Positions 1 to 64,000 of a stretch of DNA of 64,000 nucleotides are shown piece after piece. The notes beneath the pieces were generated by a model. It was not told the origin of the DNA. It ran no database searches and saw only the letters and a program-made list of their open reading frames with translations. This DNA comes from a virus (lineage: Duplodnaviria; Caudoviricetes). The stretch is taken from IMG/VR virus record IMGVR_UViG_3300010163_000009, positions 32,001 through 96,000 of that record, one strand, 5' to 3'. Position 1 is the first letter of the stretch; every line of letters starts with the position of its first letter. Both the position numbers and the translations under genes were made by a program.

Positions 1-5
1 TAGAT

Positions 6-842
6 GTGCAATCTTTCGTCTTATGGTTTGAAAGTGGCTTAAACGCGCTTAAAATAGTCTGTTTCAAAAATGAGATTGTTCTGCTGGGTAATTGTACTCT
101 CGAAACTTGTGAAATTATTGGTTCACTACTTGAAGATGGTTCGGTAAGTACTGAAATCCTCACTGTAGCTAATAGCGAAATATCTGAAGCTTCTGAGACT
201 GATTCTCAAAAGTTTTATGAAGCCCTCTTTGCCAACAACCTCCAACCCGACCCTAACAAGCTACGCCTTGTCCCCAAATATATTCCCCAAAACAGCGACC
301 GGGTAATCTTTTACGACTACTCGCTGGAAGTTCAAGGTGTTGGGGTGGTTCGCCATATAGACTCCGAGCATGACGTGATGTTCTATTGCTATTTTACCTA
401 TCCGACTCTAAGCAAACCAAAACGAATCGGCTACTCACTGTATGAGACTCCGGGATACGACATCCGCACTATAGTATTCGAGAATATCGACAAGGAGAAT
501 ATACAAACCACGCTTGGGAACTCTACCAGTTGTTTCCGTCGTCTTGGCAGAGAACTCGAAAAGGTTGGAAAAGTGTGGAAGGATAAAACTCTAAGAATCG
601 AACCACTCAATGTTATGGTTCCTATTGGAGAAAAATACTACTACATTTCGGATAAAATGGATGTGAAGCAGGAAACTGAAAAGGGAACGCCGACATCACG
701 TTTCCGTTATTTGGCTGGGAACTATTTCACAACTCATAAAGCAGCCATGCTTATGGAAGGTAAATTTAGCGAATTATTGAGAAACTATCTTGCTTCCGAC
801 GAATGGCCAGAAGTGATAGATGAGACTGATGGCAATAAATAA
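6..842 (+). CDS. Hypothetical phage protein (probably 5'-truncated by the window edge)
   Basis: 278-aa ORF with only a GTG start at the window edge; followed by a hairpin; no recognisable catalytic motif. Confidence 0.6.
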   Translation: MQSFVLWFESGLNALKIVCFKNEIVLLGNCTLETCEIIGSLLEDGSVSTEILTVANSEISEASETDSQKFYEALFANNLQPDPNKLRLVPKYIPQNSDRVIFYDYSLEVQGVGVVRHIDSEHDVMFYCYFTYPTLSKPKRIGYSLYETPGYDIRTIVFENIDKENIQTTLGNSTSCFRRLGRELEKVGKVWKDKTLRIEPLNVMVPIGEKYYYISDKMDVKQETEKGTPTSRFRYLAGNYFTTHKAAMLMEGKFSELLRNYLASDEWPEVIDETDGNK

Positions 843-843
843 A

Positions 844-890
844 AATAACGACCGGCGCGATTGTTTTGCCAATTCCTGCCGGTCGTTATT
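844..890. terminator. Putative bidirectional terminator between convergent genes
   Basis: 13-bp perfect inverted repeat AATAACGACCGGC (844-856) / GCCGGTCGTTATT (878-890) between stops at 842 (+) and 907 (-). Confidence 0.65.
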
Positions 891-906
891 GCGTTCTGTT
901 AATATA

Positions 907-2850
907 TCACTGGAGTGACTTATGTGCTATCGTGTCGGTATATCCATTCCGTTCGTTCCACTCGACTACATTCTCTGCTGAAAAAATATACGCTTTTTTG
1001 TGTACTCCATCACAAGGCTTGTATTTGCCGTTTAGAACACCCGTGAACTCGTTATACCCCACAGATGGCAAACTATAGCACCAAGGTTTCAAAAGATGAT
1101 CTGGAAGACCACCACCGCTTTCTAATGCCGTTCCTTTGCCGTCGGTGAACTCGTCGATTATATTTTCTTCGCCTGAAATCACAAAGTCACGATAGAAATT
1201 CTTGATTGCGGATTCAATCGGAGAAAGGTCGGAATCGTCAGCAGACAAGATAAGGCTTATGAGTTTTTTATTCTGAGAGTTCTTGGTTCTCTTATCTCCT
1301 TTGCTGGAAATGAAAACATCATTTGCCTCTATGTCGTAAAAACGGTCAATTGCAACTTTCAATGCAGGTACCGATTTATCTTGCATAGTGCATGGACTCC
1401 ACTGGAAGATTTCGTATGGGTTGAAATCCTGGAATGTTTTAAATCCAAATTTAACCTCCCATTCATTGTTATCCCCATAAACATACCTGCCTTGTTCTAT
1501 CGCTCCAGTCATATCCTCATAGACGTTCTTGGCAAGAGAATAAATCTCGTCCTGTGGAAGTGCGGCTCCTATCATCTCTTTCCAATCGTAATTTTGAGGC
1601 TCATCCACCAGATCTCCTTCTTCATCTATTTTCTGTGAGGGATGGTAATGGTCACAATAAAGGTTGTAGATGCCATCCCAGAATTGATATAGGAAAAAAT
1701 CTACTGGGGATTGCACAACCTCGTCAAGACGGTCTACGATCTCTTTTGCTCTTTCGACTTTTATGAAAGGTTTGTTACGGTAAGAGTTTCTTGCCCTCAT
1801 AGACCGTTCCGCTCTTTTTAGAGTTTGCTGGGAAATGTCCTCAATCTCCATGAAATCTTTTGAGGGTTTATCCAAATCCAATATTTCAACTTTTCCAAAA
1901 CCCTCAAAACCTTTTTGAATATCTTCCTGGAAGTTTTCGTTTTGAACCTCGCTTTTTAGAGGAACGGCCTCCTTTATTCTTTTATTTATTATATATATTA
2001 TTACTGTCCTACAAAAATGTAGGATTTTTAAGGTCAAATCCTGCAAAAATGTAGGATTGTTCCCTACAAAAATGTAGGATTTTTGTAGGTCGTTTATGAG
2101 AGATTCTGGAAAATGTCCTGTATCAAACGCGCATTTTATATATTCTCGTAAATTACCACCCTGCAAAAATGTAGGGTTTTCAGATGTACCCCTACAAAAA
2201 TGTAGCGTTTCAGCAATCTCTTTACAAAAACCCTGCAAAAATGTAGGATTTAAGGAATCGACAAATTCATCAAATTCGCAATATTCCCTACAAAAATGTA
2301 GGGTTTTGGCAATCTCTTGGGCTAAATCCTGCAAAAATGTAGGATTTTGTGGATCTTGTGGCGATACTCCTACATTATTGCAGGATTTATCATCTGATAT
2401 AACAATTGAATTTCCAGCAAGTCCGATCAATTCGGTACACCCCTGCATTTTTGTAGGATTGTTGGAATCTGTTATTGTTGACGTTCCCTTCTTTTGGAAC
2501 TCTTTGGCAAATGTTTTTCTATCATTAGTGGATAGGGATTCGTAATGTTTTAGCACTGCAACATACTCGTTACACAAAATTTTTATTCCATTCTTATATT
2601 TTGTGATCAATCCAAGTTTCTCTAATCGCTCTATGCAACCTGGTAGAGTTCGATATGGGTCAACATGAGTCAACTCTCCCAATTTGGCCAATGATATTTT
2701 TACTGTTTGTTCATATATGGAGCGAGACAGTTGAATACGCACCATATCAATTAGACGTTGGAAAACAACCCTGTCGGATGTATTTATGATAAGTTCGTCA
2801 TTTGCTATAAAATGCAAACCATAACGTGCTACCTGTGATTTATTTTTCAT
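907..2850 (-). CDS. Putative replication initiator (N-terminal winged HTH) containing an internal iteron array
   Basis: 647 aa; N-terminal wHTH-like segment (ISLAKLGELT...CIERLEKLGLITK); internal DNA repeat array plus AT-rich tract, an arrangement like lambda O/ori. Confidence 0.6.
   Translation of the reverse strand: MKNKSQVARYGLHFIANDELIINTSDRVVFQRLIDMVRIQLSRSIYEQTVKISLAKLGELTHVDPYRTLPGCIERLEKLGLITKYKNGIKILCNEYVAVLKHYESLSTNDRKTFAKEFQKKGTSTITDSNNPTKMQGCTELIGLAGNSIVISDDKSCNNVGVSPQDPQNPTFLQDLAQEIAKTLHFCREYCEFDEFVDSLNPTFLQGFCKEIAETLHFCRGTSENPTFLQGGNLREYIKCAFDTGHFPESLINDLQKSYIFVGNNPTFLQDLTLKILHFCRTVIIYIINKRIKEAVPLKSEVQNENFQEDIQKGFEGFGKVEILDLDKPSKDFMEIEDISQQTLKRAERSMRARNSYRNKPFIKVERAKEIVDRLDEVVQSPVDFFLYQFWDGIYNLYCDHYHPSQKIDEEGDLVDEPQNYDWKEMIGAALPQDEIYSLAKNVYEDMTGAIEQGRYVYGDNNEWEVKFGFKTFQDFNPYEIFQWSPCTMQDKSVPALKVAIDRFYDIEANDVFISSKGDKRTKNSQNKKLISLILSADDSDLSPIESAIKNFYRDFVISGEENIIDEFTDGKGTALESGGGLPDHLLKPWCYSLPSVGYNEFTGVLNGKYKPCDGVHKKAYIFSAENVVEWNERNGYTDTIAHKSLQ
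2008..2457. repeat. Array of ten ~16-bp quasi-palindromic repeats CCTRCA-AAAA-TGTAGG (putative iterons / origin)
   Basis: Copies start at 2008, 2040, 2063, 2160, 2191, 2232, 2287, 2328 (forward) and 2369, 2442 (inverted); AT-only tract at ~1980-2003 adjoins the array. Confidence 0.85.
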
Positions 2851-2857
2851 TGTTTTT

Positions 2858-3322
2858 TTACTTTTTGTGGGTTTGACCTACATTGTTAGGGTTTGCATAA
2901 CGTCTATGTGTTCTGTGATAAGTCCATTTATCAAAAGCAAGTGTACCTATATTTTTGAAGTCTTTCTTGAATCTTGTTTGAGATGAAGTAGATAGGGATT
3001 CAAAAAATCGGATAATCTTAATGTAATTATCAAATTCCACAATTATAGATAGATTTTTCTTTTTGATAAGTCCGAGTTTCTCAAGTCGTTTAAGGCATAG
3101 TGAAACAGTGCGATGCTCATTTATGCCAGCTAAATATGCGAGTTCCCTTAAAGAGATACGCACTTCTGCTGGAGTCTCTGAAACACTACGCTGTTTGTTA
3201 ACGATGTTATACAGCGTTTGCCATACAAATCTATCAGATACGTATTTTAAAAGACTATTGTCTGCATACAAGTGAAAACCGATGGCTTTACTGGTGATGC
3301 TTGGAGCTTCTTTGGTTGTCAT
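2858..3322 (-). CDS. Winged-HTH protein, short paralog of the N-terminus of 907..2850
   Basis: Colinear similarity: GFHLYADNSLLKYVSDRFVWQ / GLHFIANDELIINTSDRVVFQ; RLEKLGLI identical; FESLST / YESLST. Confidence 0.7.
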   Translation of the reverse strand: MTTKEAPSITSKAIGFHLYADNSLLKYVSDRFVWQTLYNIVNKQRSVSETPAEVRISLRELAYLAGINEHRTVSLCLKRLEKLGLIKKKNLSIIVEFDNYIKIIRFFESLSTSSQTRFKKDFKNIGTLAFDKWTYHRTHRRYANPNNVGQTHKK

Positions 3323-3324
3323 AA

Positions 3325-3726
3325 TTATTTTGTTTTAATGATTTCTTTTAGGTTATTGATGATATTGATACACTCTTGCGCCTTTTCATATTCCTCAGAT
3401 GCCAAGGCACGTTCCTTGATATTATCAATGAACGGTATCATACACATAGCAATATTTTGGAGCGTGAATGATGTGTGGTTCATAAATGCTCCGGTAGCAC
3501 TGAACGATTGATTGAGAGCATTGCACATTTCATTAATAGCCCTGATAGTGTTCATCTCTTTTTCGTTGCTATGTTCTGCATGTGCTGAAATCATTTTAAG
3601 CGCATCATCTATCAATTCCAGTACTTTAGTCGTTGCATGTTGATTACGTTTGATGTCGCGGACATTCCAGAGTATCACCATGAGTATGGCAAACATGATT
3701 ATGTCAGTAATTGTTATTGAATCCAT
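3325..3726 (-). CDS. Hypothetical membrane-anchored protein with C-terminal UVR-like helical motif
   Basis: N-terminal hydrophobic helix (IIMFAILMVILW); C-terminal ALASEEYEKAQECINII resembles the UvrB/UvrC motif. Confidence 0.55.
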   Translation of the reverse strand: MDSITITDIIMFAILMVILWNVRDIKRNQHATTKVLELIDDALKMISAHAEHSNEKEMNTIRAINEMCNALNQSFSATGAFMNHTSFTLQNIAMCMIPFIDNIKERALASEEYEKAQECINIINNLKEIIKTK

Positions 3727-4267
3727 ATTTGTTTATGAAGCTTGGGCAGTTTTCACCGCCAATTTGATAATCTTTTGGAACTATATTCCACGGTTCATCC
3801 GGTTCTGCGATGTCGGCCCGGTACCACAAGCAATGGTACCGGTCAAAGCAGCCTTTTGATAAACACATTTCAGCATCGAATCCGATTATTCTCCGGTATT
3901 CATCTCTCGTGATAAATTTGTATTGATCCGGGACCAGTTTAGACAATCTTGATGGTATTACCCCACGAAGTATCATGTCCATTACGGTATATACATCTTT
4001 GGTGCCTGTTTTTACCAAGAACTGTAATGTTATCGCCCTTGTTTTGCTGAGTGGTAATTGCTTTAGCGGTTGAGTCAATTTGTATAATTCTCCGCTGACA
4101 ATAATGGTGTCCGGCTCCGGGTTGTTTAGCCAATTCATCCAGTAGGCGCAGTCAAAGCATATCTGCTCGTTCCTCATTCTGGAAACCAGAGGATTTTTGA
4201 TTGAGCGGAAGGCTTCAAGGTCTTCTCTCTTGCCACAAAAAGAACAGGTAATGAATGTATGTGCCAT
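3704..4267 (-). CDS. Hypothetical Cys-rich (probable Zn-binding) protein
   Basis: CSFC, CFDC and CxxxxCxxxxxC clusters; ATG at 4267 preferred over the upstream TTG at 4342. Confidence 0.6.
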   Translation of the reverse strand: MAHTFITCSFCGKREDLEAFRSIKNPLVSRMRNEQICFDCAYWMNWLNNPEPDTIIVSGELYKLTQPLKQLPLSKTRAITLQFLVKTGTKDVYTVMDMILRGVIPSRLSKLVPDQYKFITRDEYRRIIGFDAEMCLSKGCFDRYHCLWYRADIAEPDEPWNIVPKDYQIGGENCPSFINKYGFNNNY

Positions 4268-4357
4268 GCCCTTGTAGATGATACACGGTATATGTGTAGG
4301 TGGAATATTGATTATGTAAGGGCACAACAACGTGTGCTTCAATTTGGGAACCTTGAA

Positions 4358-4945
4358 TTAAAGGTTTATAGAGGCGTAGATGCCAGCAACTTCTTCTTGA
4401 GTAATTCCGATGTAGGTCTTAGTAACCGCAATGGAGCTGTGGTTTAGAATCTTGTTTAGAAGAATAAGACTTTCGGCGCTGTGGTTGTTTGTGTCATAGA
4501 CGTATCTGCCAAAGGTTTTTCTGAACGTGTGAGTGGAAAAGTTTTCAATATGCAGGTGGTACCTACATTTGAACTCTTTTAACTTCATATTGACGTTCTG
4601 GATGGTCATTGGTTTATCTCCATTTGGAGATGGCATGATGTAGTCTTTCTTGTCTGGCCGACCGAGAAGCTGCCAGAGGTCGTAGAAACTTTTCTGAACC
4701 GATGGGTTGAATGGAATTTTTCGTGTTTTCCTTGTCTTTTGCTCGGTAATAGTTACAGATGATACTCCCAGAATGTCTTGCCATCTGAAATTTAAAGTGT
4801 CAGACGCACGACAGGCTGTGCAAAATGATAAACGTGCGTACATTTCCCAACGATAATCTCCGTCTTTGTGGAGACAATCGAGTAATCTTGTGAACTCCTC
4901 ATAAGGGAGATGATCACTGGTTGTAATTTGATTTTTCTGTCCCAT
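4358..4945 (-). CDS. Tyrosine recombinase (catalytic domain only)
   Basis: R (ACRASD), K (EQKT), HxxR (HTFRKTF), H (LNHSS), Y (TKTYI) catalytic pattern; only 195 aa. Confidence 0.9.
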   Translation of the reverse strand: MGQKNQITTSDHLPYEEFTRLLDCLHKDGDYRWEMYARLSFCTACRASDTLNFRWQDILGVSSVTITEQKTRKTRKIPFNPSVQKSFYDLWQLLGRPDKKDYIMPSPNGDKPMTIQNVNMKLKEFKCRYHLHIENFSTHTFRKTFGRYVYDTNNHSAESLILLNKILNHSSIAVTKTYIGITQEEVAGIYASINL

Positions 4946-4972
4946 AATATAATTATACTTTCATTTTTATAT

Positions 4973-5005
4973 TGCAAAGGTATATAATGAAATTCAAAGA
5001 ACAAA
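4973..5005 (-). promoter_or_regulatory. Bacteroidota primary-sigma promoter for the recombinase-initiator operon
   Basis: Minus strand TTTG (5002-5005), 19-bp spacer, TACCTTTGCA (4973-4982). Confidence 0.75.
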
Positions 5006-5017
5006 AAGATTTAATTA

Positions 5018-5047
5018 AAAATAGTCTTTTTGCAATAAAATATTTTA
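5018..5047. promoter_or_regulatory. Operator-like repeated element, copy A
   Basis: AAAATAGTCTTTTTGcaATAAAATATTTTA, 28/30 identical to 8976-9005. Confidence 0.55.
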
Positions 5048-5113
5048 GGATAAACAAAAAGACACTGGTTAAATTGTATCATAATAACCAGTGTCTCAAC
5101 GGATAATGTGTAC

Positions 5114-7057
5114 TTATAATTCTTTGAATGAATCAATGGAAAAGATTGGTATTCCGAGTGCTCTTGCTTTGACGGCTTTGCTTGAGGATGAATTAGGGTC
5201 TGCCACAATTAGATGCGTCGTACTCTTGGAAACACCGCTTACAACTTCTCCTCCTTGTGCCGCAATTTCAGATTCCAGTTCTTTGTCACGTACACCTGTA
5301 AAGCAAACTTTCATTCCGGCATATTTGGTTCCTGTCGGCTTTATCGCTTCTTCCATAGGTAGAATCTTTAGCCTATTCTTTGCAACAAATTCATAGAACG
5401 GTGTGATGCCTTTCAAGAAGGACTGTGACGTTTTGTTTAATGCAAGGAATTGTGGTGTCTGATCAAAACCTTCTTCGGTAAACACATATCCATGAGTAAA
5501 AGCAAATCTATCGTTTTCGGACAAGTTTGAAACAATACTTTTTGCTTTGACTTGGCCTATACCCAGGAAACAATCACTGGCGTGCATAAGTTTGATAATA
5601 TCAATGCCGTCTCTGATTTTCTTGTTTGCCGCCAGTATTGTGTTTGCAATAGATTCTCCAAATCCTTCAATTAGCATGAGTTCGTCGAAGGTAATGTCAA
5701 GTATTCGCTGGAGAGTATCATATCCGGATTTAAACATTTTGGAGATAGTCTCTTCGCCCATTTGTTCTGCTTCCAATGTTGTATAGAAGTGGATTATTTT
5801 TGCAAGGCGTATGCCGGAGCAGTCAGGATTGGTACAAATCAACTCAACTTTTGTATCATTCCATTTTGTTGGCTGTCCGCAATTTGGGCAGTACAGAAGA
5901 TTGTCCCGTTGTTCCATCATAGTTTCAGCAGTAGCTTCTTCCATCACACTAAGGATTTTGGGGATTACCCCTCCAGAACGGGTGACTGCGATACGTGCTC
6001 CTGGTCCTATGCTATTCTCAAAGATATACTTGGCATTGTAGCCTGTAGGGTTCTCCATTGTGCAGTCACCTGTATCAACTGCATCAATATTAACAACAGG
6101 TTTCAATGCACCGGCTTTGCTGACTTTCCAGTCTATACCTTTAACCGTGCTCTCAAATACATCAGTGAAGTCTGGGTGTTTATATGCGATTGCATAGAGA
6201 GGATTTCCGGTGGTTTGTTGCCGTCCGATGGTTTCCCAGAGCAAAATGTCGTTTAAGTAAATGACGAGTCCATCAATGTAATAGTCTTTTCGCCATGCTT
6301 TGAATAGATTGGCTAACTTGGTTTCATCAAGCTCTGCTACTGTTACGATTGTACCGTAAATGCGTTGATGATATTTTTCGCAAAGAGTTTGAAGCAATTG
6401 AGCATAGCTTTGAAAATTGTCCAGATCCATAGCACTTACGCCATATCGATAGAATGTTGTGTGCTTTAGGATTTCTGACGGTTCATCACGATTGATAAGA
6501 CCGGCAACCGTATTGCGAGGAGATTTGAATTTTTCTCCTGTTGCATCTGAAATTCTTCCGGCCAATTCCTGTTCCCATGTTTTACAATCAAACACTAACT
6601 CTCCAAATGTATAATGTAGGTGACTGGTGCCATCTTCTTTATAAGAAGCCAGCAGATCGTAATGCTGGGAACAATCTTGTCCTTCATTGTCTGCACCGCC
6701 ACGTGAATATGTCTTTTTTGCGAACTCATCTCGCAGCCAAGATACGCCATCGAATTTAGGAGTGATTACAAGTTTAGCTGTTTCCGGGATTGACAATGAA
6801 TTTAGCCATTGCTTAATCTCTGTAACAGATTTTACCTTATTGAGAGATTTCATAGGTATGGGAAGTTTAACTTTTCTTCCTTTACTTACTACAGATGGTT
6901 CGACTTGTTGAAACCATTCATTATTTGGGTCAAGCGTTTTAAGTTCATTGACCTTTTTGTCGTACTCGGCATCTGATATTGTTGGATGTCCGGCACGGTA
7001 TGCTTCGTTGTTTTCTTTTATTTCAGCGAGTAGCTGAACGATTCTTGAACTATTCAT
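5114..7057 (-). CDS. ligA: NAD+-dependent DNA ligase
   Basis: KFDG adenylation motif, N-terminal YRAGHPTISDAEYD (domain Ia), DGLV, AIAYK, Zn finger CPNC...C...C, HhH, C-terminal BRCT (VSGVSKSTTHLI). Confidence 0.95.
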   Translation of the reverse strand: MNSSRIVQLLAEIKENNEAYRAGHPTISDAEYDKKVNELKTLDPNNEWFQQVEPSVVSKGRKVKLPIPMKSLNKVKSVTEIKQWLNSLSIPETAKLVITPKFDGVSWLRDEFAKKTYSRGGADNEGQDCSQHYDLLASYKEDGTSHLHYTFGELVFDCKTWEQELAGRISDATGEKFKSPRNTVAGLINRDEPSEILKHTTFYRYGVSAMDLDNFQSYAQLLQTLCEKYHQRIYGTIVTVAELDETKLANLFKAWRKDYYIDGLVIYLNDILLWETIGRQQTTGNPLYAIAYKHPDFTDVFESTVKGIDWKVSKAGALKPVVNIDAVDTGDCTMENPTGYNAKYIFENSIGPGARIAVTRSGGVIPKILSVMEEATAETMMEQRDNLLYCPNCGQPTKWNDTKVELICTNPDCSGIRLAKIIHFYTTLEAEQMGEETISKMFKSGYDTLQRILDITFDELMLIEGFGESIANTILAANKKIRDGIDIIKLMHASDCFLGIGQVKAKSIVSNLSENDRFAFTHGYVFTEEGFDQTPQFLALNKTSQSFLKGITPFYEFVAKNRLKILPMEEAIKPTGTKYAGMKVCFTGVRDKELESEIAAQGGEVVSGVSKSTTHLIVADPNSSSSKAVKARALGIPIFSIDSFKEL

Positions 7058-7113
7058 AAAGATAAAAATATGGGCGTACCAAGTAGCGATGCGCCCTATT
7101 AATGGTGAATAAA

Positions 7114-7584
7114 TTAGTGGGTTCCGGTAGAGTTATAGCTTCCTTCACCGCGCTCGGTATTTCCTAATTCATTTACGGTAACTAAGTCACCGCTCCAGTG
7201 CTGTTCAATTACCATTTGGGCGATACGTGTGCCAGCTGTTACAAGAAATGGTTTTGTTTCATGGCTGTTTACGATAACCCCTACATTTCCACGATAATCG
7301 GAGTCAATTGTACCAATGAGAACATCGCAGTCAAATCTTGTAGGAGTTTCTTCGTGTCCATTATTTGTAATGACATAGCCTTCAAATCCCTTTGCAGAGA
7401 ACCCAGAACGCGGACGAATCTGTGCTTCATATCCGATTTCAAGTTCTATTGCAATATCGATTGGAATTACGCTTCGACCAGGCTTTATAATGGTATCTTT
7501 GGGGACATAGAGGTCATAACCTGCTGCTTGTTCACTGCCCTTAGTCGGCACTTTTGCATTTGGTGATAAAAGTTTGATTTTCAT
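7114..7584 (-). CDS. dut: Trimeric dUTPase
   Basis: Motifs AGYDL, RPRSG, GTIDSDYRG, RIAQ, RGEGSYNSTG. Confidence 0.95.
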   Translation of the reverse strand: MKIKLLSPNAKVPTKGSEQAAGYDLYVPKDTIIKPGRSVIPIDIAIELEIGYEAQIRPRSGFSAKGFEGYVITNNGHEETPTRFDCDVLIGTIDSDYRGNVGVIVNSHETKPFLVTAGTRIAQMVIEQHWSGDLVTVNELGNTERGEGSYNSTGTH

Positions 7585-7928
7585 TTTTTATTGCTTTTAG
7601 AACGTTGTTTATATTTCATCCCCTTGCGAGACATACTGGCAGTAGGGTAATATGCACGTGTCACGCCGCACATAGAATCATATTCTTCCAGTTTTAGAGT
7701 TCCATAGTCGCTATCCTCAATTTCAATGTCCTTAGCCAGAAATCGGAAATAAAGACCGCAACTGGATATACAAGGTCCAACACACGCCTGATGTATGGAT
7801 GAGTTTGAGGTCTTGAAAGCGGTGGCCGCTGCTGTTAGCGAATGGAAATAACCAATGAATCGTTTAAGGGGATTGAAGACCAAAACAGGATTACTGGTTT
7901 TGTTATTCAGACTTTTCTTCATAGTCAC
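7581..7928 (-). CDS. Small NUMOD1-like DNA-binding protein (no nuclease domain seen)
   Basis: PVLVFN...IGYFHSLTAAATAF...SSIHQAC resembles the NUMOD1/IENR1 HTH module. Confidence 0.5.
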   Translation of the reverse strand: MTMKKSLNNKTSNPVLVFNPLKRFIGYFHSLTAAATAFKTSNSSIHQACVGPCISSCGLYFRFLAKDIEIEDSDYGTLKLEEYDSMCGVTRAYYPTASMSRKGMKYKQRSKSNKK

Positions 7929-8358
7929 TTATCGCTGAAAGGACTCTGTTTGACAAACGAGTTCGTGCCGCTGATACAAGATATGTATCTGAGACTGCTA
8001 CTCCGTGTGCGAATAGTTCAAAGGTCCTATCGCACATGTATGCCAAAAAGTCGGGTTCGACAAATGCTATGAAAAGGAACAGGAATGTTCCATCAATTAG
8101 GTAATGCCCTTCTTCGTTGATGAGACACACTTGGTCGTCTTGAATTTCGTATGTATCGCAAAGTGATTTTATTTGGTAGCGATACTGATTGAAGAATGGC
8201 TGTATGGGCTTAGGCTCTGTCATCTTCGACAGATAGAGTGTTGCGTCAAAGTACGAGTGCCCGGATTCGCTTTGACCAAAGAGCAGATTTGGAAATTCAG
8301 GAAAGGACTGCTCTTTACACTGGAGTTTTATTTCGCCCTTCCCGGCCTGTCCCAACAT
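7903..8358 (-). CDS. Hypothetical protein (weak KilA-N-like resemblance)
   Basis: 151-aa ORF coupled to neighbours; YFDATLYLSK segment. Confidence 0.5.
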   Translation of the reverse strand: MLGQAGKGEIKLQCKEQSFPEFPNLLFGQSESGHSYFDATLYLSKMTEPKPIQPFFNQYRYQIKSLCDTYEIQDDQVCLINEEGHYLIDGTFLFLFIAFVEPDFLAYMCDRTFELFAHGVAVSDTYLVSAARTRLSNRVLSAISDYEEKSE

Positions 8359-8903
8359 CAGTTAAGGTTAAAAGCTGCAACCTTATTCTTATGTACATCA
8401 AGTGGCCAATATATTGCTTCGGTCTTGTCAAATTTGGTATCTCGGATTACGAAATCCGACATTGTTTTTTTGAGGTGCTGGTAAATCCTGTTGGTTGCAT
8501 CAGCGTTAGAAGATGCAGGAACATAGTAGTCCTCAGTGCTTTTCTTTTCTTTGGCTGTTTTTTCGTCAATAGTAATAAACATTACTTTGACATTATAAAG
8601 TCCAACACCAGTTGATTCGTCTTCCTCAAAGAAGTTGCAGCAGAAATTTTTTACAGTTTCTTCTTGTTGTAGAATTTCGTTGAACAATACATCAGAGATT
8701 TTTGTCTTGACGATCTCGTAGCTTACGCTTCCGAATTGTGTACGGTTGAGAGAAGATATGATTTCATTTACAAGCATTTCAGCTTCAGTGTAGCTGGTTG
8801 CAAGTATCAGTTCCTCAATCTTCTTTTTTGCCAAAGCACCAGTCGGAAGCTCGACTGTACATTCCGTTTTCACTCGGAAATAACTGAGTTCTTTTTCTTC
8901 CAT
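8358..8903 (-). CDS. DUF4494-like Bacteroidota protein
   Basis: Recognised pattern ATSYTEAE and KVMFITIDEKTAKEKK. Confidence 0.6.
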   Translation of the reverse strand: MEEKELSYFRVKTECTVELPTGALAKKKIEELILATSYTEAEMLVNEIISSLNRTQFGSVSYEIVKTKISDVLFNEILQQEETVKNFCCNFFEEDESTGVGLYNVKVMFITIDEKTAKEKKSTEDYYVPASSNADATNRIYQHLKKTMSDFVIRDTKFDKTEAIYWPLDVHKNKVAAFNLN

Positions 8904-8938
8904 AATAATTTGATTTGAAGTGAAACTTAATTTATCGT

Positions 8939-8971
8939 TGCAAAAGTAGATAAAATTTTCAATATAACAAA
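8939..8971 (-). promoter_or_regulatory. Bacteroidota primary-sigma promoter for the leftward operon
   Basis: Minus strand TTTG (8968-8971), 19-bp spacer, TACTTTTGCA (8939-8948). Confidence 0.75.
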
Positions 8972-8975
8972 TATT

Positions 8976-9005
8976 AAAATAGTCTTTTTGATATAAAATA
9001 TTTTA
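8976..9005. promoter_or_regulatory. Operator-like repeated element, copy B
   Basis: AAAATAGTCTTTTTGatATAAAATATTTTA; matches 5018-5047 and 51316-51335. Confidence 0.55.
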
Positions 9006-9120
9006 TATATTATTGATATATAAGTATTTATAAAAACAGTAAATATCTAAAATAGTTTAGTTGATTATTTAAATTGGATAATTGTGTACATGCTCTTAAA
9101 ACAAAATAGGCTGGAAAATT

Positions 9121-9128
9121 CTATTCTT
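9121..9128 (+). promoter_or_regulatory. Putative late promoter (CTATTCTT element) upstream of portal
   Basis: CTATTCTT begins 30 bp before the ATG; upstream CCC element poorly conserved in this copy. Confidence 0.5.
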
Positions 9129-9150
9129 CAGAAAGTAAACATAGTTACAA

Positions 9151-10479
9151 ATGGCTAAAGCAGAATTATCAGATAAATCACTTGTTACTCAGCAACTGGA
9201 AAGCGTATTTATGACCAGTAAGAAGAGTGTGCAAGAATATGTTAGGGAAATTGAGCGTAGGTGTCGGTTTCAATCTTCCTATCGACACTTACAAAATGGT
9301 ACGGTGCTGGATGACCGTAGCCGTTTAATAGATATATATGAAGCTTGTGTTCAGCAAGATGCACATTTACGAGGTGTTATGGAAACACTCTTTTCTCAGA
9401 TTGTAGGTGAAAGGTTTATGATGGCTAAGCAGAATGAGAAAGGGAAATACTCTAAAGACATATCTGCAACTCGAAAAATTCAGAATACGGAGTTCTTGAA
9501 AATCATACATGGTATCGCAGAATCAAAATTATATGGCTATACCGGGCTTGAATTTTTTGTTGACCCCAGTGCAGAGCGTGGTGGACTTAAAGTGAATTTC
9601 GTCGAGCGTCGAAATATTTTGGCAGATCAACGCAGGATTGTACAGCGTCAAGGTATTTGGATGCCTCAATGGAGTTTTGATGATCCAAAATATTCAGATC
9701 ATTATGTATTAATCAATAGTGGTGAGCTTGGACTGTTTTCGGCTGTTGCTCCTTTGATTTTGGCGAAAAAGTTCACATTTGCCAACTATGTAAACTTTTC
9801 GCATACTTACGGTCAACCTATTATTCATGGGAAAACTGAATCTGAAAATACCGTTGACCGCAAGCGTATGGCAAATGATATTGCAAGCGCAGCTCAGAAT
9901 AAGGTTATTGTTACCGGATTAAATGATGAAGTGGATATAAAGACGTTCACTATGTCTAATTCTGAGCATGTGTTTACAGGCTTAATCTCCATCGTTGACA
10001 AGGATGTTTCTAATCTTATTCTTGGCTCTGAGTCAATGGCCGGAGCAACACAGTCGTATGTTGGAGCAACAAGAGCGCATGAGAATATTTTTCGCGACCG
10101 TATAGAAGTTTATCGTGATTACATTGAACTTGTAATGAACGAGACTATCATACCTCGTTTAGTCCGGCTTGGCTATCTTCCGGATGGGTTGGAGTTCAAA
10201 TATTCAAAGCGTATTGAGATGTCTGACGAAGACCGCATACGTTTATTCCAGAATCTTACTACGTCATGGGAAATGGATCCGGAGACCATTGAGCAAGAAT
10301 TTGGTGTTAAGGTAAAACGACAACTTAACGTAATGGACGGTATGACAAGTGGTCCAGCTGGAGGTGGTGGCAGTGGTTATAGTCGTACTGCTACTCGTCA
10401 TCTTACTGATGAAGAATATTTCCGTCGATATGGTCATGCTCGTGAAACCAAAAATTTTCTTCGGGAGAGAGGGAAATAG
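9151..10479 (+). CDS. Portal protein (Mu gp29/DUF935-like)
   Basis: First gene of head module; LIDIYE...QQDAHL, SKLYGY, FSHTYGQPI, SNLILG, HE, MNETIIPRL features typical of Mu-like portals. Confidence 0.8.
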   Translation: MAKAELSDKSLVTQQLESVFMTSKKSVQEYVREIERRCRFQSSYRHLQNGTVLDDRSRLIDIYEACVQQDAHLRGVMETLFSQIVGERFMMAKQNEKGKYSKDISATRKIQNTEFLKIIHGIAESKLYGYTGLEFFVDPSAERGGLKVNFVERRNILADQRRIVQRQGIWMPQWSFDDPKYSDHYVLINSGELGLFSAVAPLILAKKFTFANYVNFSHTYGQPIIHGKTESENTVDRKRMANDIASAAQNKVIVTGLNDEVDIKTFTMSNSEHVFTGLISIVDKDVSNLILGSESMAGATQSYVGATRAHENIFRDRIEVYRDYIELVMNETIIPRLVRLGYLPDGLEFKYSKRIEMSDEDRIRLFQNLTTSWEMDPETIEQEFGVKVKRQLNVMDGMTSGPAGGGGSGYSRTATRHLTDEEYFRRYGHARETKNFLRERGK

Positions 10480-10496
10480 GTCCGCCCCCTCTCTCC
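10452..10496 (+). other. Putative programmed -1 ribosomal frameshift signal (portal to gpF-like fusion)
   Basis: A_AAT_TTT heptamer (10452-10458) in portal frame, 5-nt spacer, perfect 10-bp stem GGAGAGAGGG (10464-10473) / CCCTCTCTCC (10487-10496); -1 frame runs without a stop into 10509..11363. Confidence 0.75.
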
Positions 10497-10508
10497 AAAA
10501 TAGTTGCG

Positions 10509-11363
10509 TTGCGACAGCCTGATGACAGTAAGGACCGGCATGAAGAAGAGGTTGCTATTCTCCTTCCTTTATTCCATGATTTTGTGATTAGTGTGGTAAT
10601 CCATGAAGATGAATGGGAATCGCTGGAAGCGCTTATGGAAGCTCGTGCTGATATTGCTATTCGGAGAGCGTGTGCCGGATTCGGCATTGACTTTGAGGAG
10701 GCACTGCGGCTGATTCGTAATGCTGACGGACTTGATAGCGAGCAAATAGCTCAACGCAATATTGTTTTGTCCGCAGTTGATAATATGGTTGACTTTGCTG
10801 TAGCTGAAGAATATCAAATGGCTGATGATATGGCAGAGTTAGAAGAATTGTTAACTGAAGAGGAGGAGATGGAAGATGAAGATTGGTTTGAATTTTACTT
10901 GCCGGTCTTTTCCAAATTTCACGATCAATATATGCGGACCGAGAATATGGACATCGAGTATTCTATGATCATCGCAGCTTATCTGTCAACGATAAGAGAA
11001 GATACAGTATTGATGTATATGACTCAAGGCGATGAACGGGTACGCCCGTGGCATCTTCAATATGAAGGTTTTACTGCTCCAAAATCAAGATTTCCAGCAT
11101 GGCTTATTCCTCCTATTGAGCATCAATGTCGATGTTATCTTATAGAAGATACAGAAACGGTTTTTGCTTCTATTAAAGCATCGACAATCCCGGAAATGCC
11201 AGATTGGTTTAATCGTACATTCAAAGAAAGCGTGGCTTTGGGTGGCCGCATTTTTTCTGATGAACATCCATATTTTCAAGTTGATGAGCGGCATGTTGGC
11301 CGTCTCAATGCCATAGCAAAGCGTATTAAAGCAAAGTATTTGGAAGATGGCGAAGAACAATAG
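10509..11363 (+). CDS. Minor head / head morphogenesis protein (Mu gpF / SPP1 gp7-like), likely made as a portal fusion
   Basis: YMTQGDERVRPWH and PPIEHQCRC motifs; no ATG near the 5' end; frame open from 10446. Confidence 0.85.
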   Translation: MRQPDDSKDRHEEEVAILLPLFHDFVISVVIHEDEWESLEALMEARADIAIRRACAGFGIDFEEALRLIRNADGLDSEQIAQRNIVLSAVDNMVDFAVAEEYQMADDMAELEELLTEEEEMEDEDWFEFYLPVFSKFHDQYMRTENMDIEYSMIIAAYLSTIREDTVLMYMTQGDERVRPWHLQYEGFTAPKSRFPAWLIPPIEHQCRCYLIEDTETVFASIKASTIPEMPDWFNRTFKESVALGGRIFSDEHPYFQVDERHVGRLNAIAKRIKAKYLEDGEEQ

Positions 11364-11880
11364 AGGTATTCCGTTGACACCGCAACAATTTCGTGCTCAA
11401 TGGGAGCTATTACCTCACACTTTTGATTTGAATGTCTGGGATTTCCAAGTCTCGGTAGGTCAGTCTGCCGTAGATATTTTTCAAAAATCTTTTGATATGA
11501 AACGCTTCAATTCAAGAGGCAGTATGGTCTGGAAACATAACCCTAAACGGAATAAAGGCGGCTTTACCGTTGGTGGGCTTGTGGAATCTCGGTCATTGAG
11601 AAACTCTATTGTCTATGAAGCTGAATCTTATAACCGTTCCAGAGGAAAAGTAAAGGTGTTCACTGACCCAAAAGCATTTAGTGGAACTTACAATCATAAA
11701 GGATTTTGCTTTGCCGCAGTACACAACTCGGATGACTCTTCTGTGAGAACCGGACGGGTGGCCAATATGCCCCAGCGTCAGTTTATGCCTACTGAGAAAC
11801 GAGACTCTTCGGTTATGAACGATAAGTTACGAGAATTGGAAAGAATATTTTTTAGAACATTCCCAGGTGTAAGACGATGA
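11347..11880 (+). CDS. Virion morphogenesis protein (Mu gpG-like neck/tail completion)
   Basis: LVESRSLRNSI, FAAVHN, NMPQRQFM motifs; position after gpF-like gene. Confidence 0.7.
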   Translation: MAKNNRGIPLTPQQFRAQWELLPHTFDLNVWDFQVSVGQSAVDIFQKSFDMKRFNSRGSMVWKHNPKRNKGGFTVGGLVESRSLRNSIVYEAESYNRSRGKVKVFTDPKAFSGTYNHKGFCFAAVHNSDDSSVRTGRVANMPQRQFMPTEKRDSSVMNDKLRELERIFFRTFPGVRR

Positions 11881-12605
11881 TAATTGATAAGCATAAACCA
11901 ACACAACCGACAGTGCCGGAAGATGTTCCTGTTGTTTTCCAACCGGAGCTTGATGAAGTACAGGAAGTAGTTGAAACTAACGTTATGATTGAAGCATATA
12001 AGGCTGTACGAAAGATTTTGGAGTCTATTCCTAAAGACCCCACAGATCCAAACAGCCCTCCTTTGTTTAAAACTATCAAATTGGATAACGGACAGTTAAC
12101 CCGTATTAAAAACAATGGGCATAATAAGGAATATGGAATAGTATTTCCTGCTGTATTCATTCACTATATCAATATTTATTACAATGTTGGTGCGGCGAAT
12201 ATAGCTGAAGGAAAAGGGACGATGCGTATTCATTATGTTCTCAATCGATTAAATAACAGTGATGATGAAGTTGAGTGTGAAGGTATGGAAGTATATAAAC
12301 GTATTGTTTCTGCTATTGAATCACAAAAGAGTGATTTTCCTGCATTGGTGTCTCGATTCCAGTTGGAATACTGGGACCAGCCACTAACATTTGATGATGC
12401 TTTACAGCCTTATTGGATAGATTATCAAATTTGGTTCCAAGACTTCACTGCATACGCCTACAAAAATTATAAAGACGTATATGTTACCGTGCCACCATTT
12501 ACTCAGCCAAGTGACCAAAATGAAATTGCGAATCCTGATAATATTCCAAATCACGAATATCCGAAGTTTGAAGACATTGCAGGATTTAGAGATAAAAAGC
12601 AATGA
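11877..12605 (+). CDS. Putative tail terminator / head-tail joining protein
   Basis: FPAVFIHY motif; position in morphogenesis operon. Confidence 0.45.
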   Translation: MIIDKHKPTQPTVPEDVPVVFQPELDEVQEVVETNVMIEAYKAVRKILESIPKDPTDPNSPPLFKTIKLDNGQLTRIKNNGHNKEYGIVFPAVFIHYINIYYNVGAANIAEGKGTMRIHYVLNRLNNSDDEVECEGMEVYKRIVSAIESQKSDFPALVSRFQLEYWDQPLTFDDALQPYWIDYQIWFQDFTAYAYKNYKDVYVTVPPFTQPSDQNEIANPDNIPNHEYPKFEDIAGFRDKKQ

Positions 12606-12639
12606 TTTCACCCTACCATATTTGCAATCCTCTATTCTT
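12606..12639 (+). promoter_or_regulatory. Putative late promoter
   Basis: TTTCACCC (12606-12613) N18 CTATTCTT (12632-12639); ATG at 12659. Confidence 0.7.
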
Positions 12640-12658
12640 GGAAAAAGAGTAATCAATC

Positions 12659-13930
12659 ATGGATGCAGAAAATTTGAAATATGTAGTTGGTAGGGCTGAG
12701 GAAGGTCGGCCAGCTATCATTCGTTTTTTTTCAGCTGTAGATGAGTATAGTGTTCGTTGTTTTAACGATGAATTTTTGTGGTTGCAAGACTATGTAAAGC
12801 CTTCAAAGATTATCGTAATGATTAACTCTGAAGGAGGCTCTGTGCTGTACGGAATGAGCACGTTCTCAGTCATCCGCTCTTGTCCGATTGAAGTTGATTG
12901 TGTGATAGAAGGCATTGCTGCTTCAATGGCCAGTGTTATTTGGGCTGCTGGTGACAATCTTTATATGCACGATTATTCATTGCTGATGATTCACAATCCT
13001 TTTAACACAAACGTGGAAGATGCTGACCCATCAGTGAAGCAAACTGTTGAAGCATTCCGATCACAACTGGAAACTATCTACACTAAACGGTTTGGACTTG
13101 CCAAAGACAAGGTTGCAGAAATTATGAACGGCGAAGGCGATGCCGACGGCACGTTCTTTAGCGCTAAGGACGCTGTTAAGGCAGGGTTCCTCCCTTCGGA
13201 GAATGTTATCAAGACCTCTAAAAAGGTACGAGACAAAGTGAAAAGCGAAATGATAGGCATTGATAACGCAGCAGATATGCGCAACATCATGTCAGCCGTA
13301 TCTGCCGAGGTCGATGAAAATAAACTTATCGAAGCTATTTGTGCTATTCGTAATCAGACAGATAATAATTATTCACCAATCCAAGAAAACAAAATGGAAA
13401 ATAACGAAAAAAACAATTTCGACGCCATTTCAGCACAACTTGGACTCGCTAAGGACACTCAGGCCGCAGCGATTGAAGCTCGCATTGCTGAGTTGATCAA
13501 TGCAGAAGCAGCACTCAAGGAAACTCAGAGTGAGCTCACTGCTACGAAGATCAAACTTGAAGGCAAGGAAGCCGAACTCGCTAACGCCAACAGCGAAATT
13601 ACCGAGACTAAGGCAGCGCTTCAGGCGTACAAGGATGCAGAGCAAGCAGCTCGCACAGCCGAGATTGAAGCCGTTATCGACGATGCAATCAAGGCAGGTA
13701 AAATTGAGGCTTCTGCAAAAGATGCTTGGACTAAGATGGCTGAGTCTGACTTCGCCACCGTAAAGAGCACTCTTGCATCAATCCAAGCACGTGAAAAAAT
13801 CACAGAGAAAATCGCTGAAGACCCGGAAAACGTGGCCAAGATTGAGGACACCATGAAAGATGTGGATGCCAAAATGAAGGAGGCCATCAAGGAACATCTG
13901 GGTGAGGTGAAATTCGAGAAATTTGACTAA
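12659..13930 (+). CDS. ClpP-type prohead protease with C-terminal coiled-coil scaffold
   Basis: INSEGGSV, GIAASMAS, LMIHNP; Ala/Glu/Lys-rich helical C-half; directly upstream of capsid. Confidence 0.9.
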   Translation: MDAENLKYVVGRAEEGRPAIIRFFSAVDEYSVRCFNDEFLWLQDYVKPSKIIVMINSEGGSVLYGMSTFSVIRSCPIEVDCVIEGIAASMASVIWAAGDNLYMHDYSLLMIHNPFNTNVEDADPSVKQTVEAFRSQLETIYTKRFGLAKDKVAEIMNGEGDADGTFFSAKDAVKAGFLPSENVIKTSKKVRDKVKSEMIGIDNAADMRNIMSAVSAEVDENKLIEAICAIRNQTDNNYSPIQENKMENNEKNNFDAISAQLGLAKDTQAAAIEARIAELINAEAALKETQSELTATKIKLEGKEAELANANSEITETKAALQAYKDAEQAARTAEIEAVIDDAIKAGKIEASAKDAWTKMAESDFATVKSTLASIQAREKITEKIAEDPENVAKIEDTMKDVDAKMKEAIKEHLGEVKFEKFD

Positions 13931-13945
13931 TCCCAATTAACCAAC

Positions 13946-15037
13946 ATGGCAACAATCAATTTTGCCGGTAACACTTACGCGGGTGAGGTTCTTGAAGACC
14001 TCCTTGTTTATACCGCGAAGGGAAATGAGACCTATGAGGCTGGTCTTGTTCATGTGAAGCCCGGTATTCAGAAACGTTACGTTTTGCCTCACATTCAGCT
14101 GGGTTCGATTATTCAGGATAACAAGCCCACGCCTACTTCTACTGAAGGAGCTGCCAATGATGACACTGGCTTTAACCAGTATAAACTCTCTGAGCGTTAT
14201 CTCGACCCTCAGGACTTTATGGTCTATTTGGAGTTCAATCCCCGTGACTTTGAGGAGTATTGGCGTTTCGCTCAGCCGGAAGGTCCGCTGGTTTTCCGTG
14301 AACTGGCTCCTGAGGTTCAGAAGACCATGCTTCGTCTGCTTCTGGACAAGAAAGATCAGTATATCAACGACTGCATCTGGTGTGGTAAGAAGGGTGGCGT
14401 AGATGCCAACATCGCCGGCCCTGCCAATGGCACTCAGCTTGGTGGTGCGACTTCTGCCGGTTTGATGAAGTATTTTGACGGTGCTCTCGCTCGTGTACTC
14501 GCCAATTTCAAAGCCCAGGCGGCTGTATCTGCCGGTACTGCAACTGATGCAGACAAGAACGAGGTAGCTTCCGGTAAAGTTATCCTCGCCGGTTCAACAG
14601 AGTTCAAGGATGGTAAGGACGTTGAAGACGCTCTCTATGCTATCTGGATGAAAACTCCGGCACATGTCCGTAAATCCAAGAAGCTCAAGTTCGTCATGGG
14701 CTGGGATGTATGGGATACGTATGACCAGTACCTGACAACTCAGAAAGAGTTCAAGTATGTTGAGAACCCGGATGTCAATAAGCGCACTTTCAAGGGAAAG
14801 CAGATTGTCGTTATCGATGGCCTGCCTGAGTCAACAATCTTCTTTGGCAAGTTCTCGACCGATCAGGATTCTTGCCTCTGGATGGCAATTGACTACAGCA
14901 CCGATGAAGAGAGCGTAAAGGTTGAGCGTCTTCAGGCCAATTCGGAGATGTATTTCTTCCAGATGCGAATGAAGATGGACATCAATCTGGTTCGTCCCGG
15001 TGAACTGGTAGTGTGGACACCCTACACAAACGCATAA
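13946..15037 (+). CDS. Major capsid protein
   Basis: 363 aa following protease/scaffold and followed by a strong terminator. Confidence 0.75.
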   Translation: MATINFAGNTYAGEVLEDLLVYTAKGNETYEAGLVHVKPGIQKRYVLPHIQLGSIIQDNKPTPTSTEGAANDDTGFNQYKLSERYLDPQDFMVYLEFNPRDFEEYWRFAQPEGPLVFRELAPEVQKTMLRLLLDKKDQYINDCIWCGKKGGVDANIAGPANGTQLGGATSAGLMKYFDGALARVLANFKAQAAVSAGTATDADKNEVASGKVILAGSTEFKDGKDVEDALYAIWMKTPAHVRKSKKLKFVMGWDVWDTYDQYLTTQKEFKYVENPDVNKRTFKGKQIVVIDGLPESTIFFGKFSTDQDSCLWMAIDYSTDEESVKVERLQANSEMYFFQMRMKMDINLVRPGELVVWTPYTNA

Positions 15038-15061
15038 CCCGATAACAGCAAGTATCATCGG

Positions 15062-15099
15062 AAAGAGGAGTGGAGACAGCGAAACTCCGCTCCTCTTTT
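15062..15099 (+). terminator. Rho-independent terminator after capsid gene
   Basis: AAAGAGGAGTGGAG...CTCCGCTCCTCTTTT hairpin with U-tract. Confidence 0.8.
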
Positions 15100-15122
15100 C
15101 AATTTAAGACCACTTTATAACT

Positions 15123-15509
15123 ATGGCTAAGAAGAAAACCACAGAAACGGCTGAAGCAACTGCACCTGAAGTGACAACGCTTGAGACTCCTGTACAAGAA
15201 GTATCTGAAGCATCGACAGCCGAAGCCAATCAGCCTGAACCTACAGAGGTTAAGACTGAAACAGAGACCAATGTTGAGACCGAGGCAACAAGCCATGAAG
15301 AGGAAACTGCTACAGAACAAGCTCCCGCAGAAGTTGCTCCAGAACCTGTTACTCCGGTAATTCCGGATAAGGCATTGGCATATCTCCGTCGTCACCCTGA
15401 AGACAAGGAAGTGTACATCGACAAGTTCGGCGGTGTATTTCCGGTAAGCATCCCCAAAGTGTTTGTGACGGATGCCGTCCTCTACCAAAATCCATTTTAC
15501 AAACAATAA
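15123..15509 (+). CDS. Hypothetical protein with disordered acidic E/T/A/P-rich N-terminus
   Basis: 128-aa ORF between capsid and sheath. Confidence 0.7.
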   Translation: MAKKKTTETAEATAPEVTTLETPVQEVSEASTAEANQPEPTEVKTETETNVETEATSHEEETATEQAPAEVAPEPVTPVIPDKALAYLRRHPEDKEVYIDKFGGVFPVSIPKVFVTDAVLYQNPFYKQ

Positions 15510-15521
15510 AACTATCATACA

Positions 15522-16856
15522 ATGGCATTAGGAAATGTTTTTATGAGAGACACGGATGGCAATATTCCAGTATTGCGATCCAACACTATTGAAAAAGTGT
15601 GTGGTCTCATTTTCGACATCTCTGGTCAGACTAACTTCTGGACTGAAGGCGGTGGAGCCAACATTGCTGACACTTGGAAGGACAAGATAATAGAGCTTAA
15701 TAGCCTCAATGATGCTATTGAAGCTGGTATTACTGCTTATACCGGAGAAGTTGACAGCGAGACCAGTGTAAGCACCGATGTCTTGGCAGGTATTCCTTAT
15801 TATCACATTCGCCAGTTCTTTAATATGGCTGGCGGTAGTGGTCGTCTGTTTGTCATGTTCGCAGATTGTTCTAATGATTGGAACGCAATTATTGAAATGC
15901 AGCGTGCAGCCAGTGGGTCGATTTTCCAAATTGGCGTATGGACAGAACAGCAACTTTGGAATAAGCCTGATGAGAGTGCTAACGCTTATTCTATCGGTCT
16001 TGTAGCCGATATTAACCGTGCAGCAGTTGAGCTTGCTGATGAGTATTTTGCTCCGGCATCGATCCTTCTCTGTGCTAATACTTCCAAGGTAAAGGTAGGT
16101 ACTGCAACAACCAATCAGGTTGCAATCAGTCAGATACCTTCGTGTGTAGTTGATGCCCGTTATGTTACGGTGCTTTTGTCTCAGTCAATGGAAGAGGATG
16201 TTCGACGTATGCAGGCTTCTCTCGCATCGACAACCCCTGTTGGCGTTTTGGGTCTTGCCCTTGGAACCCTTACACAAGCCGGTGTCGGTGAGTCTATCGG
16301 TTGGGTTCGTCAGTTTGATCTTGTGAATTATGTTCCGGCAATCGAAATGGGATTTGGTGACTCTACTGTTGTCGAAGGTCTTATCACCAATGGACTTAGC
16401 TACTCTGCATTGAGCAAGGCTCAACTTAATGCGTTGGAGGAAGCTGGTTATGTGTTTGTCCGCTCTTTTGAGGGGCTGGAAGGACATACTTACTTTGCTA
16501 ACGACCACACTTGCTCTGCTGGAGACTTCTGTACCATTTCACGTAACAGAACAATCAACAAGTCCCGTCGTCTCATTCGTATTGCGTTGCTTCCTTATGT
16601 GAACTCGCCAATTAAAGTTGATCCCTCTAATGGCAATCTGTCTTCCGCTCAGGTAACTGTTTTCGAGAATTTGCTCAAAGACATCCTGGATGAGATGGAA
16701 AGCGCAGAGGAAATCAGCGGAACATCTTTTATAACTGTTCCTGCTGAACAGAATATTCTCGTCACCAAAAAGTTGACTCTCTCGTATGGTATCGTTCCGA
16801 TGGGCTGTGCCGAGTCTATCGAAGTCACGGAAGGTCTCTACGTTAGTCAGCAGTAA
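15522..16856 (+). CDS. Tail sheath protein
   Basis: 444 aa; YYHIRQFF, ESIGWV, LEEAGYVF, RTINKSRR features of Bacteroidota sheath (DUF2586-like); precedes tube gene. Confidence 0.8.
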   Translation: MALGNVFMRDTDGNIPVLRSNTIEKVCGLIFDISGQTNFWTEGGGANIADTWKDKIIELNSLNDAIEAGITAYTGEVDSETSVSTDVLAGIPYYHIRQFFNMAGGSGRLFVMFADCSNDWNAIIEMQRAASGSIFQIGVWTEQQLWNKPDESANAYSIGLVADINRAAVELADEYFAPASILLCANTSKVKVGTATTNQVAISQIPSCVVDARYVTVLLSQSMEEDVRRMQASLASTTPVGVLGLALGTLTQAGVGESIGWVRQFDLVNYVPAIEMGFGDSTVVEGLITNGLSYSALSKAQLNALEEAGYVFVRSFEGLEGHTYFANDHTCSAGDFCTISRNRTINKSRRLIRIALLPYVNSPIKVDPSNGNLSSAQVTVFENLLKDILDEMESAEEISGTSFITVPAEQNILVTKKLTLSYGIVPMGCAESIEVTEGLYVSQQ

Positions 16857-16874
16857 TAAAAATCACATACGACA

Positions 16875-17324
16875 ATGATTATCAATAATGTGGCCTATTC
16901 GTGGGCAATGGTTCAGCTGACTTCTTTGGCACTCACAGGGTCAGCAAACCCGAATCCTATCATTCTTCAGGGTGTGAATGCTATCAAGTGGAACAGGAAG
17001 AAGAAGGTGGAGACTAACTATGGTCTTGGTGGTGAGCCGGTAAATCGTGGTTTTGGTAACACTGAATACACAGCTCAAATCACGATGGATTACAACACTC
17101 AGGTTCAGCTTCGAGCACTCAAAGGTTCTTTGATGGCTATTGGTGAATTTGACTTGGTAATTTCGTTCGCAAATGAGTTTAATTCTGAAGACTTCTCAAC
17201 AGAGACTGTTACATTGAAGGGTTGTCTCTTTAACGAAGACGGTATGGAAGTTTCTCAGGATGACACCAACATCACCAAGGAGTTCGAGCTTAATCCTTTC
17301 AAGATTGAACTGAGTATTAAATAA
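16875..17324 (+). CDS. Tail tube protein
   Basis: 149 aa after sheath; YSWA, NYGLGGEPVNRGFGN, TLKGCLF. Confidence 0.8.
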   Translation: MIINNVAYSWAMVQLTSLALTGSANPNPIILQGVNAIKWNRKKKVETNYGLGGEPVNRGFGNTEYTAQITMDYNTQVQLRALKGSLMAIGEFDLVISFANEFNSEDFSTETVTLKGCLFNEDGMEVSQDDTNITKEFELNPFKIELSIK

Positions 17325-17355
17325 TTTCTTCCATAGGATTTATTAGAGTGAATGG

Positions 17356-17393
17356 ATGCGGCACTGGTATTATTCTGGTGTCGCATTTTATTT
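17356..17393 (+). terminator. Putative terminator after tail tube
   Basis: ATGCGGCACT...GGTGTCGCAT hairpin with G-U pairs followed by TTTATTT. Confidence 0.55.
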
Positions 17394-17399
17394 GAGGAT

Positions 17400-17433
17400 T
17401 TTCACCCACGTAAACAATGGATGTTCTATTCTT
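17400..17433 (+). promoter_or_regulatory. Putative late promoter
   Basis: TTTCACCC (17400-17407) N18 CTATTCTT (17426-17433). Confidence 0.7.
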
Positions 17434-17466
17434 TATTGAATATCAATTTTAATCACAATTAAAATT

Positions 17467-17862
17467 ATGGAAGAAAAAGAAACCCTTGAACTTCAGGCAA
17501 TCGAAGAAATCGATCCTAAGCTTCGTGCAGCCGTTGAGAAGAAGGTTGCAGACTTGAAAGCAAATAACCCAAAGGCAAAAATTTTCCCGCTCATGGTGGA
17601 TGGTGATCCTGATGACGAGAAAGAAGTGTATATCGGCTATTTCACACAGCCATCGTTTATCACTTTCTCCAAGTACATGACTTTCGCTCAGAAAGATCAA
17701 GTATCTGCTATGCGCCAGCTCGCCCGCGACTGTTTCCTTGATGGAGACCGTGAACTCATTGACGACGATTCTCTGTTCCTTTTCGGTCTTATGGGGCAGT
17801 TAAACAATATAATCCAGATGCGCGGCGGTCGTGTTATAAATTTATCGAAGCCTGGGAAGTAA
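17467..17862 (+). CDS. Tail assembly chaperone (gpG-like)
   Basis: 131 aa between tube and tape measure; ends with a slippery site. Confidence 0.75.
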   Translation: MEEKETLELQAIEEIDPKLRAAVEKKVADLKANNPKAKIFPLMVDGDPDDEKEVYIGYFTQPSFITFSKYMTFAQKDQVSAMRQLARDCFLDGDRELIDDDSLFLFGLMGQLNNIIQMRGGRVINLSKPGK

Positions 17863-18029
17863 GAGAGGGCGATTATTTTCGTCAAAAAATAATTCTCTTA
17901 CGACATTACTTTCCAGGCATCAATATCGATGACCTTGACGAAGAAGAATTTGCCAGACTTGTCTGTGACGCAGAATGGATGCACAGCCAAATGGTTATCA
18001 CAAGACATGCAAATGCTTTAGGATTATAA
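17838..18029 (+). CDS. -1 frameshift extension of the tail chaperone (gpGT-like)
   Basis: A_AAT_TTA heptamer at 17838-17844; -1 frame reads IEAWEVREGDYFRQKIILLRHYFPG...ALGL* to 18029 with no early ATG. Confidence 0.75.
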   Translation, partial: KFIEAWEVREGDYFRQKIILLRHYFPGINIDDLDEEEFARLVCDAEWMHSQMVITRHANALGL

Positions 18030-18047
18030 TGCGATAACTCGTTGAAA

Positions 18048-18086
18048 AGCCCCGTTGTAAATCTTGTACAACGGGGCTAATCTTTT
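18048..18086 (+). terminator. Terminator after chaperone genes
   Basis: 12-bp stem AGCCCCGTTGTA / TACAACGGGGCT followed by AATCTTTT. Confidence 0.7.
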
Positions 18087-18116
18087 CCCCATGCCATTGC
18101 TTCTATCTCTATTCTT
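18083..18116 (+). promoter_or_regulatory. Putative late promoter
   Basis: TTTTCCCC (18083-18090) N18 CTATTCTT (18109-18116); ATG at 18137. Confidence 0.65.
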
Positions 18117-18136
18117 TGTAAAAGACATATTTAATT

Positions 18137-21100
18137 ATGGCCGGACAAACATATCAAGTAAACTATATAGTCAATGTTGATGCTGCTAATGCACAATCTG
18201 CGATAAATTCGTTTAAGCGTGCGGTTGCCTCAATGGATAAAGCTACGAAACCTATTATCGACTTACAGAATAAAGTTCGTGGCCTCGTAGAGACTATGAG
18301 TGCGCTTAACAGAGGAAAATATTCTGTTAAGATAGATACTCGACCTGCCACTCAAAAGATAGGGAAACTGATTCGTGCTTTGCAGATGGCTAAGGCCGAA
18401 GTGCAGCAACTAAATGCTATGGGGGTAACTTTGGGAGGTGCAGGAACCAAAAGGAAAACCACATCTCGTACAACTGCTGCTTCTGTTGGCAGCTCTGCAT
18501 CTCGCACACGAACAACACCTTCCAGTTCATCTCGCACAGCAACGTCTTCAACAAGACGTTACGTTTCCCCAATAATGAAGCATCCCACTAATCTCGGATA
18601 TAAACTTTGGGGTCCAACTCCGCTGCCTAATAACGGAGGCATGGCTATTGATATGCTTAAAGGTATGGGGATTGCTTACGGGCTTGCTGGTGCTGGAATG
18701 ATGGTGTCAAATGTTGTTAATCAAGCTGCTGAGTACGACAACTTGATGAAGACAGTTGAAAATATTCTGAAGTCCCATGATACTGAAGAAGATTTTGCAG
18801 GCAGATTTGCCCAGATGACTCAAACGGTTCGTAATGTCGGCATGAAAACGAAATTTACAGTAGTAGAGGTTGCTGATGCCGCACGTTTCCTTGCTATGGC
18901 CGGTTTGAATGTAAATGCAATCCAACAAGCAATCAGTCCTATTGCCGATATAGCTTTGGTTGGAGATACTGAACTTGGTAAAACCGCTGATTTGGTCACT
19001 AATATTATGACCGCATATAACATTGCGCCTAACCAAATGCGTAATACAGCAGATATTATGACCAATACATTTACTATGTCAAATACTACTTTGACCGAAA
19101 TCGCTGAAGCTTATAAATATGCTGCATCGTTGCTTTCTGCTGGTAAAGTTCCGTTTGAAGAAGCTACGGCTGCTATTGGTGTATTGGGTGATGCCGGTAT
19201 CAAAGGTTCACAGGCTGGTACGACAATGCGTACTATTATGGCAAACATTGCAAACCCGACTAAGAAGCAAAGGGAAGCATGGGATGCGATAGGCGTTAGC
19301 CGTATTGATAAAAACGGAAAACGGAAAAGCCTCCTTCAGATATTTCAGGAACTACATGACAAAAATCTTGATGTTGATGCGTATTACAATATATTTCATA
19401 AAACCGCAGCTTCTGGAGCTGTAGCTCTTGCTGCACACGCAGATAAATGGGAAACTGTTTATCTTGAAAATTTCTTGTCTGGCGGCATGACACGTCGTTT
19501 GGCAGAAGAAAAACAAAATACTTTTAAAGGCTTGGTTGCACAGCTTGAATCTGTTTTTACCGATCAAGGAGTGACAGCGTTTAATGGAGTGCAGGGAATA
19601 TTGCGTGGTTGGATGAAATCGTCAATCAATTGGATGGATCCTAATAAAAACCCTGATGCACAAAAAGTATTCAAAGAGGTTGCCAATAGTTTGATAGAGT
19701 TTATACAAGTTCTTATCGATGCTTCTAAATGGTTTGTTTGGTTTTTTGATAAATTCGGTAGAATAGTGAAAACATGGGCCAAATTTCAGTTAATGATTTG
19801 GCCTGTAGTAAAAGCTGTTACTGCTTTTAGAAGTGCGTTCCTTGGTCTTTTGGGATTAAGAAAGGTTAGTAGCGTACTTATAGGTTTCTCCAGCATCTTT
19901 GGCAATCTCAACAAAAAGCTTCTCGTTTTAGGAACTACGTTAAAGCAAGGTGGGTGGTTTAAGCAAAAGATAGGTGGTAGCATAGCAACTTTTCTTGGTA
20001 ACACAGTTCCTGTAGCACCTCCGGGAAATACGTCTGGTGTCACACAAGTATCTCCATTTGGCTTTACAACTGGCATGGCTGGGTTTGCTCCATTGTCATA
20101 TAAACAGTACATGAAAGCAGCTAAAGGTTTGGACTTATCCAGACCTCATGCTTCAACCAGTGGCTATTACCTGAACAATATAGACAATTTCGGTCGTGAG
20201 GCAGAGGTTGCTGCATGGAACTCTGGAGTGTATGCTAATCGTCAGGCTGAGGATAAAGCCGCATTAAATCGATACAAGCAAAACCAAAAGACATTCAATA
20301 AGCGTGTTCGTAACATGCAAATAAAGAATGGTCTTGGTGGTTTGGGTAAAATGGGGCTTGGCACAGCCGGTATGATGTTGGGTATGCACCAAATGACTAA
20401 AGAAAATGCAAATGGTTGGGATGTTGCTTCTGGTGGACTCTTTGCTGCGGCAGGAATGGCTGCAATGGTTGGTGGTCCGGTTGGATGGATAGCTGCTGCT
20501 GGTTTGGCTCTTGGCGCATTGGGTTCTTCTTTGATGAGCTTCAACCAAAATCTTAATGCACTTTCTGACTTTGTTAATAGTTTCAGTAGAAGCCATCAAC
20601 TTCTTGATGGAGCTTTACTTAATGGTAATACTCGTACAGAGCGTTATCTTGAATTTATATGGCGTAAGAACTACGATATAAATGACCTTATTCAACGTCG
20701 TATTGAGTTGATGAAGGAACTTCTTGGTATTGAAACACCAAATGCTACTACTACAAAAGATGTTGGCAATGAAGTGTATAAAACCATGTATGAGAAGTTT
20801 TACGCAGCTGACTCATTATGGGGGAGTTCTCCTGCCGCATCACGTGCCGCAGAACTTTTTAATAAATATGGTAAAGAGTTTGGTCTATCTATTGATAAAC
20901 GTACAGAGACGTATTTGACAGGATATGATAGATATGGTAGACCTATGTATAACTCTCGTACTTATTGGGGTTATAAAGACGCTGAAGGAAACATTATAAA
21001 GTTCAATAATCCGGATGGAACTTCTGATGCAAATGATGCTGTAATGTATGACGTTGCCGCTGCAATGGAAATGTTGCACGGACAGTATCGTTCTAAGATA

Positions 21101-22372
21101 ATTGACGAGAACCAACATCGTTTGGCACAAATCCTTTATGGTAAGGCAACTGCTGAAGACGCTAAAAATTGGCGTGACACATTTGCCACTACATACGGAC
21201 CTTCTTCATGGACACATTTGACTCGTCCAGACCAGTGGAACGAAGATACTGATGTAGCAAAATATTGGTCTGGAGAAGATATTGCTCAGTCTTATATAGC
21301 TGCTCAACTCCTTTGGAAGTCAATGTACCAAATGGTAGAGGCTCAAAACGCCATTGTTGCGTTCAAAGAAAAAATAGCGAATGGCAATTTAACCGAGAAT
21401 GATGTTGTTAAGGCTTTACGATGGGGAGACTATGATATTCTTGGTCAAACGCTTGTTGATTATAATCCGAACGACATTGCAGGGTGGTTCAGGAATCTCG
21501 GATACTTTGGTGATGGAATTTGGCGTGACCCGTCAGGAAGGGAGACACCGGAAGTTATGGCTCAGACCGCCGCAGGGCAAATGCAACGTCTTTTAGATTC
21601 AATACAGAAACTTGGACTTGAAGCAGATCCTTCCACTCGGGCACTTCAGACATACGCCAATACGTTACTTACGTTAGCCCAATCGTTTATGGGTTCTAAT
21701 GAAGCTCTGTCGGGTTCACATGAAGGTGAAATTAAAGAATTGAATGGACAAAAATGGCGTTGGAACGCTACTACAAAACAGTGGGAACTCGTTGATGACA
21801 ATAACCAACCTGCGCAAATTTCACAGGGATTGTTAGATCTGTCTAACAATATGAATAACTTGTTGACAACGGTACAAACTGTTAATTCCCAATGGCCAAC
21901 GCTTTCTCCTATTATTTATCCTTCTAATGCAGATACAGGGTGGCGTTTCCCTTATGATTGGGGTACAGAGGGACAATATGGTTGGCAGACTCCGTGGAAT
22001 AATGGGAGTCATTTGATACCCCCCTCAATGACTTACACTACAACAGGTATAACTATGACCCCTTTACAGATGGGTAATGCTATCGCCAAACCCAGTCTTC
22101 CAGGGGTAAAAAATGGTGCTGGAACTGATAGTAATGGTAAAGATGGGCATACGGGTACTAAAACATCTGATTATAAATCCCACCAGAAGGAGCGTGCTAT
22201 TCCAAAACAAATTAATATCAATATTCAGAATTTGATGAATGTTGACTCAATTGACTTGACCAACGAAAATAACGTTGCCATAATCGATGAAATTAAACGT
22301 AAAGTCGCCTATGCACTTTATGAAGCCGCCGCAGACGGTACAATGATGCTGAATGGCCTTGCAAATACATAA
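18137..22372 (+). CDS. Tail tape measure protein
   Basis: 1411 aa; TP901-type core (TKFTVVEVADAARFLAMAG, GIKGSQAGTTMR); hydrophobic Gly/Ala segments; follows chaperones. Confidence 0.9.
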   Translation: MAGQTYQVNYIVNVDAANAQSAINSFKRAVASMDKATKPIIDLQNKVRGLVETMSALNRGKYSVKIDTRPATQKIGKLIRALQMAKAEVQQLNAMGVTLGGAGTKRKTTSRTTAASVGSSASRTRTTPSSSSRTATSSTRRYVSPIMKHPTNLGYKLWGPTPLPNNGGMAIDMLKGMGIAYGLAGAGMMVSNVVNQAAEYDNLMKTVENILKSHDTEEDFAGRFAQMTQTVRNVGMKTKFTVVEVADAARFLAMAGLNVNAIQQAISPIADIALVGDTELGKTADLVTNIMTAYNIAPNQMRNTADIMTNTFTMSNTTLTEIAEAYKYAASLLSAGKVPFEEATAAIGVLGDAGIKGSQAGTTMRTIMANIANPTKKQREAWDAIGVSRIDKNGKRKSLLQIFQELHDKNLDVDAYYNIFHKTAASGAVALAAHADKWETVYLENFLSGGMTRRLAEEKQNTFKGLVAQLESVFTDQGVTAFNGVQGILRGWMKSSINWMDPNKNPDAQKVFKEVANSLIEFIQVLIDASKWFVWFFDKFGRIVKTWAKFQLMIWPVVKAVTAFRSAFLGLLGLRKVSSVLIGFSSIFGNLNKKLLVLGTTLKQGGWFKQKIGGSIATFLGNTVPVAPPGNTSGVTQVSPFGFTTGMAGFAPLSYKQYMKAAKGLDLSRPHASTSGYYLNNIDNFGREAEVAAWNSGVYANRQAEDKAALNRYKQNQKTFNKRVRNMQIKNGLGGLGKMGLGTAGMMLGMHQMTKENANGWDVASGGLFAAAGMAAMVGGPVGWIAAAGLALGALGSSLMSFNQNLNALSDFVNSFSRSHQLLDGALLNGNTRTERYLEFIWRKNYDINDLIQRRIELMKELLGIETPNATTTKDVGNEVYKTMYEKFYAADSLWGSSPAASRAAELFNKYGKEFGLSIDKRTETYLTGYDRYGRPMYNSRTYWGYKDAEGNIIKFNNPDGTSDANDAVMYDVAAAMEMLHGQYRSKIIDENQHRLAQILYGKATAEDAKNWRDTFATTYGPSSWTHLTRPDQWNEDTDVAKYWSGEDIAQSYIAAQLLWKSMYQMVEAQNAIVAFKEKIANGNLTENDVVKALRWGDYDILGQTLVDYNPNDIAGWFRNLGYFGDGIWRDPSGRETPEVMAQTAAGQMQRLLDSIQKLGLEADPSTRALQTYANTLLTLAQSFMGSNEALSGSHEGEIKELNGQKWRWNATTKQWELVDDNNQPAQISQGLLDLSNNMNNLLTTVQTVNSQWPTLSPIIYPSNADTGWRFPYDWGTEGQYGWQTPWNNGSHLIPPSMTYTTTGITMTPLQMGNAIAKPSLPGVKNGAGTDSNGKDGHTGTKTSDYKSHQKERAIPKQININIQNLMNVDSIDLTNENNVAIIDEIKRKVAYALYEAAADGTMMLNGLANT

Positions 22373-22375
22373 TAT

Positions 22376-23491
22376 ATGGGTTACTTTAACAGTGTATGGT
22401 CTAACCTTGTTTTCAATACAGGAAATGCGACCTCTCAATTTGTAAATAGTCTTAACTGGCGCTATCAAAACATGCAAGGGGGGATTGAGTATGTGTCCCA
22501 ATCCGCCTACAAAAGTGTTTTGGTTCATATAGCCAAGCAACTTGCCATGTCAACTTTGGAAGGAGAGTTAAACAGTCTTCTTCCAAAGTATGAGAAGTAC
22601 GCTCGTGATAAGATGAGGGATGCGATGCGTGTTCAACAAGATGCGAATCGTAAGGTTCTCATTAACAATGGCAAAAAATCAACTGAAGATTTCGGATTTA
22701 TTATATGCGAGGGTGGTCACAAACTTATCGCAAAGACAAAATATGGCACTCCGGTTCCAGAAGCACTTATTCTGTCGTTTGATGGCCAAGAGAAAGTACA
22801 TTATGAAGATGTGTTATGGGATGAAAATTCAGTTGAATCTTATACTATAAAGAAAAAGAGTACACTTGAAAAGCTATGGAATCCCGGCAATGAAATTGAA
22901 CACACATCTCAGTCTTACAAATCAGATCCTTTTGATACAAAGACCGTGTTTCATATAGACCTTGCGCCAAAAGTTTCAATGAGCAGTAATAAAAATGTCA
23001 TTCTTACGCAAGTACAAGGCAGGGATTTTACTCGAAAAGAACTTGTGTCAGGTGGAGATATGACTTATACTATTAGCGGCTCTATCGTTTCAAATGATGA
23101 AGGTGTGTACCCTACTGAAGCCGTGAAACGCTTTGTGAAAATCATGCAATACAATGGCGTGGTTAATGTTAACTTTATTACATTCGGATTGCTTGGCGTT
23201 ACTCGCGTTATTATTAAGGATTTCTCGCTGGATTCCATTGAATATAAAAATATTCAACCTTATAGTTTTACATGTGTAGCTGTAGAGCCTGACGATGCCA
23301 TAAGTCTTCAGGCCGATACAATTGCGACTATTAATAAAGACCTTGCGGATTCAAAATGGGACACTTGGTATAAATCTATTCTTGATAACAAATTGGCACA
23401 AATGGCTGCTAAGACAGCTTTGAATGTTGCAACAAGTGCGGCGACATCTTCAGCTGGTGCCGGACTGGATGAATTACTTCCTAATATTTAA
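22376..23491 (+). CDS. Baseplate/tube-initiator-like protein (DUF6046-like)
   Basis: KNVILTQVQGRDFTRKELVSGGD pattern; position after tape measure. Confidence 0.55.
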   Translation: MGYFNSVWSNLVFNTGNATSQFVNSLNWRYQNMQGGIEYVSQSAYKSVLVHIAKQLAMSTLEGELNSLLPKYEKYARDKMRDAMRVQQDANRKVLINNGKKSTEDFGFIICEGGHKLIAKTKYGTPVPEALILSFDGQEKVHYEDVLWDENSVESYTIKKKSTLEKLWNPGNEIEHTSQSYKSDPFDTKTVFHIDLAPKVSMSSNKNVILTQVQGRDFTRKELVSGGDMTYTISGSIVSNDEGVYPTEAVKRFVKIMQYNGVVNVNFITFGLLGVTRVIIKDFSLDSIEYKNIQPYSFTCVAVEPDDAISLQADTIATINKDLADSKWDTWYKSILDNKLAQMAAKTALNVATSAATSSAGAGLDELLPNI

Positions 23492-23501
23492 TTAGTATAG
23501 T

Positions 23502-24983
23502 ATGGCAGATTTTGATACAAATAAACAACCTGGTTATCACATTCTCATTTCTCTAATCGAAGTGTGGACACCGAAGGATAAGAAGAAGCCAAATGGCGAT
23601 GTGAATGGTGATATTATGCGCATTTGTGAAGTCGAAGATGTTCAAATCGAAGAATCATTCAAAAAACTGATTGGTACTGCTTCGGTGCGTTTTCCGCGTG
23701 GTACCATTATTCGCAAAACAGTTACCGCCAGAACAGCAGAGGAAGAGAAAGACTTTCAGAAAATCAGTGCCAACCTTTCAAATAGTGGTGTTGTTGAGGA
23801 AACTCGTACAGAAACTTCTGTGGCATCCGTTAACACGTTCAAAGTAGGTCAGCGTATAAAGATTTATCTTGGCTACACAACTGATCCGCTGGTAGCAGAG
23901 ATGGCTAAAACAGGAAATACGGGTAAAACCATTTATAATGATAACGACACGTATCAAGAATACTTGTCCAATTTCAAGAATACCGGCCCAGACTCAAAGA
24001 AGTATATGAGTCTGATGTTTGATGGGTACATTACAAAAGTTAGTTTGGACACTCCAATTGAACTGGAGTGTGAAAACCTTGCCAGTTATCTGAAAACCAT
24101 ATCTTGCCCGAAAGTCAAGCTCAAAAAATGTGAAGTGAAAGATTTTCTTGGGGATAAAGGACAATATAGGATGCTCCAAGATACAGGTTTGATATTGCAT
24201 CCAGATACAGCAGGGATGGATTTTGACCTTGGAGCTGTCGAATTGAGTACTGATTTGACCGTGGCTGATGTGTTAGCAGAATGGGCAAAATATGGTCTAT
24301 TCTGTTATGTCAGTGATTATAACGGGCAGCCAGCCATTCAGATTGGGCGAGCTTATTTTTCAAATCCCGGAAAAGATTCATTGTTGAATGCGACAACCAC
24401 TCCTGTTGTAGTACCTATTCATTTTGATTATCATGTAGCAAATAATGGGTTGACATTGACATCTTCCGATAAAAATTTTTTGGCTGTTCAGGCAAAAGGT
24501 ATATCGTCGGATGATAAGTTTATCAATATTACCATTTTGCGAAATCCTAAATATGACTCGGCAAAAGAAGAGTCTAAGAGTAATTCGCGTTATCGCTATG
24601 TTAATGAAACTAAGTTGAGCAAGAAAGCTTTGAAAGCTGGCAAGAGATACTTGACTGATGCCCCCAATGATAAAGTAGATATGAAGTTATACACACAAAT
24701 TGCTTTTGTATCTAAAACCATTCCGACAACAATCGAAAAGTTATCAGAGGAGGCAATAAAGTATTTTGAAGGGTATAATATGACAGGAATCGAAGGCTCG
24801 TTGACCTTGTTTGGTGATTTATATATCCGTACAGCTCAACAAGTTCAGTTTATTGATAACAGATACCCTGGGAAGAATGGTATTTATTTAGTTGAAGAGG
24901 TAACTACAACCTTTGGCACAGATGGTTTCCGTCAAAGAATTACATTGCCATATTGCATTAAGCGAGAAGGCAACAAAGAGTAA
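23502..24983 (+). CDS. Baseplate hub protein (late control gpD-like)
   Basis: IKIYLGY, FDGYIT, ELECEN; C-terminal GSLTLFG...GIYLVEEVTTTFGTDGFRQ. Confidence 0.7.
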   Translation: MADFDTNKQPGYHILISLIEVWTPKDKKKPNGDVNGDIMRICEVEDVQIEESFKKLIGTASVRFPRGTIIRKTVTARTAEEEKDFQKISANLSNSGVVEETRTETSVASVNTFKVGQRIKIYLGYTTDPLVAEMAKTGNTGKTIYNDNDTYQEYLSNFKNTGPDSKKYMSLMFDGYITKVSLDTPIELECENLASYLKTISCPKVKLKKCEVKDFLGDKGQYRMLQDTGLILHPDTAGMDFDLGAVELSTDLTVADVLAEWAKYGLFCYVSDYNGQPAIQIGRAYFSNPGKDSLLNATTTPVVVPIHFDYHVANNGLTLTSSDKNFLAVQAKGISSDDKFINITILRNPKYDSAKEESKSNSRYRYVNETKLSKKALKAGKRYLTDAPNDKVDMKLYTQIAFVSKTIPTTIEKLSEEAIKYFEGYNMTGIEGSLTLFGDLYIRTAQQVQFIDNRYPGKNGIYLVEEVTTTFGTDGFRQRITLPYCIKREGNKE

Positions 24984-24992
24984 AAAATAACT

Positions 24993-25967
24993 ATGAACGA
25001 TAAGAAAAAGTATCTGACAGACCATTCATCAAACGAAATGATACGCGAGGCTATACGTTCTATAGCTTTAAAAGGTATTGTTAATCGTCAGACAGGCGCT
25101 GTTCGTGGTACATCAAAAGTAACAGGATTCGTCTCCAAAATTCACACAGATGAAAGCGATGAACTGTTCGGAACTATAGATGTGCAAGAATATGCAGATT
25201 GGTCTGTTGCTGAGTCTGAAGATGCCAAAATCGGCTATCACGAAGGTGTGTTACTGACCGCCATTCAGAAAGATAATCAAGGATATATCATAATTCCAAA
25301 GCTTCATTCGGATGTGCTGGTAAGTAAAGACCCTGAGACGGGCAACGAATATGTAACGATGTTTTCTCATGTAGATCTTATCCAGCTTGATTCTCACGAA
25401 AAAATTTCTATTGGAGTCAGAGAGCGTGAAGAATATAAACCGGATGATGAGAACGCACCGGATATTCACGAATTGGAATTGACCGGTGTTCAGACGAATA
25501 CTACCTACGAAAAAGATAAGATCGTAACAACCGTTCAAGGCGAAGATGATGAAAACAAGGTTTATCAAACAATCGACAGCACCCAGATAGCTCAGGTTGT
25601 AGGAGATAATAAAACATCTTCAACTATGACCCAAGACGGTTTGAATATTACACATGATAAGACGAAGCTGGATTTAAATGATGACGAGGCAACTTTGAAT
25701 CAGGGCAAATCAAAAGTCAAAGTGACGGATGGTATAGTTTACTTGGGCAGTGATAGCGGAACAGATGACGCTGTGCTTGGTCAACAGTTAGCAACTATTT
25801 TATCAGACCTCGTTGGCTACCTCGGACAAATGATGACTCCGACAATGATGGGACCACAACCGCCGGCCAACGTCCTTGCAAGTTTTATCTCGCTGAAGGC
25901 AAAAATACAGTCATTTGCTTCCAGTCATAGTGGATTCCTAACGAATAAAGTTCAAATTCAGAAATAG
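24993..25967 (+). CDS. Baseplate spike protein (gpV-like)
   Basis: N-terminal OB-like region, beta-rich middle, AVLGQQL tip motif; follows hub. Confidence 0.6.
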   Translation: MNDKKKYLTDHSSNEMIREAIRSIALKGIVNRQTGAVRGTSKVTGFVSKIHTDESDELFGTIDVQEYADWSVAESEDAKIGYHEGVLLTAIQKDNQGYIIIPKLHSDVLVSKDPETGNEYVTMFSHVDLIQLDSHEKISIGVREREEYKPDDENAPDIHELELTGVQTNTTYEKDKIVTTVQGEDDENKVYQTIDSTQIAQVVGDNKTSSTMTQDGLNITHDKTKLDLNDDEATLNQGKSKVKVTDGIVYLGSDSGTDDAVLGQQLATILSDLVGYLGQMMTPTMMGPQPPANVLASFISLKAKIQSFASSHSGFLTNKVQIQK

Positions 25968-25969
25968 TT

Positions 25970-27802
25970 ATGGCAGACGCACAGCTCAATTTTAACGAGG
26001 AAGAACTTGATGAAAAAAGTGACTTATATCATTTGTATGACAGGCTTTATCAGGGGATGGTGAAAGCTAATGAGATTGATCCTCCAACTTTTCCATCTTC
26101 TGAAGATTTGCTTGTTTTGGATGGCAACGGTAATCCGGTTTTCGATTCTAACGGAGAGCCGGTACTTGATCAAGACAAGAAGGAGGAAGTAGATAAGGCA
26201 GCATCGAATTATTCTACCATTCTGATGAAAAACTCTGCATATCTTTTCGCCAATTCCATTTTATCTGTTATGAGCGGTGGAGGTGGAAATGAAGGTGTAG
26301 AAACTATAGGTTTTGTATCTCGTGGTGGTGATTCAATGAAAGGGGCGTTGTCTGCATGGTATGGCTTTGATGCAGGTGTAAACGGACAAAAGATATTTGA
26401 GGTTTCTATTGATGCAGATGAGAAGAAATGGGCTATCGTTCATGGAGGCTTTCAAGTCAAAGGCGATGCTGATATTACCGGAATATTGAATTTTGGAGAT
26501 GGCATTGCATTTGGCAATAACAAAACAATTTATTTAGATAATGATTCGCTTATCATAGAACGTCAAAAAATATCTATGAAAGGCGACATTATGGTTGACG
26601 GCACCTTCAAATTGGGAGATGTTATCATTAATAAAAACGGTATTTTCTGGGATAAATATGAGTTTTATCATTCTGATAATTCTAATAAGTCCGATGTGGA
26701 CTGGACAATGAAAGATGCCAATATACATGGCAATTTGTCAGTCAAGCAAAATGCTTCAGTAGATGGTACCCTTTCTGTTGACGGTGGTTTCTCTTTGGGA
26801 ACCATACAGAAGAATTTGCTTTATTCTGAAACGATAGACCAAATTGAAGAAGATGGTAATGTAACCTCAATAGCTCGCACCGTTCTTGATTCTGATTTGC
26901 GAATCATTAACGGTCATGGAATCAAATTCGATGAAGACTATATCATAAATGTACGTAATAGTCAGGTAGTGTCATTTTCAGCTCCTGGAATGATAATGAA
27001 TCTGGGAGATAGCGACAATGGAAAGCAGACAGGCAAAATATCACTTCAGTCGGATATTTGGGATTACTCAAACAATTTCAAACTTGTTTCTAAAGAAGGT
27101 ACAGGAAACTTTGTTAATGGGCTAAGGGCGCAATGCGCAGTAAATGGCTCTTCTGTACTGGAAACGTTTCGCACAGATACCGATAATTTGGGTGTTTTGT
27201 TTCCTAAGCAAATCCGCTTTGGTACTACCGATGGACCGGCTATTTATCAAGATACAGATACTGGAGGATTGAATATTCAAATACCTTATGTCAACGGTGA
27301 GGCCGAAGGGTATCCAACTGAGCAATTAAAGTTTAACACGTTTTTTGCTCAGACTACTTCTCCATTTAGAAACCAAGCGTTAGACTGGTCTGCAACGCTT
27401 CATTTTATGACTGATGGTGAGTTCTTTGCTTTTGACAAGCCTATTGAAGCGGAATATTTTGCAATAAAAAGTGAGCAATATCACACCAGACTGATTGAAG
27501 ATGCTCTATTCTTTGATGACGGAAAGTTCATTGAAGGAGTAGTTGATGGTCTCCGGTATTCAGGTAACGGGTACTTTGACGGAAATATTTCATCACCCAG
27601 TTTTGCAAGCGGCTTTGCAGGTTACGGGTGGGCTGTCAAATATGAGATTACCAATGGCGGTTTTCATGCTACTGTTGATTCTCTCACTGTTCGCAAGAAA
27701 ATGAGAGTATATGAACTGGAAGTCCAAAAAAATTCAGTTACAAATGGTTCTCTGTGGGTAAGTGATAGTTGCTCAGGAGACGAGGTTATAGCAATAGAGT
27801 AA
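25970..27802 (+). CDS. Tail fibre/structural protein
   Basis: 610 aa beta-rich; C-terminal FASGFAGYGW...DSLTVRKKMRVYELEV motif of Bacteroidota phage tail proteins. Confidence 0.6.
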   Translation: MADAQLNFNEEELDEKSDLYHLYDRLYQGMVKANEIDPPTFPSSEDLLVLDGNGNPVFDSNGEPVLDQDKKEEVDKAASNYSTILMKNSAYLFANSILSVMSGGGGNEGVETIGFVSRGGDSMKGALSAWYGFDAGVNGQKIFEVSIDADEKKWAIVHGGFQVKGDADITGILNFGDGIAFGNNKTIYLDNDSLIIERQKISMKGDIMVDGTFKLGDVIINKNGIFWDKYEFYHSDNSNKSDVDWTMKDANIHGNLSVKQNASVDGTLSVDGGFSLGTIQKNLLYSETIDQIEEDGNVTSIARTVLDSDLRIINGHGIKFDEDYIINVRNSQVVSFSAPGMIMNLGDSDNGKQTGKISLQSDIWDYSNNFKLVSKEGTGNFVNGLRAQCAVNGSSVLETFRTDTDNLGVLFPKQIRFGTTDGPAIYQDTDTGGLNIQIPYVNGEAEGYPTEQLKFNTFFAQTTSPFRNQALDWSATLHFMTDGEFFAFDKPIEAEYFAIKSEQYHTRLIEDALFFDDGKFIEGVVDGLRYSGNGYFDGNISSPSFASGFAGYGWAVKYEITNGGFHATVDSLTVRKKMRVYELEVQKNSVTNGSLWVSDSCSGDEVIAIE

Positions 27803-30330
27803 TGGCAGCACCGGTAAAACTGGGAAAATACCAAATACTGATAGCCCCGGATTCGAAGAAGGTTCAGGGTTTACGAACAGGTGATATTGTGCGTCGTCAA
27901 TATTTTGATGGTGCTAATATCATTTATTCGCTTATGTGTGTATTGTCGTATGGCACAACGAAGCGGTTCTACACAGAGGCGCAATACGATTCTAATGGAG
28001 AACCGATATTCAATCCAGACGGCACTATAGTTACTCAAAACGTTGAGAAAGATGTTCCTTATTTTATAGGCGCTCTCCTTGAAGGTGATGCTCCAAAGAC
28101 TAAAGAACTGCTTGATTTTGCCAGAATAACAAATCTTTTTGATGCTGACCGGTCTGGGGCACTGTATCTTACTGCATCTGACGATAATGCTCCTTTCATG
28201 GATATTATCGATGGGATTGGTCGCAATAAAAGCTTGTGCTGGCCGGAAAACATTGCCAGTGATGCTTTTGAAGATTCACATTCTCAGTATATTGTGAGAG
28301 GAAATGGTTTAACTCAACTTTACAAAGGTAGCGACGGTGATCATAATCGTATTGTTCGTTTGACTCGGAGTGAAACTTCTACAGGTTTTTGTGGGTTAAA
28401 CCAAGATTTTTATGAATTGGTTGCAGCACAGAAACGAGTACTTGTTTCCTATAAAGCAAGGGCTAATAAGGCTGTAATGGTTAATGCTGAAATTGGTTAT
28501 TCTGTTGGTGACGTAAAAGATGCAGAATGGACTGAAGATCTGGCTGAAGACTGGCATTATTATTTCCAGGCTATCAATGTTCTTAATTCAGGAAGACATC
28601 TTCGTACATTTAAACTCGATTTGCAAAATTTAGGTGTAAACGACTGGGTTGAGATCGCTGACTTTAACATTATATTGTTGGATAGCATTTCTAATTTTGG
28701 AGATGCCACTTCTATGCGTATAGGCAAGCTGGAAGGAGTTAATGACCCTGTATTTGGTACACTCACAGGTTATGGAGCTTATATTCAAAAACTGTATGCT
28801 TCACAGACTGCACATATATCCGGTACGCTGACTGCCGGAGATGAAAATGGATTTGCTTCCACATTTTATGCCGGTAAGATTCATCGTAATTGTTTTAGGA
28901 ACTCGTGTGATGTCAATTTTTTGAGTGACATTACAATTGATAATGATACGCTTTTGAATCCGACAGGCATGGGTAATGTGTACAAGACGATGAACTCCAG
29001 CGAATTGATTATGTTCGCTCAGAGCAGAAGTTGGCTAAATGACCATGCAAAAAAAAGGTATTGCTTTTCGTTATGGGGATATACCAAAAAGCCATGCCAG
29101 ATTGGGATTAAGCAGAACGGTAAAGTCGTTGGAACGATACAAATAGCATCAGATCAATGTCACGAATGGCGGCGGCTTCATGTATTCTTTGACTTGCTTA
29201 TACCGGAAAAATATACAGATGACCTATTGATAAGTCTAATACCGACATTCACCAGTTCTATATATCAATCAGTAGCTGGTAGTATCAACCCAGATGAACA
29301 GGTATTGTTTCTAACTGCACCTCAGTTAGAGTCTGGTGAATATTGTACACAATATCAGCCGACCGATGATATTCTGAATGAAACTAATGATTATGGCGCA
29401 TGGTTTGCCCGCGGTGGCATTGGAGGTACAATTCAGAACCCATTGCTTAGGTTGAATTACGATGGAACAGGAGCTATTGATACACGAACAAATTCGTTCA
29501 GGCTCAATCAAGACGGATCTGGTTATCTTGCTAATGAAAATATTAAATGGAATCCTGATGGAAAGGTCACATTCGGTAAAGATGTTACTTTGAATTGGGA
29601 TAATCTCTCCGATGACGCTCAAAATGAAATGGCAAACCGATATATGCGAATCCTTGGGCAAGACACTTTTACCATTATAGGTCAAGAAGATACAACTAAT
29701 GGTAAAACTTGTAGCCCGTCTTCAATTGTAATGACACTTGAAGAAGTTGGCTTTTCATCTGCATCCAGTCAACGTCAATGGTATTTGCAAGTCGGAGATG
29801 AATGGATAGCAATACCTGGAGCGAATGGAAAATCATTGGAGGTGTTTCCGGATTCTTGTTACTGGCTTGGATATGTAACAGATCCTCCTGAAACTGATGT
29901 TAATGGGAACCCGATTACTTATCATGGTGAGAGCAGAGTCTCTTTTCAGTGTGTTATCAAGTTAAATGATTCACGAACCTACACAGACACCTTCAACATT
30001 ATAAAACAATATGTTCAGGGATATACGGTACAGGTCACATCGTCTAAAGGGAATGCTTTTCAGAATGGAGTTTGCTCTACCGTTCTGACGGCCACTGTTT
30101 ATTATCAAGGACAGCCAGTAAATTTGGAGTATGCGTTGGAGCATTTTACGTTCACATGGCACCGATATAAAGATAATGACCTCACTACTGATCTTGGATT
30201 TGAAGACCTTGATGCTACCGATGGCGACAATGTGTTGACATTAAACTATGAGATGGACGGCACCGATGTCTTTGTGTGTGAGATTGGACTTGCAGACCAT
30301 TTCGATTATTCATTTCCTATAATTTTCTAA
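27802..30330 (+). CDS. Tail protein with two carbohydrate-binding-like jelly-roll segments
   Basis: ATG overlaps upstream TAA; VSYKARA...DWHYY and FSLWGY...EWRRLHV...APQLESG segments. Confidence 0.6.
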   Translation: MAAPVKLGKYQILIAPDSKKVQGLRTGDIVRRQYFDGANIIYSLMCVLSYGTTKRFYTEAQYDSNGEPIFNPDGTIVTQNVEKDVPYFIGALLEGDAPKTKELLDFARITNLFDADRSGALYLTASDDNAPFMDIIDGIGRNKSLCWPENIASDAFEDSHSQYIVRGNGLTQLYKGSDGDHNRIVRLTRSETSTGFCGLNQDFYELVAAQKRVLVSYKARANKAVMVNAEIGYSVGDVKDAEWTEDLAEDWHYYFQAINVLNSGRHLRTFKLDLQNLGVNDWVEIADFNIILLDSISNFGDATSMRIGKLEGVNDPVFGTLTGYGAYIQKLYASQTAHISGTLTAGDENGFASTFYAGKIHRNCFRNSCDVNFLSDITIDNDTLLNPTGMGNVYKTMNSSELIMFAQSRSWLNDHAKKRYCFSLWGYTKKPCQIGIKQNGKVVGTIQIASDQCHEWRRLHVFFDLLIPEKYTDDLLISLIPTFTSSIYQSVAGSINPDEQVLFLTAPQLESGEYCTQYQPTDDILNETNDYGAWFARGGIGGTIQNPLLRLNYDGTGAIDTRTNSFRLNQDGSGYLANENIKWNPDGKVTFGKDVTLNWDNLSDDAQNEMANRYMRILGQDTFTIIGQEDTTNGKTCSPSSIVMTLEEVGFSSASSQRQWYLQVGDEWIAIPGANGKSLEVFPDSCYWLGYVTDPPETDVNGNPITYHGESRVSFQCVIKLNDSRTYTDTFNIIKQYVQGYTVQVTSSKGNAFQNGVCSTVLTATVYYQGQPVNLEYALEHFTFTWHRYKDNDLTTDLGFEDLDATDGDNVLTLNYEMDGTDVFVCEIGLADHFDYSFPIIF

Positions 30331-30334
30331 CAAT

Positions 30335-30556
30335 ATGGCAATGGACAAACTTACTATAGGTACGAAGACCGCCAATCAAGGGGTCAATGCGAATGGAAAA
30401 TTAACAGCTGTTGAGTTCAATCAGTTGGTTTCCAAAGTAAACGAAATGATTGAGTCTCTAAATTCAAAGGTATATGTCTCTCAAGAAGAGTATGACGCAT
30501 TAGTAGCTAACAACCAAATAATTGATACAGTAGAATATAACGTGTACGAAGAATGA
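30335..30556 (+). CDS. Small tail-associated protein
   Basis: 73 aa; LTAVEFNQLV and VSQEEYDAL motifs. Confidence 0.6.
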   Translation: MAMDKLTIGTKTANQGVNANGKLTAVEFNQLVSKVNEMIESLNSKVYVSQEEYDALVANNQIIDTVEYNVYEE

Positions 30557-30726
30557 TTACAAAAAACAACATAGAGCTCACTGCCAGATATTATGGATTG
30601 AAAACCATATCAGCTGTTTATAGAGGAACAAGACTGATATGGGAGGCTATCAACAGTTGTTTTGGCAGTGGGTATTGGGTTCGAGAAAAAGCCTGGAGCA
30701 ATACTGACTCTTGGCGTAACAACTAA
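30553..30726 (+). CDS. Small 57-aa protein directly upstream of the DGR target (absent from ORF track)
   Basis: ATGA overlap with previous stop; MITKNNIELTARYYGLKTISAVYRGTRLIWEAINSCFGSGYWVREKAWSNTDSWRNN*. Confidence 0.75.
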   Translation: MITKNNIELTARYYGLKTISAVYRGTRLIWEAINSCFGSGYWVREKAWSNTDSWRNN

Positions 30727-30737
30727 TAAATACGAGT

Positions 30738-33700
30738 ATGGCAAAAAGAATTATTATCGACGATGACATCCCATCTATTGAAGTGCCTTGGGATGATGGA
30801 ACGCAAGCCTATAGCGGTAGAGCTGTAGAAAAGTTTATCAAAAGTCAATTGTCTTCAAAGATTGGCTATATAATCATTCCACAGACAAAAGACACTGATG
30901 GATATTACCATATTTGGGGATTCTCTGACCAAGCAGCCTATAATGACTATATGACCGACACTGATGCTAATGCTGCGCTTCGGTTATTGAATGTTGCAAT
31001 TCCCTTGCTTGAAGAACAAGGTGGAGTAAGCAATATCGTTAAACTAACCAGAATATCTTCAGGGTCACTTGTAACGAGCAAACCGATTGCAAGCGTGGAA
31101 GTATCTTATTTGTGGCAGCAATATAATCCAATCACTCAGGAAACTACGGATCAAGATGAAGATGCAACTATCGTGGTGTCTTGCCGTACACAAAATGCAA
31201 ACGGTGCGTGGGGGACTTGGGATTCCAGTAAAGAGTTCACTGTGAACATTCAGTCAGGGCAAACCAAGATCATAGACCTTAGCAAGCTGTTGACATCTGA
31301 TGCCACTTATCAAGTTCGTCTGATAGCAACAGGAGAGACGAGTGGCATTTCTGCCAGCCCGGTAACGATGACAATTATCTATTCCAATGTAGCCGTAAAT
31401 TATGAAGGGTCGATTGCAACTGCATACCAAGGTGCAAGCATCCAGTTGCCGTTCCGTATTTCAGGTAGTGTACAAAAACAGCTTCGTATAAAAATCAATG
31501 GATATACCAAGAATTATACACTTGGAACCACAACATATACGGATAATACTTATGGGGCTACTCTCACTCAGGCGGAGTTTACATTAACACGTGGAGCAGT
31601 TAAGGCAGAAGCATGGATTGCGTTTGGAGAAGGATATACTGCTGAAACGGAGCATCAGGAATTTCAGTTCATCTATATTCCAGAAGGAGATACTTCGATT
31701 ACTCCGATTTTGGCCGTTACAGATATTATGGAAGAGTTTCCAAACTGGACGCGTGCTACAATCTTTCGCTATGCCATTTACAATCCGGTAGATAGCGAAA
31801 CCCAGCTAAATATTACGTTACAAGACAGAGATTCTGGTCAAATATATATTCAAAAGAAGATTGTTTGTGTGAATGGTGAAGGATATGATTTCGATGAGAA
31901 TTTTTCTATGGAGTATGAAGGAGATGAACAGCCTAATGTTATCAATGCTCAGGCTGTATTTACCAATGCTGCCGGAGTAACGTTTGGTAATAACATTAAC
32001 TTTACAGTAGATAATTCAGAGAATTTCGCACCAACTAAAGGTGCGAATGTGGTGATTTCAGCAGAAAAGCAAACTATTGTCATTGACGGTGTTGAGTATG
32101 AGTTGAATGACCTCCTTTCTGATGCAAAAGATACAAATACCGGTTGGCTTAGTAACGTAGAAACAGACACGACCGGTGCGCAAGTAAATGTTCCTGTTCT
32201 TAGTATTGGTGCTGGAAACAGTCTTACGTTACCGTATGAGCTTTTTGATGAAAACACAGGTCATAATACCAATGGTGTTGAGGGGTCAATCACTATTGAG
32301 TTTGACATCAAGGTAAAAAACATTGTTGGAGATTCGCCAATCATTGATGCTTCTTCAGCTTTCAGTAACGCATATACCGGGTTAAAGTTCTATCCAACAC
32401 GTGTCGTATGTCTCAGCCGTAATAATTTTACAGAGGAAATTTGCGATGACCATTATCAGGAAGAAGTGCGTGAACATATTGCAATCAATATCATTCGCAA
32501 TCTTCGTGGAGAGGGTATGAACCTTGTTCGTATATACATCAATGGTAAGTCGAATCGCTCATTCATTTATACTGATGAAGATAGATTTGTCCCAATTGGA
32601 ACGAGTGGATCTCAGGAAATAGTAATCGGTTCGGATGAAGCAGATGTTGATATTTATGGTGTTCGTATATATAAAGGTCAGCAACTTGGTTCAACTCAGA
32701 TTCAGAATGATTATATGGCTGGAATGCCAACTATTGAAGATAAGAAACTATTCAAACGATTCAATTCTATCTTTAATGGTACAGAGATTGGTTACGATTT
32801 ATGTAATGCAATGGGACTTAACACCATTCTTCGCAGGATTCCAGAAGGAGGTCATTATCCTTCCCGTGAAAATCAGAGTAAACAGAAAGATGTAACCATA
32901 GATGTACGTATTTATACAGAACGTGGTAATGCTGAAAGTCTTGATACCAAGCATTCGGGTACTTTTACTGGCATGACAGATAAAGGTCAGGGTACTTCGG
33001 CAAAAGGTTATTATTGGTGGAATATTTCCGATGGTTTTGAAGACGATGAGGAAATATCTGCTGATGAATATAACGCAAATGACCCTACGCACTATACAGA
33101 AGAGGGAAAATATTATAAGAAAATATCGTATTTTAACTCGCTTGATGGCGTGAGTCAGGTATATGCCAGTGAGTATGAATTGGAAGATGGTCGTGGGGGG
33201 ATTACGAAACTTGTTGGCAAATGTAATTACGCTTCTCCTATGCAGAGTCACAAGCTCGGTGCTATTTGGGCTTATGATGAACTTTGGCAAGTACTTGTCA
33301 ACGATGGCAGTGATAGTCGCCCTGTACTGCAAGACACCCATGCCTGCTGCTACGAAAAACCATTTCTGTGTTTTTATCAAATTGGAAATGAGAATCCGGT
33401 ATTTTGTGGCTTTCAAACTTGGGGTAGCGGCAAAGGTGATAAAAAGACTTTTGGTTATGATAAGAAGAAAAGTCCTGGCTATCTGTGTATTTCTGGTGCT
33501 GATAATGGTGCAGTTGCAGCTCTTTATCAGATGCCGTGGAATGTCACCAAGAATGCTCAGGGGGCATGGGAGGGTAATATTTATCCTAAAAGTGTTACTA
33601 TTAATACTGGTGATGTAAAAAATGGTTACTGTTATAAAAGCGGTAGCAGTGACACTCTTTCATTTGAAGTTGAAATAGGACAAAAATATGATGGAGGTGA

Positions 33701-36700
33701 AACGGACAAAGGCGTACTTCGTATCGAGGATGAAGCTAAAGGAGAATCGGAAACTACTCTGTTTACTACTTTTGCGGAGTTCGCGAATTTCGTGTTTTCC
33801 TGTTCACCGCTTCTTAAACCCTATGCAGGTACTGAAGCTCAATTGATAGAGGACAGTGCCAATCTTGTACGAGATCACCAGTATTGGCTTTTCAATTCCG
33901 GCTCTGACCGGTATAATGTCTATTATTACAATCCGGAAACATCCAAGTTTGAGAAAATTATCAAGGTTCCCACAGCTTGGGGAAGTGACAACCGTGCATA
34001 CGCTTATGGCAGTCCAAAACTAACTGAACAGCTTGCCGGTGTAACCATTTCCATCGACACGGTTGGTGGAACACAGAATGTAACGTTGGAAGAGGCAATG
34101 GAAATTCTCGGCACTTCTGACATGGATGTTCTGAATGAGTGTTTCTGTAAGGCTCGTGTGGCATACTTCGTCAATCATGCAGACGCTTATCTTGACATCA
34201 AGGACATTATCTTTCATCAGACGTTCTTGAAGCTCGAAGCCGGGACCGACAACCGCACGAAAAATGTTTATCCATTTATCGACCCATCGGTTGACAAATT
34301 AGTGCGTTGGAAACAGGATGACCTTGACACTATCAAGAAGACCGATAATCAGGGACGTCAGACCAAGCCTTACTATGTACTGGAGCATACAAAGGATGCC
34401 AATGGCAGCAATTATTGGAATGGTGAGAACAATGTACTTTTCACACTGATAGAGCGAGCTTATCCAGACCGTATGCGAAATATGATGAGGGACATATTTA
34501 CCATGATGGCTCAGATTGCTGGAAGTGTCGAAAACTATATGCAACAGCGTTTCTATTGGGTTCAAGAGTATTTCCCCGCTGTAGCCTATAATGAAACGAG
34601 TCGCGTTCTTTACGAGGTTGCTCAGGTAAAATTGATGAATGGTCTTATTGATGTAAGCCAAGACCCTATAACCCAGGCTGTAGGCGATCAGTTGGAGTGC
34701 GAGAAACAATTTATGAATCAACGCCTCCCTATGTTGATGTCGTGGTGTGAGTATGAAACCGGAGGCGACGGTACACTTAGTTTCCGTTCCGTCAATACTG
34801 TTGGTGGAGCTGCTCCAACTTATGATATAGAATATACCGCCTATCAATACATCTATCCAAAATTGGCAATCGGTGGAAAACTCGCTTCGATTTATGCAAA
34901 AAAAGATGGAGAATGGATAGACCAAGGCAGTGACCCCTATCTTTGTGCTCCGGGGGAAACGGTACGTTTGGTCGCTGACACAGACTCAAACACTCAGTTT
35001 ACTATGCGTTGGATGCACTATGCTAAGGGCATTGGTAATCTCGGATCGTTACCTTGTGGTGAAGACGGTAATGTAAATATCACAGGGCGGCGTCTTCGTA
35101 AACTGGAATGTTGGTCTTCTGATGGCGTTCCGATCGAATTTCACCCAAAAGGTTTAGTGATTTCCAATTGTCGTAATTTGGAAGAAATAAACCTTACTAA
35201 CGCATCGGCGTTCTCTGGTACATTCTCGGCTGACCTCCCTCGATTGAAAAAACTTAGTTTGATGGGATCGTCTTATACGAGTGTAACGCTTCCTAAAACC
35301 TCAACATTGACAGAAGTGGAATTACCGACATCTGTCAATTCAATCTTGGTTGATGGTCAACCCAATCTTTCATCAATCTTGGTTGAAGGTATGGAAAACC
35401 TTCGTACATTCCAGGTTATTGGTACGCACAAAATTCAAAATCAGACACAATCGCTTATTCAACTTGCTTTTTCACAGGCGAAAAACCTTACTCTTGTACA
35501 GATTGAAGATGTGACGTGGACAGGTTTTGCTGTGGATGTTATGATGTGGTTACATAGTATAAAAGCCTCGCTGACAGGAACTATCAGCTTGACCGGAAAT
35601 TTGACATTTGACAATAAGCTTGCTTTGGCAGAAATTTATGGCAATATAGATGATACAAATAATGATTTATATATAAGTTATTCTAAACGTGCTATTAATA
35701 GTGTGTCTATTAATGGGGCGTCCTATATTAGTGAGACAGGGACATATAAGTATAACCTTGTTTGTTCCCCTTCTACTGGAAATGATGTGGCTTTGAAGGA
35801 TGGGCGACTGGCAATTGAGTGGTCGATTGACGATAGCGCCAAGACTTATAGCTCATTTATTGATGCTGTGAACGGTCAGTTGAAAGTAATTAAACTGGAT
35901 GAGAGCGGGACAGACATGCGTTATATTATCCAGTGCAATCTTACAAAAACAAGCGGTGCAGTTATGACTGCGGAGTATATGGTAGGTTTTTATCGTCGTA
36001 TTCCCAAAATAGGTGACTTTGCTTATGCAGACGGTACATTCGACGATCAGTTCTTGAAAGACAAAACTGTTGTTGGTATTGTCTACAAGATAGAAGAGAT
36101 GTGGCAAGGCGATAATGAATCGGAACCGACCATCTTTTCAGGTTATAATAAGCCAACCGAGTTGTTCAAACAAAATCGTCATTTGGTTGGCTACCAGATT
36201 AGAGTTGATGCCAAAGAGAATGTACCATTTAAGAGTACCGATGGTTTTATTAACACAGGAAGTACAGTTTGGGGGCTTTATTCTTCTACTGACAGCAACG
36301 GACATGGCGACATACAGACTGAAATCAGTGCTGCTACAGGTATCTCCTCTATTTTCGATTTGCCTGGGATTAGTAATATTACAAGTCGAGGTTGGTCAGG
36401 TGGCGTTGATGACAATTATCTGACTACTGGTAATTATCTTGACACGGACGAAGACGATGGCTTTAAAGATTGGAGTTCAGCTTCCGGCACTGTAACTGAT
36501 TGGCAAGGCAAACAGAAAACTCAAGCCATTATTCGTCACGCCAATCAAATTATCAATGCGTATCTGCTTTCTGATGAAAACGAGTCTGTATCTACATATT
36601 ATACTGATGAAAATGACGAGGGGCATGAGTTCTCTGAACTTCCAACTACTGTTGAAGAGTTGGCTAACGCTATGGAAATACTTCATAAAGCCAATAACAG

Positions 36701-37292
36701 TCTTACAAAGTATCAGCAGTTCCTTTATCCTGCTGCTTATGGGTGCTATCTATATCAGCCCCAAGTTAAGGAAGGTGAGACGCTTGATCCTCAGTATGCT
36801 ATTAATCAATGGTATCTTCCAGCTTGCGGAGAACTTTATCGTCAATATAGCTTCTTCGCTAAGTCGAGAACTGGTGGCATGGGAGAAACTTATACTGAAG
36901 GTCAAGGTACTTCCCCTGCAAGAAGTGTTATTGATGACATGATTCTTGCAGCTATCAATTCATCTGAGGACAATGAAATCAAAATGAATGTTTCTCCTTC
37001 ACATGTAGAGTATAGTGATTATACTGGATTGGAGTTAGCTGCAATCAACCGATATTTTCATTCTCTCGTAGAAGCAGAAAAACCTATTTATTCAATGATT
37101 TTATGGCGAGCCTTGGTTGCAAACGGTTCTGCACCGTTCACCCAGCACAGCACAGGCTACCACTGGTCATCCGCTGAGTACTCTGCCAACGGCTCGTGGT
37201 TCGTGTACTTCGTCAGTGGTAGTAGCTACGGCAATAGCAAGTACAGCACTTACGTGGTTCGCCCTGCTGTAGCCTATCAGTTTTTTCTTTAA
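30738..37292 (+). CDS. DGR target: giant tail-fibre/adhesin-like protein with C-terminal C-type-lectin-fold variable domain
   Basis: 2184 aa; LamG-like region, CotH-kinase-like region, LRR-like repeats, WYLPACGEL and YHWSSAEYSANGSW...VRPAV CLec-type end containing VR. Confidence 0.9.
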   Translation: MAKRIIIDDDIPSIEVPWDDGTQAYSGRAVEKFIKSQLSSKIGYIIIPQTKDTDGYYHIWGFSDQAAYNDYMTDTDANAALRLLNVAIPLLEEQGGVSNIVKLTRISSGSLVTSKPIASVEVSYLWQQYNPITQETTDQDEDATIVVSCRTQNANGAWGTWDSSKEFTVNIQSGQTKIIDLSKLLTSDATYQVRLIATGETSGISASPVTMTIIYSNVAVNYEGSIATAYQGASIQLPFRISGSVQKQLRIKINGYTKNYTLGTTTYTDNTYGATLTQAEFTLTRGAVKAEAWIAFGEGYTAETEHQEFQFIYIPEGDTSITPILAVTDIMEEFPNWTRATIFRYAIYNPVDSETQLNITLQDRDSGQIYIQKKIVCVNGEGYDFDENFSMEYEGDEQPNVINAQAVFTNAAGVTFGNNINFTVDNSENFAPTKGANVVISAEKQTIVIDGVEYELNDLLSDAKDTNTGWLSNVETDTTGAQVNVPVLSIGAGNSLTLPYELFDENTGHNTNGVEGSITIEFDIKVKNIVGDSPIIDASSAFSNAYTGLKFYPTRVVCLSRNNFTEEICDDHYQEEVREHIAINIIRNLRGEGMNLVRIYINGKSNRSFIYTDEDRFVPIGTSGSQEIVIGSDEADVDIYGVRIYKGQQLGSTQIQNDYMAGMPTIEDKKLFKRFNSIFNGTEIGYDLCNAMGLNTILRRIPEGGHYPSRENQSKQKDVTIDVRIYTERGNAESLDTKHSGTFTGMTDKGQGTSAKGYYWWNISDGFEDDEEISADEYNANDPTHYTEEGKYYKKISYFNSLDGVSQVYASEYELEDGRGGITKLVGKCNYASPMQSHKLGAIWAYDELWQVLVNDGSDSRPVLQDTHACCYEKPFLCFYQIGNENPVFCGFQTWGSGKGDKKTFGYDKKKSPGYLCISGADNGAVAALYQMPWNVTKNAQGAWEGNIYPKSVTINTGDVKNGYCYKSGSSDTLSFEVEIGQKYDGGETDKGVLRIEDEAKGESETTLFTTFAEFANFVFSCSPLLKPYAGTEAQLIEDSANLVRDHQYWLFNSGSDRYNVYYYNPETSKFEKIIKVPTAWGSDNRAYAYGSPKLTEQLAGVTISIDTVGGTQNVTLEEAMEILGTSDMDVLNECFCKARVAYFVNHADAYLDIKDIIFHQTFLKLEAGTDNRTKNVYPFIDPSVDKLVRWKQDDLDTIKKTDNQGRQTKPYYVLEHTKDANGSNYWNGENNVLFTLIERAYPDRMRNMMRDIFTMMAQIAGSVENYMQQRFYWVQEYFPAVAYNETSRVLYEVAQVKLMNGLIDVSQDPITQAVGDQLECEKQFMNQRLPMLMSWCEYETGGDGTLSFRSVNTVGGAAPTYDIEYTAYQYIYPKLAIGGKLASIYAKKDGEWIDQGSDPYLCAPGETVRLVADTDSNTQFTMRWMHYAKGIGNLGSLPCGEDGNVNITGRRLRKLECWSSDGVPIEFHPKGLVISNCRNLEEINLTNASAFSGTFSADLPRLKKLSLMGSSYTSVTLPKTSTLTEVELPTSVNSILVDGQPNLSSILVEGMENLRTFQVIGTHKIQNQTQSLIQLAFSQAKNLTLVQIEDVTWTGFAVDVMMWLHSIKASLTGTISLTGNLTFDNKLALAEIYGNIDDTNNDLYISYSKRAINSVSINGASYISETGTYKYNLVCSPSTGNDVALKDGRLAIEWSIDDSAKTYSSFIDAVNGQLKVIKLDESGTDMRYIIQCNLTKTSGAVMTAEYMVGFYRRIPKIGDFAYADGTFDDQFLKDKTVVGIVYKIEEMWQGDNESEPTIFSGYNKPTELFKQNRHLVGYQIRVDAKENVPFKSTDGFINTGSTVWGLYSSTDSNGHGDIQTEISAATGISSIFDLPGISNITSRGWSGGVDDNYLTTGNYLDTDEDDGFKDWSSASGTVTDWQGKQKTQAIIRHANQIINAYLLSDENESVSTYYTDENDEGHEFSELPTTVEELANAMEILHKANNSLTKYQQFLYPAAYGCYLYQPQVKEGETLDPQYAINQWYLPACGELYRQYSFFAKSRTGGMGETYTEGQGTSPARSVIDDMILAAINSSEDNEIKMNVSPSHVEYSDYTGLELAAINRYFHSLVEAEKPIYSMILWRALVANGSAPFTQHSTGYHWSSAEYSANGSWFVYFVSGSSYGNSKYSTYVVRPAVAYQFFL
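37146..37273 (+). repeat. DGR variable repeat (VR)
   Basis: 128 bp aligned to 37976-38103 without gaps; 15 mismatches, all opposite TR adenines (9 G, 5 T, 1 C). Confidence 0.97.
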
Positions 37293-37299
37293 TCTTTCT

Positions 37300-37324
37300 G
37301 GCGAGCTGCTTTAAGCAGCTCGCC
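37300..37324 (+). promoter_or_regulatory. DGR homing hairpin/cruciform downstream of VR
   Basis: 11-bp perfect stem GGCGAGCTGCT / AGCAGCTCGCC with 3-nt loop TTA, 8 bp after the target stop. Confidence 0.85.
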
Positions 37325-37350
37325 TATAACAGTTAAATAGTATTAAAATT

Positions 37351-37866
37351 ATGGATATAAACGGAAAAACAATGTCTTATAAGGAAGTTTGTGAATTATT
37401 TGATAACACAATTCCTGCCGAAACAGAAGATGCGGTAATACTTTCCAACGATGAGATAAATCGGGCTCGTCGCAATAAAAGAGAGATGCGTAAGAAAGCT
37501 ACTGGATTTCAGAATACACCAATTTACAGGTCGTTACACGCATCTATGCGACTTATCATAGAAATTGTACAACTGATGCCAAAGAAGTCGGTTAAGGTAT
37601 CTGACATCTTGCTCCAAAATTTTACTGAATTGATTCGTTGGTCTGCTGCGGCTTATAATCATCAAGACGATTTACTTAAACAAAATGCACTTGAAGAAGC
37701 TATATCTTTAATGAGTGTAGTTAAGATTACACTTAACTGTATGTCCAACCTCGTTAGCGAAACGAAGCACAAGCAGCTGATTGCGTCGTTTGACGCGGTG
37801 ATACGTCAACTTGTAGCATGGCGTGGCTCACTTATACAAAGCCAGGGTTCCGATGATGAAGCCTAA
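37351..37866 (+). CDS. avd: DGR accessory variability determinant (Avd-like four-helix bundle)
   Basis: 171-aa helical protein between VR and TR; TPIYR...MPK...IRQLVAWR pattern. Confidence 0.8.
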   Translation: MDINGKTMSYKEVCELFDNTIPAETEDAVILSNDEINRARRNKREMRKKATGFQNTPIYRSLHASMRLIIEIVQLMPKKSVKVSDILLQNFTELIRWSAAAYNHQDDLLKQNALEEAISLMSVVKITLNCMSNLVSETKHKQLIASFDAVIRQLVAWRGSLIQSQGSDDEA

Positions 37867-39334
37867 TAACTGTAACATCGGAAGAGAGCTTAGAGCTTTG
37901 CTCGGATATGGGCGGCTGACTCCGTGGCATGGTTTTAACTATGTTCGGAGTTACGAAGCTGCACAGCCGCATATTAACAGCACAGGCTACCACTGGTCAT
38001 CCACTGAGTACTCTGCCAACAACTCGTGGATCGTGAACTTCAACAGTGGTAATAGCAACAACAATAACAAGTACAACACTAACGTGGTTCGCCCTGCTGT
38101 AGCTCATCCGACAAAGGCTTGGCTTCAATTGAGGGAAAGTTTACAAGCGGCTTATGAAGATTGCTGTCGTGGCAAATCTTCCAGCCAACAATATCAAGAC
38201 TATATCCCTCACGCTAATGAGGATTTGGATTTACTTACAACCCAGCTAATTGAACGTACTTATCAGCCATCGACATCGACTTGCTTCCTTGTTAGATTTC
38301 CAAAATTGCGCGAGGTGTTTGCCGCCGCTTTCCGAGACCGTATCATACATCATTGGATATGTATGCGGTTGGTTCCACATTTTGAGGAACTTAACGAGAA
38401 TATTGGAAATGTTACTCATAATTGCCGAGTCGGATTTGGGACAAAATCGGCAGTTGATGGGGTTTACCAAGCAATCAAAGAAGTCACATATAATTACGGT
38501 ATTGAAGCCGACCTGTTTAGAGGAGATTTGGTAGGCTTCTTTATGTCGTTACCTCAGCGTCGTATGTGTGATAATTTGATAGAGTTTGCGCAAGAAGAAT
38601 ATCATGGTGATTTTAAAAACTTGTTGATATGGTTATTGGACGTGGTTGTGATGCACCGTCCAGAATTGAATTGTATGTTCAATTCATCGCCTAAAGATTG
38701 GGTCGGCCTGGCTCATAACAAGTCATTATTTAGGACTGGAAAGGGTCGAGGTGCCCCGATTGGGAACTTAACAACCCAGCTATTTGCCAATTTTTATATG
38801 GCGGATTTTGATGCTTTTATGGTTGATTGTGTCAAGAAACTGAAGAAAAGAGGTATTCGTGCTGCTTATCATCGTTTCGTGGACGATTTCATTTTGATAT
38901 GTAACGATAAATATGCGTTGAAATGGTTGATACATGCTGCTGAGATTAAAATCAACTCAATGGGTTTGACCATGCACAAAGATAAACGATACATCCAGCC
39001 TGCCAGTCACGGCGTTTTGTTTGTCGGTACACAAATCAAGAATGGCAGATTGTATCTTAGCAATCGAACTGTAGGTCGATTTACAGATAAAGCAAAGGAG
39101 ATTGCAAAATTCATGCAACAGCCAGCAAAAGAAATCACCTCAGCAGATCTCGACCATATTCTTGCTACTCTTAATTCATATTTAGGATTTTGTAAATATC
39201 GACAGACATATCGAATCAGACGTAAGATAATGAAACCACTAATTTATTCGCATGATTTCAAGCGATATTTTAAAATTAATAGAAATGTATCTAAAGTCAC
39301 CTTGCGGAAAGAGTGGAAAACTATTATTAAATAG
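37853..39334 (+). CDS. DGR reverse transcriptase
   Basis: AYEDCCRGK, REVFAAAFRDRIIHH, GDLVGFFMS, GAPIGNLTTQLFAN, RFVDDF, FVG motifs; start uncertain (ATG 37853/37856 upstream of TR, or TTG 38129). Confidence 0.95.
   Translation: MMKPNNCNIGRELRALLGYGRLTPWHGFNYVRSYEAAQPHINSTGYHWSSTEYSANNSWIVNFNSGNSNNNNKYNTNVVRPAVAHPTKAWLQLRESLQAAYEDCCRGKSSSQQYQDYIPHANEDLDLLTTQLIERTYQPSTSTCFLVRFPKLREVFAAAFRDRIIHHWICMRLVPHFEELNENIGNVTHNCRVGFGTKSAVDGVYQAIKEVTYNYGIEADLFRGDLVGFFMSLPQRRMCDNLIEFAQEEYHGDFKNLLIWLLDVVVMHRPELNCMFNSSPKDWVGLAHNKSLFRTGKGRGAPIGNLTTQLFANFYMADFDAFMVDCVKKLKKRGIRAAYHRFVDDFILICNDKYALKWLIHAAEIKINSMGLTMHKDKRYIQPASHGVLFVGTQIKNGRLYLSNRTVGRFTDKAKEIAKFMQQPAKEITSADLDHILATLNSYLGFCKYRQTYRIRRKIMKPLIYSHDFKRYFKINRNVSKVTLRKEWKTIIK
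37976..38103 (+). repeat. DGR template repeat (TR)
   Basis: Adenine-rich copy of VR with 12 AAY codons in the VR frame. Confidence 0.97.
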
Positions 39335-39346
39335 AAAGAGTAAATT

Positions 39347-40000
39347 ATGAAGCAGATTTGTAAATTCGATACCAAGCCCGTTACAATCAATAACGGAGGG
39401 TGTAAAAAAGGACACTGGATAGTGTGGCTTAATCTCAATATATCAGAGATTGAGAATCCTGAAGAAAATGAAACTGAACTATACCAAAGCATGACAGACC
39501 GACTTGTCATGTCTGATAGTTCCTTATCGGCATTTCTTGATGTTGTGGATCCGTCCCATATTGCTTTGGCAACTATAGAAGAATTAGAGGAAATCCTGCG
39601 TTATTTTTGCTCTGAATATGATTTGGAAGCATGGAAGGCTATCCGTAAAATCCAGATACAAGGATATGACATTAGCGAGAATGTTAATTGTTTCTATCTG
39701 AACGGTCTTCCACTTTGGCTTGACAAAGCTACCAGAGTGGGGCTTGTAAATTCTATAACAATTGAGAAAAATTCCAATCGCAGCGAAACTTGCCTGTGGT
39801 TTGGAAAACATTACATAAAGATGGGCATTAATGTGGCTCTTGAAGCTTTATCCCAGCTTGAACTTTATGCTCTTGAATGTTATAATGTAACGGCACTACA
39901 TTTAGTTCAAATAGAGCAGTGTAATTCTGTTGACGAGCTAAGGTCGTTTAATATAAGTTCTGACTATCCTGAAATCCTTCAGTTCAAAATTGAAGAATAA
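39347..40000 (+). CDS. DUF4376-like tail-fibre-associated protein
   Basis: VNCFYLNG..LWLDKATRVGL, LELYALECYNVT, DYPE motifs. Confidence 0.6.
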   Translation: MKQICKFDTKPVTINNGGCKKGHWIVWLNLNISEIENPEENETELYQSMTDRLVMSDSSLSAFLDVVDPSHIALATIEELEEILRYFCSEYDLEAWKAIRKIQIQGYDISENVNCFYLNGLPLWLDKATRVGLVNSITIEKNSNRSETCLWFGKHYIKMGINVALEALSQLELYALECYNVTALHLVQIEQCNSVDELRSFNISSDYPEILQFKIEE

Positions 40001-40009
40001 AACCTTTGT

Positions 40010-40043
40010 TTGAACCCGTAGCAATCATGTTTTGACTATTCTT
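40010..40043 (+). promoter_or_regulatory. Putative late promoter restarting transcription after the DGR
   Basis: TTGAACCC (40010-40017) N18 CTATTCTT (40036-40043); ATG at 40063. Confidence 0.65.
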
Positions 40044-40062
40044 GATAAAGGCTTAAAATATA

Positions 40063-42504
40063 ATGGGAACAATTGCAAAAGGAGGAATAACACTTAATCC
40101 GGTGAACGATGCTTATACAGTATTGCTCACTCCATCTTCGTGTTCTATTTCGGCTGATTTTGACGGCTCTAATCCCGCTTTGGATAATGCTAAAGGTTCC
40201 ATTACAGTAAAACGTGGTACTAAAATTGTCCCGTTCAAAGTGAATGAGGTTACATATTCCGCATCTGGTATAAAAGCAAGTTGGAGTACGCAAGAAGTAA
40301 CCACAATGCCTTTTGTTATCACCCAGATACCTAACACTGTTTTAGATGGTTTTATAAAGTTTCATATTACTACACAGGACGGATTTAACTATTCTACCGA
40401 AGTTCAATTTTCTTTTAATATTGTCCGTGAGTCTACAATGCTTGATTGGATTCAGGACTGGGAAGGCAGTAAGACTAAAATCGGTGGCACTTACATAATG
40501 ACGCCGAAACTGTTTGTCGGTAAAAAAGAGGCCGTTCTTGATATGACAGGATTAGAACCAACATGGAAAGAAGGGGCATTGACCGGTGTGTATATCGGTC
40601 CTGATTTGCTTGCTTCCGGTGAAAGCAGCGTCGGTATTTATGGCTACCTCAAAGATGAAAAGATTTTTTATATCAACGCCGATGGTGGATTTATTGGTGG
40701 CTGGACTTTTAATAAAGGAGGGCTTCAGTCTGCTAATGGAGTTGTAAATATATTGTCTGAAGGTTCTATATACTCTCAGAATCCCGATTCTGAAATTCCT
40801 TATTGGGGAATTTATGCTAATGGTACCGCATCGTTTGCAAACGGGAACGTGAAATTCTTTTCAGACGGTAGTGCAGAATTTGCAGGTAAAATTACATCTA
40901 TACAAGGAATGATTGGCGGCTGGGCCATCACAAAAAAACAATTGTGTAGTGGAAGAATTTTTTTGGATTCGTCTGAAGGGCTTATCGGTATAAATGCTTC
41001 GGACATACAGCATGTAGATGGGCTTACAGGAGCCTATATATTTCCAGAGACACCTGATGGTGGTCTGAAACTGTGGTATAGTTCTGCAACTGATTTCGGC
41101 ATGGCAGGTTGGACTACTGGAGAAAAGGTATTTCAATTGGGCTCTACTAATTTTATTGCTGGATGGAGTTTCAATCATCAGGCAATATGGACTGGTGCTG
41201 AAGCACCATCATTAACACAGGGTGGTTATACTTCGGATTCTAATGCACTCACCATTGCTCCAAATGGCATCCGCAGTTCCAAATGGTATGTGGATGCTAA
41301 TGGTACCGCATCGTTTGTCGGTGGTTCTGTGAAATTTAATACAGAAAACGCAGAGATGTTTGGGTGGCTGATGAGAAATGGCCGCTTTTCATCTAAACAC
41401 GCCGCTCTAATTTCAGATGATTACGATGCAGGAGTCTATGTTTCTGTTGCCGACATTAGCGAAGTTAGCGGAGTAAATTTAAGAAGTACAATCAGTAATA
41501 ATGGTGGTATTTATTTGTACTCCGATGGCGAAAACTCAATTATGCGTGCTTACGATAAATCCGGAAATATTGGCTTTTTCTTGAGCACGTCTGGATATAA
41601 CGCCATTTCCAGCTGGGCGTTTGATGCAACTGCAATTTATATTGGCTCCAAGAACCTTTCCCAAGAAGGTTATATAGCGGCAGAAGGTTCAATGGCTCTG
41701 ATGTCGTCTGGTATATTTGGTTATAAGTGGAAGTTTCTTGCAGATGGTTCAGGAGCCTTAGCAGGTGGTAAAATCAATTGGGACAAGGACGGGAATATTA
41801 ATGTCGATGCCAAGATTAGCGCAAATAATATTACAGCTGGAACTATATCTACAGCGTCTATAAAATGTGAAGGAAAATGGTATCTGAGCCAAAATGGTGA
41901 CGGCTATATTGCAAGCAAAAATATTGAGTGGGACAAAGATGGTAATATGAATGTTAAAGGCTCATTTAGCCAAAATATTCATTACGTTTATAAATGTGAC
42001 GTTACTATCGTTTCACGAGTACAGGGTAACTTAGAAGATGAGGTTGAATTAAAATTAAATAATCATTTATACTTAGCTACAAACGTATTGGATGAAGCCG
42101 ATTTTGAGCTTTGGTATAATAGTAAAATTTTGGGTGGTAATGAATGGCCATATCAGTTGGATTATGGACATTATTACACTATTCGTCTTCCATTAAATTA
42201 TAAGTTTATTGGAAAAGAAGTTAAAATTTACGACTGTAATTATGGACCGTTTACCAGACAGATTTACGGTTGGTGTAATACAACGATTAAAGTTGAAAAT
42301 GACGTGGCTTTTGTCGCAAAAATCACTTACGAAGACGATTATTCCAGAAATAATTTATGGAAGTCTATAACAATTAGAGGGGGGTGTGCTTCTTTTGTTT
42401 GTATTCCAACTACTAATGGTGGCCTTACTTGGATATGTGTGGATTTTTATGGAGCTAAGTGTGAGGGTGTTGATGTAAAAGGGCAAATACATTATGATTT
42501 ATAA
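40063..42504 (+). CDS. Tail fibre-like protein with beta repeats
   Basis: 813 aa; repeated IGGW/IAGW and DGSG..A..I.WDKDGN units. Confidence 0.6.
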   Translation: MGTIAKGGITLNPVNDAYTVLLTPSSCSISADFDGSNPALDNAKGSITVKRGTKIVPFKVNEVTYSASGIKASWSTQEVTTMPFVITQIPNTVLDGFIKFHITTQDGFNYSTEVQFSFNIVRESTMLDWIQDWEGSKTKIGGTYIMTPKLFVGKKEAVLDMTGLEPTWKEGALTGVYIGPDLLASGESSVGIYGYLKDEKIFYINADGGFIGGWTFNKGGLQSANGVVNILSEGSIYSQNPDSEIPYWGIYANGTASFANGNVKFFSDGSAEFAGKITSIQGMIGGWAITKKQLCSGRIFLDSSEGLIGINASDIQHVDGLTGAYIFPETPDGGLKLWYSSATDFGMAGWTTGEKVFQLGSTNFIAGWSFNHQAIWTGAEAPSLTQGGYTSDSNALTIAPNGIRSSKWYVDANGTASFVGGSVKFNTENAEMFGWLMRNGRFSSKHAALISDDYDAGVYVSVADISEVSGVNLRSTISNNGGIYLYSDGENSIMRAYDKSGNIGFFLSTSGYNAISSWAFDATAIYIGSKNLSQEGYIAAEGSMALMSSGIFGYKWKFLADGSGALAGGKINWDKDGNINVDAKISANNITAGTISTASIKCEGKWYLSQNGDGYIASKNIEWDKDGNMNVKGSFSQNIHYVYKCDVTIVSRVQGNLEDEVELKLNNHLYLATNVLDEADFELWYNSKILGGNEWPYQLDYGHYYTIRLPLNYKFIGKEVKIYDCNYGPFTRQIYGWCNTTIKVENDVAFVAKITYEDDYSRNNLWKSITIRGGCASFVCIPTTNGGLTWICVDFYGAKCEGVDVKGQIHYDL

Positions 42505-42509
42505 ATATA

Positions 42510-43190
42510 ATGCGTAGAGATATTGAAATACATATTATAACCGGTGATGTTGCTATCATCCCTCAGAACAAAATCAAAATAAGAGAGTTCCGATGGGTTG
42601 ATGAACCGACATTGTTATCTCGCTATATTTATGGCGAGGTAGATGTGCCATATACTCTCAGTGAGCGAACGGTTCGGAATCAAGGTGTTCATTTTATTGT
42701 TCCTTATACACCAAAGTACAAAGAATTTATGATTCGAGTACGCCGAGTAAATGAGGACGGATCGTTTGTTTATGTAAATAACGATGTAGATGGTTCACAG
42801 TGGTTTTTGGTTAAGTCATCGGTATATGGAACAGCATTAAGGAATGTGTTTGCATCCGAATTGCCGACAATTTCCGAGGATAGTTTCTTTGTTATGCTCA
42901 AAAGCGGCATTGCTCAACTATATGCAAGCAGCCAATCGGATTTTAATATTATCAAAGCAGGACGACAGAACGCAAATTGCTTGCTTGCCTGTTTTCCTGG
43001 CGGCAATTATCGTTACCCGCTGACAGGAGTCGGCTTGGCACGCTGGATTAACTCTAATAATGTAGCATCAGCCAGCTTAACCAAAGTGCTTCAGGACGAA
43101 TTTAGTGCAGATGGCGTAACTATTCGCAATGCAGCCTACAATTACGAGACTCAACAAATTGAGTTGGACGCTAAAGATTTGGAGGAATAA
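42510..43190 (+). CDS. Putative baseplate wedge component (gpW/gp25-like C-terminus)
   Basis: PGGNYRYPLTGVGL motif; position before baseplate genes. Confidence 0.5.
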   Translation: MRRDIEIHIITGDVAIIPQNKIKIREFRWVDEPTLLSRYIYGEVDVPYTLSERTVRNQGVHFIVPYTPKYKEFMIRVRRVNEDGSFVYVNNDVDGSQWFLVKSSVYGTALRNVFASELPTISEDSFFVMLKSGIAQLYASSQSDFNIIKAGRQNANCLLACFPGGNYRYPLTGVGLARWINSNNVASASLTKVLQDEFSADGVTIRNAAYNYETQQIELDAKDLEE

Positions 43191-43191
43191 A

Positions 43192-44094
43192 ATGGCTATA
43201 TATACAGTAAAACCCAATCAGAATCTATTCGATGTTGCCCTGCATTTGTATGGCAGCATCGAAGGATTGTTTGACCTTCTTATCAGTAATCCGGATCTCA
43301 ATATGACTTCTGAACTCACGTATGGGCAGGAACTTGTCTATCACGAGGAGTTTGTATTGAATGAATCGATTGTCAGTGAGTTTAAGAATCATAATATCAC
43401 ACCGTCATCCGGTTCACGTAAGGTCTATTTCAAACGTCCAGACGAAGACTTGATATTCTTGATAGGAGTTAATGCGGATATGGCTTTTACTGCTTTTAAA
43501 GCGGCAGGGACTGGCGTGATGATTATTGATTGGGGAGATAACTCTGAACTGGAATACATTCATTTGACTGCGCACATTCAATCTATAGAGCATTATTTTG
43601 ATAATGAAACTGAGAAACGCCGCATCCGTATTTATGGAAACACTGACACTCTTAAATTCACCCAGCTTGATACTACAGGATTGGGTGGCGCTCTGCTTTT
43701 ATGTAAGCCTGTAGTCGTGGATGAATATGCTTGTACAAATCAAGGATATTCACTTGTCGGATTGTCTATGTTTGAAAGAACATATAAATTGGATCTACAT
43801 TCGACTACTATTGATAATCTCTTGCCGATTGGCGATATGAGCCTTCAGGAACTTGATTTGACTGGTGTACATTTTTTATATGACAATACAGTCGATGATT
43901 ATCTGGAATATATTGTAGCTCATCACGCAGATCGTCGTCCTTGTACAGTACGCCTTACGACAGAGCCTTCAGCAAGAGGTTATTCTGCAATTGACACAAT
44001 TCTAAGTGAACCGGAGTGGAATATCTCCGATACATGGAAATTTTATATTAACAATCAACTATACCAACCTAACAATGGCACGGACACTGAGTGA
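43192..44094 (+). CDS. Baseplate protein with N-terminal LysM/tail-X-like domain
   Basis: YTVKPNQNLFDVALHLYGSIEGLFDLLISNP; ATG at 43192. Confidence 0.65.
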   Translation: MAIYTVKPNQNLFDVALHLYGSIEGLFDLLISNPDLNMTSELTYGQELVYHEEFVLNESIVSEFKNHNITPSSGSRKVYFKRPDEDLIFLIGVNADMAFTAFKAAGTGVMIIDWGDNSELEYIHLTAHIQSIEHYFDNETEKRRIRIYGNTDTLKFTQLDTTGLGGALLLCKPVVVDEYACTNQGYSLVGLSMFERTYKLDLHSTTIDNLLPIGDMSLQELDLTGVHFLYDNTVDDYLEYIVAHHADRRPCTVRLTTEPSARGYSAIDTILSEPEWNISDTWKFYINNQLYQPNNGTDTE

Positions 44095-44983
44095 AATATA
44101 CGCCGAGGCTAAGGATTGCCGTAATAGTTATCTTGAGCTAACAGAGTTTGAGAATAGCTCCAAGATGTCAATACTTGATGCGTTTACATGGGTCACATCA
44201 GCATGTATATGGACTTTTGAAAACATAATGGATGTCTTCAAGATAGACCTTGCTAAAGACCTTCAGAATCGAATCAACGGAACTCCTGCATATTTTGCAA
44301 ACGCATTGTTGAAATATCAGTCCGGAGATGATCTGGTGATGAATGAGGATGGCACAGCTTTTTCTTATCCGAATATTGATGCTTCCAAACGTGTAGTCAC
44401 AAAGGTGGCTTATTTCGAGGAAGAAGAGGCTGGGTTCCACGATAAAGTAGTTCGTTTTAAAATTGCTACAGGACAGCCTGGTGCTTATTCTCGTATTGAG
44501 GAGGACGAATTAGTGGCAATTAGGAGTTATCTTAATCAAATATTGTTTGCCGGTCAGCACGCAAGAGTTGTCAGTCGTATCGGGGATGTGCTTATCCCGA
44601 GAGTGGTGGTGTATTATGATGGAGCTGTCACGGAAGATGAATTATATCAAGAAATAGAGAACGCTCTAAACGATTATATCGCCAATATCGAGTTTAACGG
44701 CCTTGTTTACGCCCAGAAAGTGATTGACAGCATACAAAATGTTGAACACGTAACAGACGTATCGATATCTTCAGATGATACAGATTATCAAGGTATATTT
44801 GTTGCCAAATATGATGACGACAATCATCTTATCAAGGACGAGAAAGGCAATGTTCAGACCAAAATCGGGCGTTATTATATTCCAAACTCAGGGTATATTA
44901 AACAAAGTTCCTGTGCCGGAGAGGAGGCCGATATTCCTTTATGGCGTGACACAATAATTCTTAAACTGGAGGATAATGTATGA
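44075..44983 (+). CDS. Baseplate J-like wedge protein
   Basis: MARTLSEI start, GTPAYF...KYQSGD, IENALNDYI...DSIQNVEHVTDV. Confidence 0.65.
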   Translation: MARTLSEIYAEAKDCRNSYLELTEFENSSKMSILDAFTWVTSACIWTFENIMDVFKIDLAKDLQNRINGTPAYFANALLKYQSGDDLVMNEDGTAFSYPNIDASKRVVTKVAYFEEEEAGFHDKVVRFKIATGQPGAYSRIEEDELVAIRSYLNQILFAGQHARVVSRIGDVLIPRVVVYYDGAVTEDELYQEIENALNDYIANIEFNGLVYAQKVIDSIQNVEHVTDVSISSDDTDYQGIFVAKYDDDNHLIKDEKGNVQTKIGRYYIPNSGYIKQSSCAGEEADIPLWRDTIILKLEDNV

Positions 44984-45513
44984 GGTATTTTATCAACTTT
45001 GATAAGACGATAAATCAGCTTGTACCCTACTATATCGGTGGACGTAAACTGATTCTGTACCTACAAGCGTTGATGTCACCATTGAGGCGGCTCAATGATG
45101 ATTTTGTAACATACGCCAAAGAAACAAGAATCGAAGCTGCCATGACCTCTCAGATTTTTAAGTTTGAATGGTACCTTAATCGTAAATTTAGAAAGTATTT
45201 TGCTAACGGTGGACGTATCTCAATTAAAAATTCAGAAAGTCTTGGTGCTCCGATTTACAAGGAATCTGCCAACATTGATGTGAGCCAGAATATACTTGTT
45301 TATTATGATAATGAAACAGACATAACTCGCCAGTTGGTTCTATATCGTAGCGATGAGCAGACAGAAGAAAGTAGTGTTAGCTTCATCGTGACAACTCCTC
45401 AAATTGATACAAAGCTTATTTCAGAGCAAAAATATGTCGCAATGCTGAAATATGTCATTGACAGGTATCGGCTTGCCAATAAAACTTATATTATCAAATA
45501 CGAATCGAAATGA
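44980..45513 (+). CDS. Baseplate wedge protein (gpI-like)
   Basis: TSQIFKFEWYLNRKF and YRLANKTY; follows the J-like gene. Confidence 0.55.
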   Translation: MRYFINFDKTINQLVPYYIGGRKLILYLQALMSPLRRLNDDFVTYAKETRIEAAMTSQIFKFEWYLNRKFRKYFANGGRISIKNSESLGAPIYKESANIDVSQNILVYYDNETDITRQLVLYRSDEQTEESSVSFIVTTPQIDTKLISEQKYVAMLKYVIDRYRLANKTYIIKYESK

Positions 45514-47270
45514 AAGAATTTAGCGCACAAACAGGTGGACGCTACACCTATGCTGATGATCTGGAAAACCTTCAGGATTTGGCGTTAGCTTTCGCTCAGA
45601 TTTTCGATGACTGTGACAATTTCATAGTAAGTGGATGCGAAATAACATCAGGGGCTATTAGTGCCGGTTATGTGTTCCTGAATGGTAAACTACGTTATTT
45701 CTCTGGTGCTACCGGAATTACGTCATGGCCTCAGTACATCTATGAATTAAACTCAACGGAAAATGTGACTTATGAGAGTGGTGGTTCTAAAATAGGACGT
45801 AACATCTATGGGTGTGCCATTGCCAAGTCCGTTCCTGTTAAGCAAGACGAGCTCACAGGGAAAGCACTTCAATCAATTACTATTACATCTAATGGAGGTT
45901 TACGCATGAAGGATGCTTTTATTGGGAAATATGCCCTTCTGCTAAATCCGGCAAGTGGTTCGCAAACCGTTGACAGTATTGTGAATTTTGTTAAGGCAAT
46001 CAATGCGGGCAGTGATATTACCGCAAACAAAAATGTCATCATAAAATCTGGCGCGATTAAAACTGAAATGAGTTACGATGGTAGCACGTTTAGCGTCAAA
46101 TATACTGGCGATTCCAACAATTATCAGTTATCGTTAATAGATGGTATTGGTTTCCGTTTCTACGCCAACGGTACTTTAATTGCAACAATAGGTTCATCTT
46201 CTATAACATTTAGCCAACCTGTTTCTGCAAGTAAAGGCATATTTGGCGGGCTGGTGCTGACTGGTAATCAAATCTATCAGGGAACAGCTAATGCGGTTGG
46301 AGAGATTGGGATTAACGTATATGGTTATAATGGAGATACTACTCAATTTAGAAACACTCATATTGGGAATGGTAAAGGTAAAATTGTTTTTAGTATAACC
46401 GGTTCTGACGGGAGTGTGAATATATATGGCGTTACTAAGATTGATGCTGGTACTACCGATGGACTCATTCTGAAAGCAAATATGTTGAAGGAAAATAATA
46501 GCCTGACAAACGCAATTTCTTGGCGTGATTCTGCCAATGCTGTAATGGCACGTGTTGGGTTCATTAATACCACAGATCAGACATTTTCCATTTCTGCATC
46601 TGCATATAATATAAGCATTGCAGGTCATACCACGGTCAATATTGGTCCAGCTATTATGGAAAATGGAGTGTTGCTTTCTGAAAAGTATGCTACAGTTACT
46701 AATTTGACTGAAGGCTTAGAGAAAAAAGCCAATTCATCGGACGTGTACACCCAGACTCAGGCTAATAAGAAGTTTGCAGTCAAAACAGAAGGACTCCTTC
46801 AGTTTGTGACATCTAATGTAAGTGAAGCCGACTGCCGTTCTCACATTGGTGCTATAGGTAAAAGCGATTTAAACTCTTACGCGAAACTGGAAAATTATCT
46901 TTCTGATATGGCAACGGATGAGGCAGAGAAACAGACAATTCGTAATAACATCGGTGCTGCCGGTGTTGGAGACTTCCAACCTAAGTTATCTGATTCTGGC
47001 TGGAAGCACATCAAAGATTCGCTTTACGTCCGACAAATTGGTAATATCGTTTGCATACAAGGTTCTATAAAAACCGTTCATTCGGGTACGGTATTTACCA
47101 TTCCGAATACAATATCAGCTCCAAGCCATGCGGTTAAATATACCATCGCATTTAACAATAATAGAAACTGGGTTTGTAAAATAGAAGCCGGTCAAAGAGC
47201 ATGTACAGTTGTCTATTGTAATGGAAGCTGCGGAAACTCTACACAATTTTCAATCACATATATGGTATAA
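45510..47270 (+). CDS. Tail fibre protein
   Basis: 586 aa; N-terminal DDLENLQ...IVSGC...GYVFLNG attachment region; C-terminal LYVRQIGNIVCIQG...FTIP tip domain. Confidence 0.65.
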   Translation: MKEFSAQTGGRYTYADDLENLQDLALAFAQIFDDCDNFIVSGCEITSGAISAGYVFLNGKLRYFSGATGITSWPQYIYELNSTENVTYESGGSKIGRNIYGCAIAKSVPVKQDELTGKALQSITITSNGGLRMKDAFIGKYALLLNPASGSQTVDSIVNFVKAINAGSDITANKNVIIKSGAIKTEMSYDGSTFSVKYTGDSNNYQLSLIDGIGFRFYANGTLIATIGSSSITFSQPVSASKGIFGGLVLTGNQIYQGTANAVGEIGINVYGYNGDTTQFRNTHIGNGKGKIVFSITGSDGSVNIYGVTKIDAGTTDGLILKANMLKENNSLTNAISWRDSANAVMARVGFINTTDQTFSISASAYNISIAGHTTVNIGPAIMENGVLLSEKYATVTNLTEGLEKKANSSDVYTQTQANKKFAVKTEGLLQFVTSNVSEADCRSHIGAIGKSDLNSYAKLENYLSDMATDEAEKQTIRNNIGAAGVGDFQPKLSDSGWKHIKDSLYVRQIGNIVCIQGSIKTVHSGTVFTIPNTISAPSHAVKYTIAFNNNRNWVCKIEAGQRACTVVYCNGSCGNSTQFSITYMV

Positions 47271-47272
47271 AA

Positions 47273-47482
47273 ATGAAAACGTACAATTCACCTGCACAGG
47301 CTCGCAATTTGCGAGAAATTGAGGCCGCTGCTGCCTCTCCAGTAATTAACATTATTCCAGAAATTAATGGCACTATTCAACCCGTACAAACCGCTGAAGA
47401 AGGGGAAAAAGAGAGGCCGGAAGCCGAAACCGAAATCCCCGCCAAAAAAACGCGGACGAAAAAGAATACCAAGGAAGTTTGA
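47273..47482 (+). CDS. Small hypothetical protein
   Basis: 69 aa; ATG 3 bp after the fibre stop; overlaps next ORF by 116 bp. Confidence 0.45.
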   Translation: MKTYNSPAQARNLREIEAAAASPVINIIPEINGTIQPVQTAEEGEKERPEAETEIPAKKTRTKKNTKEV

Positions 47483-47774
47483 TGAGGTTCCACTTGGTTA
47501 TAATCTGCGGCTCAATGCCCCATTAGAGTTCGATCTTATCATGCAAGTGGTCGGAGTCAATGGGGTTCCAGATGCAGATTTGGTAGAGGTGATCAGCTAT
47601 TCGTCTAAGAATCCATACTTCCGAACTGAGGATTTTAGACGTTTTTTGATTTTGTACAGAAATGAAGGGTGTTATGCAGAACATCCGAAGAAACCTCCAA
47701 AACCTCAGACCATTGTGGCTGCCATCAATCGAAGAAAAAAATGCAGTAAAAGAATTAAATTGAAACTGTATTAA
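47367..47774 (+). CDS. Basic protein with AT-hook-like KKRGRK repeats
   Basis: KKRGRKPKPKSPPKKRGRKRIP; ends exactly at a terminator. Confidence 0.6.
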   Translation: MALFNPYKPLKKGKKRGRKPKPKSPPKKRGRKRIPRKFDEVPLGYNLRLNAPLEFDLIMQVVGVNGVPDADLVEVISYSSKNPYFRTEDFRRFLILYRNEGCYAEHPKKPPKPQTIVAAINRRKKCSKRIKLKLY

Positions 47775-47809
47775 AAAAGTGCGAATGATAGAATTGTTCG
47801 CACTTTTTT
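47773..47809 (+). terminator. Terminator ending the structural region
   Basis: AAAAAAGTGCGAA...TTCGCACTTTTTT. Confidence 0.8.
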
Positions 47810-47831
47810 CACGCTCTTGAAAATTTTTGAT

Positions 47832-47839
47832 TACCTTTG
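47832..47839 (+). promoter_or_regulatory. Bacteroidota -7 promoter element upstream of thyX-nrdDG
   Basis: TACCTTTG; -33 element weak. Confidence 0.55.
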
Positions 47840-47900
47840 TACTGTATTTCAAATTGATTTCGTACAGAATCCGCTTTAACAATTATGCAAATCCCTGCAA

Positions 47901-48623
47901 ATGAAGAACTTTACTGTGTCTGTACGAAAACTTACAGACTTAGAACTTTTACAGGAGGCGTGTGCGACGACATTTTTGGGAACCAGTCACGCAACACTAA
48001 TTTCCCTTTATAAGTCTGAACACTCTCCAGTGCGAACTCAGCTATTTTGGATAAGCCTCAAAAACATTCCACTTTACATTAGTACGCACCTGATTCGTCA
48101 CCACGTCGGGTCGGTTCCTTTCCAATTAACTTGTCGAGATGACAGAAGTGGTGGCAATCCCGGTTTGCCCGGCAAGATTGATTCAGTCGTTGAACGATTG
48201 AAGGGTTTGGTTGATGTCTGGTATAAGGGCGGTGCATTCATCGACAACCATCAGCATGAAATAGATTTTATCTATAAAGAGCTGGAGTGGCTTAAAAACA
48301 ATGCTGACCGTGAAACACCTGTCAACCTCAGTCTTTGTATAAATGCTCAGTCATTGATTGATATGGCTAAGTTGAGACTATGTACAGGATGTGCGTCGCC
48401 CGGCACCGTAGTTGTATTCCAGGCGATAAAAGATGAAATTTTAAAAGTTGACCCAGATTTGGCTTCAACAATGGTGCGCAAATGCGTATATCGAGGTGGC
48501 ATTTGCGGAGAGCCAAGATGCTGTGGATTTAACGGAACCCAAAAATTCCGTGAAGAATTGTCCCAATATTTATCCAATTTCAATGAAAAACAAAAGGGGG
48601 TACTGCATGAAAACTGTAATTAA
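47901..48623 (+). CDS. thyX: Flavin-dependent thymidylate synthase-like protein
   Basis: EHSPVR, STHLIRHH, INAQSL...LRLC; adjacent to RNR. Confidence 0.7.
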   Translation: MKNFTVSVRKLTDLELLQEACATTFLGTSHATLISLYKSEHSPVRTQLFWISLKNIPLYISTHLIRHHVGSVPFQLTCRDDRSGGNPGLPGKIDSVVERLKGLVDVWYKGGAFIDNHQHEIDFIYKELEWLKNNADRETPVNLSLCINAQSLIDMAKLRLCTGCASPGTVVVFQAIKDEILKVDPDLASTMVRKCVYRGGICGEPRCCGFNGTQKFREELSQYLSNFNEKQKGVLHENCN

Positions 48624-50808
48624 ACGTGATGGCCGCAAAATGCCGTTTGACCATACACTTATCACTAAAGCAGTTCTTGCTGCCATGAAAGAAGTCGGCA
48701 CAATTGACGAAGATTATGCAGTGAAAATCGCCAACAAGATTGCATCAAAATGTAAAAGTGAAATTTCCGTGGAGGAAATTCAAAATCTTGTGGAAGAGAG
48801 TTTGATGGCTTCTAAATATAAAGATGCGGCCCGTGCATACATCTGCTATCGCAATGAACGCAATAAAGCTCGTCATCGTGAAAGCGACCAAATTATTCTC
48901 AGTATCATTGCCGCTGAGAAGAACGACATTACTCGTGAAAACGCAAACATGAATGCCGATACACCAGCCGGTATGGTAATGAAAATTGCCAGTGAGAGAA
49001 GCAAAGAGTTGGTAGATGATTACCTTTTGTCGGAAGAAGCGAAGAAAGCAGCAGCCGATAACATTCTTCATATTCACGACAAGGATTATTTGCCTACCAG
49101 AAGTTTGACTTGCATCCAGCATCCCGTAGATAAAATTCTTAGTGGAGGTTTTCAAGCTGGTCATGGAGAGTCACGTCCGGCAAAGCGTATTGAAACAGCC
49201 AGCATTTTGAGTTGTATTTCTATGGAGTCGGTTCAAAACGTTATGCACGGAGGTCAGGCTATTCCGGCATTTGATTTCTATATGGCACCCTATGTTCGCG
49301 TCACTTTCAAGGAAGAACTCAAAAAACTGGAAATGGTAAATGAGGTTGACTTATCCGAGGCATACGATGCACCTTACGACGATTTCATTATTAAGCCTTT
49401 GGATGGTATGAAATCATGGGAACGTATGGTACAACACGCCATGAACGAAACTGTTCGTCGTGTGCATCAGTCGATGGAAGCTTTCGTGCATAATTTAAAT
49501 ACAATTCATTCTCGTGGTGGGAATCAGGTTGTCTTCAGTTCGGTCAATTACGGTACAGATACGTCGGCAGAGGGTCGTTGTGTAATTCGTGAGCTTCTGC
49601 TTACTACCGAAAAAGGAATAGGTAATGGTTCTACTGCGATATTCCCGATTCAGATTTGGAAGAAAAAGCGCGGTGTAAGTTATTTACCGGGCGACCCGAA
49701 CTATGACCTCTATAAACTCGCTTGCCGTGTTACCGCCAAGCGTTTCTTTCCGAACTTTGTGAATCTCGATGCACCATTTAATCAACATGAAAAATGGCGT
49801 GCCGATGATCCGAAACGATATATGTACGAGGTTGCCACAATGGGATGTCGTACTCGTGTGTTTGAGAACCGTCATGGTGAAAAAACTTCGGTGGGTCGTG
49901 GCAATCTTAGCTTTTCAACAATCAATCTTCCAGGCATTGCTCTTAGCGTTCAGCACATAGAAGATAAAAATGAGCGTACTATGGCTTTTTTTGAAAAGCT
50001 TATTGATGCTATGAATGTGGCAGCACGTCAATTGCTTGATCGGTATGAATTTCAGTGTACGGCTCAAGCCAAGCAGTTTCCATTGCTGATGCAGGGATTG
50101 TGGATTGGCTCTGAAGCACTCGGTCCCAACGATGAAGTGAGAGCGGTACTTAAACATGGTACACTTGGAATCGGTTTTATTGGTCTTGCAGAATGTCTTG
50201 TGGCGCTTATCGGGCAGCATCACGGAGAAAGTGTTGCCGCACAGGAACTTGGTTTGAAAATAGTAGGCACTATGCGCAATTGTGTACAAGCGTTCTCTGA
50301 CAACTACGATATGAACTTTTCAGTTCTTGCAACTCCAGCAGAAGGTCTTTCTGGAAAGTTCACAAAGAAAGACAGACAGCAATATGGTATTATTCCGGGT
50401 GTAACCGATAGGGATTACTATACCAATTCTAACCATGTTCCGGTGTATTACAAATGCAGTGCTTCTCACAAAGCTCGGATAGAAGCTCCTTACCATGAAA
50501 TGACTCGTGGCGGACATATATTCTATGTGGAACTGGATGGCGATGCTACACACAATGTAGAAGCTGTGATGAACGTGGTGGATTTGATGGACCAATTCAA
50601 TATAGGATATTGCTCTATCAACCACACTCGCAATCGTTGTCTTGATTGTGGCTATGAAGATGCTCAAAAAGAACTTCTTACATGCCCAAATTGCGGAAGT
50701 GAGAATATAGACACTCTCCAGCGTATCACCGGCTATCTTGTAGGAACTACAGACCGTTGGAACTCCGCTAAACTTGCAGAGCTAAAAGACAGGAAAACGC
50801 ATGAGTAA
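48607..50808 (+). CDS. nrdD: Anaerobic (class III) ribonucleoside-triphosphate reductase
   Basis: ATP-cone (VIKRDGR), HIHD, MGCRT, ATPAEG, YYTNS, CxxC..CPxC, glycyl-radical RITGYL; ATG at 48607. Confidence 0.97.
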   Translation: MKTVIKRDGRKMPFDHTLITKAVLAAMKEVGTIDEDYAVKIANKIASKCKSEISVEEIQNLVEESLMASKYKDAARAYICYRNERNKARHRESDQIILSIIAAEKNDITRENANMNADTPAGMVMKIASERSKELVDDYLLSEEAKKAAADNILHIHDKDYLPTRSLTCIQHPVDKILSGGFQAGHGESRPAKRIETASILSCISMESVQNVMHGGQAIPAFDFYMAPYVRVTFKEELKKLEMVNEVDLSEAYDAPYDDFIIKPLDGMKSWERMVQHAMNETVRRVHQSMEAFVHNLNTIHSRGGNQVVFSSVNYGTDTSAEGRCVIRELLLTTEKGIGNGSTAIFPIQIWKKKRGVSYLPGDPNYDLYKLACRVTAKRFFPNFVNLDAPFNQHEKWRADDPKRYMYEVATMGCRTRVFENRHGEKTSVGRGNLSFSTINLPGIALSVQHIEDKNERTMAFFEKLIDAMNVAARQLLDRYEFQCTAQAKQFPLLMQGLWIGSEALGPNDEVRAVLKHGTLGIGFIGLAECLVALIGQHHGESVAAQELGLKIVGTMRNCVQAFSDNYDMNFSVLATPAEGLSGKFTKKDRQQYGIIPGVTDRDYYTNSNHVPVYYKCSASHKARIEAPYHEMTRGGHIFYVELDGDATHNVEAVMNVVDLMDQFNIGYCSINHTRNRCLDCGYEDAQKELLTCPNCGSENIDTLQRITGYLVGTTDRWNSAKLAELKDRKTHE

Positions 50809-51295
50809 TTATTTATATGTAGCAAAAATTGTCAGCTCAACCTCTGTCGATGGGGTTGGGCTGCGAAATTCGCTTTATGTATCCGGGTGTAATCTTCATT
50901 GCCCCGGATGTCATAATAAGGAATGGTGGCCATTAAAATCTGGGAGAAAAATGACAGTTGAAGAGGTCTATGCAGCTCTTAATACTGACAACTTCAATAT
51001 TTCAATTCTCGGAGGCGAGCCTCTTATGCAATACCCGGCAATTCTTGAACTTTGCCAGCTTATTAAAGAACGCACCGGCAAAACCATTTGGTTGTGGACC
51101 GGATATGAAATAATACAAGTTCAGGATTCATTTGGAGACCTGATAAATTATGTGGATGTCATAGTTGATGGGGCGTTTAAAGAGGACTTGCGCGACACCA
51201 GTCTGTCTTTTAGAGGGTCCAAAAATCAGCGGATATATGAGATAGTACATAATCCGGAGATTTGCGTTACTGATATATCTGATATGTTTGTGTAG
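50801..51295 (+). CDS. nrdG: Anaerobic RNR activase (radical SAM)
   Basis: DGVGLR, CNLHCPGC, LGGEP, VDG, RGSKNQR. Confidence 0.95.
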   Translation: MSNYLYVAKIVSSTSVDGVGLRNSLYVSGCNLHCPGCHNKEWWPLKSGRKMTVEEVYAALNTDNFNISILGGEPLMQYPAILELCQLIKERTGKTIWLWTGYEIIQVQDSFGDLINYVDVIVDGAFKEDLRDTSLSFRGSKNQRIYEIVHNPEICVTDISDMFV

Positions 51296-51300
51296 TGCAA

Positions 51301-51335
51301 AATATAACATTTTTAAAAATAATCTTTTTGATATA
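51301..51335. promoter_or_regulatory. Operator-like repeated element, copy C
   Basis: AAAATAATCTTTTTGATATA (51316-51335) is 19/20 identical to 8976-8995; both are preceded by AATATAACA at the same offset. Confidence 0.5.
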
Positions 51336-51415
51336 TTTGAAAATAATAATAACTTGATTTACAGTAATATTATCAATTTTATTTTTAACTGCTTGAAAAT
51401 TTTTATTCAAATGTT

Positions 51416-51448
51416 TTTGTTAAGTTTAAAATTTGTCTTAATTTTGCA
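51416..51448 (+). promoter_or_regulatory. Bacteroidota primary-sigma promoter for the replication operon
   Basis: TTTG (51416-51419), 19-bp spacer, TAATTTTGCA (51439-51448). Confidence 0.75.
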
Positions 51449-51478
51449 TCGTAACCAATAATAACGAATGAATATGAC

Positions 51479-51952
51479 ATGATTAGAAGTAAGGGTATAG
51501 TCGAAGTCCATGAGGGCTATGCCGACATCAGCGAGCTTAAAGAGGCTGTGGACATTCTACCGGATGGAGAATACGGTTATCTCCTTTTCGATAAGAACAA
51601 AAACCGCTCGCTACCTCAGTTGAAGTTTCTTTTCGGGTATCTGTTGAAAACCTTGAGCGAAGAGCTGGAGGGCAACCCGGATCCAGAAGCATTATACAGT
51701 TATTTTGAAGAGCTTTACGCACCACTTCATCGCTGTAAAATCCCAGGAGAGGCAAATGTATTTGAATACTTTGACCTCAAAAATGAACCAGCAACTGAGA
51801 TGGATTATGTTATCAACAAGATTATCCATCATGCCAAGACAGAATGGGGCATTGACCTGTTGACCCGTGAGGGAATAAAAGCCGCAGAAGCAGCGGAACT
51901 TTACGCAGGAGCCTATGCTGATACTTGGAAGAATTATCAAAGAAAAGTCTAA
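51479..51952 (+). CDS. NinB-like recombination accessory protein (tentative)
   Basis: RSLPQLKFLFG..LKTLS pattern; position before SSB/SbcCD. Confidence 0.45.
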   Translation: MIRSKGIVEVHEGYADISELKEAVDILPDGEYGYLLFDKNKNRSLPQLKFLFGYLLKTLSEELEGNPDPEALYSYFEELYAPLHRCKIPGEANVFEYFDLKNEPATEMDYVINKIIHHAKTEWGIDLLTREGIKAAEAAELYAGAYADTWKNYQRKV

Positions 51953-51966
51953 ACGACAATTCTCTT

Positions 51967-53367
51967 ATGATGGAACAAGAAAAATCACGTTCACTCTTTG
52001 ACGTGTTTGCGGCTTCCCAAGAAACATTTGAAGACGCAAAGAAAAAGAGCAGTGAAGAGAGCAGTAAACGCGCCTCATTTTTCCGTTTTGCCAAGGACGG
52101 CACTTATGCTATTCGTATTCTTCCTCTTGCCCCCGTTCAGGACAAGGAAGGGAATTTCCTTCCATTGGAGCGTAAAGGTTATGAATATCCTCTTCGATCT
52201 CTAATGCTTAAAATCGAGAACGATAAAAAGCTTGTCAAGGGTAAACCTTCTATTACCTATGTTACAGTTTGTAACGCTAAGTATGCTTTTAAGGATATTG
52301 ACGCAGACCTAATTGACACATACGTTTCGGTCGCTTGCGAAAAGTATGTCGATGATGACAAACTTTGTAAGAAATTGCGTGAAGGAAGCTTCTCTGGTGG
52401 TTTGAAATGGGATTCTCGCCGTTGTATGTACATCATTGACCTTGACAATCCCGGTGACGGCATTCAAATCCTCCAGCTTTCTTATTCACAATATAAAGAT
52501 TTGGAAGAGCGTAAGCTGAATCTGTGGGGCAAACTTAACAAAAACGGCAAAAATGTACCGTGCCCTATTTCGTCAATCGATTCTGCATATCCGGTAGAAA
52601 TCACACGCAAAACAGAAAATGGGAAAGCCGCATATAGCTTTAACATTGACACAGTATCAGACAAAGACATTTTGGATGAGACAGTGCTCCAACGTCTCCT
52701 TGATATGCCTCGTTTGCCTGAACAAATATACCGTTACACCCGCTATCATTTAGAAGCTACTATCGCTTACCTCACTCAGCTTGATGAAAAGTTTGATATT
52801 GATGTGGTGAATGAAGAAGAAATTCAGAATTGTATCACACAAATCAAGACTTTGTTGCCAGCCGATGACCAATCTCACTTTACTCTTAGTGAAGGCAAAG
52901 ACGATGGAGATGATGAAGGTTCTACAAATGACATTGACTCGCTTTGGGAGCGTTATGATGCACTTTGTAAAGAAGACCTTGATGATCAGACCGCAGAGGG
53001 ACAAGAACTCCGCACGGCTATTATGGCTTATATTGAAGCTAATGACCTGAACGTTAAGGTTACTCGTAAGAAGACTAACGAGGACATCCTTAATGAGATT
53101 GAGGACGAGCTTGCTAATGCCGATAATAAGAGCGAAGACGACGAGGAAGAAGAACCGGAACAGGTTCCTGCCCCTAAACGTCGTTCTATCCCTGTTGAAG
53201 AAGAAGAGGATGATGCAGAACCGACACAGCCTGAAGATGATGAAGAAGCTGCTGCGCCAGAGCCAGAACGTCCTGCACGCTCACGCCGTGAACACAATGA
53301 TGACACAAATGAACCGGCTGCACGTGCAAGTCGTCGTGGAACCCGTCCACCTCGCCGCCGTGATTAA
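51967..53367 (+). CDS. Single-stranded DNA-binding protein (T4 gp32-like) with long acidic tail
   Basis: FFRFAKDGTYAIRILP; very acidic C-terminus ending in an Arg-rich stretch; replication-module position. Confidence 0.6.
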   Translation: MMEQEKSRSLFDVFAASQETFEDAKKKSSEESSKRASFFRFAKDGTYAIRILPLAPVQDKEGNFLPLERKGYEYPLRSLMLKIENDKKLVKGKPSITYVTVCNAKYAFKDIDADLIDTYVSVACEKYVDDDKLCKKLREGSFSGGLKWDSRRCMYIIDLDNPGDGIQILQLSYSQYKDLEERKLNLWGKLNKNGKNVPCPISSIDSAYPVEITRKTENGKAAYSFNIDTVSDKDILDETVLQRLLDMPRLPEQIYRYTRYHLEATIAYLTQLDEKFDIDVVNEEEIQNCITQIKTLLPADDQSHFTLSEGKDDGDDEGSTNDIDSLWERYDALCKEDLDDQTAEGQELRTAIMAYIEANDLNVKVTRKKTNEDILNEIEDELANADNKSEDDEEEEPEQVPAPKRRSIPVEEEEDDAEPTQPEDDEEAAAPEPERPARSRREHNDDTNEPAARASRRGTRPPRRRD

Positions 53368-53386
53368 ATAACAACGCACTCTAACC

Positions 53387-53422
53387 GAAATGCTCGTCCA
53401 TACTTAATTGGATGAGCATTTC
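53387..53422 (+). terminator. Hairpin after SSB gene
   Basis: GAAATGCTCGTCCA / TGGATGAGCATTTC. Confidence 0.6.
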
Positions 53423-53441
53423 TCCTAAAGCATTATTGATT

Positions 53442-54482
53442 ATGTCAAAGATATTTCCATGTGCGTTGTTGATTAACGACATTCACGCCAGCAAAGATAA
53501 TATTTCCGAGTTCCGTAAGAATTGGGACGAAGCACTTGAACTATGCAAGCAGAACGAAGTACAGTATCTGATTGTAGGAGGCGATATGTGGCTTTCACGA
53601 AGCTCTCAAACTTTGGATGTCCTTATGGCAGTCCGTTGGGCTATCTTGAAAGCTACTAAACAATACGGACTTTATGTGATTATCGCTGAAGGCAATCATT
53701 GTAAGGTCAATCTTGAAAACATAGAGGGTTACAGCCATGTGTTTTCTGATTATGAAAACGTAGAAGTCGTTAATGATTTCACAGAGATTGTTCTTTCAGA
53801 TGAAGTATCATTATGGGTAATGAGTTATTTCCCTGAAAACGGTTCGTTCATCAATAAACTGGACGCTATTAAACAAGAATATAGCACCAAGAAGAATGTG
53901 CTATATATTCACGAAGGAATCCGTGGTGGCTTAGCTACTCCCAGTGATGATGAATTACCCGCCAATATCTTTAATGGATTCAATTCCGTATTGGTTGGAC
54001 ATTACCATAATCGTAAACAAATTCATGGTACAATAATAGAATATATCGGTTCTTCTCGCCAGCACAATTTTGGTGAAGATGAGGAGAAAGGTTATACTAT
54101 ACTTTATTCAGATGGTTCTACTAAGTTTATCAAGAACGAGGTGAACCTGCGATACAAGGTCATCGAGGTAGATGTTGCAGACATGGATGACGATTTTATG
54201 AATATGCTGGCTGAAATTAAAACCGATAGCCGCTATAAAGTCAAGGTTCGTGTTAAATGCGATTCTTCCCAGTCTTCCGCTATCAACAAACAGAAACTTG
54301 CCGAAACCGGAGCTAACAAAATTGAGCTTGTCACAGAGCAAACAGAAGTGATGCGCACAGACCATCAGAGCATTACCCAGAAGTTTGACAAGTCAGGCAT
54401 TAAGGAAGAGTACACTAACTTCTGTACTCAGAAATCCATCGATAATCAGCTTGGTCTCCACTATCTTGAAAAACTTAATTAA
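53442..54482 (+). CDS. SbcD/Mre11-like metallophosphoesterase nuclease
   Basis: NDIH, GGD, GNH, HEG, GHYH, YIGSSRQHNFGE. Confidence 0.9.
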   Translation: MSKIFPCALLINDIHASKDNISEFRKNWDEALELCKQNEVQYLIVGGDMWLSRSSQTLDVLMAVRWAILKATKQYGLYVIIAEGNHCKVNLENIEGYSHVFSDYENVEVVNDFTEIVLSDEVSLWVMSYFPENGSFINKLDAIKQEYSTKKNVLYIHEGIRGGLATPSDDELPANIFNGFNSVLVGHYHNRKQIHGTIIEYIGSSRQHNFGEDEEKGYTILYSDGSTKFIKNEVNLRYKVIEVDVADMDDDFMNMLAEIKTDSRYKVKVRVKCDSSQSSAINKQKLAETGANKIELVTEQTEVMRTDHQSITQKFDKSGIKEEYTNFCTQKSIDNQLGLHYLEKLN

Positions 54483-54484
54483 GT

Positions 54485-56821
54485 ATGTGGCATCTTAAAT
54501 CCATTCACGCTAAAAACCTTTGCTCGTTCCTTGAATTGGATTATTCCCCCAAGCAGGGAGCGGCAACCCTCATATTTGGCAATAACCTTGATAGCGATTC
54601 CCAGAACTCAAATGGCTCCGGGAAATCCGCATTGATAGAGGCTATTGCAATAGGACTTACCGGAGAACCGCTTCGTAAAGTCAATGTCGATGAAATTATC
54701 AATGACATGAAAGACGAGGCGATAATCAATATTATCCTAACCAATGATGTCTTGGGAGAACGAATGACTATTAATCGCCGTTTGTCTCGTAAACAACCTC
54801 AGCAAATTAATATTATAAAGCAGTCTGGTCCATACGATACCGATACTGAGGACATCATTCAAGCTACGGTTGCGGATTATAACAAGTATATTCTCGAACA
54901 AATAGGTTTGTCTAAGGAGGACATCTTCGGCAATTTTATACTAACTGCTCGCAAATACAAGTCTTTTCTTTCCAGCTCAGACAAAGAGAAAAAAGAGATT
55001 ATCAATCGTTTCAGCAATGGTATTATGGTGGATCAGTCCATCGAAGAACTCCATGCAGATATAGAGCCTATTGAAGCTGAGATGAAAGAAGCAGAAAAAG
55101 AGGTAGCTACATGCACCGGTCGTGTAGAAGCGCTTGGTGCTGAAATCGAGAAAGCTATCAATGAGTCCGCAGAACGCAGAGCAACCAATGAAACTCGCAT
55201 AAAGAACTGGGAGGATTTGATTGCTCGGAAACGTTCTGACATCCGTATGGCCAATGACAATATCGAAAAGATAGATGATAGTCTTGGTAGTCTGGATGAA
55301 CTTGATGTCGAAATGCAGAAACTTGAAAAGTGTGACAAAGATGTCAACGAAACGCTCAACGTTATTATAGAGCGGTTCAATGCCAATGGTCTTGCTCTTA
55401 CTACGGATTATGCACACGAGATGACTGTTCTTGGTACTCAGCTTGATTCTGTTTCTCAAAATGCAAAAGAAGTGGCGGATAAAGTAAAGGAACTATATGA
55501 ATCATTAGAGAAAGCTGAAGATGAGTACACACAAACTTGCGCCACGCTTAAATTCAAATTGGAGAAAAATGAAGCCAATCGCGCAGAGTGTGCCGATCGT
55601 TTGGAAAAACTTGCTAAGGCAGTAACACGTCTTCAGAACAAAGCCGATTCATTGAATAATGATGAACGTGCAAAAAAACGTGAGGCGGCATCTCTTGAAA
55701 ATCAACTTGCCGGTGTCATCCAGTGTCCGAAATGCAAGCATGAGTTTACCCTTAATGCGCAATTGGACATTGAATCCGCACGTAAAAGTTTGGAATCCGT
55801 AAAAAATGCGATTGTTCAAATAGGAAATGATATTATATCTAATAATAAGGAGTATAGTAAAACAGTTTTAGACGGTAAGAACCAGCGTGAGATAGCAATA
55901 TCGCTTGAAAACGAGCGTCGCCAAATTGCACAGGATTCCGATAATGCAGAAAAAATCATAAAAGAATCCCGGCAGACTTATGCGCAATATGAAGAAAAAG
56001 TAGAAGAGGCTAACTCCAAACTTCTCTTGATTCAAGACAAACTTTCTAAAATCCGTAAGCGTATTTTCGATGAGGTATTTGAGATTATAGATGGTGCATA
56101 TAAGCGTCGTGAGAATCAGATAAAATCTTTGGAAGAAGATATAAATACGATGAAAGGTTCCATTGCATCTTACGAAAAGGCAATAGAGGATGCCAAAAAC
56201 GCTTCTGAGGAGGATATGCTTGCTTCTTTGAGAAAGAGCCAAACTGAATATCAGAAAGCATTACAAGAAGCTGTAGAAGCAAAGAATGAGGTTGAAAGCA
56301 GACTGAATGAGCTTAAAGCTCAGGAGTTATATTTCATTGAGTTTAAGACATACCTTGCGAATACAAAAATCAATGCCATATCACAGATAACTAATGAGTT
56401 TTTAGAGACTATTGGTAGTGATATACGCGTTGCACTTTCCGGATATACTATTTTGAAATCTGGAAAAGTACGTGATAAAATTTCTGTCTCACTGCTTAGA
56501 GACGGGGTTGATTGCGGTTCATTCGAGAAGTTTTCAGCAGGAGAACGTGTGCGAGTTGAACTTGCAAGCATATTGAGTATGAATCAATTGACGAATCTGA
56601 ATTGCGAAGATGGGAAAGGTCTTGACCTTCTTATCGCGGATGAGGTTCTTGACAGCGCTGATGAGCAAGGTCTTGCCAGCGTCTTCAAGGCACTAAACCA
56701 AACGCAAATCACTTCATTAGTGGTTAGTCACGGCCAAGTGCATGAGGGCTATCCCAACAAAATTACTGTAACAAAAAGTAATGGGATTTCCTCAATTTAT
56801 GAAACAGCAGACAACAACTGA
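54485..56821 (+). CDS. SbcC/Rad50-like SMC ATPase
   Basis: Walker A NGSGKS, coiled coils, Zn-hook CPKC, signature FSAGE, Walker B LIADE, SH. Confidence 0.92.
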   Translation: MWHLKSIHAKNLCSFLELDYSPKQGAATLIFGNNLDSDSQNSNGSGKSALIEAIAIGLTGEPLRKVNVDEIINDMKDEAIINIILTNDVLGERMTINRRLSRKQPQQINIIKQSGPYDTDTEDIIQATVADYNKYILEQIGLSKEDIFGNFILTARKYKSFLSSSDKEKKEIINRFSNGIMVDQSIEELHADIEPIEAEMKEAEKEVATCTGRVEALGAEIEKAINESAERRATNETRIKNWEDLIARKRSDIRMANDNIEKIDDSLGSLDELDVEMQKLEKCDKDVNETLNVIIERFNANGLALTTDYAHEMTVLGTQLDSVSQNAKEVADKVKELYESLEKAEDEYTQTCATLKFKLEKNEANRAECADRLEKLAKAVTRLQNKADSLNNDERAKKREAASLENQLAGVIQCPKCKHEFTLNAQLDIESARKSLESVKNAIVQIGNDIISNNKEYSKTVLDGKNQREIAISLENERRQIAQDSDNAEKIIKESRQTYAQYEEKVEEANSKLLLIQDKLSKIRKRIFDEVFEIIDGAYKRRENQIKSLEEDINTMKGSIASYEKAIEDAKNASEEDMLASLRKSQTEYQKALQEAVEAKNEVESRLNELKAQELYFIEFKTYLANTKINAISQITNEFLETIGSDIRVALSGYTILKSGKVRDKISVSLLRDGVDCGSFEKFSAGERVRVELASILSMNQLTNLNCEDGKGLDLLIADEVLDSADEQGLASVFKALNQTQITSLVVSHGQVHEGYPNKITVTKSNGISSIYETADNN

Positions 56822-57281
56822 AAAACTTACCCGGAACGAAGTGGCCGCACTTGACATCGCTACGCATACAGGCTTCTTTTGCTTAAACGAACGTGGTACA
56901 TGGGATTTTACTGAGTCCATGCGCCGGAACAACAATAAACAACACAAGGCGTTCCGCGACACGTTGATTGATTTCATCCAACGTAATGGTATAAAGCAAA
57001 TAGTGGCTGAAGATGTTAGTGTGAATAATCATTTCACTGACACACGCAAACTTTCAGAGTTCCGTGGAATACTATTCGAGGTGTGCGACACTCTCGATCT
57101 CCCTGAACCTCATTTCATCAATCCGGCTTCACTTAAAAAGTTCGCTACAGGAGATGGGAAGGCTACAAAGGAGAAAATGATTGAGTTTTGTAAACTCAGA
57201 TGGCAAATTGAGCCCGGCGATGATAATGAGGCCGACGCGATTCACATATTCTTCTGTTATATCAAGCGTTTCAACCTCTAA
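56799..57281 (+). CDS. RuvC-like Holliday junction resolvase
   Basis: ALDIATHTG, AED, LKKFATGDGKATKE, DNEADA. Confidence 0.85.
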   Translation: MKQQTTTEKLTRNEVAALDIATHTGFFCLNERGTWDFTESMRRNNNKQHKAFRDTLIDFIQRNGIKQIVAEDVSVNNHFTDTRKLSEFRGILFEVCDTLDLPEPHFINPASLKKFATGDGKATKEKMIEFCKLRWQIEPGDDNEADAIHIFFCYIKRFNL

Positions 57282-57283
57282 TC

Positions 57284-57553
57284 ATGCAAAAGTTGAATTA
57301 CAATGATAGATTAAAAAAGGAAGGCAAAAAGCATAAAAAGGTTCTTGATAAGCATCTCAAAGATTTCTTTCAGTTACTTGATTCAAAGCCAAAGCCTACC
57401 AATGAAAAAGTTCGAGCTGAGTTCATAAGACATGAGGCAGAATGGCGCTTGTATAGTGTCACGCACGGTCTTGGGACACGTATAGCAGATTTGTTTAACG
57501 CTAACGTGTCACTCGAATGGGAACGAAAGTACACCTTACCGAGCAAAAAGTAG
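57284..57553 (+). CDS. Hypothetical protein
   Basis: 89-aa ORF coupled between resolvase and sigma factor. Confidence 0.55.
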   Translation: MQKLNYNDRLKKEGKKHKKVLDKHLKDFFQLLDSKPKPTNEKVRAEFIRHEAEWRLYSVTHGLGTRIADLFNANVSLEWERKYTLPSKK

Positions 57554-58167
57554 ATGTCGATTGCCTTCCAGAAGTCATAGCCCGCAGAACAGCTCTCTTC
57601 AATAAATACATTCGTCCTTTCTCCAATATGATATTCAAGTTATGCAAGGATTACAGTTGGAGACCTCAGAATGTTGAAGAGAACTATTCTGAGGTTATGG
57701 TAAACTTCTATCGCAGAATAGAGACCTACGATACAAATCGGCCAATAAAAGCATGGATTCATACTTGTGTTAAACATCAGGTTTGGGCGTGCGAGCGTCA
57801 ACGTCAAGCTCATAATAACAAGAGCGATGACCTTGACATCGAGGATTATAAAGACGACATATTGGACGATGAACACGTAAGTGGGAATGTATTAGGCATA
57901 GACAACTGGCGGGAGCATTATAATTCCGACATCATAGAGGTTCTTGAGGAGTTGAAACCGCGCCACCGTGACGCACTTATACTCCAAGAAGCTGGGTATT
58001 CGCTTAAAGAAATTGCGGAAATTGAATATGCTAAAGGGTCGTTAAAAACGCCAAATATAGAAACGATTAAAAGCCGGCTAAGGTTGGCAAGACAACATCT
58101 AAAAAACAATATCACTAAAGATGGTCAACGAATATCTTATAAAACAGACATTGAAGATGTTCCATGA
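57517..58167 (+). CDS. Phage-encoded ECF-type sigma-70 factor
   Basis: Region 2-like (FNKYIRP...YDTNRPIKAWIHT) and region 4-like (LKPRHRDALIL..AGYSLKEIA...TIKSRLRLARQHL). Confidence 0.85.
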   Translation: MGTKVHLTEQKVDVDCLPEVIARRTALFNKYIRPFSNMIFKLCKDYSWRPQNVEENYSEVMVNFYRRIETYDTNRPIKAWIHTCVKHQVWACERQRQAHNNKSDDLDIEDYKDDILDDEHVSGNVLGIDNWREHYNSDIIEVLEELKPRHRDALILQEAGYSLKEIAEIEYAKGSLKTPNIETIKSRLRLARQHLKNNITKDGQRISYKTDIEDVP

Positions 58168-58708
58168 GATTGCAATCAAACTCATACATCCAGGCTATCG
58201 ATTTCCACAAGGAGGGGAACCGACAAGAATCATGCGTACAGCCCTTCAGAGAATAGAGAAAAAACATGGTGTGCTTACCGCACAAAGAATAATTGATTAT
58301 GTGGTATGCTCGTCCTATGCTTTCAAAGACAGAGGCTCTAATTGGAAATTGAATCAAGTGTTTGGTCCCAAATCTATTGAACGTTTCAATTCAGACAAAG
58401 GCAGGGTATATTTTGAAAATAAATGGCTGGAGTCTGAAGGGCTCAGTCGTTCATCATTGCTCAATATGATTATTGACCGCAGTGAACACCCAAAAGCAAA
58501 GTTCATTTTCATCCCCAGTGAAGAAGGTACAAAACAACGGCTTCTTAATAGAAATGTAGGATTTGTCGTGTGCCAGACATCTACCCTTGGGTGGTCTCCA
58601 TTGTCAACAGCATGTTCAGAGTGCGTATTCGTGGAAAAATGTAAAACAGAAACTCAAAAAAAATATCCGGAAATATTCCGATTAAGAATAGAATATGTCA
58701 GCAAGTAA
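58121..58708 (+). CDS. Hypothetical protein with C-terminal Cys cluster
   Basis: 195 aa; C...CSEC...C; overlaps helicase start. Confidence 0.6.
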   Translation: MVNEYLIKQTLKMFHEIAIKLIHPGYRFPQGGEPTRIMRTALQRIEKKHGVLTAQRIIDYVVCSSYAFKDRGSNWKLNQVFGPKSIERFNSDKGRVYFENKWLESEGLSRSSLLNMIIDRSEHPKAKFIFIPSEEGTKQRLLNRNVGFVVCQTSTLGWSPLSTACSECVFVEKCKTETQKKYPEIFRLRIEYVSK

Positions 58709-60041
58709 TAAAACAAACGTTCTTTCTGAAGCTTTCATCGAAGACTTATTCGTCACATGTATTGAAGACAGCTACATTCTTTCGATGGTATGCGAGCATT
58801 TGGAAGAAGAACACCTTCCAGATCGCAATACAGCGGCTGTTCTAAAGGCTTTCAAGGAATACTATAGAACTTACCGGAGAGTTCCAAATTATTCTATAAT
58901 CCAACAAAAACTCGCCGGTAAGAATGGTGCTCTTAGATTTTGGGAAGAGGCGTATGACAATGGGGAAGCATTTGCTACCGATGAATGTCTTGGTCTGTTG
59001 GAAGAATATCTGAAACGTGTCGAGTTCCAGAAAATGTATAAAAAGGTCGGAGAAATATATAATCGTGAAGGATTGGAAAATGCCCAGCTAATGCTTTCTA
59101 AACATGTAGATTGGATGAGAACATTTTCCTTGACGGAATCGACATATACTGACGTGATTGATACATTCATTACCCGGCATATCCAGAATCGGGCAAAAAA
59201 CAATGCGCGTGGAGCAATCAGGGCTATTACTCGATTCTATATCGATGAGTTGGATAACCTTAATCAAGACAGAGACCTTCGTGGGCAGTTATCTTGTATT
59301 TTGGCTCCGACTGGCGTAGGTAAAAGCCATGCCTCACGTTGGATTGGTTCACAGGCTTGCATTGACGGCTTTAATGTTCTTCATTTTCAGTTGGAAGGCA
59401 GTCGAGAAGAAGTCGAAAACGCTTACTCGGCAGCGTTGGTTGCTTGTAACGCTTACAGCTATGAGAAAGGGTTTATCAAGGACAAGGATATGGATGTCTT
59501 CGCTAAAGAAATTGAGGATATTGCCGGTAAATTGTTTGTAAGAAGTTACCCTAAATTCAATCAGCACGTTTCCACAATCAATATTAAAGAAGCCATTGCT
59601 GAATTTCGTAAAAACTACAATGTCAAGCCTGATATAGTCATCATTGACTCTATGGACTTGCTGACAGATTCTTCAGGACGAAAATATGGAGATAGTGGAG
59701 AGCGTTTGAAACGTATCGCAGTGGCCAATGACCTTAAAGATATTGCCAGTGAAGAAGAAGTCTGGGTGGTGGTTACATATCAGGCCCGCATTGAAAACCC
59801 TGATTGGGTGAATGATGAGAAAAACGTACTGACGGAGTATTTTTCTTCGGAAGCGAAAGGCATAGCTCAGCCACTGACTCACTTGATTACCCTTAATCAA
59901 TCAGCTAATGAACGCAGGGAAAAGACAATGAGAATACACGTGGCCAAAAGCAGATTCTTCCCCAAAGGAGATACGATTAAAATCGCCACTGATTATGACC
60001 ATGAAAGATTTTTTGACCGGACCAGAACAGCTAATCTTTAA
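58695..60041 (+). CDS. Replicative helicase (DnaB/T4 gp41-like)
   Basis: Walker A APTGVGKS, FQLE, IIDSMDL, TYQ, VAKSR. Confidence 0.9.
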   Translation: MSASNKTNVLSEAFIEDLFVTCIEDSYILSMVCEHLEEEHLPDRNTAAVLKAFKEYYRTYRRVPNYSIIQQKLAGKNGALRFWEEAYDNGEAFATDECLGLLEEYLKRVEFQKMYKKVGEIYNREGLENAQLMLSKHVDWMRTFSLTESTYTDVIDTFITRHIQNRAKNNARGAIRAITRFYIDELDNLNQDRDLRGQLSCILAPTGVGKSHASRWIGSQACIDGFNVLHFQLEGSREEVENAYSAALVACNAYSYEKGFIKDKDMDVFAKEIEDIAGKLFVRSYPKFNQHVSTINIKEAIAEFRKNYNVKPDIVIIDSMDLLTDSSGRKYGDSGERLKRIAVANDLKDIASEEEVWVVVTYQARIENPDWVNDEKNVLTEYFSSEAKGIAQPLTHLITLNQSANERREKTMRIHVAKSRFFPKGDTIKIATDYDHERFFDRTRTANL

Positions 60042-60056
60042 TATACGGAGGTGTTT

Positions 60057-61103
60057 ATGTATATCAGCAAAGAGGATAAGGAATATTTGATACGTGAGCT
60101 TCAAACGGAGCTTCATGCAAGATTGGATGGAGGTCGTAAAAATCTGATTGTACCCGAATGTATGTGGTGCGGAAAGACCGGTGGCAAACTTGGAATTTAC
60201 GTTGGTCCCGAAAAGAATGGAAAAATCTTTGGGATGGCTCATTGCTTTTCTTGTGGTAGGACTTGTAAAGATCTCAACCGATTTGTAGATGAGATTGGTC
60301 GTTCAGACCTACAAATTCAAGATACAGTTAAATTTACTCCAGTGGAAGTACCTGAGTTCTTCAATCTGGAAGAAGATGAAATTGACGATGAGTTAGTGGT
60401 CGTGGAGATGCCAGAGTCATGGAAACGATGCTTTAAAAATTCATATTTGAAGTCTCGTGGCTTTACAGCTGATGACTATGCTTATTTCCCAGTTGGAACC
60501 ACTCGCGGTTTGAATTTCAAGTTCGATGATTATGTGGTTTTTCCTATTTATGATGAAGGTGATATAGTAGGATATGTTTCACGTCACGTTTGGAGCAAGG
60601 CTGACATTGACGAATATAACGATAGAGCAAAACGTAACGGCAAATACCAAATTCGCAGATACAATAACAGCATTGAAAACGATTTTGTCAAGCTATTATA
60701 CAATTATGATTCTGTGATAGAAGACGAGACAGACACTGTAATATTGGTTGAGGGTATATTTGATGTCATTGCCCTTACCCGAAAACTCGACTTGTATGAC
60801 AATCATCGAATTGTAGCTGTCTGTACGTTTGGAAAGAAAATAAGTGACACCCAAATTTACAAGCTTCAAAGCAAGGGTGTTCGTGACATTATTATAGGTT
60901 ACGATGCCGATGCGTCTGACGCAATTAATGTAGCCGCCGACAAATTGAATGAGTATTTTGACAATGTAATGATTGCCAAACTCGTAGGAGAAGGTAAGGA
61001 TTTTGATGATGCTGACTTTTGGGACATCTACGATACCTTTTCAGAATCTCTTTTTACTCCAATCGAATATAAATTGAGTAACGTAGATGGCAAAATCAGA
61101 TAG
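60057..61103 (+). CDS. DNA primase (Zn finger + TOPRIM)
   Basis: CMWC...HCFSC, YLKSRG, EGIFD, YDAD. Confidence 0.9.
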   Translation: MYISKEDKEYLIRELQTELHARLDGGRKNLIVPECMWCGKTGGKLGIYVGPEKNGKIFGMAHCFSCGRTCKDLNRFVDEIGRSDLQIQDTVKFTPVEVPEFFNLEEDEIDDELVVVEMPESWKRCFKNSYLKSRGFTADDYAYFPVGTTRGLNFKFDDYVVFPIYDEGDIVGYVSRHVWSKADIDEYNDRAKRNGKYQIRRYNNSIENDFVKLLYNYDSVIEDETDTVILVEGIFDVIALTRKLDLYDNHRIVAVCTFGKKISDTQIYKLQSKGVRDIIIGYDADASDAINVAADKLNEYFDNVMIAKLVGEGKDFDDADFWDIYDTFSESLFTPIEYKLSNVDGKIR

Positions 61104-62820
61104 AATAACAGAGCTATATGAATGGCTTGAAAAGAATAAAATCAAGTACATTCTGGTGGATTCGGACGTGATTGATATTCCTGGTTTTGGGAAAGCTTAC
61201 TTCCAAGACACACAGCGTTCAACCTATAATTCCATTTTCCGCAAAGACGTGGACGGCAATTTTATTTTTAATAGCATGGTACGTCCAGAAGAATTGCTGA
61301 ACGATGGAATTGAAAATATCGTGTTCAAATTTGGCAATAACTTTTACTACCACAATCTCAACCAAGATTTTAAACTGAATATCTTGAAATATGTTGGTGA
61401 ACGTACTCCGCTTCGGCATAATATTCCATTTGTTAACCTTGGAGTGCATACCCCCTTTGAACTTCTGAACGGAAGTTTTATGCCGGATGAATGGATTCGC
61501 AAAGCAAAATACCTTGGACACACTGCACTTGGAATCTGTGATTACAATACGATGGCCGCTTGCTTTATCTTCCAAAAAGAATGTGACGCAGCCGGAATCA
61601 AACCAGTGTTCGGGTATTCACTTACTGTGGAAGCCGAAGATTTCAAGTTTGGAGCAAAGGTCTATGTCCAGACACAACGTGGTTTCCGTAATTTGCTGAG
61701 GATTCAAAAAGCCATTATGGTTGATAATGTAGAAAATAAAACCATTGACATATCTGAACTTCTTAATCGGGCTGAAGGAAACGTGCTGGTGCTGGACAAA
61801 TACGCACCCACTTCTTTTGTAGAAAATGAGGACGTGGTTTCTATATTGAGTAAGGATTTTGACGCTATTTACTATCAAGTCGATTTATCTGAATACAAAG
61901 CAGAGCGTATTGATATTAAAATTTTAGAAGCGACCAAGAAATACTTCCATGAATGGTATGGTAATCCTCAAATGCCGAGACCGGTTCTCCTCAGTGACGC
62001 ATATTATTTGGATGTTGATGACGCTAAAAACAAAATCATTCTTAATAAGGTCGCTGAAGGTGCAGCACATGAGCAAAGCAACGACCAATATTTTAAGGAC
62101 GCAGACGAGCATTATGCTTTATTTGAAGCATTGTTTGGAGAAGACTGGGATATAGAAGAACTATTTCGTGAGTGCGCAGAAAATACATTCGCTATTGCAA
62201 ATAACGCCAAAGGTCGTATGGACACTACCAGAAACTATATGCCAAAGTATGATATGACGGAAGTGGAGCGGGAAAAGTATGGTACCACTCACAATATGTT
62301 CAATCAACTTTTGGAAGAAGGTCTTCAGCGTTTGGCCCCTAAAGATAAGATTGAGCAATACAGGAAGCAAATGGAATATGAGAAGTACATTATCGAATCT
62401 ACTGATAATGTGGATTATTTGCTGGTGCAATACGATACTTGTAACTGGGCACGTAAGAACAACATCTTTGTAGGATGTGGTCGTGGCTCAGCAGCGGGCT
62501 CGCTACTTCTCTATTTGCTGGGCATTACGCTTATCGATCCTATCAAATACAATCTCATCTTTGAGCGTTTCTTGCTACCTGAGCGTGCCGGGCTATCCCA
62601 GGCAGACACTACCATTATCGGTAACGATATTGATTCTAACCATTATATTGAACTCACATTGGATAATAGTAAAACTATTATGGTTGATGTCGATGCTGAA
62701 TTTATGGTTAGGAGATACGGCGAACAAGAACCTGTCAGGGTTTATGCCGATGAATTACAGAAAGATGATGATATTATCTTTGATAACAAAGACATTCTTT
62801 TCACAATCAACGAGTTATAA
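61087..62820 (+). CDS. dnaE: DNA polymerase III alpha, N-terminal fragment of a split DnaE with intein-like C-terminal tail
   Basis: PHP-like domain, GRGSAAGSL, DPIKYNLIFERFLLPER, then 77 non-DnaE residues and stop; no PDIDxD. Confidence 0.85.
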   Translation: MAKSDRITELYEWLEKNKIKYILVDSDVIDIPGFGKAYFQDTQRSTYNSIFRKDVDGNFIFNSMVRPEELLNDGIENIVFKFGNNFYYHNLNQDFKLNILKYVGERTPLRHNIPFVNLGVHTPFELLNGSFMPDEWIRKAKYLGHTALGICDYNTMAACFIFQKECDAAGIKPVFGYSLTVEAEDFKFGAKVYVQTQRGFRNLLRIQKAIMVDNVENKTIDISELLNRAEGNVLVLDKYAPTSFVENEDVVSILSKDFDAIYYQVDLSEYKAERIDIKILEATKKYFHEWYGNPQMPRPVLLSDAYYLDVDDAKNKIILNKVAEGAAHEQSNDQYFKDADEHYALFEALFGEDWDIEELFRECAENTFAIANNAKGRMDTTRNYMPKYDMTEVEREKYGTTHNMFNQLLEEGLQRLAPKDKIEQYRKQMEYEKYIIESTDNVDYLLVQYDTCNWARKNNIFVGCGRGSAAGSLLLYLLGITLIDPIKYNLIFERFLLPERAGLSQADTTIIGNDIDSNHYIELTLDNSKTIMVDVDAEFMVRRYGEQEPVRVYADELQKDDDIIFDNKDILFTINEL

Positions 62821-62822
62821 TT

Positions 62823-64000
62823 ATGGAATTGACAGAAGAAATGAGTCGTGCGTTTCAAATCATAGAAGAAACGACAGACAGCCTTTTCATCACCGGAAAG
62901 GCTGGAACCGGGAAGACTACATTCCTGAAGTACATAGTTGAACACACCCACAAAAATATCATTGTGGCTGCATCAACTGGAATAGCAGCTATAAATGCGG
63001 GAGGTGTGACGTTGCATAGTTTGTTTGGAATCCCGTTTGAACTGCAAGGACCTAACACTCCGATTAAAGGAAAACTGTATCAAGATAAATTTGAGCTATT
63101 TGGTAAACTTGATACCATTATCATTGATGAGGCAAGCATGGTTCGTCCGGATGTTCTGGATTATGTGGATCGTAAGCTGAGGCTCTACCGGATGAATGAA
63201 TTACCATTTGGAGGTGTTCAGGTTGTGTTGTTCGGAGATTTGTTCCAGTTGCCGCCTGTCATTAAAAAAAACGAAGAAGTTATTTTGCATCAGTGGTATC
63301 GAGGCAATTATTTCTTTCATTCTCATGCACTGAGAGAGTCAGGTTTCCAGATTGTCGAACTTACCAAAGTGTTTCGTCAAAGGGATGAGCGCTTCGTGAA
63401 TATGTTGAACCGCATACGGGAATACCAACTTCTTCCTATGGATATTGATGACCTCAGTGAATTACGTGATAACCGTGAGAGCAAAGATTTCACAACACAA
63501 GCCATTCATATTTGTTCTTTGCGCCGTGATGCAGACAGAATCAATAATCAAATGATTGGAGAAGCCACACACACATTCCCAGCAGAGTTCAAAGATGCTT
63601 TTAACCCCAAGAATGCTCCATGCGACTTGAATTTGAAGCTGCGTGAAGGTGCACGAGTTATGACACTTGTGAATGACAACCAACAAGGATTTTATAATGG
63701 CTCTATGGGTACTGTTAGCTGGATAAGTACGACAAAAATAGGAGTGCTATTGGATGCCGGACATGAAGTTATTATTGAACCATTTACTTGGATTGATCGT
63801 GAATATAAAGTTAATGGAAATGAAATAAAAACGATTGAAAAGGGAAGCTGTAGGCAATTCCCCCTTACCCTTGGATGGGCTATTACAATCCATAAAAGCC
63901 AGGGGCTGACATTTGACAATGTGGTTATTCATTGCCCTTATGTATTTGCCCCTGGAATGTTATATGTTGCACTTAGCCGATGTACTTCAATGGAAGGAAT
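62823..64000 (+). CDS. Pif1/RecD-like SF1B helicase (3'-truncated by window; absent from ORF track)
   Basis: MELTEEMSRAF...FITGKAGTGKT, ASTGIAA, IIDEASM, FGDLFQLPP, FRQ, WAITIHKSQG, YVALSR. Confidence 0.92.
   Translation, partial: MELTEEMSRAFQIIEETTDSLFITGKAGTGKTTFLKYIVEHTHKNIIVAASTGIAAINAGGVTLHSLFGIPFELQGPNTPIKGKLYQDKFELFGKLDTIIIDEASMVRPDVLDYVDRKLRLYRMNELPFGGVQVVLFGDLFQLPPVIKKNEEVILHQWYRGNYFFHSHALRESGFQIVELTKVFRQRDERFVNMLNRIREYQLLPMDIDDLSELRDNRESKDFTTQAIHICSLRRDADRINNQMIGEATHTFPAEFKDAFNPKNAPCDLNLKLREGARVMTLVNDNQQGFYNGSMGTVSWISTTKIGVLLDAGHEVIIEPFTWIDREYKVNGNEIKTIEKGSCRQFPLTLGWAITIHKSQGLTFDNVVIHCPYVFAPGMLYVALSRCTSMEG

Follow-up and report, generated by a model that had tools for sequence, protein, structure and literature searches.

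The tail chaperones of phages lambda (gpG/gpGT) and SPP1 (gp17.5/17.5*) are produced by -1 frameshifting, as summarized in PMC6316719 and the work of Xu, Hendrix and Duda 2004 cited there. Other structural proteins are extended by recoding as well: the major head protein of Lactobacillus phage A2 by a -1 frameshift (cited in PMC10885494), and the SPP1 tail-tube protein gp17.1/17.1* by a +1 frameshift (PMC6316719). In SPP1, the portal protein gp6 brings 1-2 copies of the minor head protein gp7 into the procapsid; gp7 aids infection, and of the virions lacking it ~25% are infectious (PMC6316719, PMC5576092). In the Microbacterium phages EA3, EA5, EA8 and EB, portal and MuF form a constitutive single-ORF fusion for which no recoding is reported (PMC7302621). 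Both programmed -1 frameshifting and the constitutive fusion of portal and MuF (PMC7302621) are known already. A full-text literature search, whose coverage leaves out most subscription journals, found no frameshift in a portal gene and no paper that brings the two together, just as the first-pass annotation of this DNA had known of none. Look-ups in the papers on BS-TP1, PRFect, GeneTack, heptamers, Porphyromonas phages and Hankyphage found none either, and in the BS-TP1 paper frameshifts go unmentioned.

The stretch of DNA analysed here (the window, 64,000 nucleotides) is a portion of a 107,197-bp virus record. The virus encodes an integrase, a Mu-type portal, a Clp-like head protease, a sheath protein and a reverse transcriptase, and is therefore a temperate myovirus; its relatives are found in Bacteroidales genomes. 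Membership of the 'Gratiaviridae' was considered and dropped, as no test backed it. The portal gene (9151-10479, + strand, from the ATG at 9151 to the TAG ending at 10479) encodes 442 aa (50.7 kDa) in the 0 frame, and matches PF06074 (DUF935, Mu-type portal) with 150.8 bits and E=8e-44 against a cut-off of 23.9, as well as phrog_113 (portal); a sequence search found no solved relative of the portal profile. It is the first gene of the head module. An AT-rich divergent region occupies positions 8904-9150, after which the portal opens the head operon with no terminase gene ahead of it. The reverse transcriptase gene (37823-39334, +) lies downstream of a gene for 2184 aa (30738-37292), is preceded in its own frame by a weak Lcl_C match, and is probably part of a diversity-generating retroelement, as reported for BS-TP1.

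Portal codons 434-436 read AAA AAT TTT, and contain, in the portal frame and six sense codons before its stop, the slippery heptamer A_AAT_TTT of the X_XXY_YYZ type (10452-10458, +), which encodes Asn435-Phe436. A 5-nt spacer, CTTCG (10459-10463, +), leads to a predicted stimulatory RNA hairpin (10464-10496, +), whose arms at 10464-10473 and 10487-10496 form 10 perfect pairs and whose loop holds the portal TAG (10477-10479); the fold has an energy of -24 kcal/mol over 62 nt (z=-2.6). Just 5' of the slip site the -1 frame is closed by a TGA (10443-10445, +), and from there it stays open as the MuF/gpF ORF (10446-11363, +; TAG at 11361-11363), with 301 aa after the slip, so that a portal-MuF fusion would comprise 737 aa (84.9 kDa). 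Heptamer, spacer length, 10-bp stem and open -1 frame had all been pointed out in the first-pass annotation and were found as described, and its predicted products, a 442-aa portal and a fusion of ~737 aa, agree with the computed ones. The cultured Bacteroides phage BS-TP1 (PQ571274), which has the same gene order and an annotated portal (gp45) 92% identical to that of the window, carries the same junction signal, and its record annotates two genes at the portal/MuF junction.

We consider it highly likely, from sequence comparison, that a programmed -1 ribosomal frameshift makes a portal-MuF fusion at this site. A ribosome with AAU in its P site and UUU in its A site would be stalled by the hairpin 5 nt downstream, and both tRNAs would re-pair one base back (on AAA and UUU). 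Ribosomes that do not slip would open the stem and terminate on the UAG that its loop contains, releasing the plain portal; those that slip would continue through a short flexible linker into the complete MuF domain. Portals are regarded as homo-dodecamers, with a single ORF encoding all subunits. Here, the fusion would be a minority product that co-assembles into the 12-subunit ring, and such a mixed ring would carry a few MuF domains into the capsid, in place of the non-covalent gp6-gp7 targeting of SPP1. In E. coli, the class to which A_AAU_UUU belongs (H_HHU_UUY) is among the most efficient of heptamers (PMC4066793).

The arrangement resembles gpG/gpGT in having an X_XXY_YYZ site near the end of a morphogenesis gene, in its expected short 0-frame product and C-terminally extended -1 product at a set ratio, and in a downstream ORF without its own start; it differs in that the portal is the target, that what is added to it is an entire minor head protein, made separately in other phages, and that the hairpin is strong and conserved. 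As with the A2 head protein and SPP1 gp17.1*, recoding would equip some subunits of a virion oligomer with an extra domain, but those systems extend capsid or tube subunits, whereas here the 12-subunit portal gains MuF. The Microbacterium fusions, and the fusions P0187-P0239 of this study, likewise place portal and then MuF in one chain, and such a chain is viable; unlike them, the window fusion requires a change of frame, although some of the single-ORF fusions examined have a slip signal in their linker. With SPP1 gp6-gp7 the locus shares a MuF gene directly after the portal gene, whereas gp7 is translated separately and binds non-covalently, and its homology to the window MuF is distant (below the TIGR01641 cut-off). 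Heptamer plus 3' hairpin also recalls the -1 frameshifts of E. coli dnaX (tau/gamma) and the IS3 family (PMC4066793), from which the window differs in its heptamer, in a polarity that is the reverse of that of dnaX, and in the lack of a conserved upstream SD-like stimulator, which was found in only 18/46 representatives.

Heptamers arise by chance: the + strand of the window has 13 copies of AAATTTT, and among 423 heptamer-like sites on both strands the portal site is distinguished by the strongest downstream fold for spacers of 4-6 nt. We take conservation across relatives to be the decisive evidence from sequence. Loci were gathered via protein similarity and not via the signal, which gave 109 distinct junctions with portal identities of 51-99%. 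MuF is in the -1 phase in 100 of the 109, and 98 of these 100 have A_AAT_TTT in frame, 5 or 6 codons 5' of the stop. The heptamer is present in 46/48 representatives below 90% identity and in 21/23 below 80%. Relatives without heptamer and -1 phase, named by the first-pass annotation as evidence that would speak against its reading, were accordingly not what the survey returned; heptamer, hairpin and phase, which it had proposed to follow across related junctions, are kept at most of them, and the hairpin covaries.

The conservation extends beyond the encoded peptide. A_AAT_TTT is found at the junction in 99/101 sequences (window included) versus 0/101 at the invariant internal Asn215-Phe216 of the same portal, which is written in 15 base combinations, A_AAT_TTT never among them. 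The share of AAT or TTT at conserved Asn and Phe columns is only 21-69%, and at 132 conserved residue columns the modal codon never exceeds 87%. Because the internal Asn-Phe control and the conserved columns vary in this way, the codon conservation at the junction is not due to peptide constraint. The codon ahead of the heptamer takes ten different forms, all ending in A, and the signal is retained across GC3 values from 0.25 to 0.90. Within 25 codons of the heptamer, the -1 frame has a stop upstream in 43/46 representatives and downstream in 0/46; the +1 frame has a stop within that distance in 41/46.

Portal and MuF might also appear as two ORFs if a really single fused gene had been broken by a sequencing or assembly error or by a recent frameshift mutation, which in-frame portal-MuF fusions, being common, and error-prone homopolymers could be thought to favor. 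Yet the phase is shared by ~100 distinct junctions from viral contigs, isolate chromosomes, metagenomes and the cultured BS-TP1, and the portal ends 5 or 6 codons past the site in three different stop codons (TAG 45, TAA 35, TGA 19); this reading is thereby already refuted, and its probability is practically nil. The two -1-phase loci without the heptamer are of different kinds. In L038 the site reads T_AAT_TTC, the hairpin is lost (-3 kcal/mol) and portal and MuF overlap by ATGA, the only locus with an ATGA overlap and no heptamer. L167, from an uncultured Bacteroides sp., keeps the -1 phase and the hairpin, with G_TCT_TTT in place of the heptamer and no start codon following; it may be a decayed prophage or a case of single-tRNA slippage.

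Despite a varying spacer sequence, the first GG of the stem lies 4 or 5 nt past the heptamer in 96/99 loci, and the stem usually ranks first, or close to first, in stability among the 45-nt folds of the portal and MuF genes. Its basal helix is paired at 92.8%, and RNAalifold recovers the same helix. Compensatory changes are in excess, with 63 cells altered on both sides vs 25.6 in shuffles (0/500 shuffles), counts that take in related sequences and are inflated by their kinship; a control slid by -1 comes near the true register (0.399 vs 0.423). Since relatedness inflates the counts, and the purine/pyrimidine arms bring the slid control close, we weigh covariation below the heptamer.

The composition of the site, an A-run followed by a T-run (A5T4 in the window), raises the alternative that the fusion is made by RNA-polymerase slippage, with one extra A or U inserted in the transcript of the run, and A10 tracts suited to such slippage do stand at the same junction in distant relatives (Peternella_1, L295 and L296). 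The homopolymers known for programmed polymerase slippage are ~9 or more A or T long. The runs at the related junctions are A3-6 followed by T4-6, with an invariant core of A3T4 that is all there is in 49/99 loci, and so are too short; moreover, the motif is fixed in the X_XXY_YYZ phase with a structure 3' of it at a constant 4-5 nt, which is the geometry of a ribosomal stimulator. We therefore favor the ribosome over the polymerase, on account of the short runs, fixed phase and constantly spaced 3' stem, and regard polymerase slippage as very unlikely.

The protein read in the -1 frame is assigned to the MuF family by weak but concordant profile matches and by a confident structural model. 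The window protein itself matches PF04233/TIGR01641 only weakly (19.3 bits vs a curated cut-off of 29.6), and weak matches to both are found in 21/21 aligned relatives (best E 2e-7 and 7e-9, respectively), while distant homologues exceed the cut-off. An AlphaFold model (pLDDT 84) consists of a disordered linker of ~20 aa, a first helix at residues 25-48, a helical bundle and a MuF core, and the five top-ranked Foldseek matches in BFVD are all annotated 'phage head morphogenesis domain' (E 2e-6 to 2e-5, TM 0.51-0.57). In the PDB, no meaningful fold match to MuF was found, the best being generic helical bundles (Z 7.6), and no solved relative was found by sequence. The position of the ORF directly 3' of the portal is the context described in PMC5576092. 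This is a short MuF of 301 aa with no room past its core: no polymorphic-toxin domain lies C-terminal to it, and no further Pfam domain was found; nor was a second MuF copy found in the genome.

How MuF is otherwise to be translated is the question on which the remaining alternative turns: that MuF is a separate protein, initiated independently or by coupling near the portal stop, at TTG 10509 or a near-cognate codon, with the hairpin regulating the coupling and Asn-Phe kept for protein reasons. The first ATG lies ~158 nt past the portal stop, which bears out the earlier remark that none occurs near the 5' end of the ORF. TTG (10509-10511, +) is the first start codon in the -1 frame and the only canonical one before the first MuF helix in the window, and it could yield a complete free MuF in this genome. 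That much of its candidacy, raised in the first-pass annotation, stands; as a conserved start it fails, being absent even from relatives at 90-95% identity: it is kept in 4/16 relatives at 88-99% identity, and the other 12/16 have TTA, GCA, GCC, GCG or AAA. It carries G at -3, a position that is A in 9/10 late-gene starts examined (8/9 besides portal) and at which A is a determinant of initiation in Bacteroidota (PMC6847099). Because initiation in Bacteroidota needs no Shine-Dalgarno sequence (PMC6847099), its absence is no argument against a MuF start, and to that extent favors separate initiation.

Across the clade, the stretch from the slip site to the first MuF helix is free of ATG, GTG and TTG in 23/45 representatives and free of ATG in 39/45; this helix is modelled by AlphaFold as belonging to the MuF domain, and relatives in which MuF has its own start include it. 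A near-cognate codon does occur within the first 22 codons in 44/46 representatives, and the -1 codon overlapping the portal stop is ATA in 33/99 loci and GTG in 16/99, although GTA is the commonest (42/99) and the most widely shared start position is found in no more than 18/46. A switch to an ATGA overlap seems to have taken place in L038, but it lost the hairpin along with the heptamer, and Asn-Phe persists in own-start lineages. Separate initiation leaves unexplained why the codons are fixed only in -1-phase loci, why the -1 phase itself is so prevalent, and why the same signal occurs inside single-ORF fusions (below). We judge it improbable, and propose on the basis of these comparisons that the frameshift would be the only route to intact MuF in most of the clade. 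If so, MuF genes of this group carry false internal start annotations; in BS-TP1, gp44 is called from inside the first helix.

Where the need for a frameshift is gone, the elements of the signal are gone together. At all nine loci with MuF in another phase, the junction contains an ATG, from which MuF starts just 5' of the first helix; none has A_AAT_TTT, and they fold at 0 to -6 kcal/mol vs -12 to -25 where the signal is present. Six of the nine (L155, L157, L164, L166, L168 and L170) keep Asn-Phe through AAC or TTC codons, and two of these (L164 and L170) retain A_AAT_TTC with the hairpin absent. The single-ORF in-frame fusions P0122-P0124, P0127 and P0128 (portal identity 62-68%) have lost Asn-Phe, and the linker DNA of P0122, P0123 and P0128 contains no comparable signal. 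In ten further junctions (L158, L173, L174, L177, L179, L181, L183, L194, L070 and L072) no MuF is detectable after the portal in the fetched flank, and the signal is missing as well. A quick IQ-TREE search with midpoint rooting gave a portal tree in which the own-start, fused and MuF-less states require about three changes apiece and are set among signal-bearing rows; the simplest reading of this would be repeated loss of an older signal.

The peptide Asn-Phe(-Leu/Phe) also survives without heptamer and hairpin in L276, L281 and L288-L294, either where the portal ends or within the linker. Since own-start portals and the fusions of a sister clade still have Asn-Phe, part of the junction conservation may lie at the protein level; the retained residues might be a relic, or might serve the protein itself, for instance as a protease cleavage or docking site.

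Single-ORF fusions also provide the reverse arrangement. All ten of the long MuF homologues tested combine Portal_Mu and Phage_Mu_F in a single ORF, and in one such fusion, L280 (L280:2787-2840), the linker contains A_AAT_TTT with a 12-bp hairpin 4 nt downstream, in mirror polarity: MuF is reached in the 0 frame, and a shift to -1 meets a stop after 6 codons. A divergent contig fragment (L287:24-75) has the same roles for the two frames, with the stop after 8 codons. A one-base assembly error in L280 was considered and is unlikely, as the divergent second locus has the same phase; single queries of IMG/VR found no relatives of the mirror loci. Both follow the logic of dnaX, with a long product in the 0 frame and a short product via the -1 shift. 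The occurrence of either polarity suggests, as far as sequences can, that a mixture of plain and MuF-extended portal is what is selected.

More distant junctions, each of them a single example, carry other candidate signals. In the Hankyphage-type Bacteroides phage jmh72_hp (L301:3173-3200), T_TTT_TTC with a GC-rich hairpin leads by -1 into MuF; in Porphyromonas phage013a (L300:2301-2330) the same elements stand in mirror polarity. Winogradskyella phage Peternella_1 (L297:1645-1654) has A10 at a junction in the -1 phase, and two portal-MuF fusions have A10 tracts at L295:2939-2948 and L296:1361-1370. Two Flavobacterium phages have an ATG at the portal/MuF junction and no signal. The distant homologues P0222 and P0230 are triple portal-MuF-toxin fusions, with an ADP-ribosyltransferase (PF01129) and a PBECR2 nuclease (PF18810).

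We lean slightly towards portal-MuF recoding being a second widespread and so far unrecognized frameshift of phage morphogenesis beside gpG/gpGT, one that would recur across Bacteroidota phages with Mu-type portals, through several signals (A_AAT_TTT, T_TTT_TTC, A10) and in both polarities, and would yield mixed rings whose minority subunits bring MuF, in some cases with toxin cargo, into the capsid. If this is true, two forms of the portal are translated from a single mRNA in a large group of gut Bacteroidales phages, and phage recoding extends beyond tail chaperones, capsid and tube proteins.

As to purpose, low-copy delivery of MuF is in our analysis the probable one, held with less assurance than the frameshift itself: a minority fusion would do covalently what SPP1 gp7 does. 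The first-pass annotation had held that recoding fixes a sub-stoichiometric number of gpF domains on the portal ring. A minority fusion is indeed plausible, but the number would not be fixed, since fused subunits that enter the 12-subunit ring at random would follow a binomial distribution, unless they are incorporated selectively; at an efficiency of 10%, for example, 28% of 12-subunit rings would be without MuF. The signal-free in-frame fusions show that a full MuF complement is tolerated, or trimmed by proteolysis, and argue that setting a low MuF copy number is not essential. Because own-start MuF and MuF-less relatives exist besides such fusions, low stoichiometry is not a universal requirement, and these relatives show that not every member of the clade needs the frameshift, or a low MuF copy number. 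The system thus offers a handle on the old question of how MuF/gp7 enters the head at low copy, and whether the number matters: if the frameshift operates, a synonymous or one-base change in the heptamer would give a phage with no MuF or with all portals fused, and natural versions of each exist.

Published proteomics of Hankyphage (PMC12135933, S6 Table) lists 3 peptides for MuF vs 20 for the portal, and MuF is present in the gel slice of 85-250 kDa, the range in which a fusion of 108 kDa is expected. We did not count these slices as evidence of a fusion, as small proteins are found in the same slice and MuF in lower slices too.

The same lineage also carries a frameshift signal in its tail chaperone gene (17467-17862), placed between the tube and tape-measure genes. 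An A_AAT_TTA heptamer at the end of this gene (17838-17844, +) is kept in 18/18 loci, and the -1 frame there opens into a conserved, uncalled gpT-like extension of 61 aa, to about 18029. Because A_AAT_TTA is conserved in all 18, heptamers nearly identical to that of the portal occupy the textbook G/GT position in this lineage; in the BS-TP1 record the gpT-like stretch is left unannotated.

Follow-up and report, generated by a model that had tools for sequence, protein, structure and literature searches.

The question raised by this locus is how a phage could use a DnaE polymerase whose gene breaks off ahead of its catalytic motif and runs on into an unrelated tail. In the window, the whole 64,000-nt stretch of DNA that was analysed, the ORF translation of this protein reads GCGRGSAAGS...IFERFLLPER, with PER as residues 498 to 500, and then AGLSQADTTII...YIELTLDNSKTIMVDVDAEFMVRR...VRVYADELQKDDDIIFDNKDILFTINEL. 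The PF07733 match covered only positions 3 to 105 of the 260 in the profile, indicating that DnaE-N ends just before the catalytic aspartates. An earlier note on this DNA had described a DnaE-like ORF ending at this point, with the next gene starting 2 nt further on, and this description was confirmed by the ORF, the sequence and the Pfam matches. The tail that it had placed after FERFLLPER was also present, but its extent was corrected to 77 aa, that is, residues 501 to 577 at window positions 62587 to 62817. The features concerned are as follows.

61087..62820, plus strand: ORF of the DnaE N-half (DnaE-N), 577 aa, comprising the PHP domain, the beginning of the palm and a Hint-N-like tail (ORF list and sequence).
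Residues 119-230 of DnaE-N: PHP domain (Pfam, E 2.7e-13).
Residues 405-507 of DnaE-N: DNA_pol3_alpha, PF07733 (Pfam, E 4.4e-28; profile positions 3-105 of 260).
61087..62586, plus strand: N-extein, DnaE residues 1-500, collinear with the unsplit DnaE of phage MA9V-3 and ending in FERFLLPER.
62587..62817, plus strand: Hint-N-like tail of 77 aa, a degenerate split-intein N-fragment, residues 501-577 (profile, model and hhalign).
62587..62589, plus strand: GCC codon of Ala501, at position 1 of the intein (Cys, Ser or Thr in active inteins).
62686..62697, plus strand: D534-V-D-A537, in the place of block B TxxH (aligned by hhalign onto S-x-E-H of gp41-1-type inteins).
62737..62817, plus strand: acidic end of the tail, its best-conserved stretch (VYADELQ.DDDIIFDNKDILFTINEL), residues 551-577.
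62818..62820, plus strand: TAA stop of the N-half, 2 nt ahead of the helicase ATG at 62823 (sequence).
62823..64000, plus strand, cut by the window end: Pif1/Dda-like SF1 helicase between the DnaE halves (Pfam PIF1, E 2.9e-33).

The C-half had been expected outside the window, and so it was, although it was found not elsewhere in the genome but adjoining the window edge behind the helicase gene. A DnaE-C ORF of 725 aa begins 135 nt past the window end, at window-equivalent position 64135 (L004 4136-6313). As proposed in the earlier note, this ORF carries PDxD near its N-terminus and a leader without a terminal HN. It opens with a 32-aa leader followed by SLPDVDNDF (LPDVDNDF being residues 34 to 41); the junction is HG/SLPDVD, with ...EHG/S in the window phage and ...GG/S in most relatives. 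Pfam matches to PF07733 positions 93 to 260, a finger domain and HhH (PF17657 and PF14579) then follow, and the FNKSH motif is intact. The DnaE modules (PHP, palm with the PDxD aspartates, fingers, HhH) are thus in canonical order but spread over two ORFs. Up to LP, all 52 leader ORFs located, among which there were 32 distinct sequences, were exactly 35 codons long, and D19, G25, G32, L34 and P35 were invariant in the 30 aligned leaders.

The full helicase ORF encodes 441 aa (L004 2824-4149) and ends at window-equivalent position 64148, so that its 3' end overlaps the DnaE-C start by 14 nt. A helicase of 430 to 448 aa was present between the halves in all 51 IMG/VR loci spanning both, as well as in BS-TP1. 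It was not between the halves in L006, where a methylase and an HNH gene were found instead, or in the P0025 and P0035 lineages. The tail and leader were still present in P0025/L063, P0035 and L006. An Rfam search of the region between the halves found no intron or other RNA family, and a known RNA at this place was rejected. A second polymerase was likewise rejected, none being found beside the split DnaE in the 97%-complete genome of this gut Bacteroides phage.

The split, tail and leader were common to 55 IMG/VR contigs and two GenBank phages (BS-TP1 and MT835494), and this retention, at a dN/dS of about 0.10, indicated that the tail is no chance read-through. The cultured Bacteroides phage BS-TP1 has the same split arrangement; in the stretch of its record examined, the polymerase annotation is on the N-half only. 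In the relative L063, the two halves are in frame and separated by a single TAG. Unsplit DnaE was represented by Chryseobacterium phage MA9V-3, which reads FERFLNEGR-VGK-SLPDIDND and has only VGK between EGR and SLPD, making the 77-aa tail and 32-aa leader extra. Judged by this unsplit relative, the split form of dnaE is the derived one. A search for longer tail-bearing proteins, which would represent the unsplit form, found none, and an exhaustive profile search returned DnaE-N-type proteins or fragments and four seemingly unrelated repeat proteins; an active intein ancestor was not found in it.

The resemblance of the tail to an intein N-fragment, noticed by eye in the earlier note, was supported by profile and structure searches. 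PF14890 (Intein_splicing) matched 36 of the 39 family tails, with a best E of 5.4e-5, and PF01079 (Hint) matched 4 of them; the window's own tail scored 15.5 bits with PF14890, below the gathering cut-off of 35.8. The 35-aa leaders alone gave nothing relevant in Pfam, profile searches of PDB sequences with the tail alignment or the leader alignment did not find an intein, and PF14890 gave nothing at E up to 10 when run against all six frames of the phage genome. An hhalign comparison of tail plus leader with gp41-1 split inteins gave a P of 1.3e-3 with block B in register.

An AlphaFold2 (AF2) model of the tail alone was of low confidence (pLDDT 60) and served as a lead only; its structural matches were only to inteins and Hedgehog. 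The fold was examined in an AF2 model of the L063 TAG read-through (P0046), which represents a family member with a tail 34% identical to that of the window and not the window's two chains. This model had a pLDDT of 77 overall, with values exceeding 90 across much of the tail and leader and of 88 to 95 over residues 11 to 70 and 91 to 110, but with low confidence in the last strand (block G region, residues 111 to 128). All Foldseek matches listed, to rank 49, were inteins, Hedgehog or BIL domains, the best with an E of 8.5e-5 and a probability of 1.0. When VIA-align was run without the Foldseek pre-filter, ranks 1 to 27 of 48,161 PDB representative chains were all Hint domains (Z 7.7 to 3.8), with alignments over residues 3 to 111, i.e., tail plus leader. 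The structural matches included the KlbA (class 2) and class 3 DnaB inteins, the Npu DnaE N-fragment, which matched the tail (4qfq_A, Z 3.7; 4kl5_A, Z 5.4), and C1A/N-to-A splicing-mutant inteins (e.g., 6riz, 9hth and 6zgq). The Hint beta fold combines an N-part holding blocks A and B with a C-part holding blocks F and G. These comparisons showed that the tail and leader are homologous to Hint domains, with the Hint fold shown, as a predicted model, for a family member. The earlier note had named a lack of Hint similarity and a lack of a C-half as refuting its idea, and neither was borne out.

The residues on which splicing depends were also compared. Position 1 had been read as a Gly replacing Cys1, but it is Ala501, and the Gly comes after it; this assignment follows from the relatives L006, P0025 and P0035, which read PER/CGL. 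Ala was invariant at position 1 in the 39 aligned tails, Cys was found only in those three distant lineages, and Gly was found in P0006 and P0011. Retention of Cys1 in three distant lineages is as expected of a decayed class 1 intein. The proposed replacement of TxxH by DVDA held, the columns aligning with S-x-E-H of gp41-1-type split inteins, and D34, D36 and A37 of the tail were each conserved in at least 90% of sequences. The C-terminal residue of inteins is Asn, rarely Gln or Asp, and usually follows His. In the 30 leaders the terminal intein residue was an invariant Gly32, and the class 1 C-terminal Asn was missing. Class 1 inteins have a nucleophile (Cys, Ser or Thr) at position +1, the start of the C-extein. 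Ser33 of DnaE-C, at this position, was conserved in at least 90% of sequences (Ala in L006), but it is also the native DnaE residue, as in SLPD of unsplit MA9V-3, and hence no sign of activity. Class 2 inteins have Cys at +1, and both class 2 and class 3 inteins require the terminal Asn. Neither pattern was present here, as the terminal Asn was missing and +1 was Ser rather than Cys. The class 3 triad is Trp-Cys-Thr at block B position 12, block F position 4 and block G position 5. The column two past the His equivalent held Phe or Leu and not Trp, and the Cys common in block F of the leader (VLDCFV), for which several lineages have Thr, Ser or Met, lay one position past the Asp aligned to block F position 4, a mapping taken from our own reading of the motif. 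All splicing residues except Ser +1 are gone from the tail and leader.

A dN/dS of 0.10 over the tail indicated purifying selection, with values of 0.03 for the last 150 codons of the N-extein and 0.015 for the DnaE-C half. The leader was less constrained than the tail, having a dN/dS of 0.53 and an identity of 0.38 over its first 16 residues. Mean pairwise identity was 0.77 for tail residues 551 to 577, compared with 0.68 for the DnaE body. Of the MAFFT alignments, A4 was used, in which the last 12 tail residues of the non-spanning rows were misaligned onto the extein. The net charge was -12 for the window tail and averaged -12.8 for family tails and -6.6 for the last 27 tail residues across the family, whereas the first 16 leader residues carried +1 to +5 in every member. 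The acidic tail and the basic start of the leader thus show charge complementarity.

At the sites usually occupied by inteins, the host protein is crippled unless the insert is spliced out, so a domain retained beside the catalytic Asp residues needs explaining. The tail and leader are probably a dead split intein that has been kept as a non-covalent clasp joining the two DnaE chains. An intein would once have entered phage dnaE between FERFLLPER and SLPDVD, right before the catalytic aspartates, and would later have been broken in two, with loss of the residues needed for splicing. The remnant would be a mini Hint domain of 109 aa, made of the 77-aa acidic tail on the 500-aa DnaE-N and the 32-aa leader on DnaE-C. 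Tail and leader would most likely co-fold into a Hint-like beta structure once the coupled operon (dnaE-N, helicase, dnaE-C) has been translated. The two chain ends of a Hint domain adjoin each other. Such side-by-side ends could bring PER to SLPD, so that the palm would form from two chains and the polymerase would act as a heterodimer held together non-covalently, its chains not joined by a peptide bond. We infer from this arrangement that the pieces would bind each other, that splicing would be absent and that the polymerase would need the clasp.

Several other explanations were weighed against this one. The Hint remnant could be a neutral relic, leftovers of a dead intein that cannot be deleted and that add little to halves pairing mainly through their split-palm surfaces. 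This would fit the dN/dS of the leader and its poorly conserved first half, the nine relatives in which the leader ORF stops and is out of frame with DnaE-C, and the dispensability reported for the Aeh1 NrdA tails in heterodimer formation (PMC3045599). We regard it as unlikely in view of the constraint on the tail, whose last 27 residues are conserved above the polymerase body, the fixed 35-codon leader with its five invariant residues, the opposite charges maintained in every member and the delivery of an intact leader copy by every mobile HNH cassette; phage genomes, moreover, are quick to lose useless coding sequence. Re-use of the remnant as a regulatory switch or as a docking site for the helicase, clamp or another replisome protein, with or without a joining role, seems more doubtful still. 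The helicase gene lies precisely between the halves and is coupled to them in translation in the 51 spanning IMG/VR loci and BS-TP1, and the mean tail charge is larger than would be required to pair with a leader of about +2. The tail and leader nevertheless persist in the three lineages (P0025/L063, P0035 and L006) that have no helicase between the halves, and no particular third partner is suggested by these results.

Continued trans-splicing would require non-canonical, class 2- or class 3-like chemistry from Ala1 to give a covalent full-length DnaE. Ala at position 1 is a feature shared with class 2 and class 3 inteins, the Ser at +1 is conserved, Cys is common in block F and inteins of both classes were among the structural matches. 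With an invariant terminal Gly there is no Asn, Gln or Asp for the cyclisation that releases the intein, the leader Cys is off by one from block F position 4 by our motif reading and varies among lineages, DVDA stands in place of TxxH and +1 is Ala in L006; we consider such splicing very improbable. The stop codon right ahead of the catalytic motif could also mean that the gene is a broken pseudogene, or that an intron or a bypass of the helicase region reconnects it in the RNA or on the ribosome, with the tail no real part of the protein. Both halves are full length and, like the tail, have the low dN/dS values given above, no Rfam RNA lies between them, the helicase ORF is intact, the split DnaE is the genome's only polymerase and the cultured BS-TP1 is arranged alike, which leaves this explanation scarcely credible.

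Nine relatives differed from the window phage, which has no endonuclease and no coding gap, in carrying a mobile HNH cassette that includes a hairpin and a 7- to 8-nt coding gap; HNH_3 and NUMOD4 ORFs were found between the DnaE halves in 7 relatives only. A stop and a frame change separate the leader ORF from DnaE-C in the nine gap-bearing relatives, an intact leader copy always comes with the cassette, and the 10-bp hairpin sits 5' of the take-off codon. From the sequence, the hairpin and gap suggest ribosome hopping. The cassette may swap the leader for its own copy, and ribosomes would then hop the gap behind the hairpin, from CCG to NCG, to make DnaE-C. Independent initiation of DnaE-C was considered instead, but downstream of the last stop the polymerase frame of L059 and L020 offers no ATG, GTG or TTG. 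Stop-codon reassignment is opposed by the presence of TAA, TAG and TGA and by the frame change that would be needed anyway, -1 frameshifting by the absence of a slippery heptamer common to the relatives, and simple +1 or +2 shifts by the two variable residues that they would put ahead of the catalytic Asp. If there is no recoding, these nine relatives would live without a tethered clasp. The joint picture of a clade of human-gut Bacteroidota phages whose sole, two-chain replicase is held by a dead 109-aa clasp, together with the HNH-cassette hop, is possible but on the whole tentative.

Ribosome hopping in these relatives would have a precedent in T4 gp39/gp60, split by a MobA element, with C- and N-terminal extensions and a 50-nt bypass, where a single mobile cassette comprises an HNH-type endonuclease, the N-terminal extension and a short insert that is not translated (Manning and Atkins, bioRxiv 10.1101/2022.08.31.505936). 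The cassette of the nine relatives resembles this MobA cassette, and both host genes are split with conserved terminal extensions, but the gap is 7 to 8 nt compared with 50 nt in T4 gene 60, and the hairpin differs in its place 5' of the take-off codon. The arrangement of the halves recalls the fractured genes of Dassa et al. 2009 (PMC2677866), in which an essential replication gene is likewise in two neighbouring ORFs with a Hint half on each broken end and another gene between. That set, defined by a split intein and a free-standing homing endonuclease, includes three metagenomic dnaE loci, but its split inteins keep the five catalytic residues and splice, whereas all but Ser +1 are lost here, and their N-parts are 88 to 105 aa compared with 77 aa (PMC2677866). 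The gap is filled by a homing endonuclease in fractured genes and by a Pif1-like helicase in the window, with HNH in seven relatives. The same host protein is made as two intein-tagged chains by the cyanobacterial Ssp/Npu DnaE split intein (cited in PMC2677866). The cyanobacterial halves are at distant loci and their intein is catalytically active, whereas the phage halves are neighbours and have lost the residues. The cyanobacterial DnaE intein site adjoins the FNKSH motif and so differs from the phage split before the catalytic aspartates.

The closest match to the proposed working of the split DnaE, by analogy, is NrdA of Aeromonas phage Aeh1 (Crona et al. 2011, PMC3045599). [quoted passage not shown] The NrdA tails are not reported as intein-derived and the host is RNR, whereas recognisable Hint halves are present on DnaE here (PMC3045599). 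Engineered splicing-dead split inteins resemble the phage pair in that position 1 and the terminal Asn are knocked out, whereas the fragments would still be able to fold on one another. Such mutants bind tightly without splicing and are used as affinity clasps. They are laboratory constructs, and the phage pair would be their equivalent in nature.

Split inteins are familiar as peptide-bond-forming devices. This locus ties them to the endonuclease-fragmented phage enzymes that are rescued by ad hoc tails, the putative rescuing tails here being an intein that has probably ceased to splice but has been kept under selection. If the clasp is real, a selfish element would have been domesticated into a plain heterodimerisation domain of an essential enzyme, and the DnaE palm would tolerate a 109-aa domain directly ahead of its catalytic aspartates. 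To our knowledge, a 109-aa split Hint is smaller than any active intein, and the family would offer protein engineering a very small, naturally optimised and non-reactive split-Hint pair in many diverged, possibly orthogonal variants. The hairpin and coding-gap cassette is a new, directly testable natural system for recoding research and, if it does support hopping, would follow T4 gene 60 as a second family of natural cassettes that combine an endonuclease with a bypass. For this phage group, the annotation is corrected in that the polymerase is encoded by two ORFs.

The dnaE gene of the window phage was found to be divided between two ORFs, with a helicase gene between them. The three genes are tightly packed:

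window 61087-62820, + strand: DnaE N-half (DnaE-N), 577 aa, from ORF reading and Pfam
ATG 2 nt past the dnaE-N stop: Pif1/Dda-like helicase, 441 aa (PIF1, E 3.7e-33)
window-equivalent 64135-66312: dnaE-C, 725 aa, with an ATG overlapping the helicase end by 14 nt

Pfam analysis of DnaE-N detected PHP at residues 119 to 230 and DNA_pol3_alpha (PF07733) at residues 405 to 507, the latter spanning only profile positions 3 to 105 of 260. Past GRGSAAGS...FERFLLPER (residue 500), the frame stays open for 77 more residues, here termed the tail (AGLSQADTTII ... DVDAEFMV ... VYADELQKDDDIIFDNKDILFTINEL), and ends at a TAA stop (62818-62820); the next gene begins at 62823. ORF reading agreed with the earlier note on the break after FERFLLPER, the tail, the stop and the 2-bp spacing; its description of the tail held overall, with corrections to the length (77 aa) and to the residue at intein position 1 (Ala). 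The note had also proposed that a C-half, sought by PDIDxD near its N terminus, lay elsewhere in the genome. In the same virus record (107,197 bp, 97% complete, the window being bases 32001-96000), a second PF07733 match (profile positions 74 to 260) and a DNA_pol3_finger match were detected just past the window, and a C-half was located there. DnaE-C starts with a 32-residue leader (MKITKIQEYNTKHPVKVLDCFVDSGYVKTEHG), followed by SLPDVDNDF and then by palm positions 93 to 260, fingers and HhH in Pfam. The stretch upstream of dnaE-N (window 57517-61103) is a compact replication operon with genes for a sigma-70-like factor, a DnaB-like helicase (PF03796) and a Toprim primase whose N terminus has a zinc-finger motif, together with an ORF of 195 aa between the first two. 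Overlaps of a few bases at several of the gene junctions are consistent with translational coupling into dnaE-N.

The same three genes were present in the closest GenBank phage, Bacteroides phage BS-TP1 (91% protein identity), which infects B. salyersiae. In the BS-TP1 record (PQ571274.1), only the N-half was annotated as DNA polymerase (gp3) in the stretch examined:

PQ571274.1 positions 1-1629, reverse strand: C-half ORF, truncated where the linear record begins, with no CDS feature

The sole annotation in this interval is a 261-nt hypothetical gene on the opposite strand. Fifty-five IMG/VR loci with 59 to 92% identity all shared the stop, tail and leader, and a Pif1-like helicase of 430 to 448 aa separated the halves in BS-TP1 and in every IMG/VR locus spanning both (51/51). 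In one relative (L015:7737-8111), an extra 124-aa ORF that matched nothing in Pfam follows the dnaE-N stop and precedes the helicase gene. In MT835494 (L006; 47.6% identity), the helicase is replaced by other genes, indicating that the gap between the halves is a landing pad for different cargo:

L006:6721-8393: N6/N4 DNA methylase (PF01555, E 2.3e-25), then an HNH endonuclease

The halves directly adjoin in two more distant lineages, the P0035 contig and locus L063. Chryseobacterium phage MA9V-3 has a single unsplit DnaE of 1,185 aa that reads FERFLNEGR-VGK-SLPDIDND at the split point and lacks both segments; tail and leader thus amount to a 77 + 32 aa insertion between PER and SLPD. The split state of dnaE is derived.

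The similarity to inteins that the earlier note had seen by eye was supported by profile comparison. The window phage's tail gave a weak match to PF14890 (Intein_splicing; E 0.016), but among 39 distinct family tails scanned singly, 36 matched this profile (best E 5.4e-5) and 4 matched PF01079 (Hint). Comparison of tail plus leader with 41 natural gp41-1-type split-intein loci, N- and C-parts paired, gave an hhalign P of 1.3e-3; the alignment runs on across the break and places D-x-D-A on S-x-E-H of these inteins. PDB sequence-profile searches found no intein.

The residues required for splicing have largely been lost. Position 1 was Ala in all 39 aligned tails, rather than Gly as suggested earlier; Gly was seen in proteins P0006 and P0011, whereas L006, P0025 and P0035 have Cys, a spread expected of a decayed Cys1 intein. 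The claimed replacement of block B TxxH by D-V-D-A stood (D, D and A each at least 90% conserved), with T-D-A-R retained in L006, as did the absence of a terminal HN. The leader terminates in HG|S within the window's clade and in GG|S outside it; Gly32 is invariant, so the leader lacks an Asn, Gln or Asp that could release the intein. Ser +1 persists, and is also the native DnaE residue (SLPD in MA9V-3). On sequence grounds, splicing is not expected in any family member.

Structure prediction gave a similar result. The tail alone folded poorly (AF2 pLDDT 60), and all VIA-align matches to its model with Z of at least 2 were intein or Hedgehog domains, including the Npu DnaE N-fragment. A fused sequence could be folded because the halves of L063 are in the same frame:

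L063:1930-1960: junction of halves, only TAG-CGT between them; Cys1 retained; contig of 2.2 kb

The model of this natural fused sequence, with TAG read as a residue (P0046, using the family tail and leader alignment), had a pLDDT of 77 overall and 88 to 95 at residues 11 to 70 and 91 to 110, and two long strands came from the leader. All matches listed in a Foldseek search of the PDB (best 49; best E 8.5e-5, probability 1.0) were Hint proteins, and the 34 chains at Z of at least 5 in VIA-align were all inteins or Hedgehog. In a Foldseek-independent search, Hint domains took ranks 1 to 27 of 48,161 representatives at moderate Z (7.7 to 3.8), with many alignments covering model residues 3 to 111 and hence both tail and leader. 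The last strand was of low confidence. The prediction of the Hint fold raised in the earlier note concerns a relative; its tail and that of the window phage share 34% identity. Some gut phages read TAG as an amino acid; if L063 does so, its DnaE would form a single chain that contains an unsplit dead mini-Hint.

A different leader allele, absent from the window, was detected in nine relatives:

L047:9001-9666, cassette with endonuclease ORF
L059:9017-9674, cassette with endonuclease ORF
L057:8821-9720, cassette with endonuclease ORF
L056:9061-9724, cassette with endonuclease ORF
L027:3233-3896, cassette with endonuclease ORF
L020:5281-6055, cassette with endonuclease ORF
L006:7638-8513, cassette with endonuclease ORF
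L046:9031-9154, cassette without endonuclease ORF
L032:9114-9237, cassette without endonuclease ORF

The cassette comprises an HNH_3 + NUMOD4 endonuclease, immediately before the leader in 7/9 loci, its own IntC-like leader ORF with a stop, a hairpin and a gap. The 35-codon leader ORF ends ...GSLP-stop and is followed by 7 or 8 nt (stop, 1 to 2 nt, NCG), after which the catalytic GAT-GTN-GAT lies in the +1 or +2 frame. Directly upstream is a conserved hairpin of 10 bp (-17 to -21 kcal/mol, z -4.2 to -5.5) that is missing from the in-frame leader alleles, including that of the window phage; at nine counted pairs all cells were paired, with compensatory changes in five. Between L057 and L058, DNA identity is 95 to 96% over the helicase and the two halves and drops to 54% in the leader, and cassette leaders are 74 to 84% identical to each other on backbones of 60 to 72% identity. 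This allele is horizontally mobile. No start codon was found in the polymerase frame in L059 and L020. The simplest uniform reading would be a candidate, unproven peptidyl-tRNA-Pro hop from CCG (CCA in L020) to the NCG that immediately precedes GAT, which would exactly restore ...SLP-DVD...; take-off and landing match perfectly, CCG to CCG, in L027. The cassette resembles that of T4 gene 60 and mobA, its gap being much shorter, and may represent a second family of endonuclease-plus-bypass cassettes.

Selection differed between the segments. The dN/dS was 0.10 in the tail and 0.53 in the short leader, compared to 0.03 in the 150 codons preceding the tail and 0.015 in the first 150 codons of the C-extein. 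Mean pairwise identity was 0.68 in the DnaE-N body, 0.64 in the whole tail and 0.77 in its last 27 residues, and 0.38 and 0.65 in leader residues 1 to 16 and 17 to 32. The leader ORF spans exactly 35 codons, LP included, in each of the 52 loci that yielded one (32 different sequences). Tails had a mean net charge of -12.8, and leader residues 1 to 16 carried +1 to +5 in every member.

These data describe a conserved pair of decayed Hint parts, which probably serves as a non-splicing clasp of the DnaE halves. The tail and leader could instead be a tolerated relic, the palm itself driving assembly; this is unlikely; the looser leader speaks for it and the constraint on the tail against it. A new role for the Hint remnant, such as docking the co-encoded helicase, appears less likely still; the helicase accompanies the split in most relatives and is exchanged or missing in others. 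Non-canonical splicing is very improbable; no class 2 or class 3 intein signature was present in tail or leader sequences. A broken gene, or rejoining at the RNA level, is hardly credible; neither a known intron nor any other known RNA family was found between the halves, and the window phage's genome has no PolA or PolB gene. The clasp hypothesis would be weakened if there were no recoding, because the leader would then be untethered from DnaE-C in the gap-allele phages.

Dassa et al. (PMC2677866) described fractured genes, three dnaE loci among them, with a free-standing endonuclease set between the parts of an active split intein; the present locus descends from this type. As a clasp it would work like fragmented Aeh1 NrdA, for which novel tails from mobE insertion are essential (Crona et al., PMC3045599), and the MobA-split topoisomerases to which such terminal extensions were generalised (Manning and Atkins, bioRxiv 10.1101/2022.08.31.505936). 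The literature searched, the coverage of which was incomplete, yielded no description of a split intein that occurs in nature, is dead for splicing and has been retained for assembly.

In the clasp reading, the tail, which is acidic, and the leader, first basic and then hydrophobic, would co-fold into a single domain of Hint type, a kind of domain whose two chain ends adjoin. PER and SLPD would thereby be brought together, the halves would bind without splicing, and the palm domain of a polymerase dependent on this clasp would assemble from two chains.
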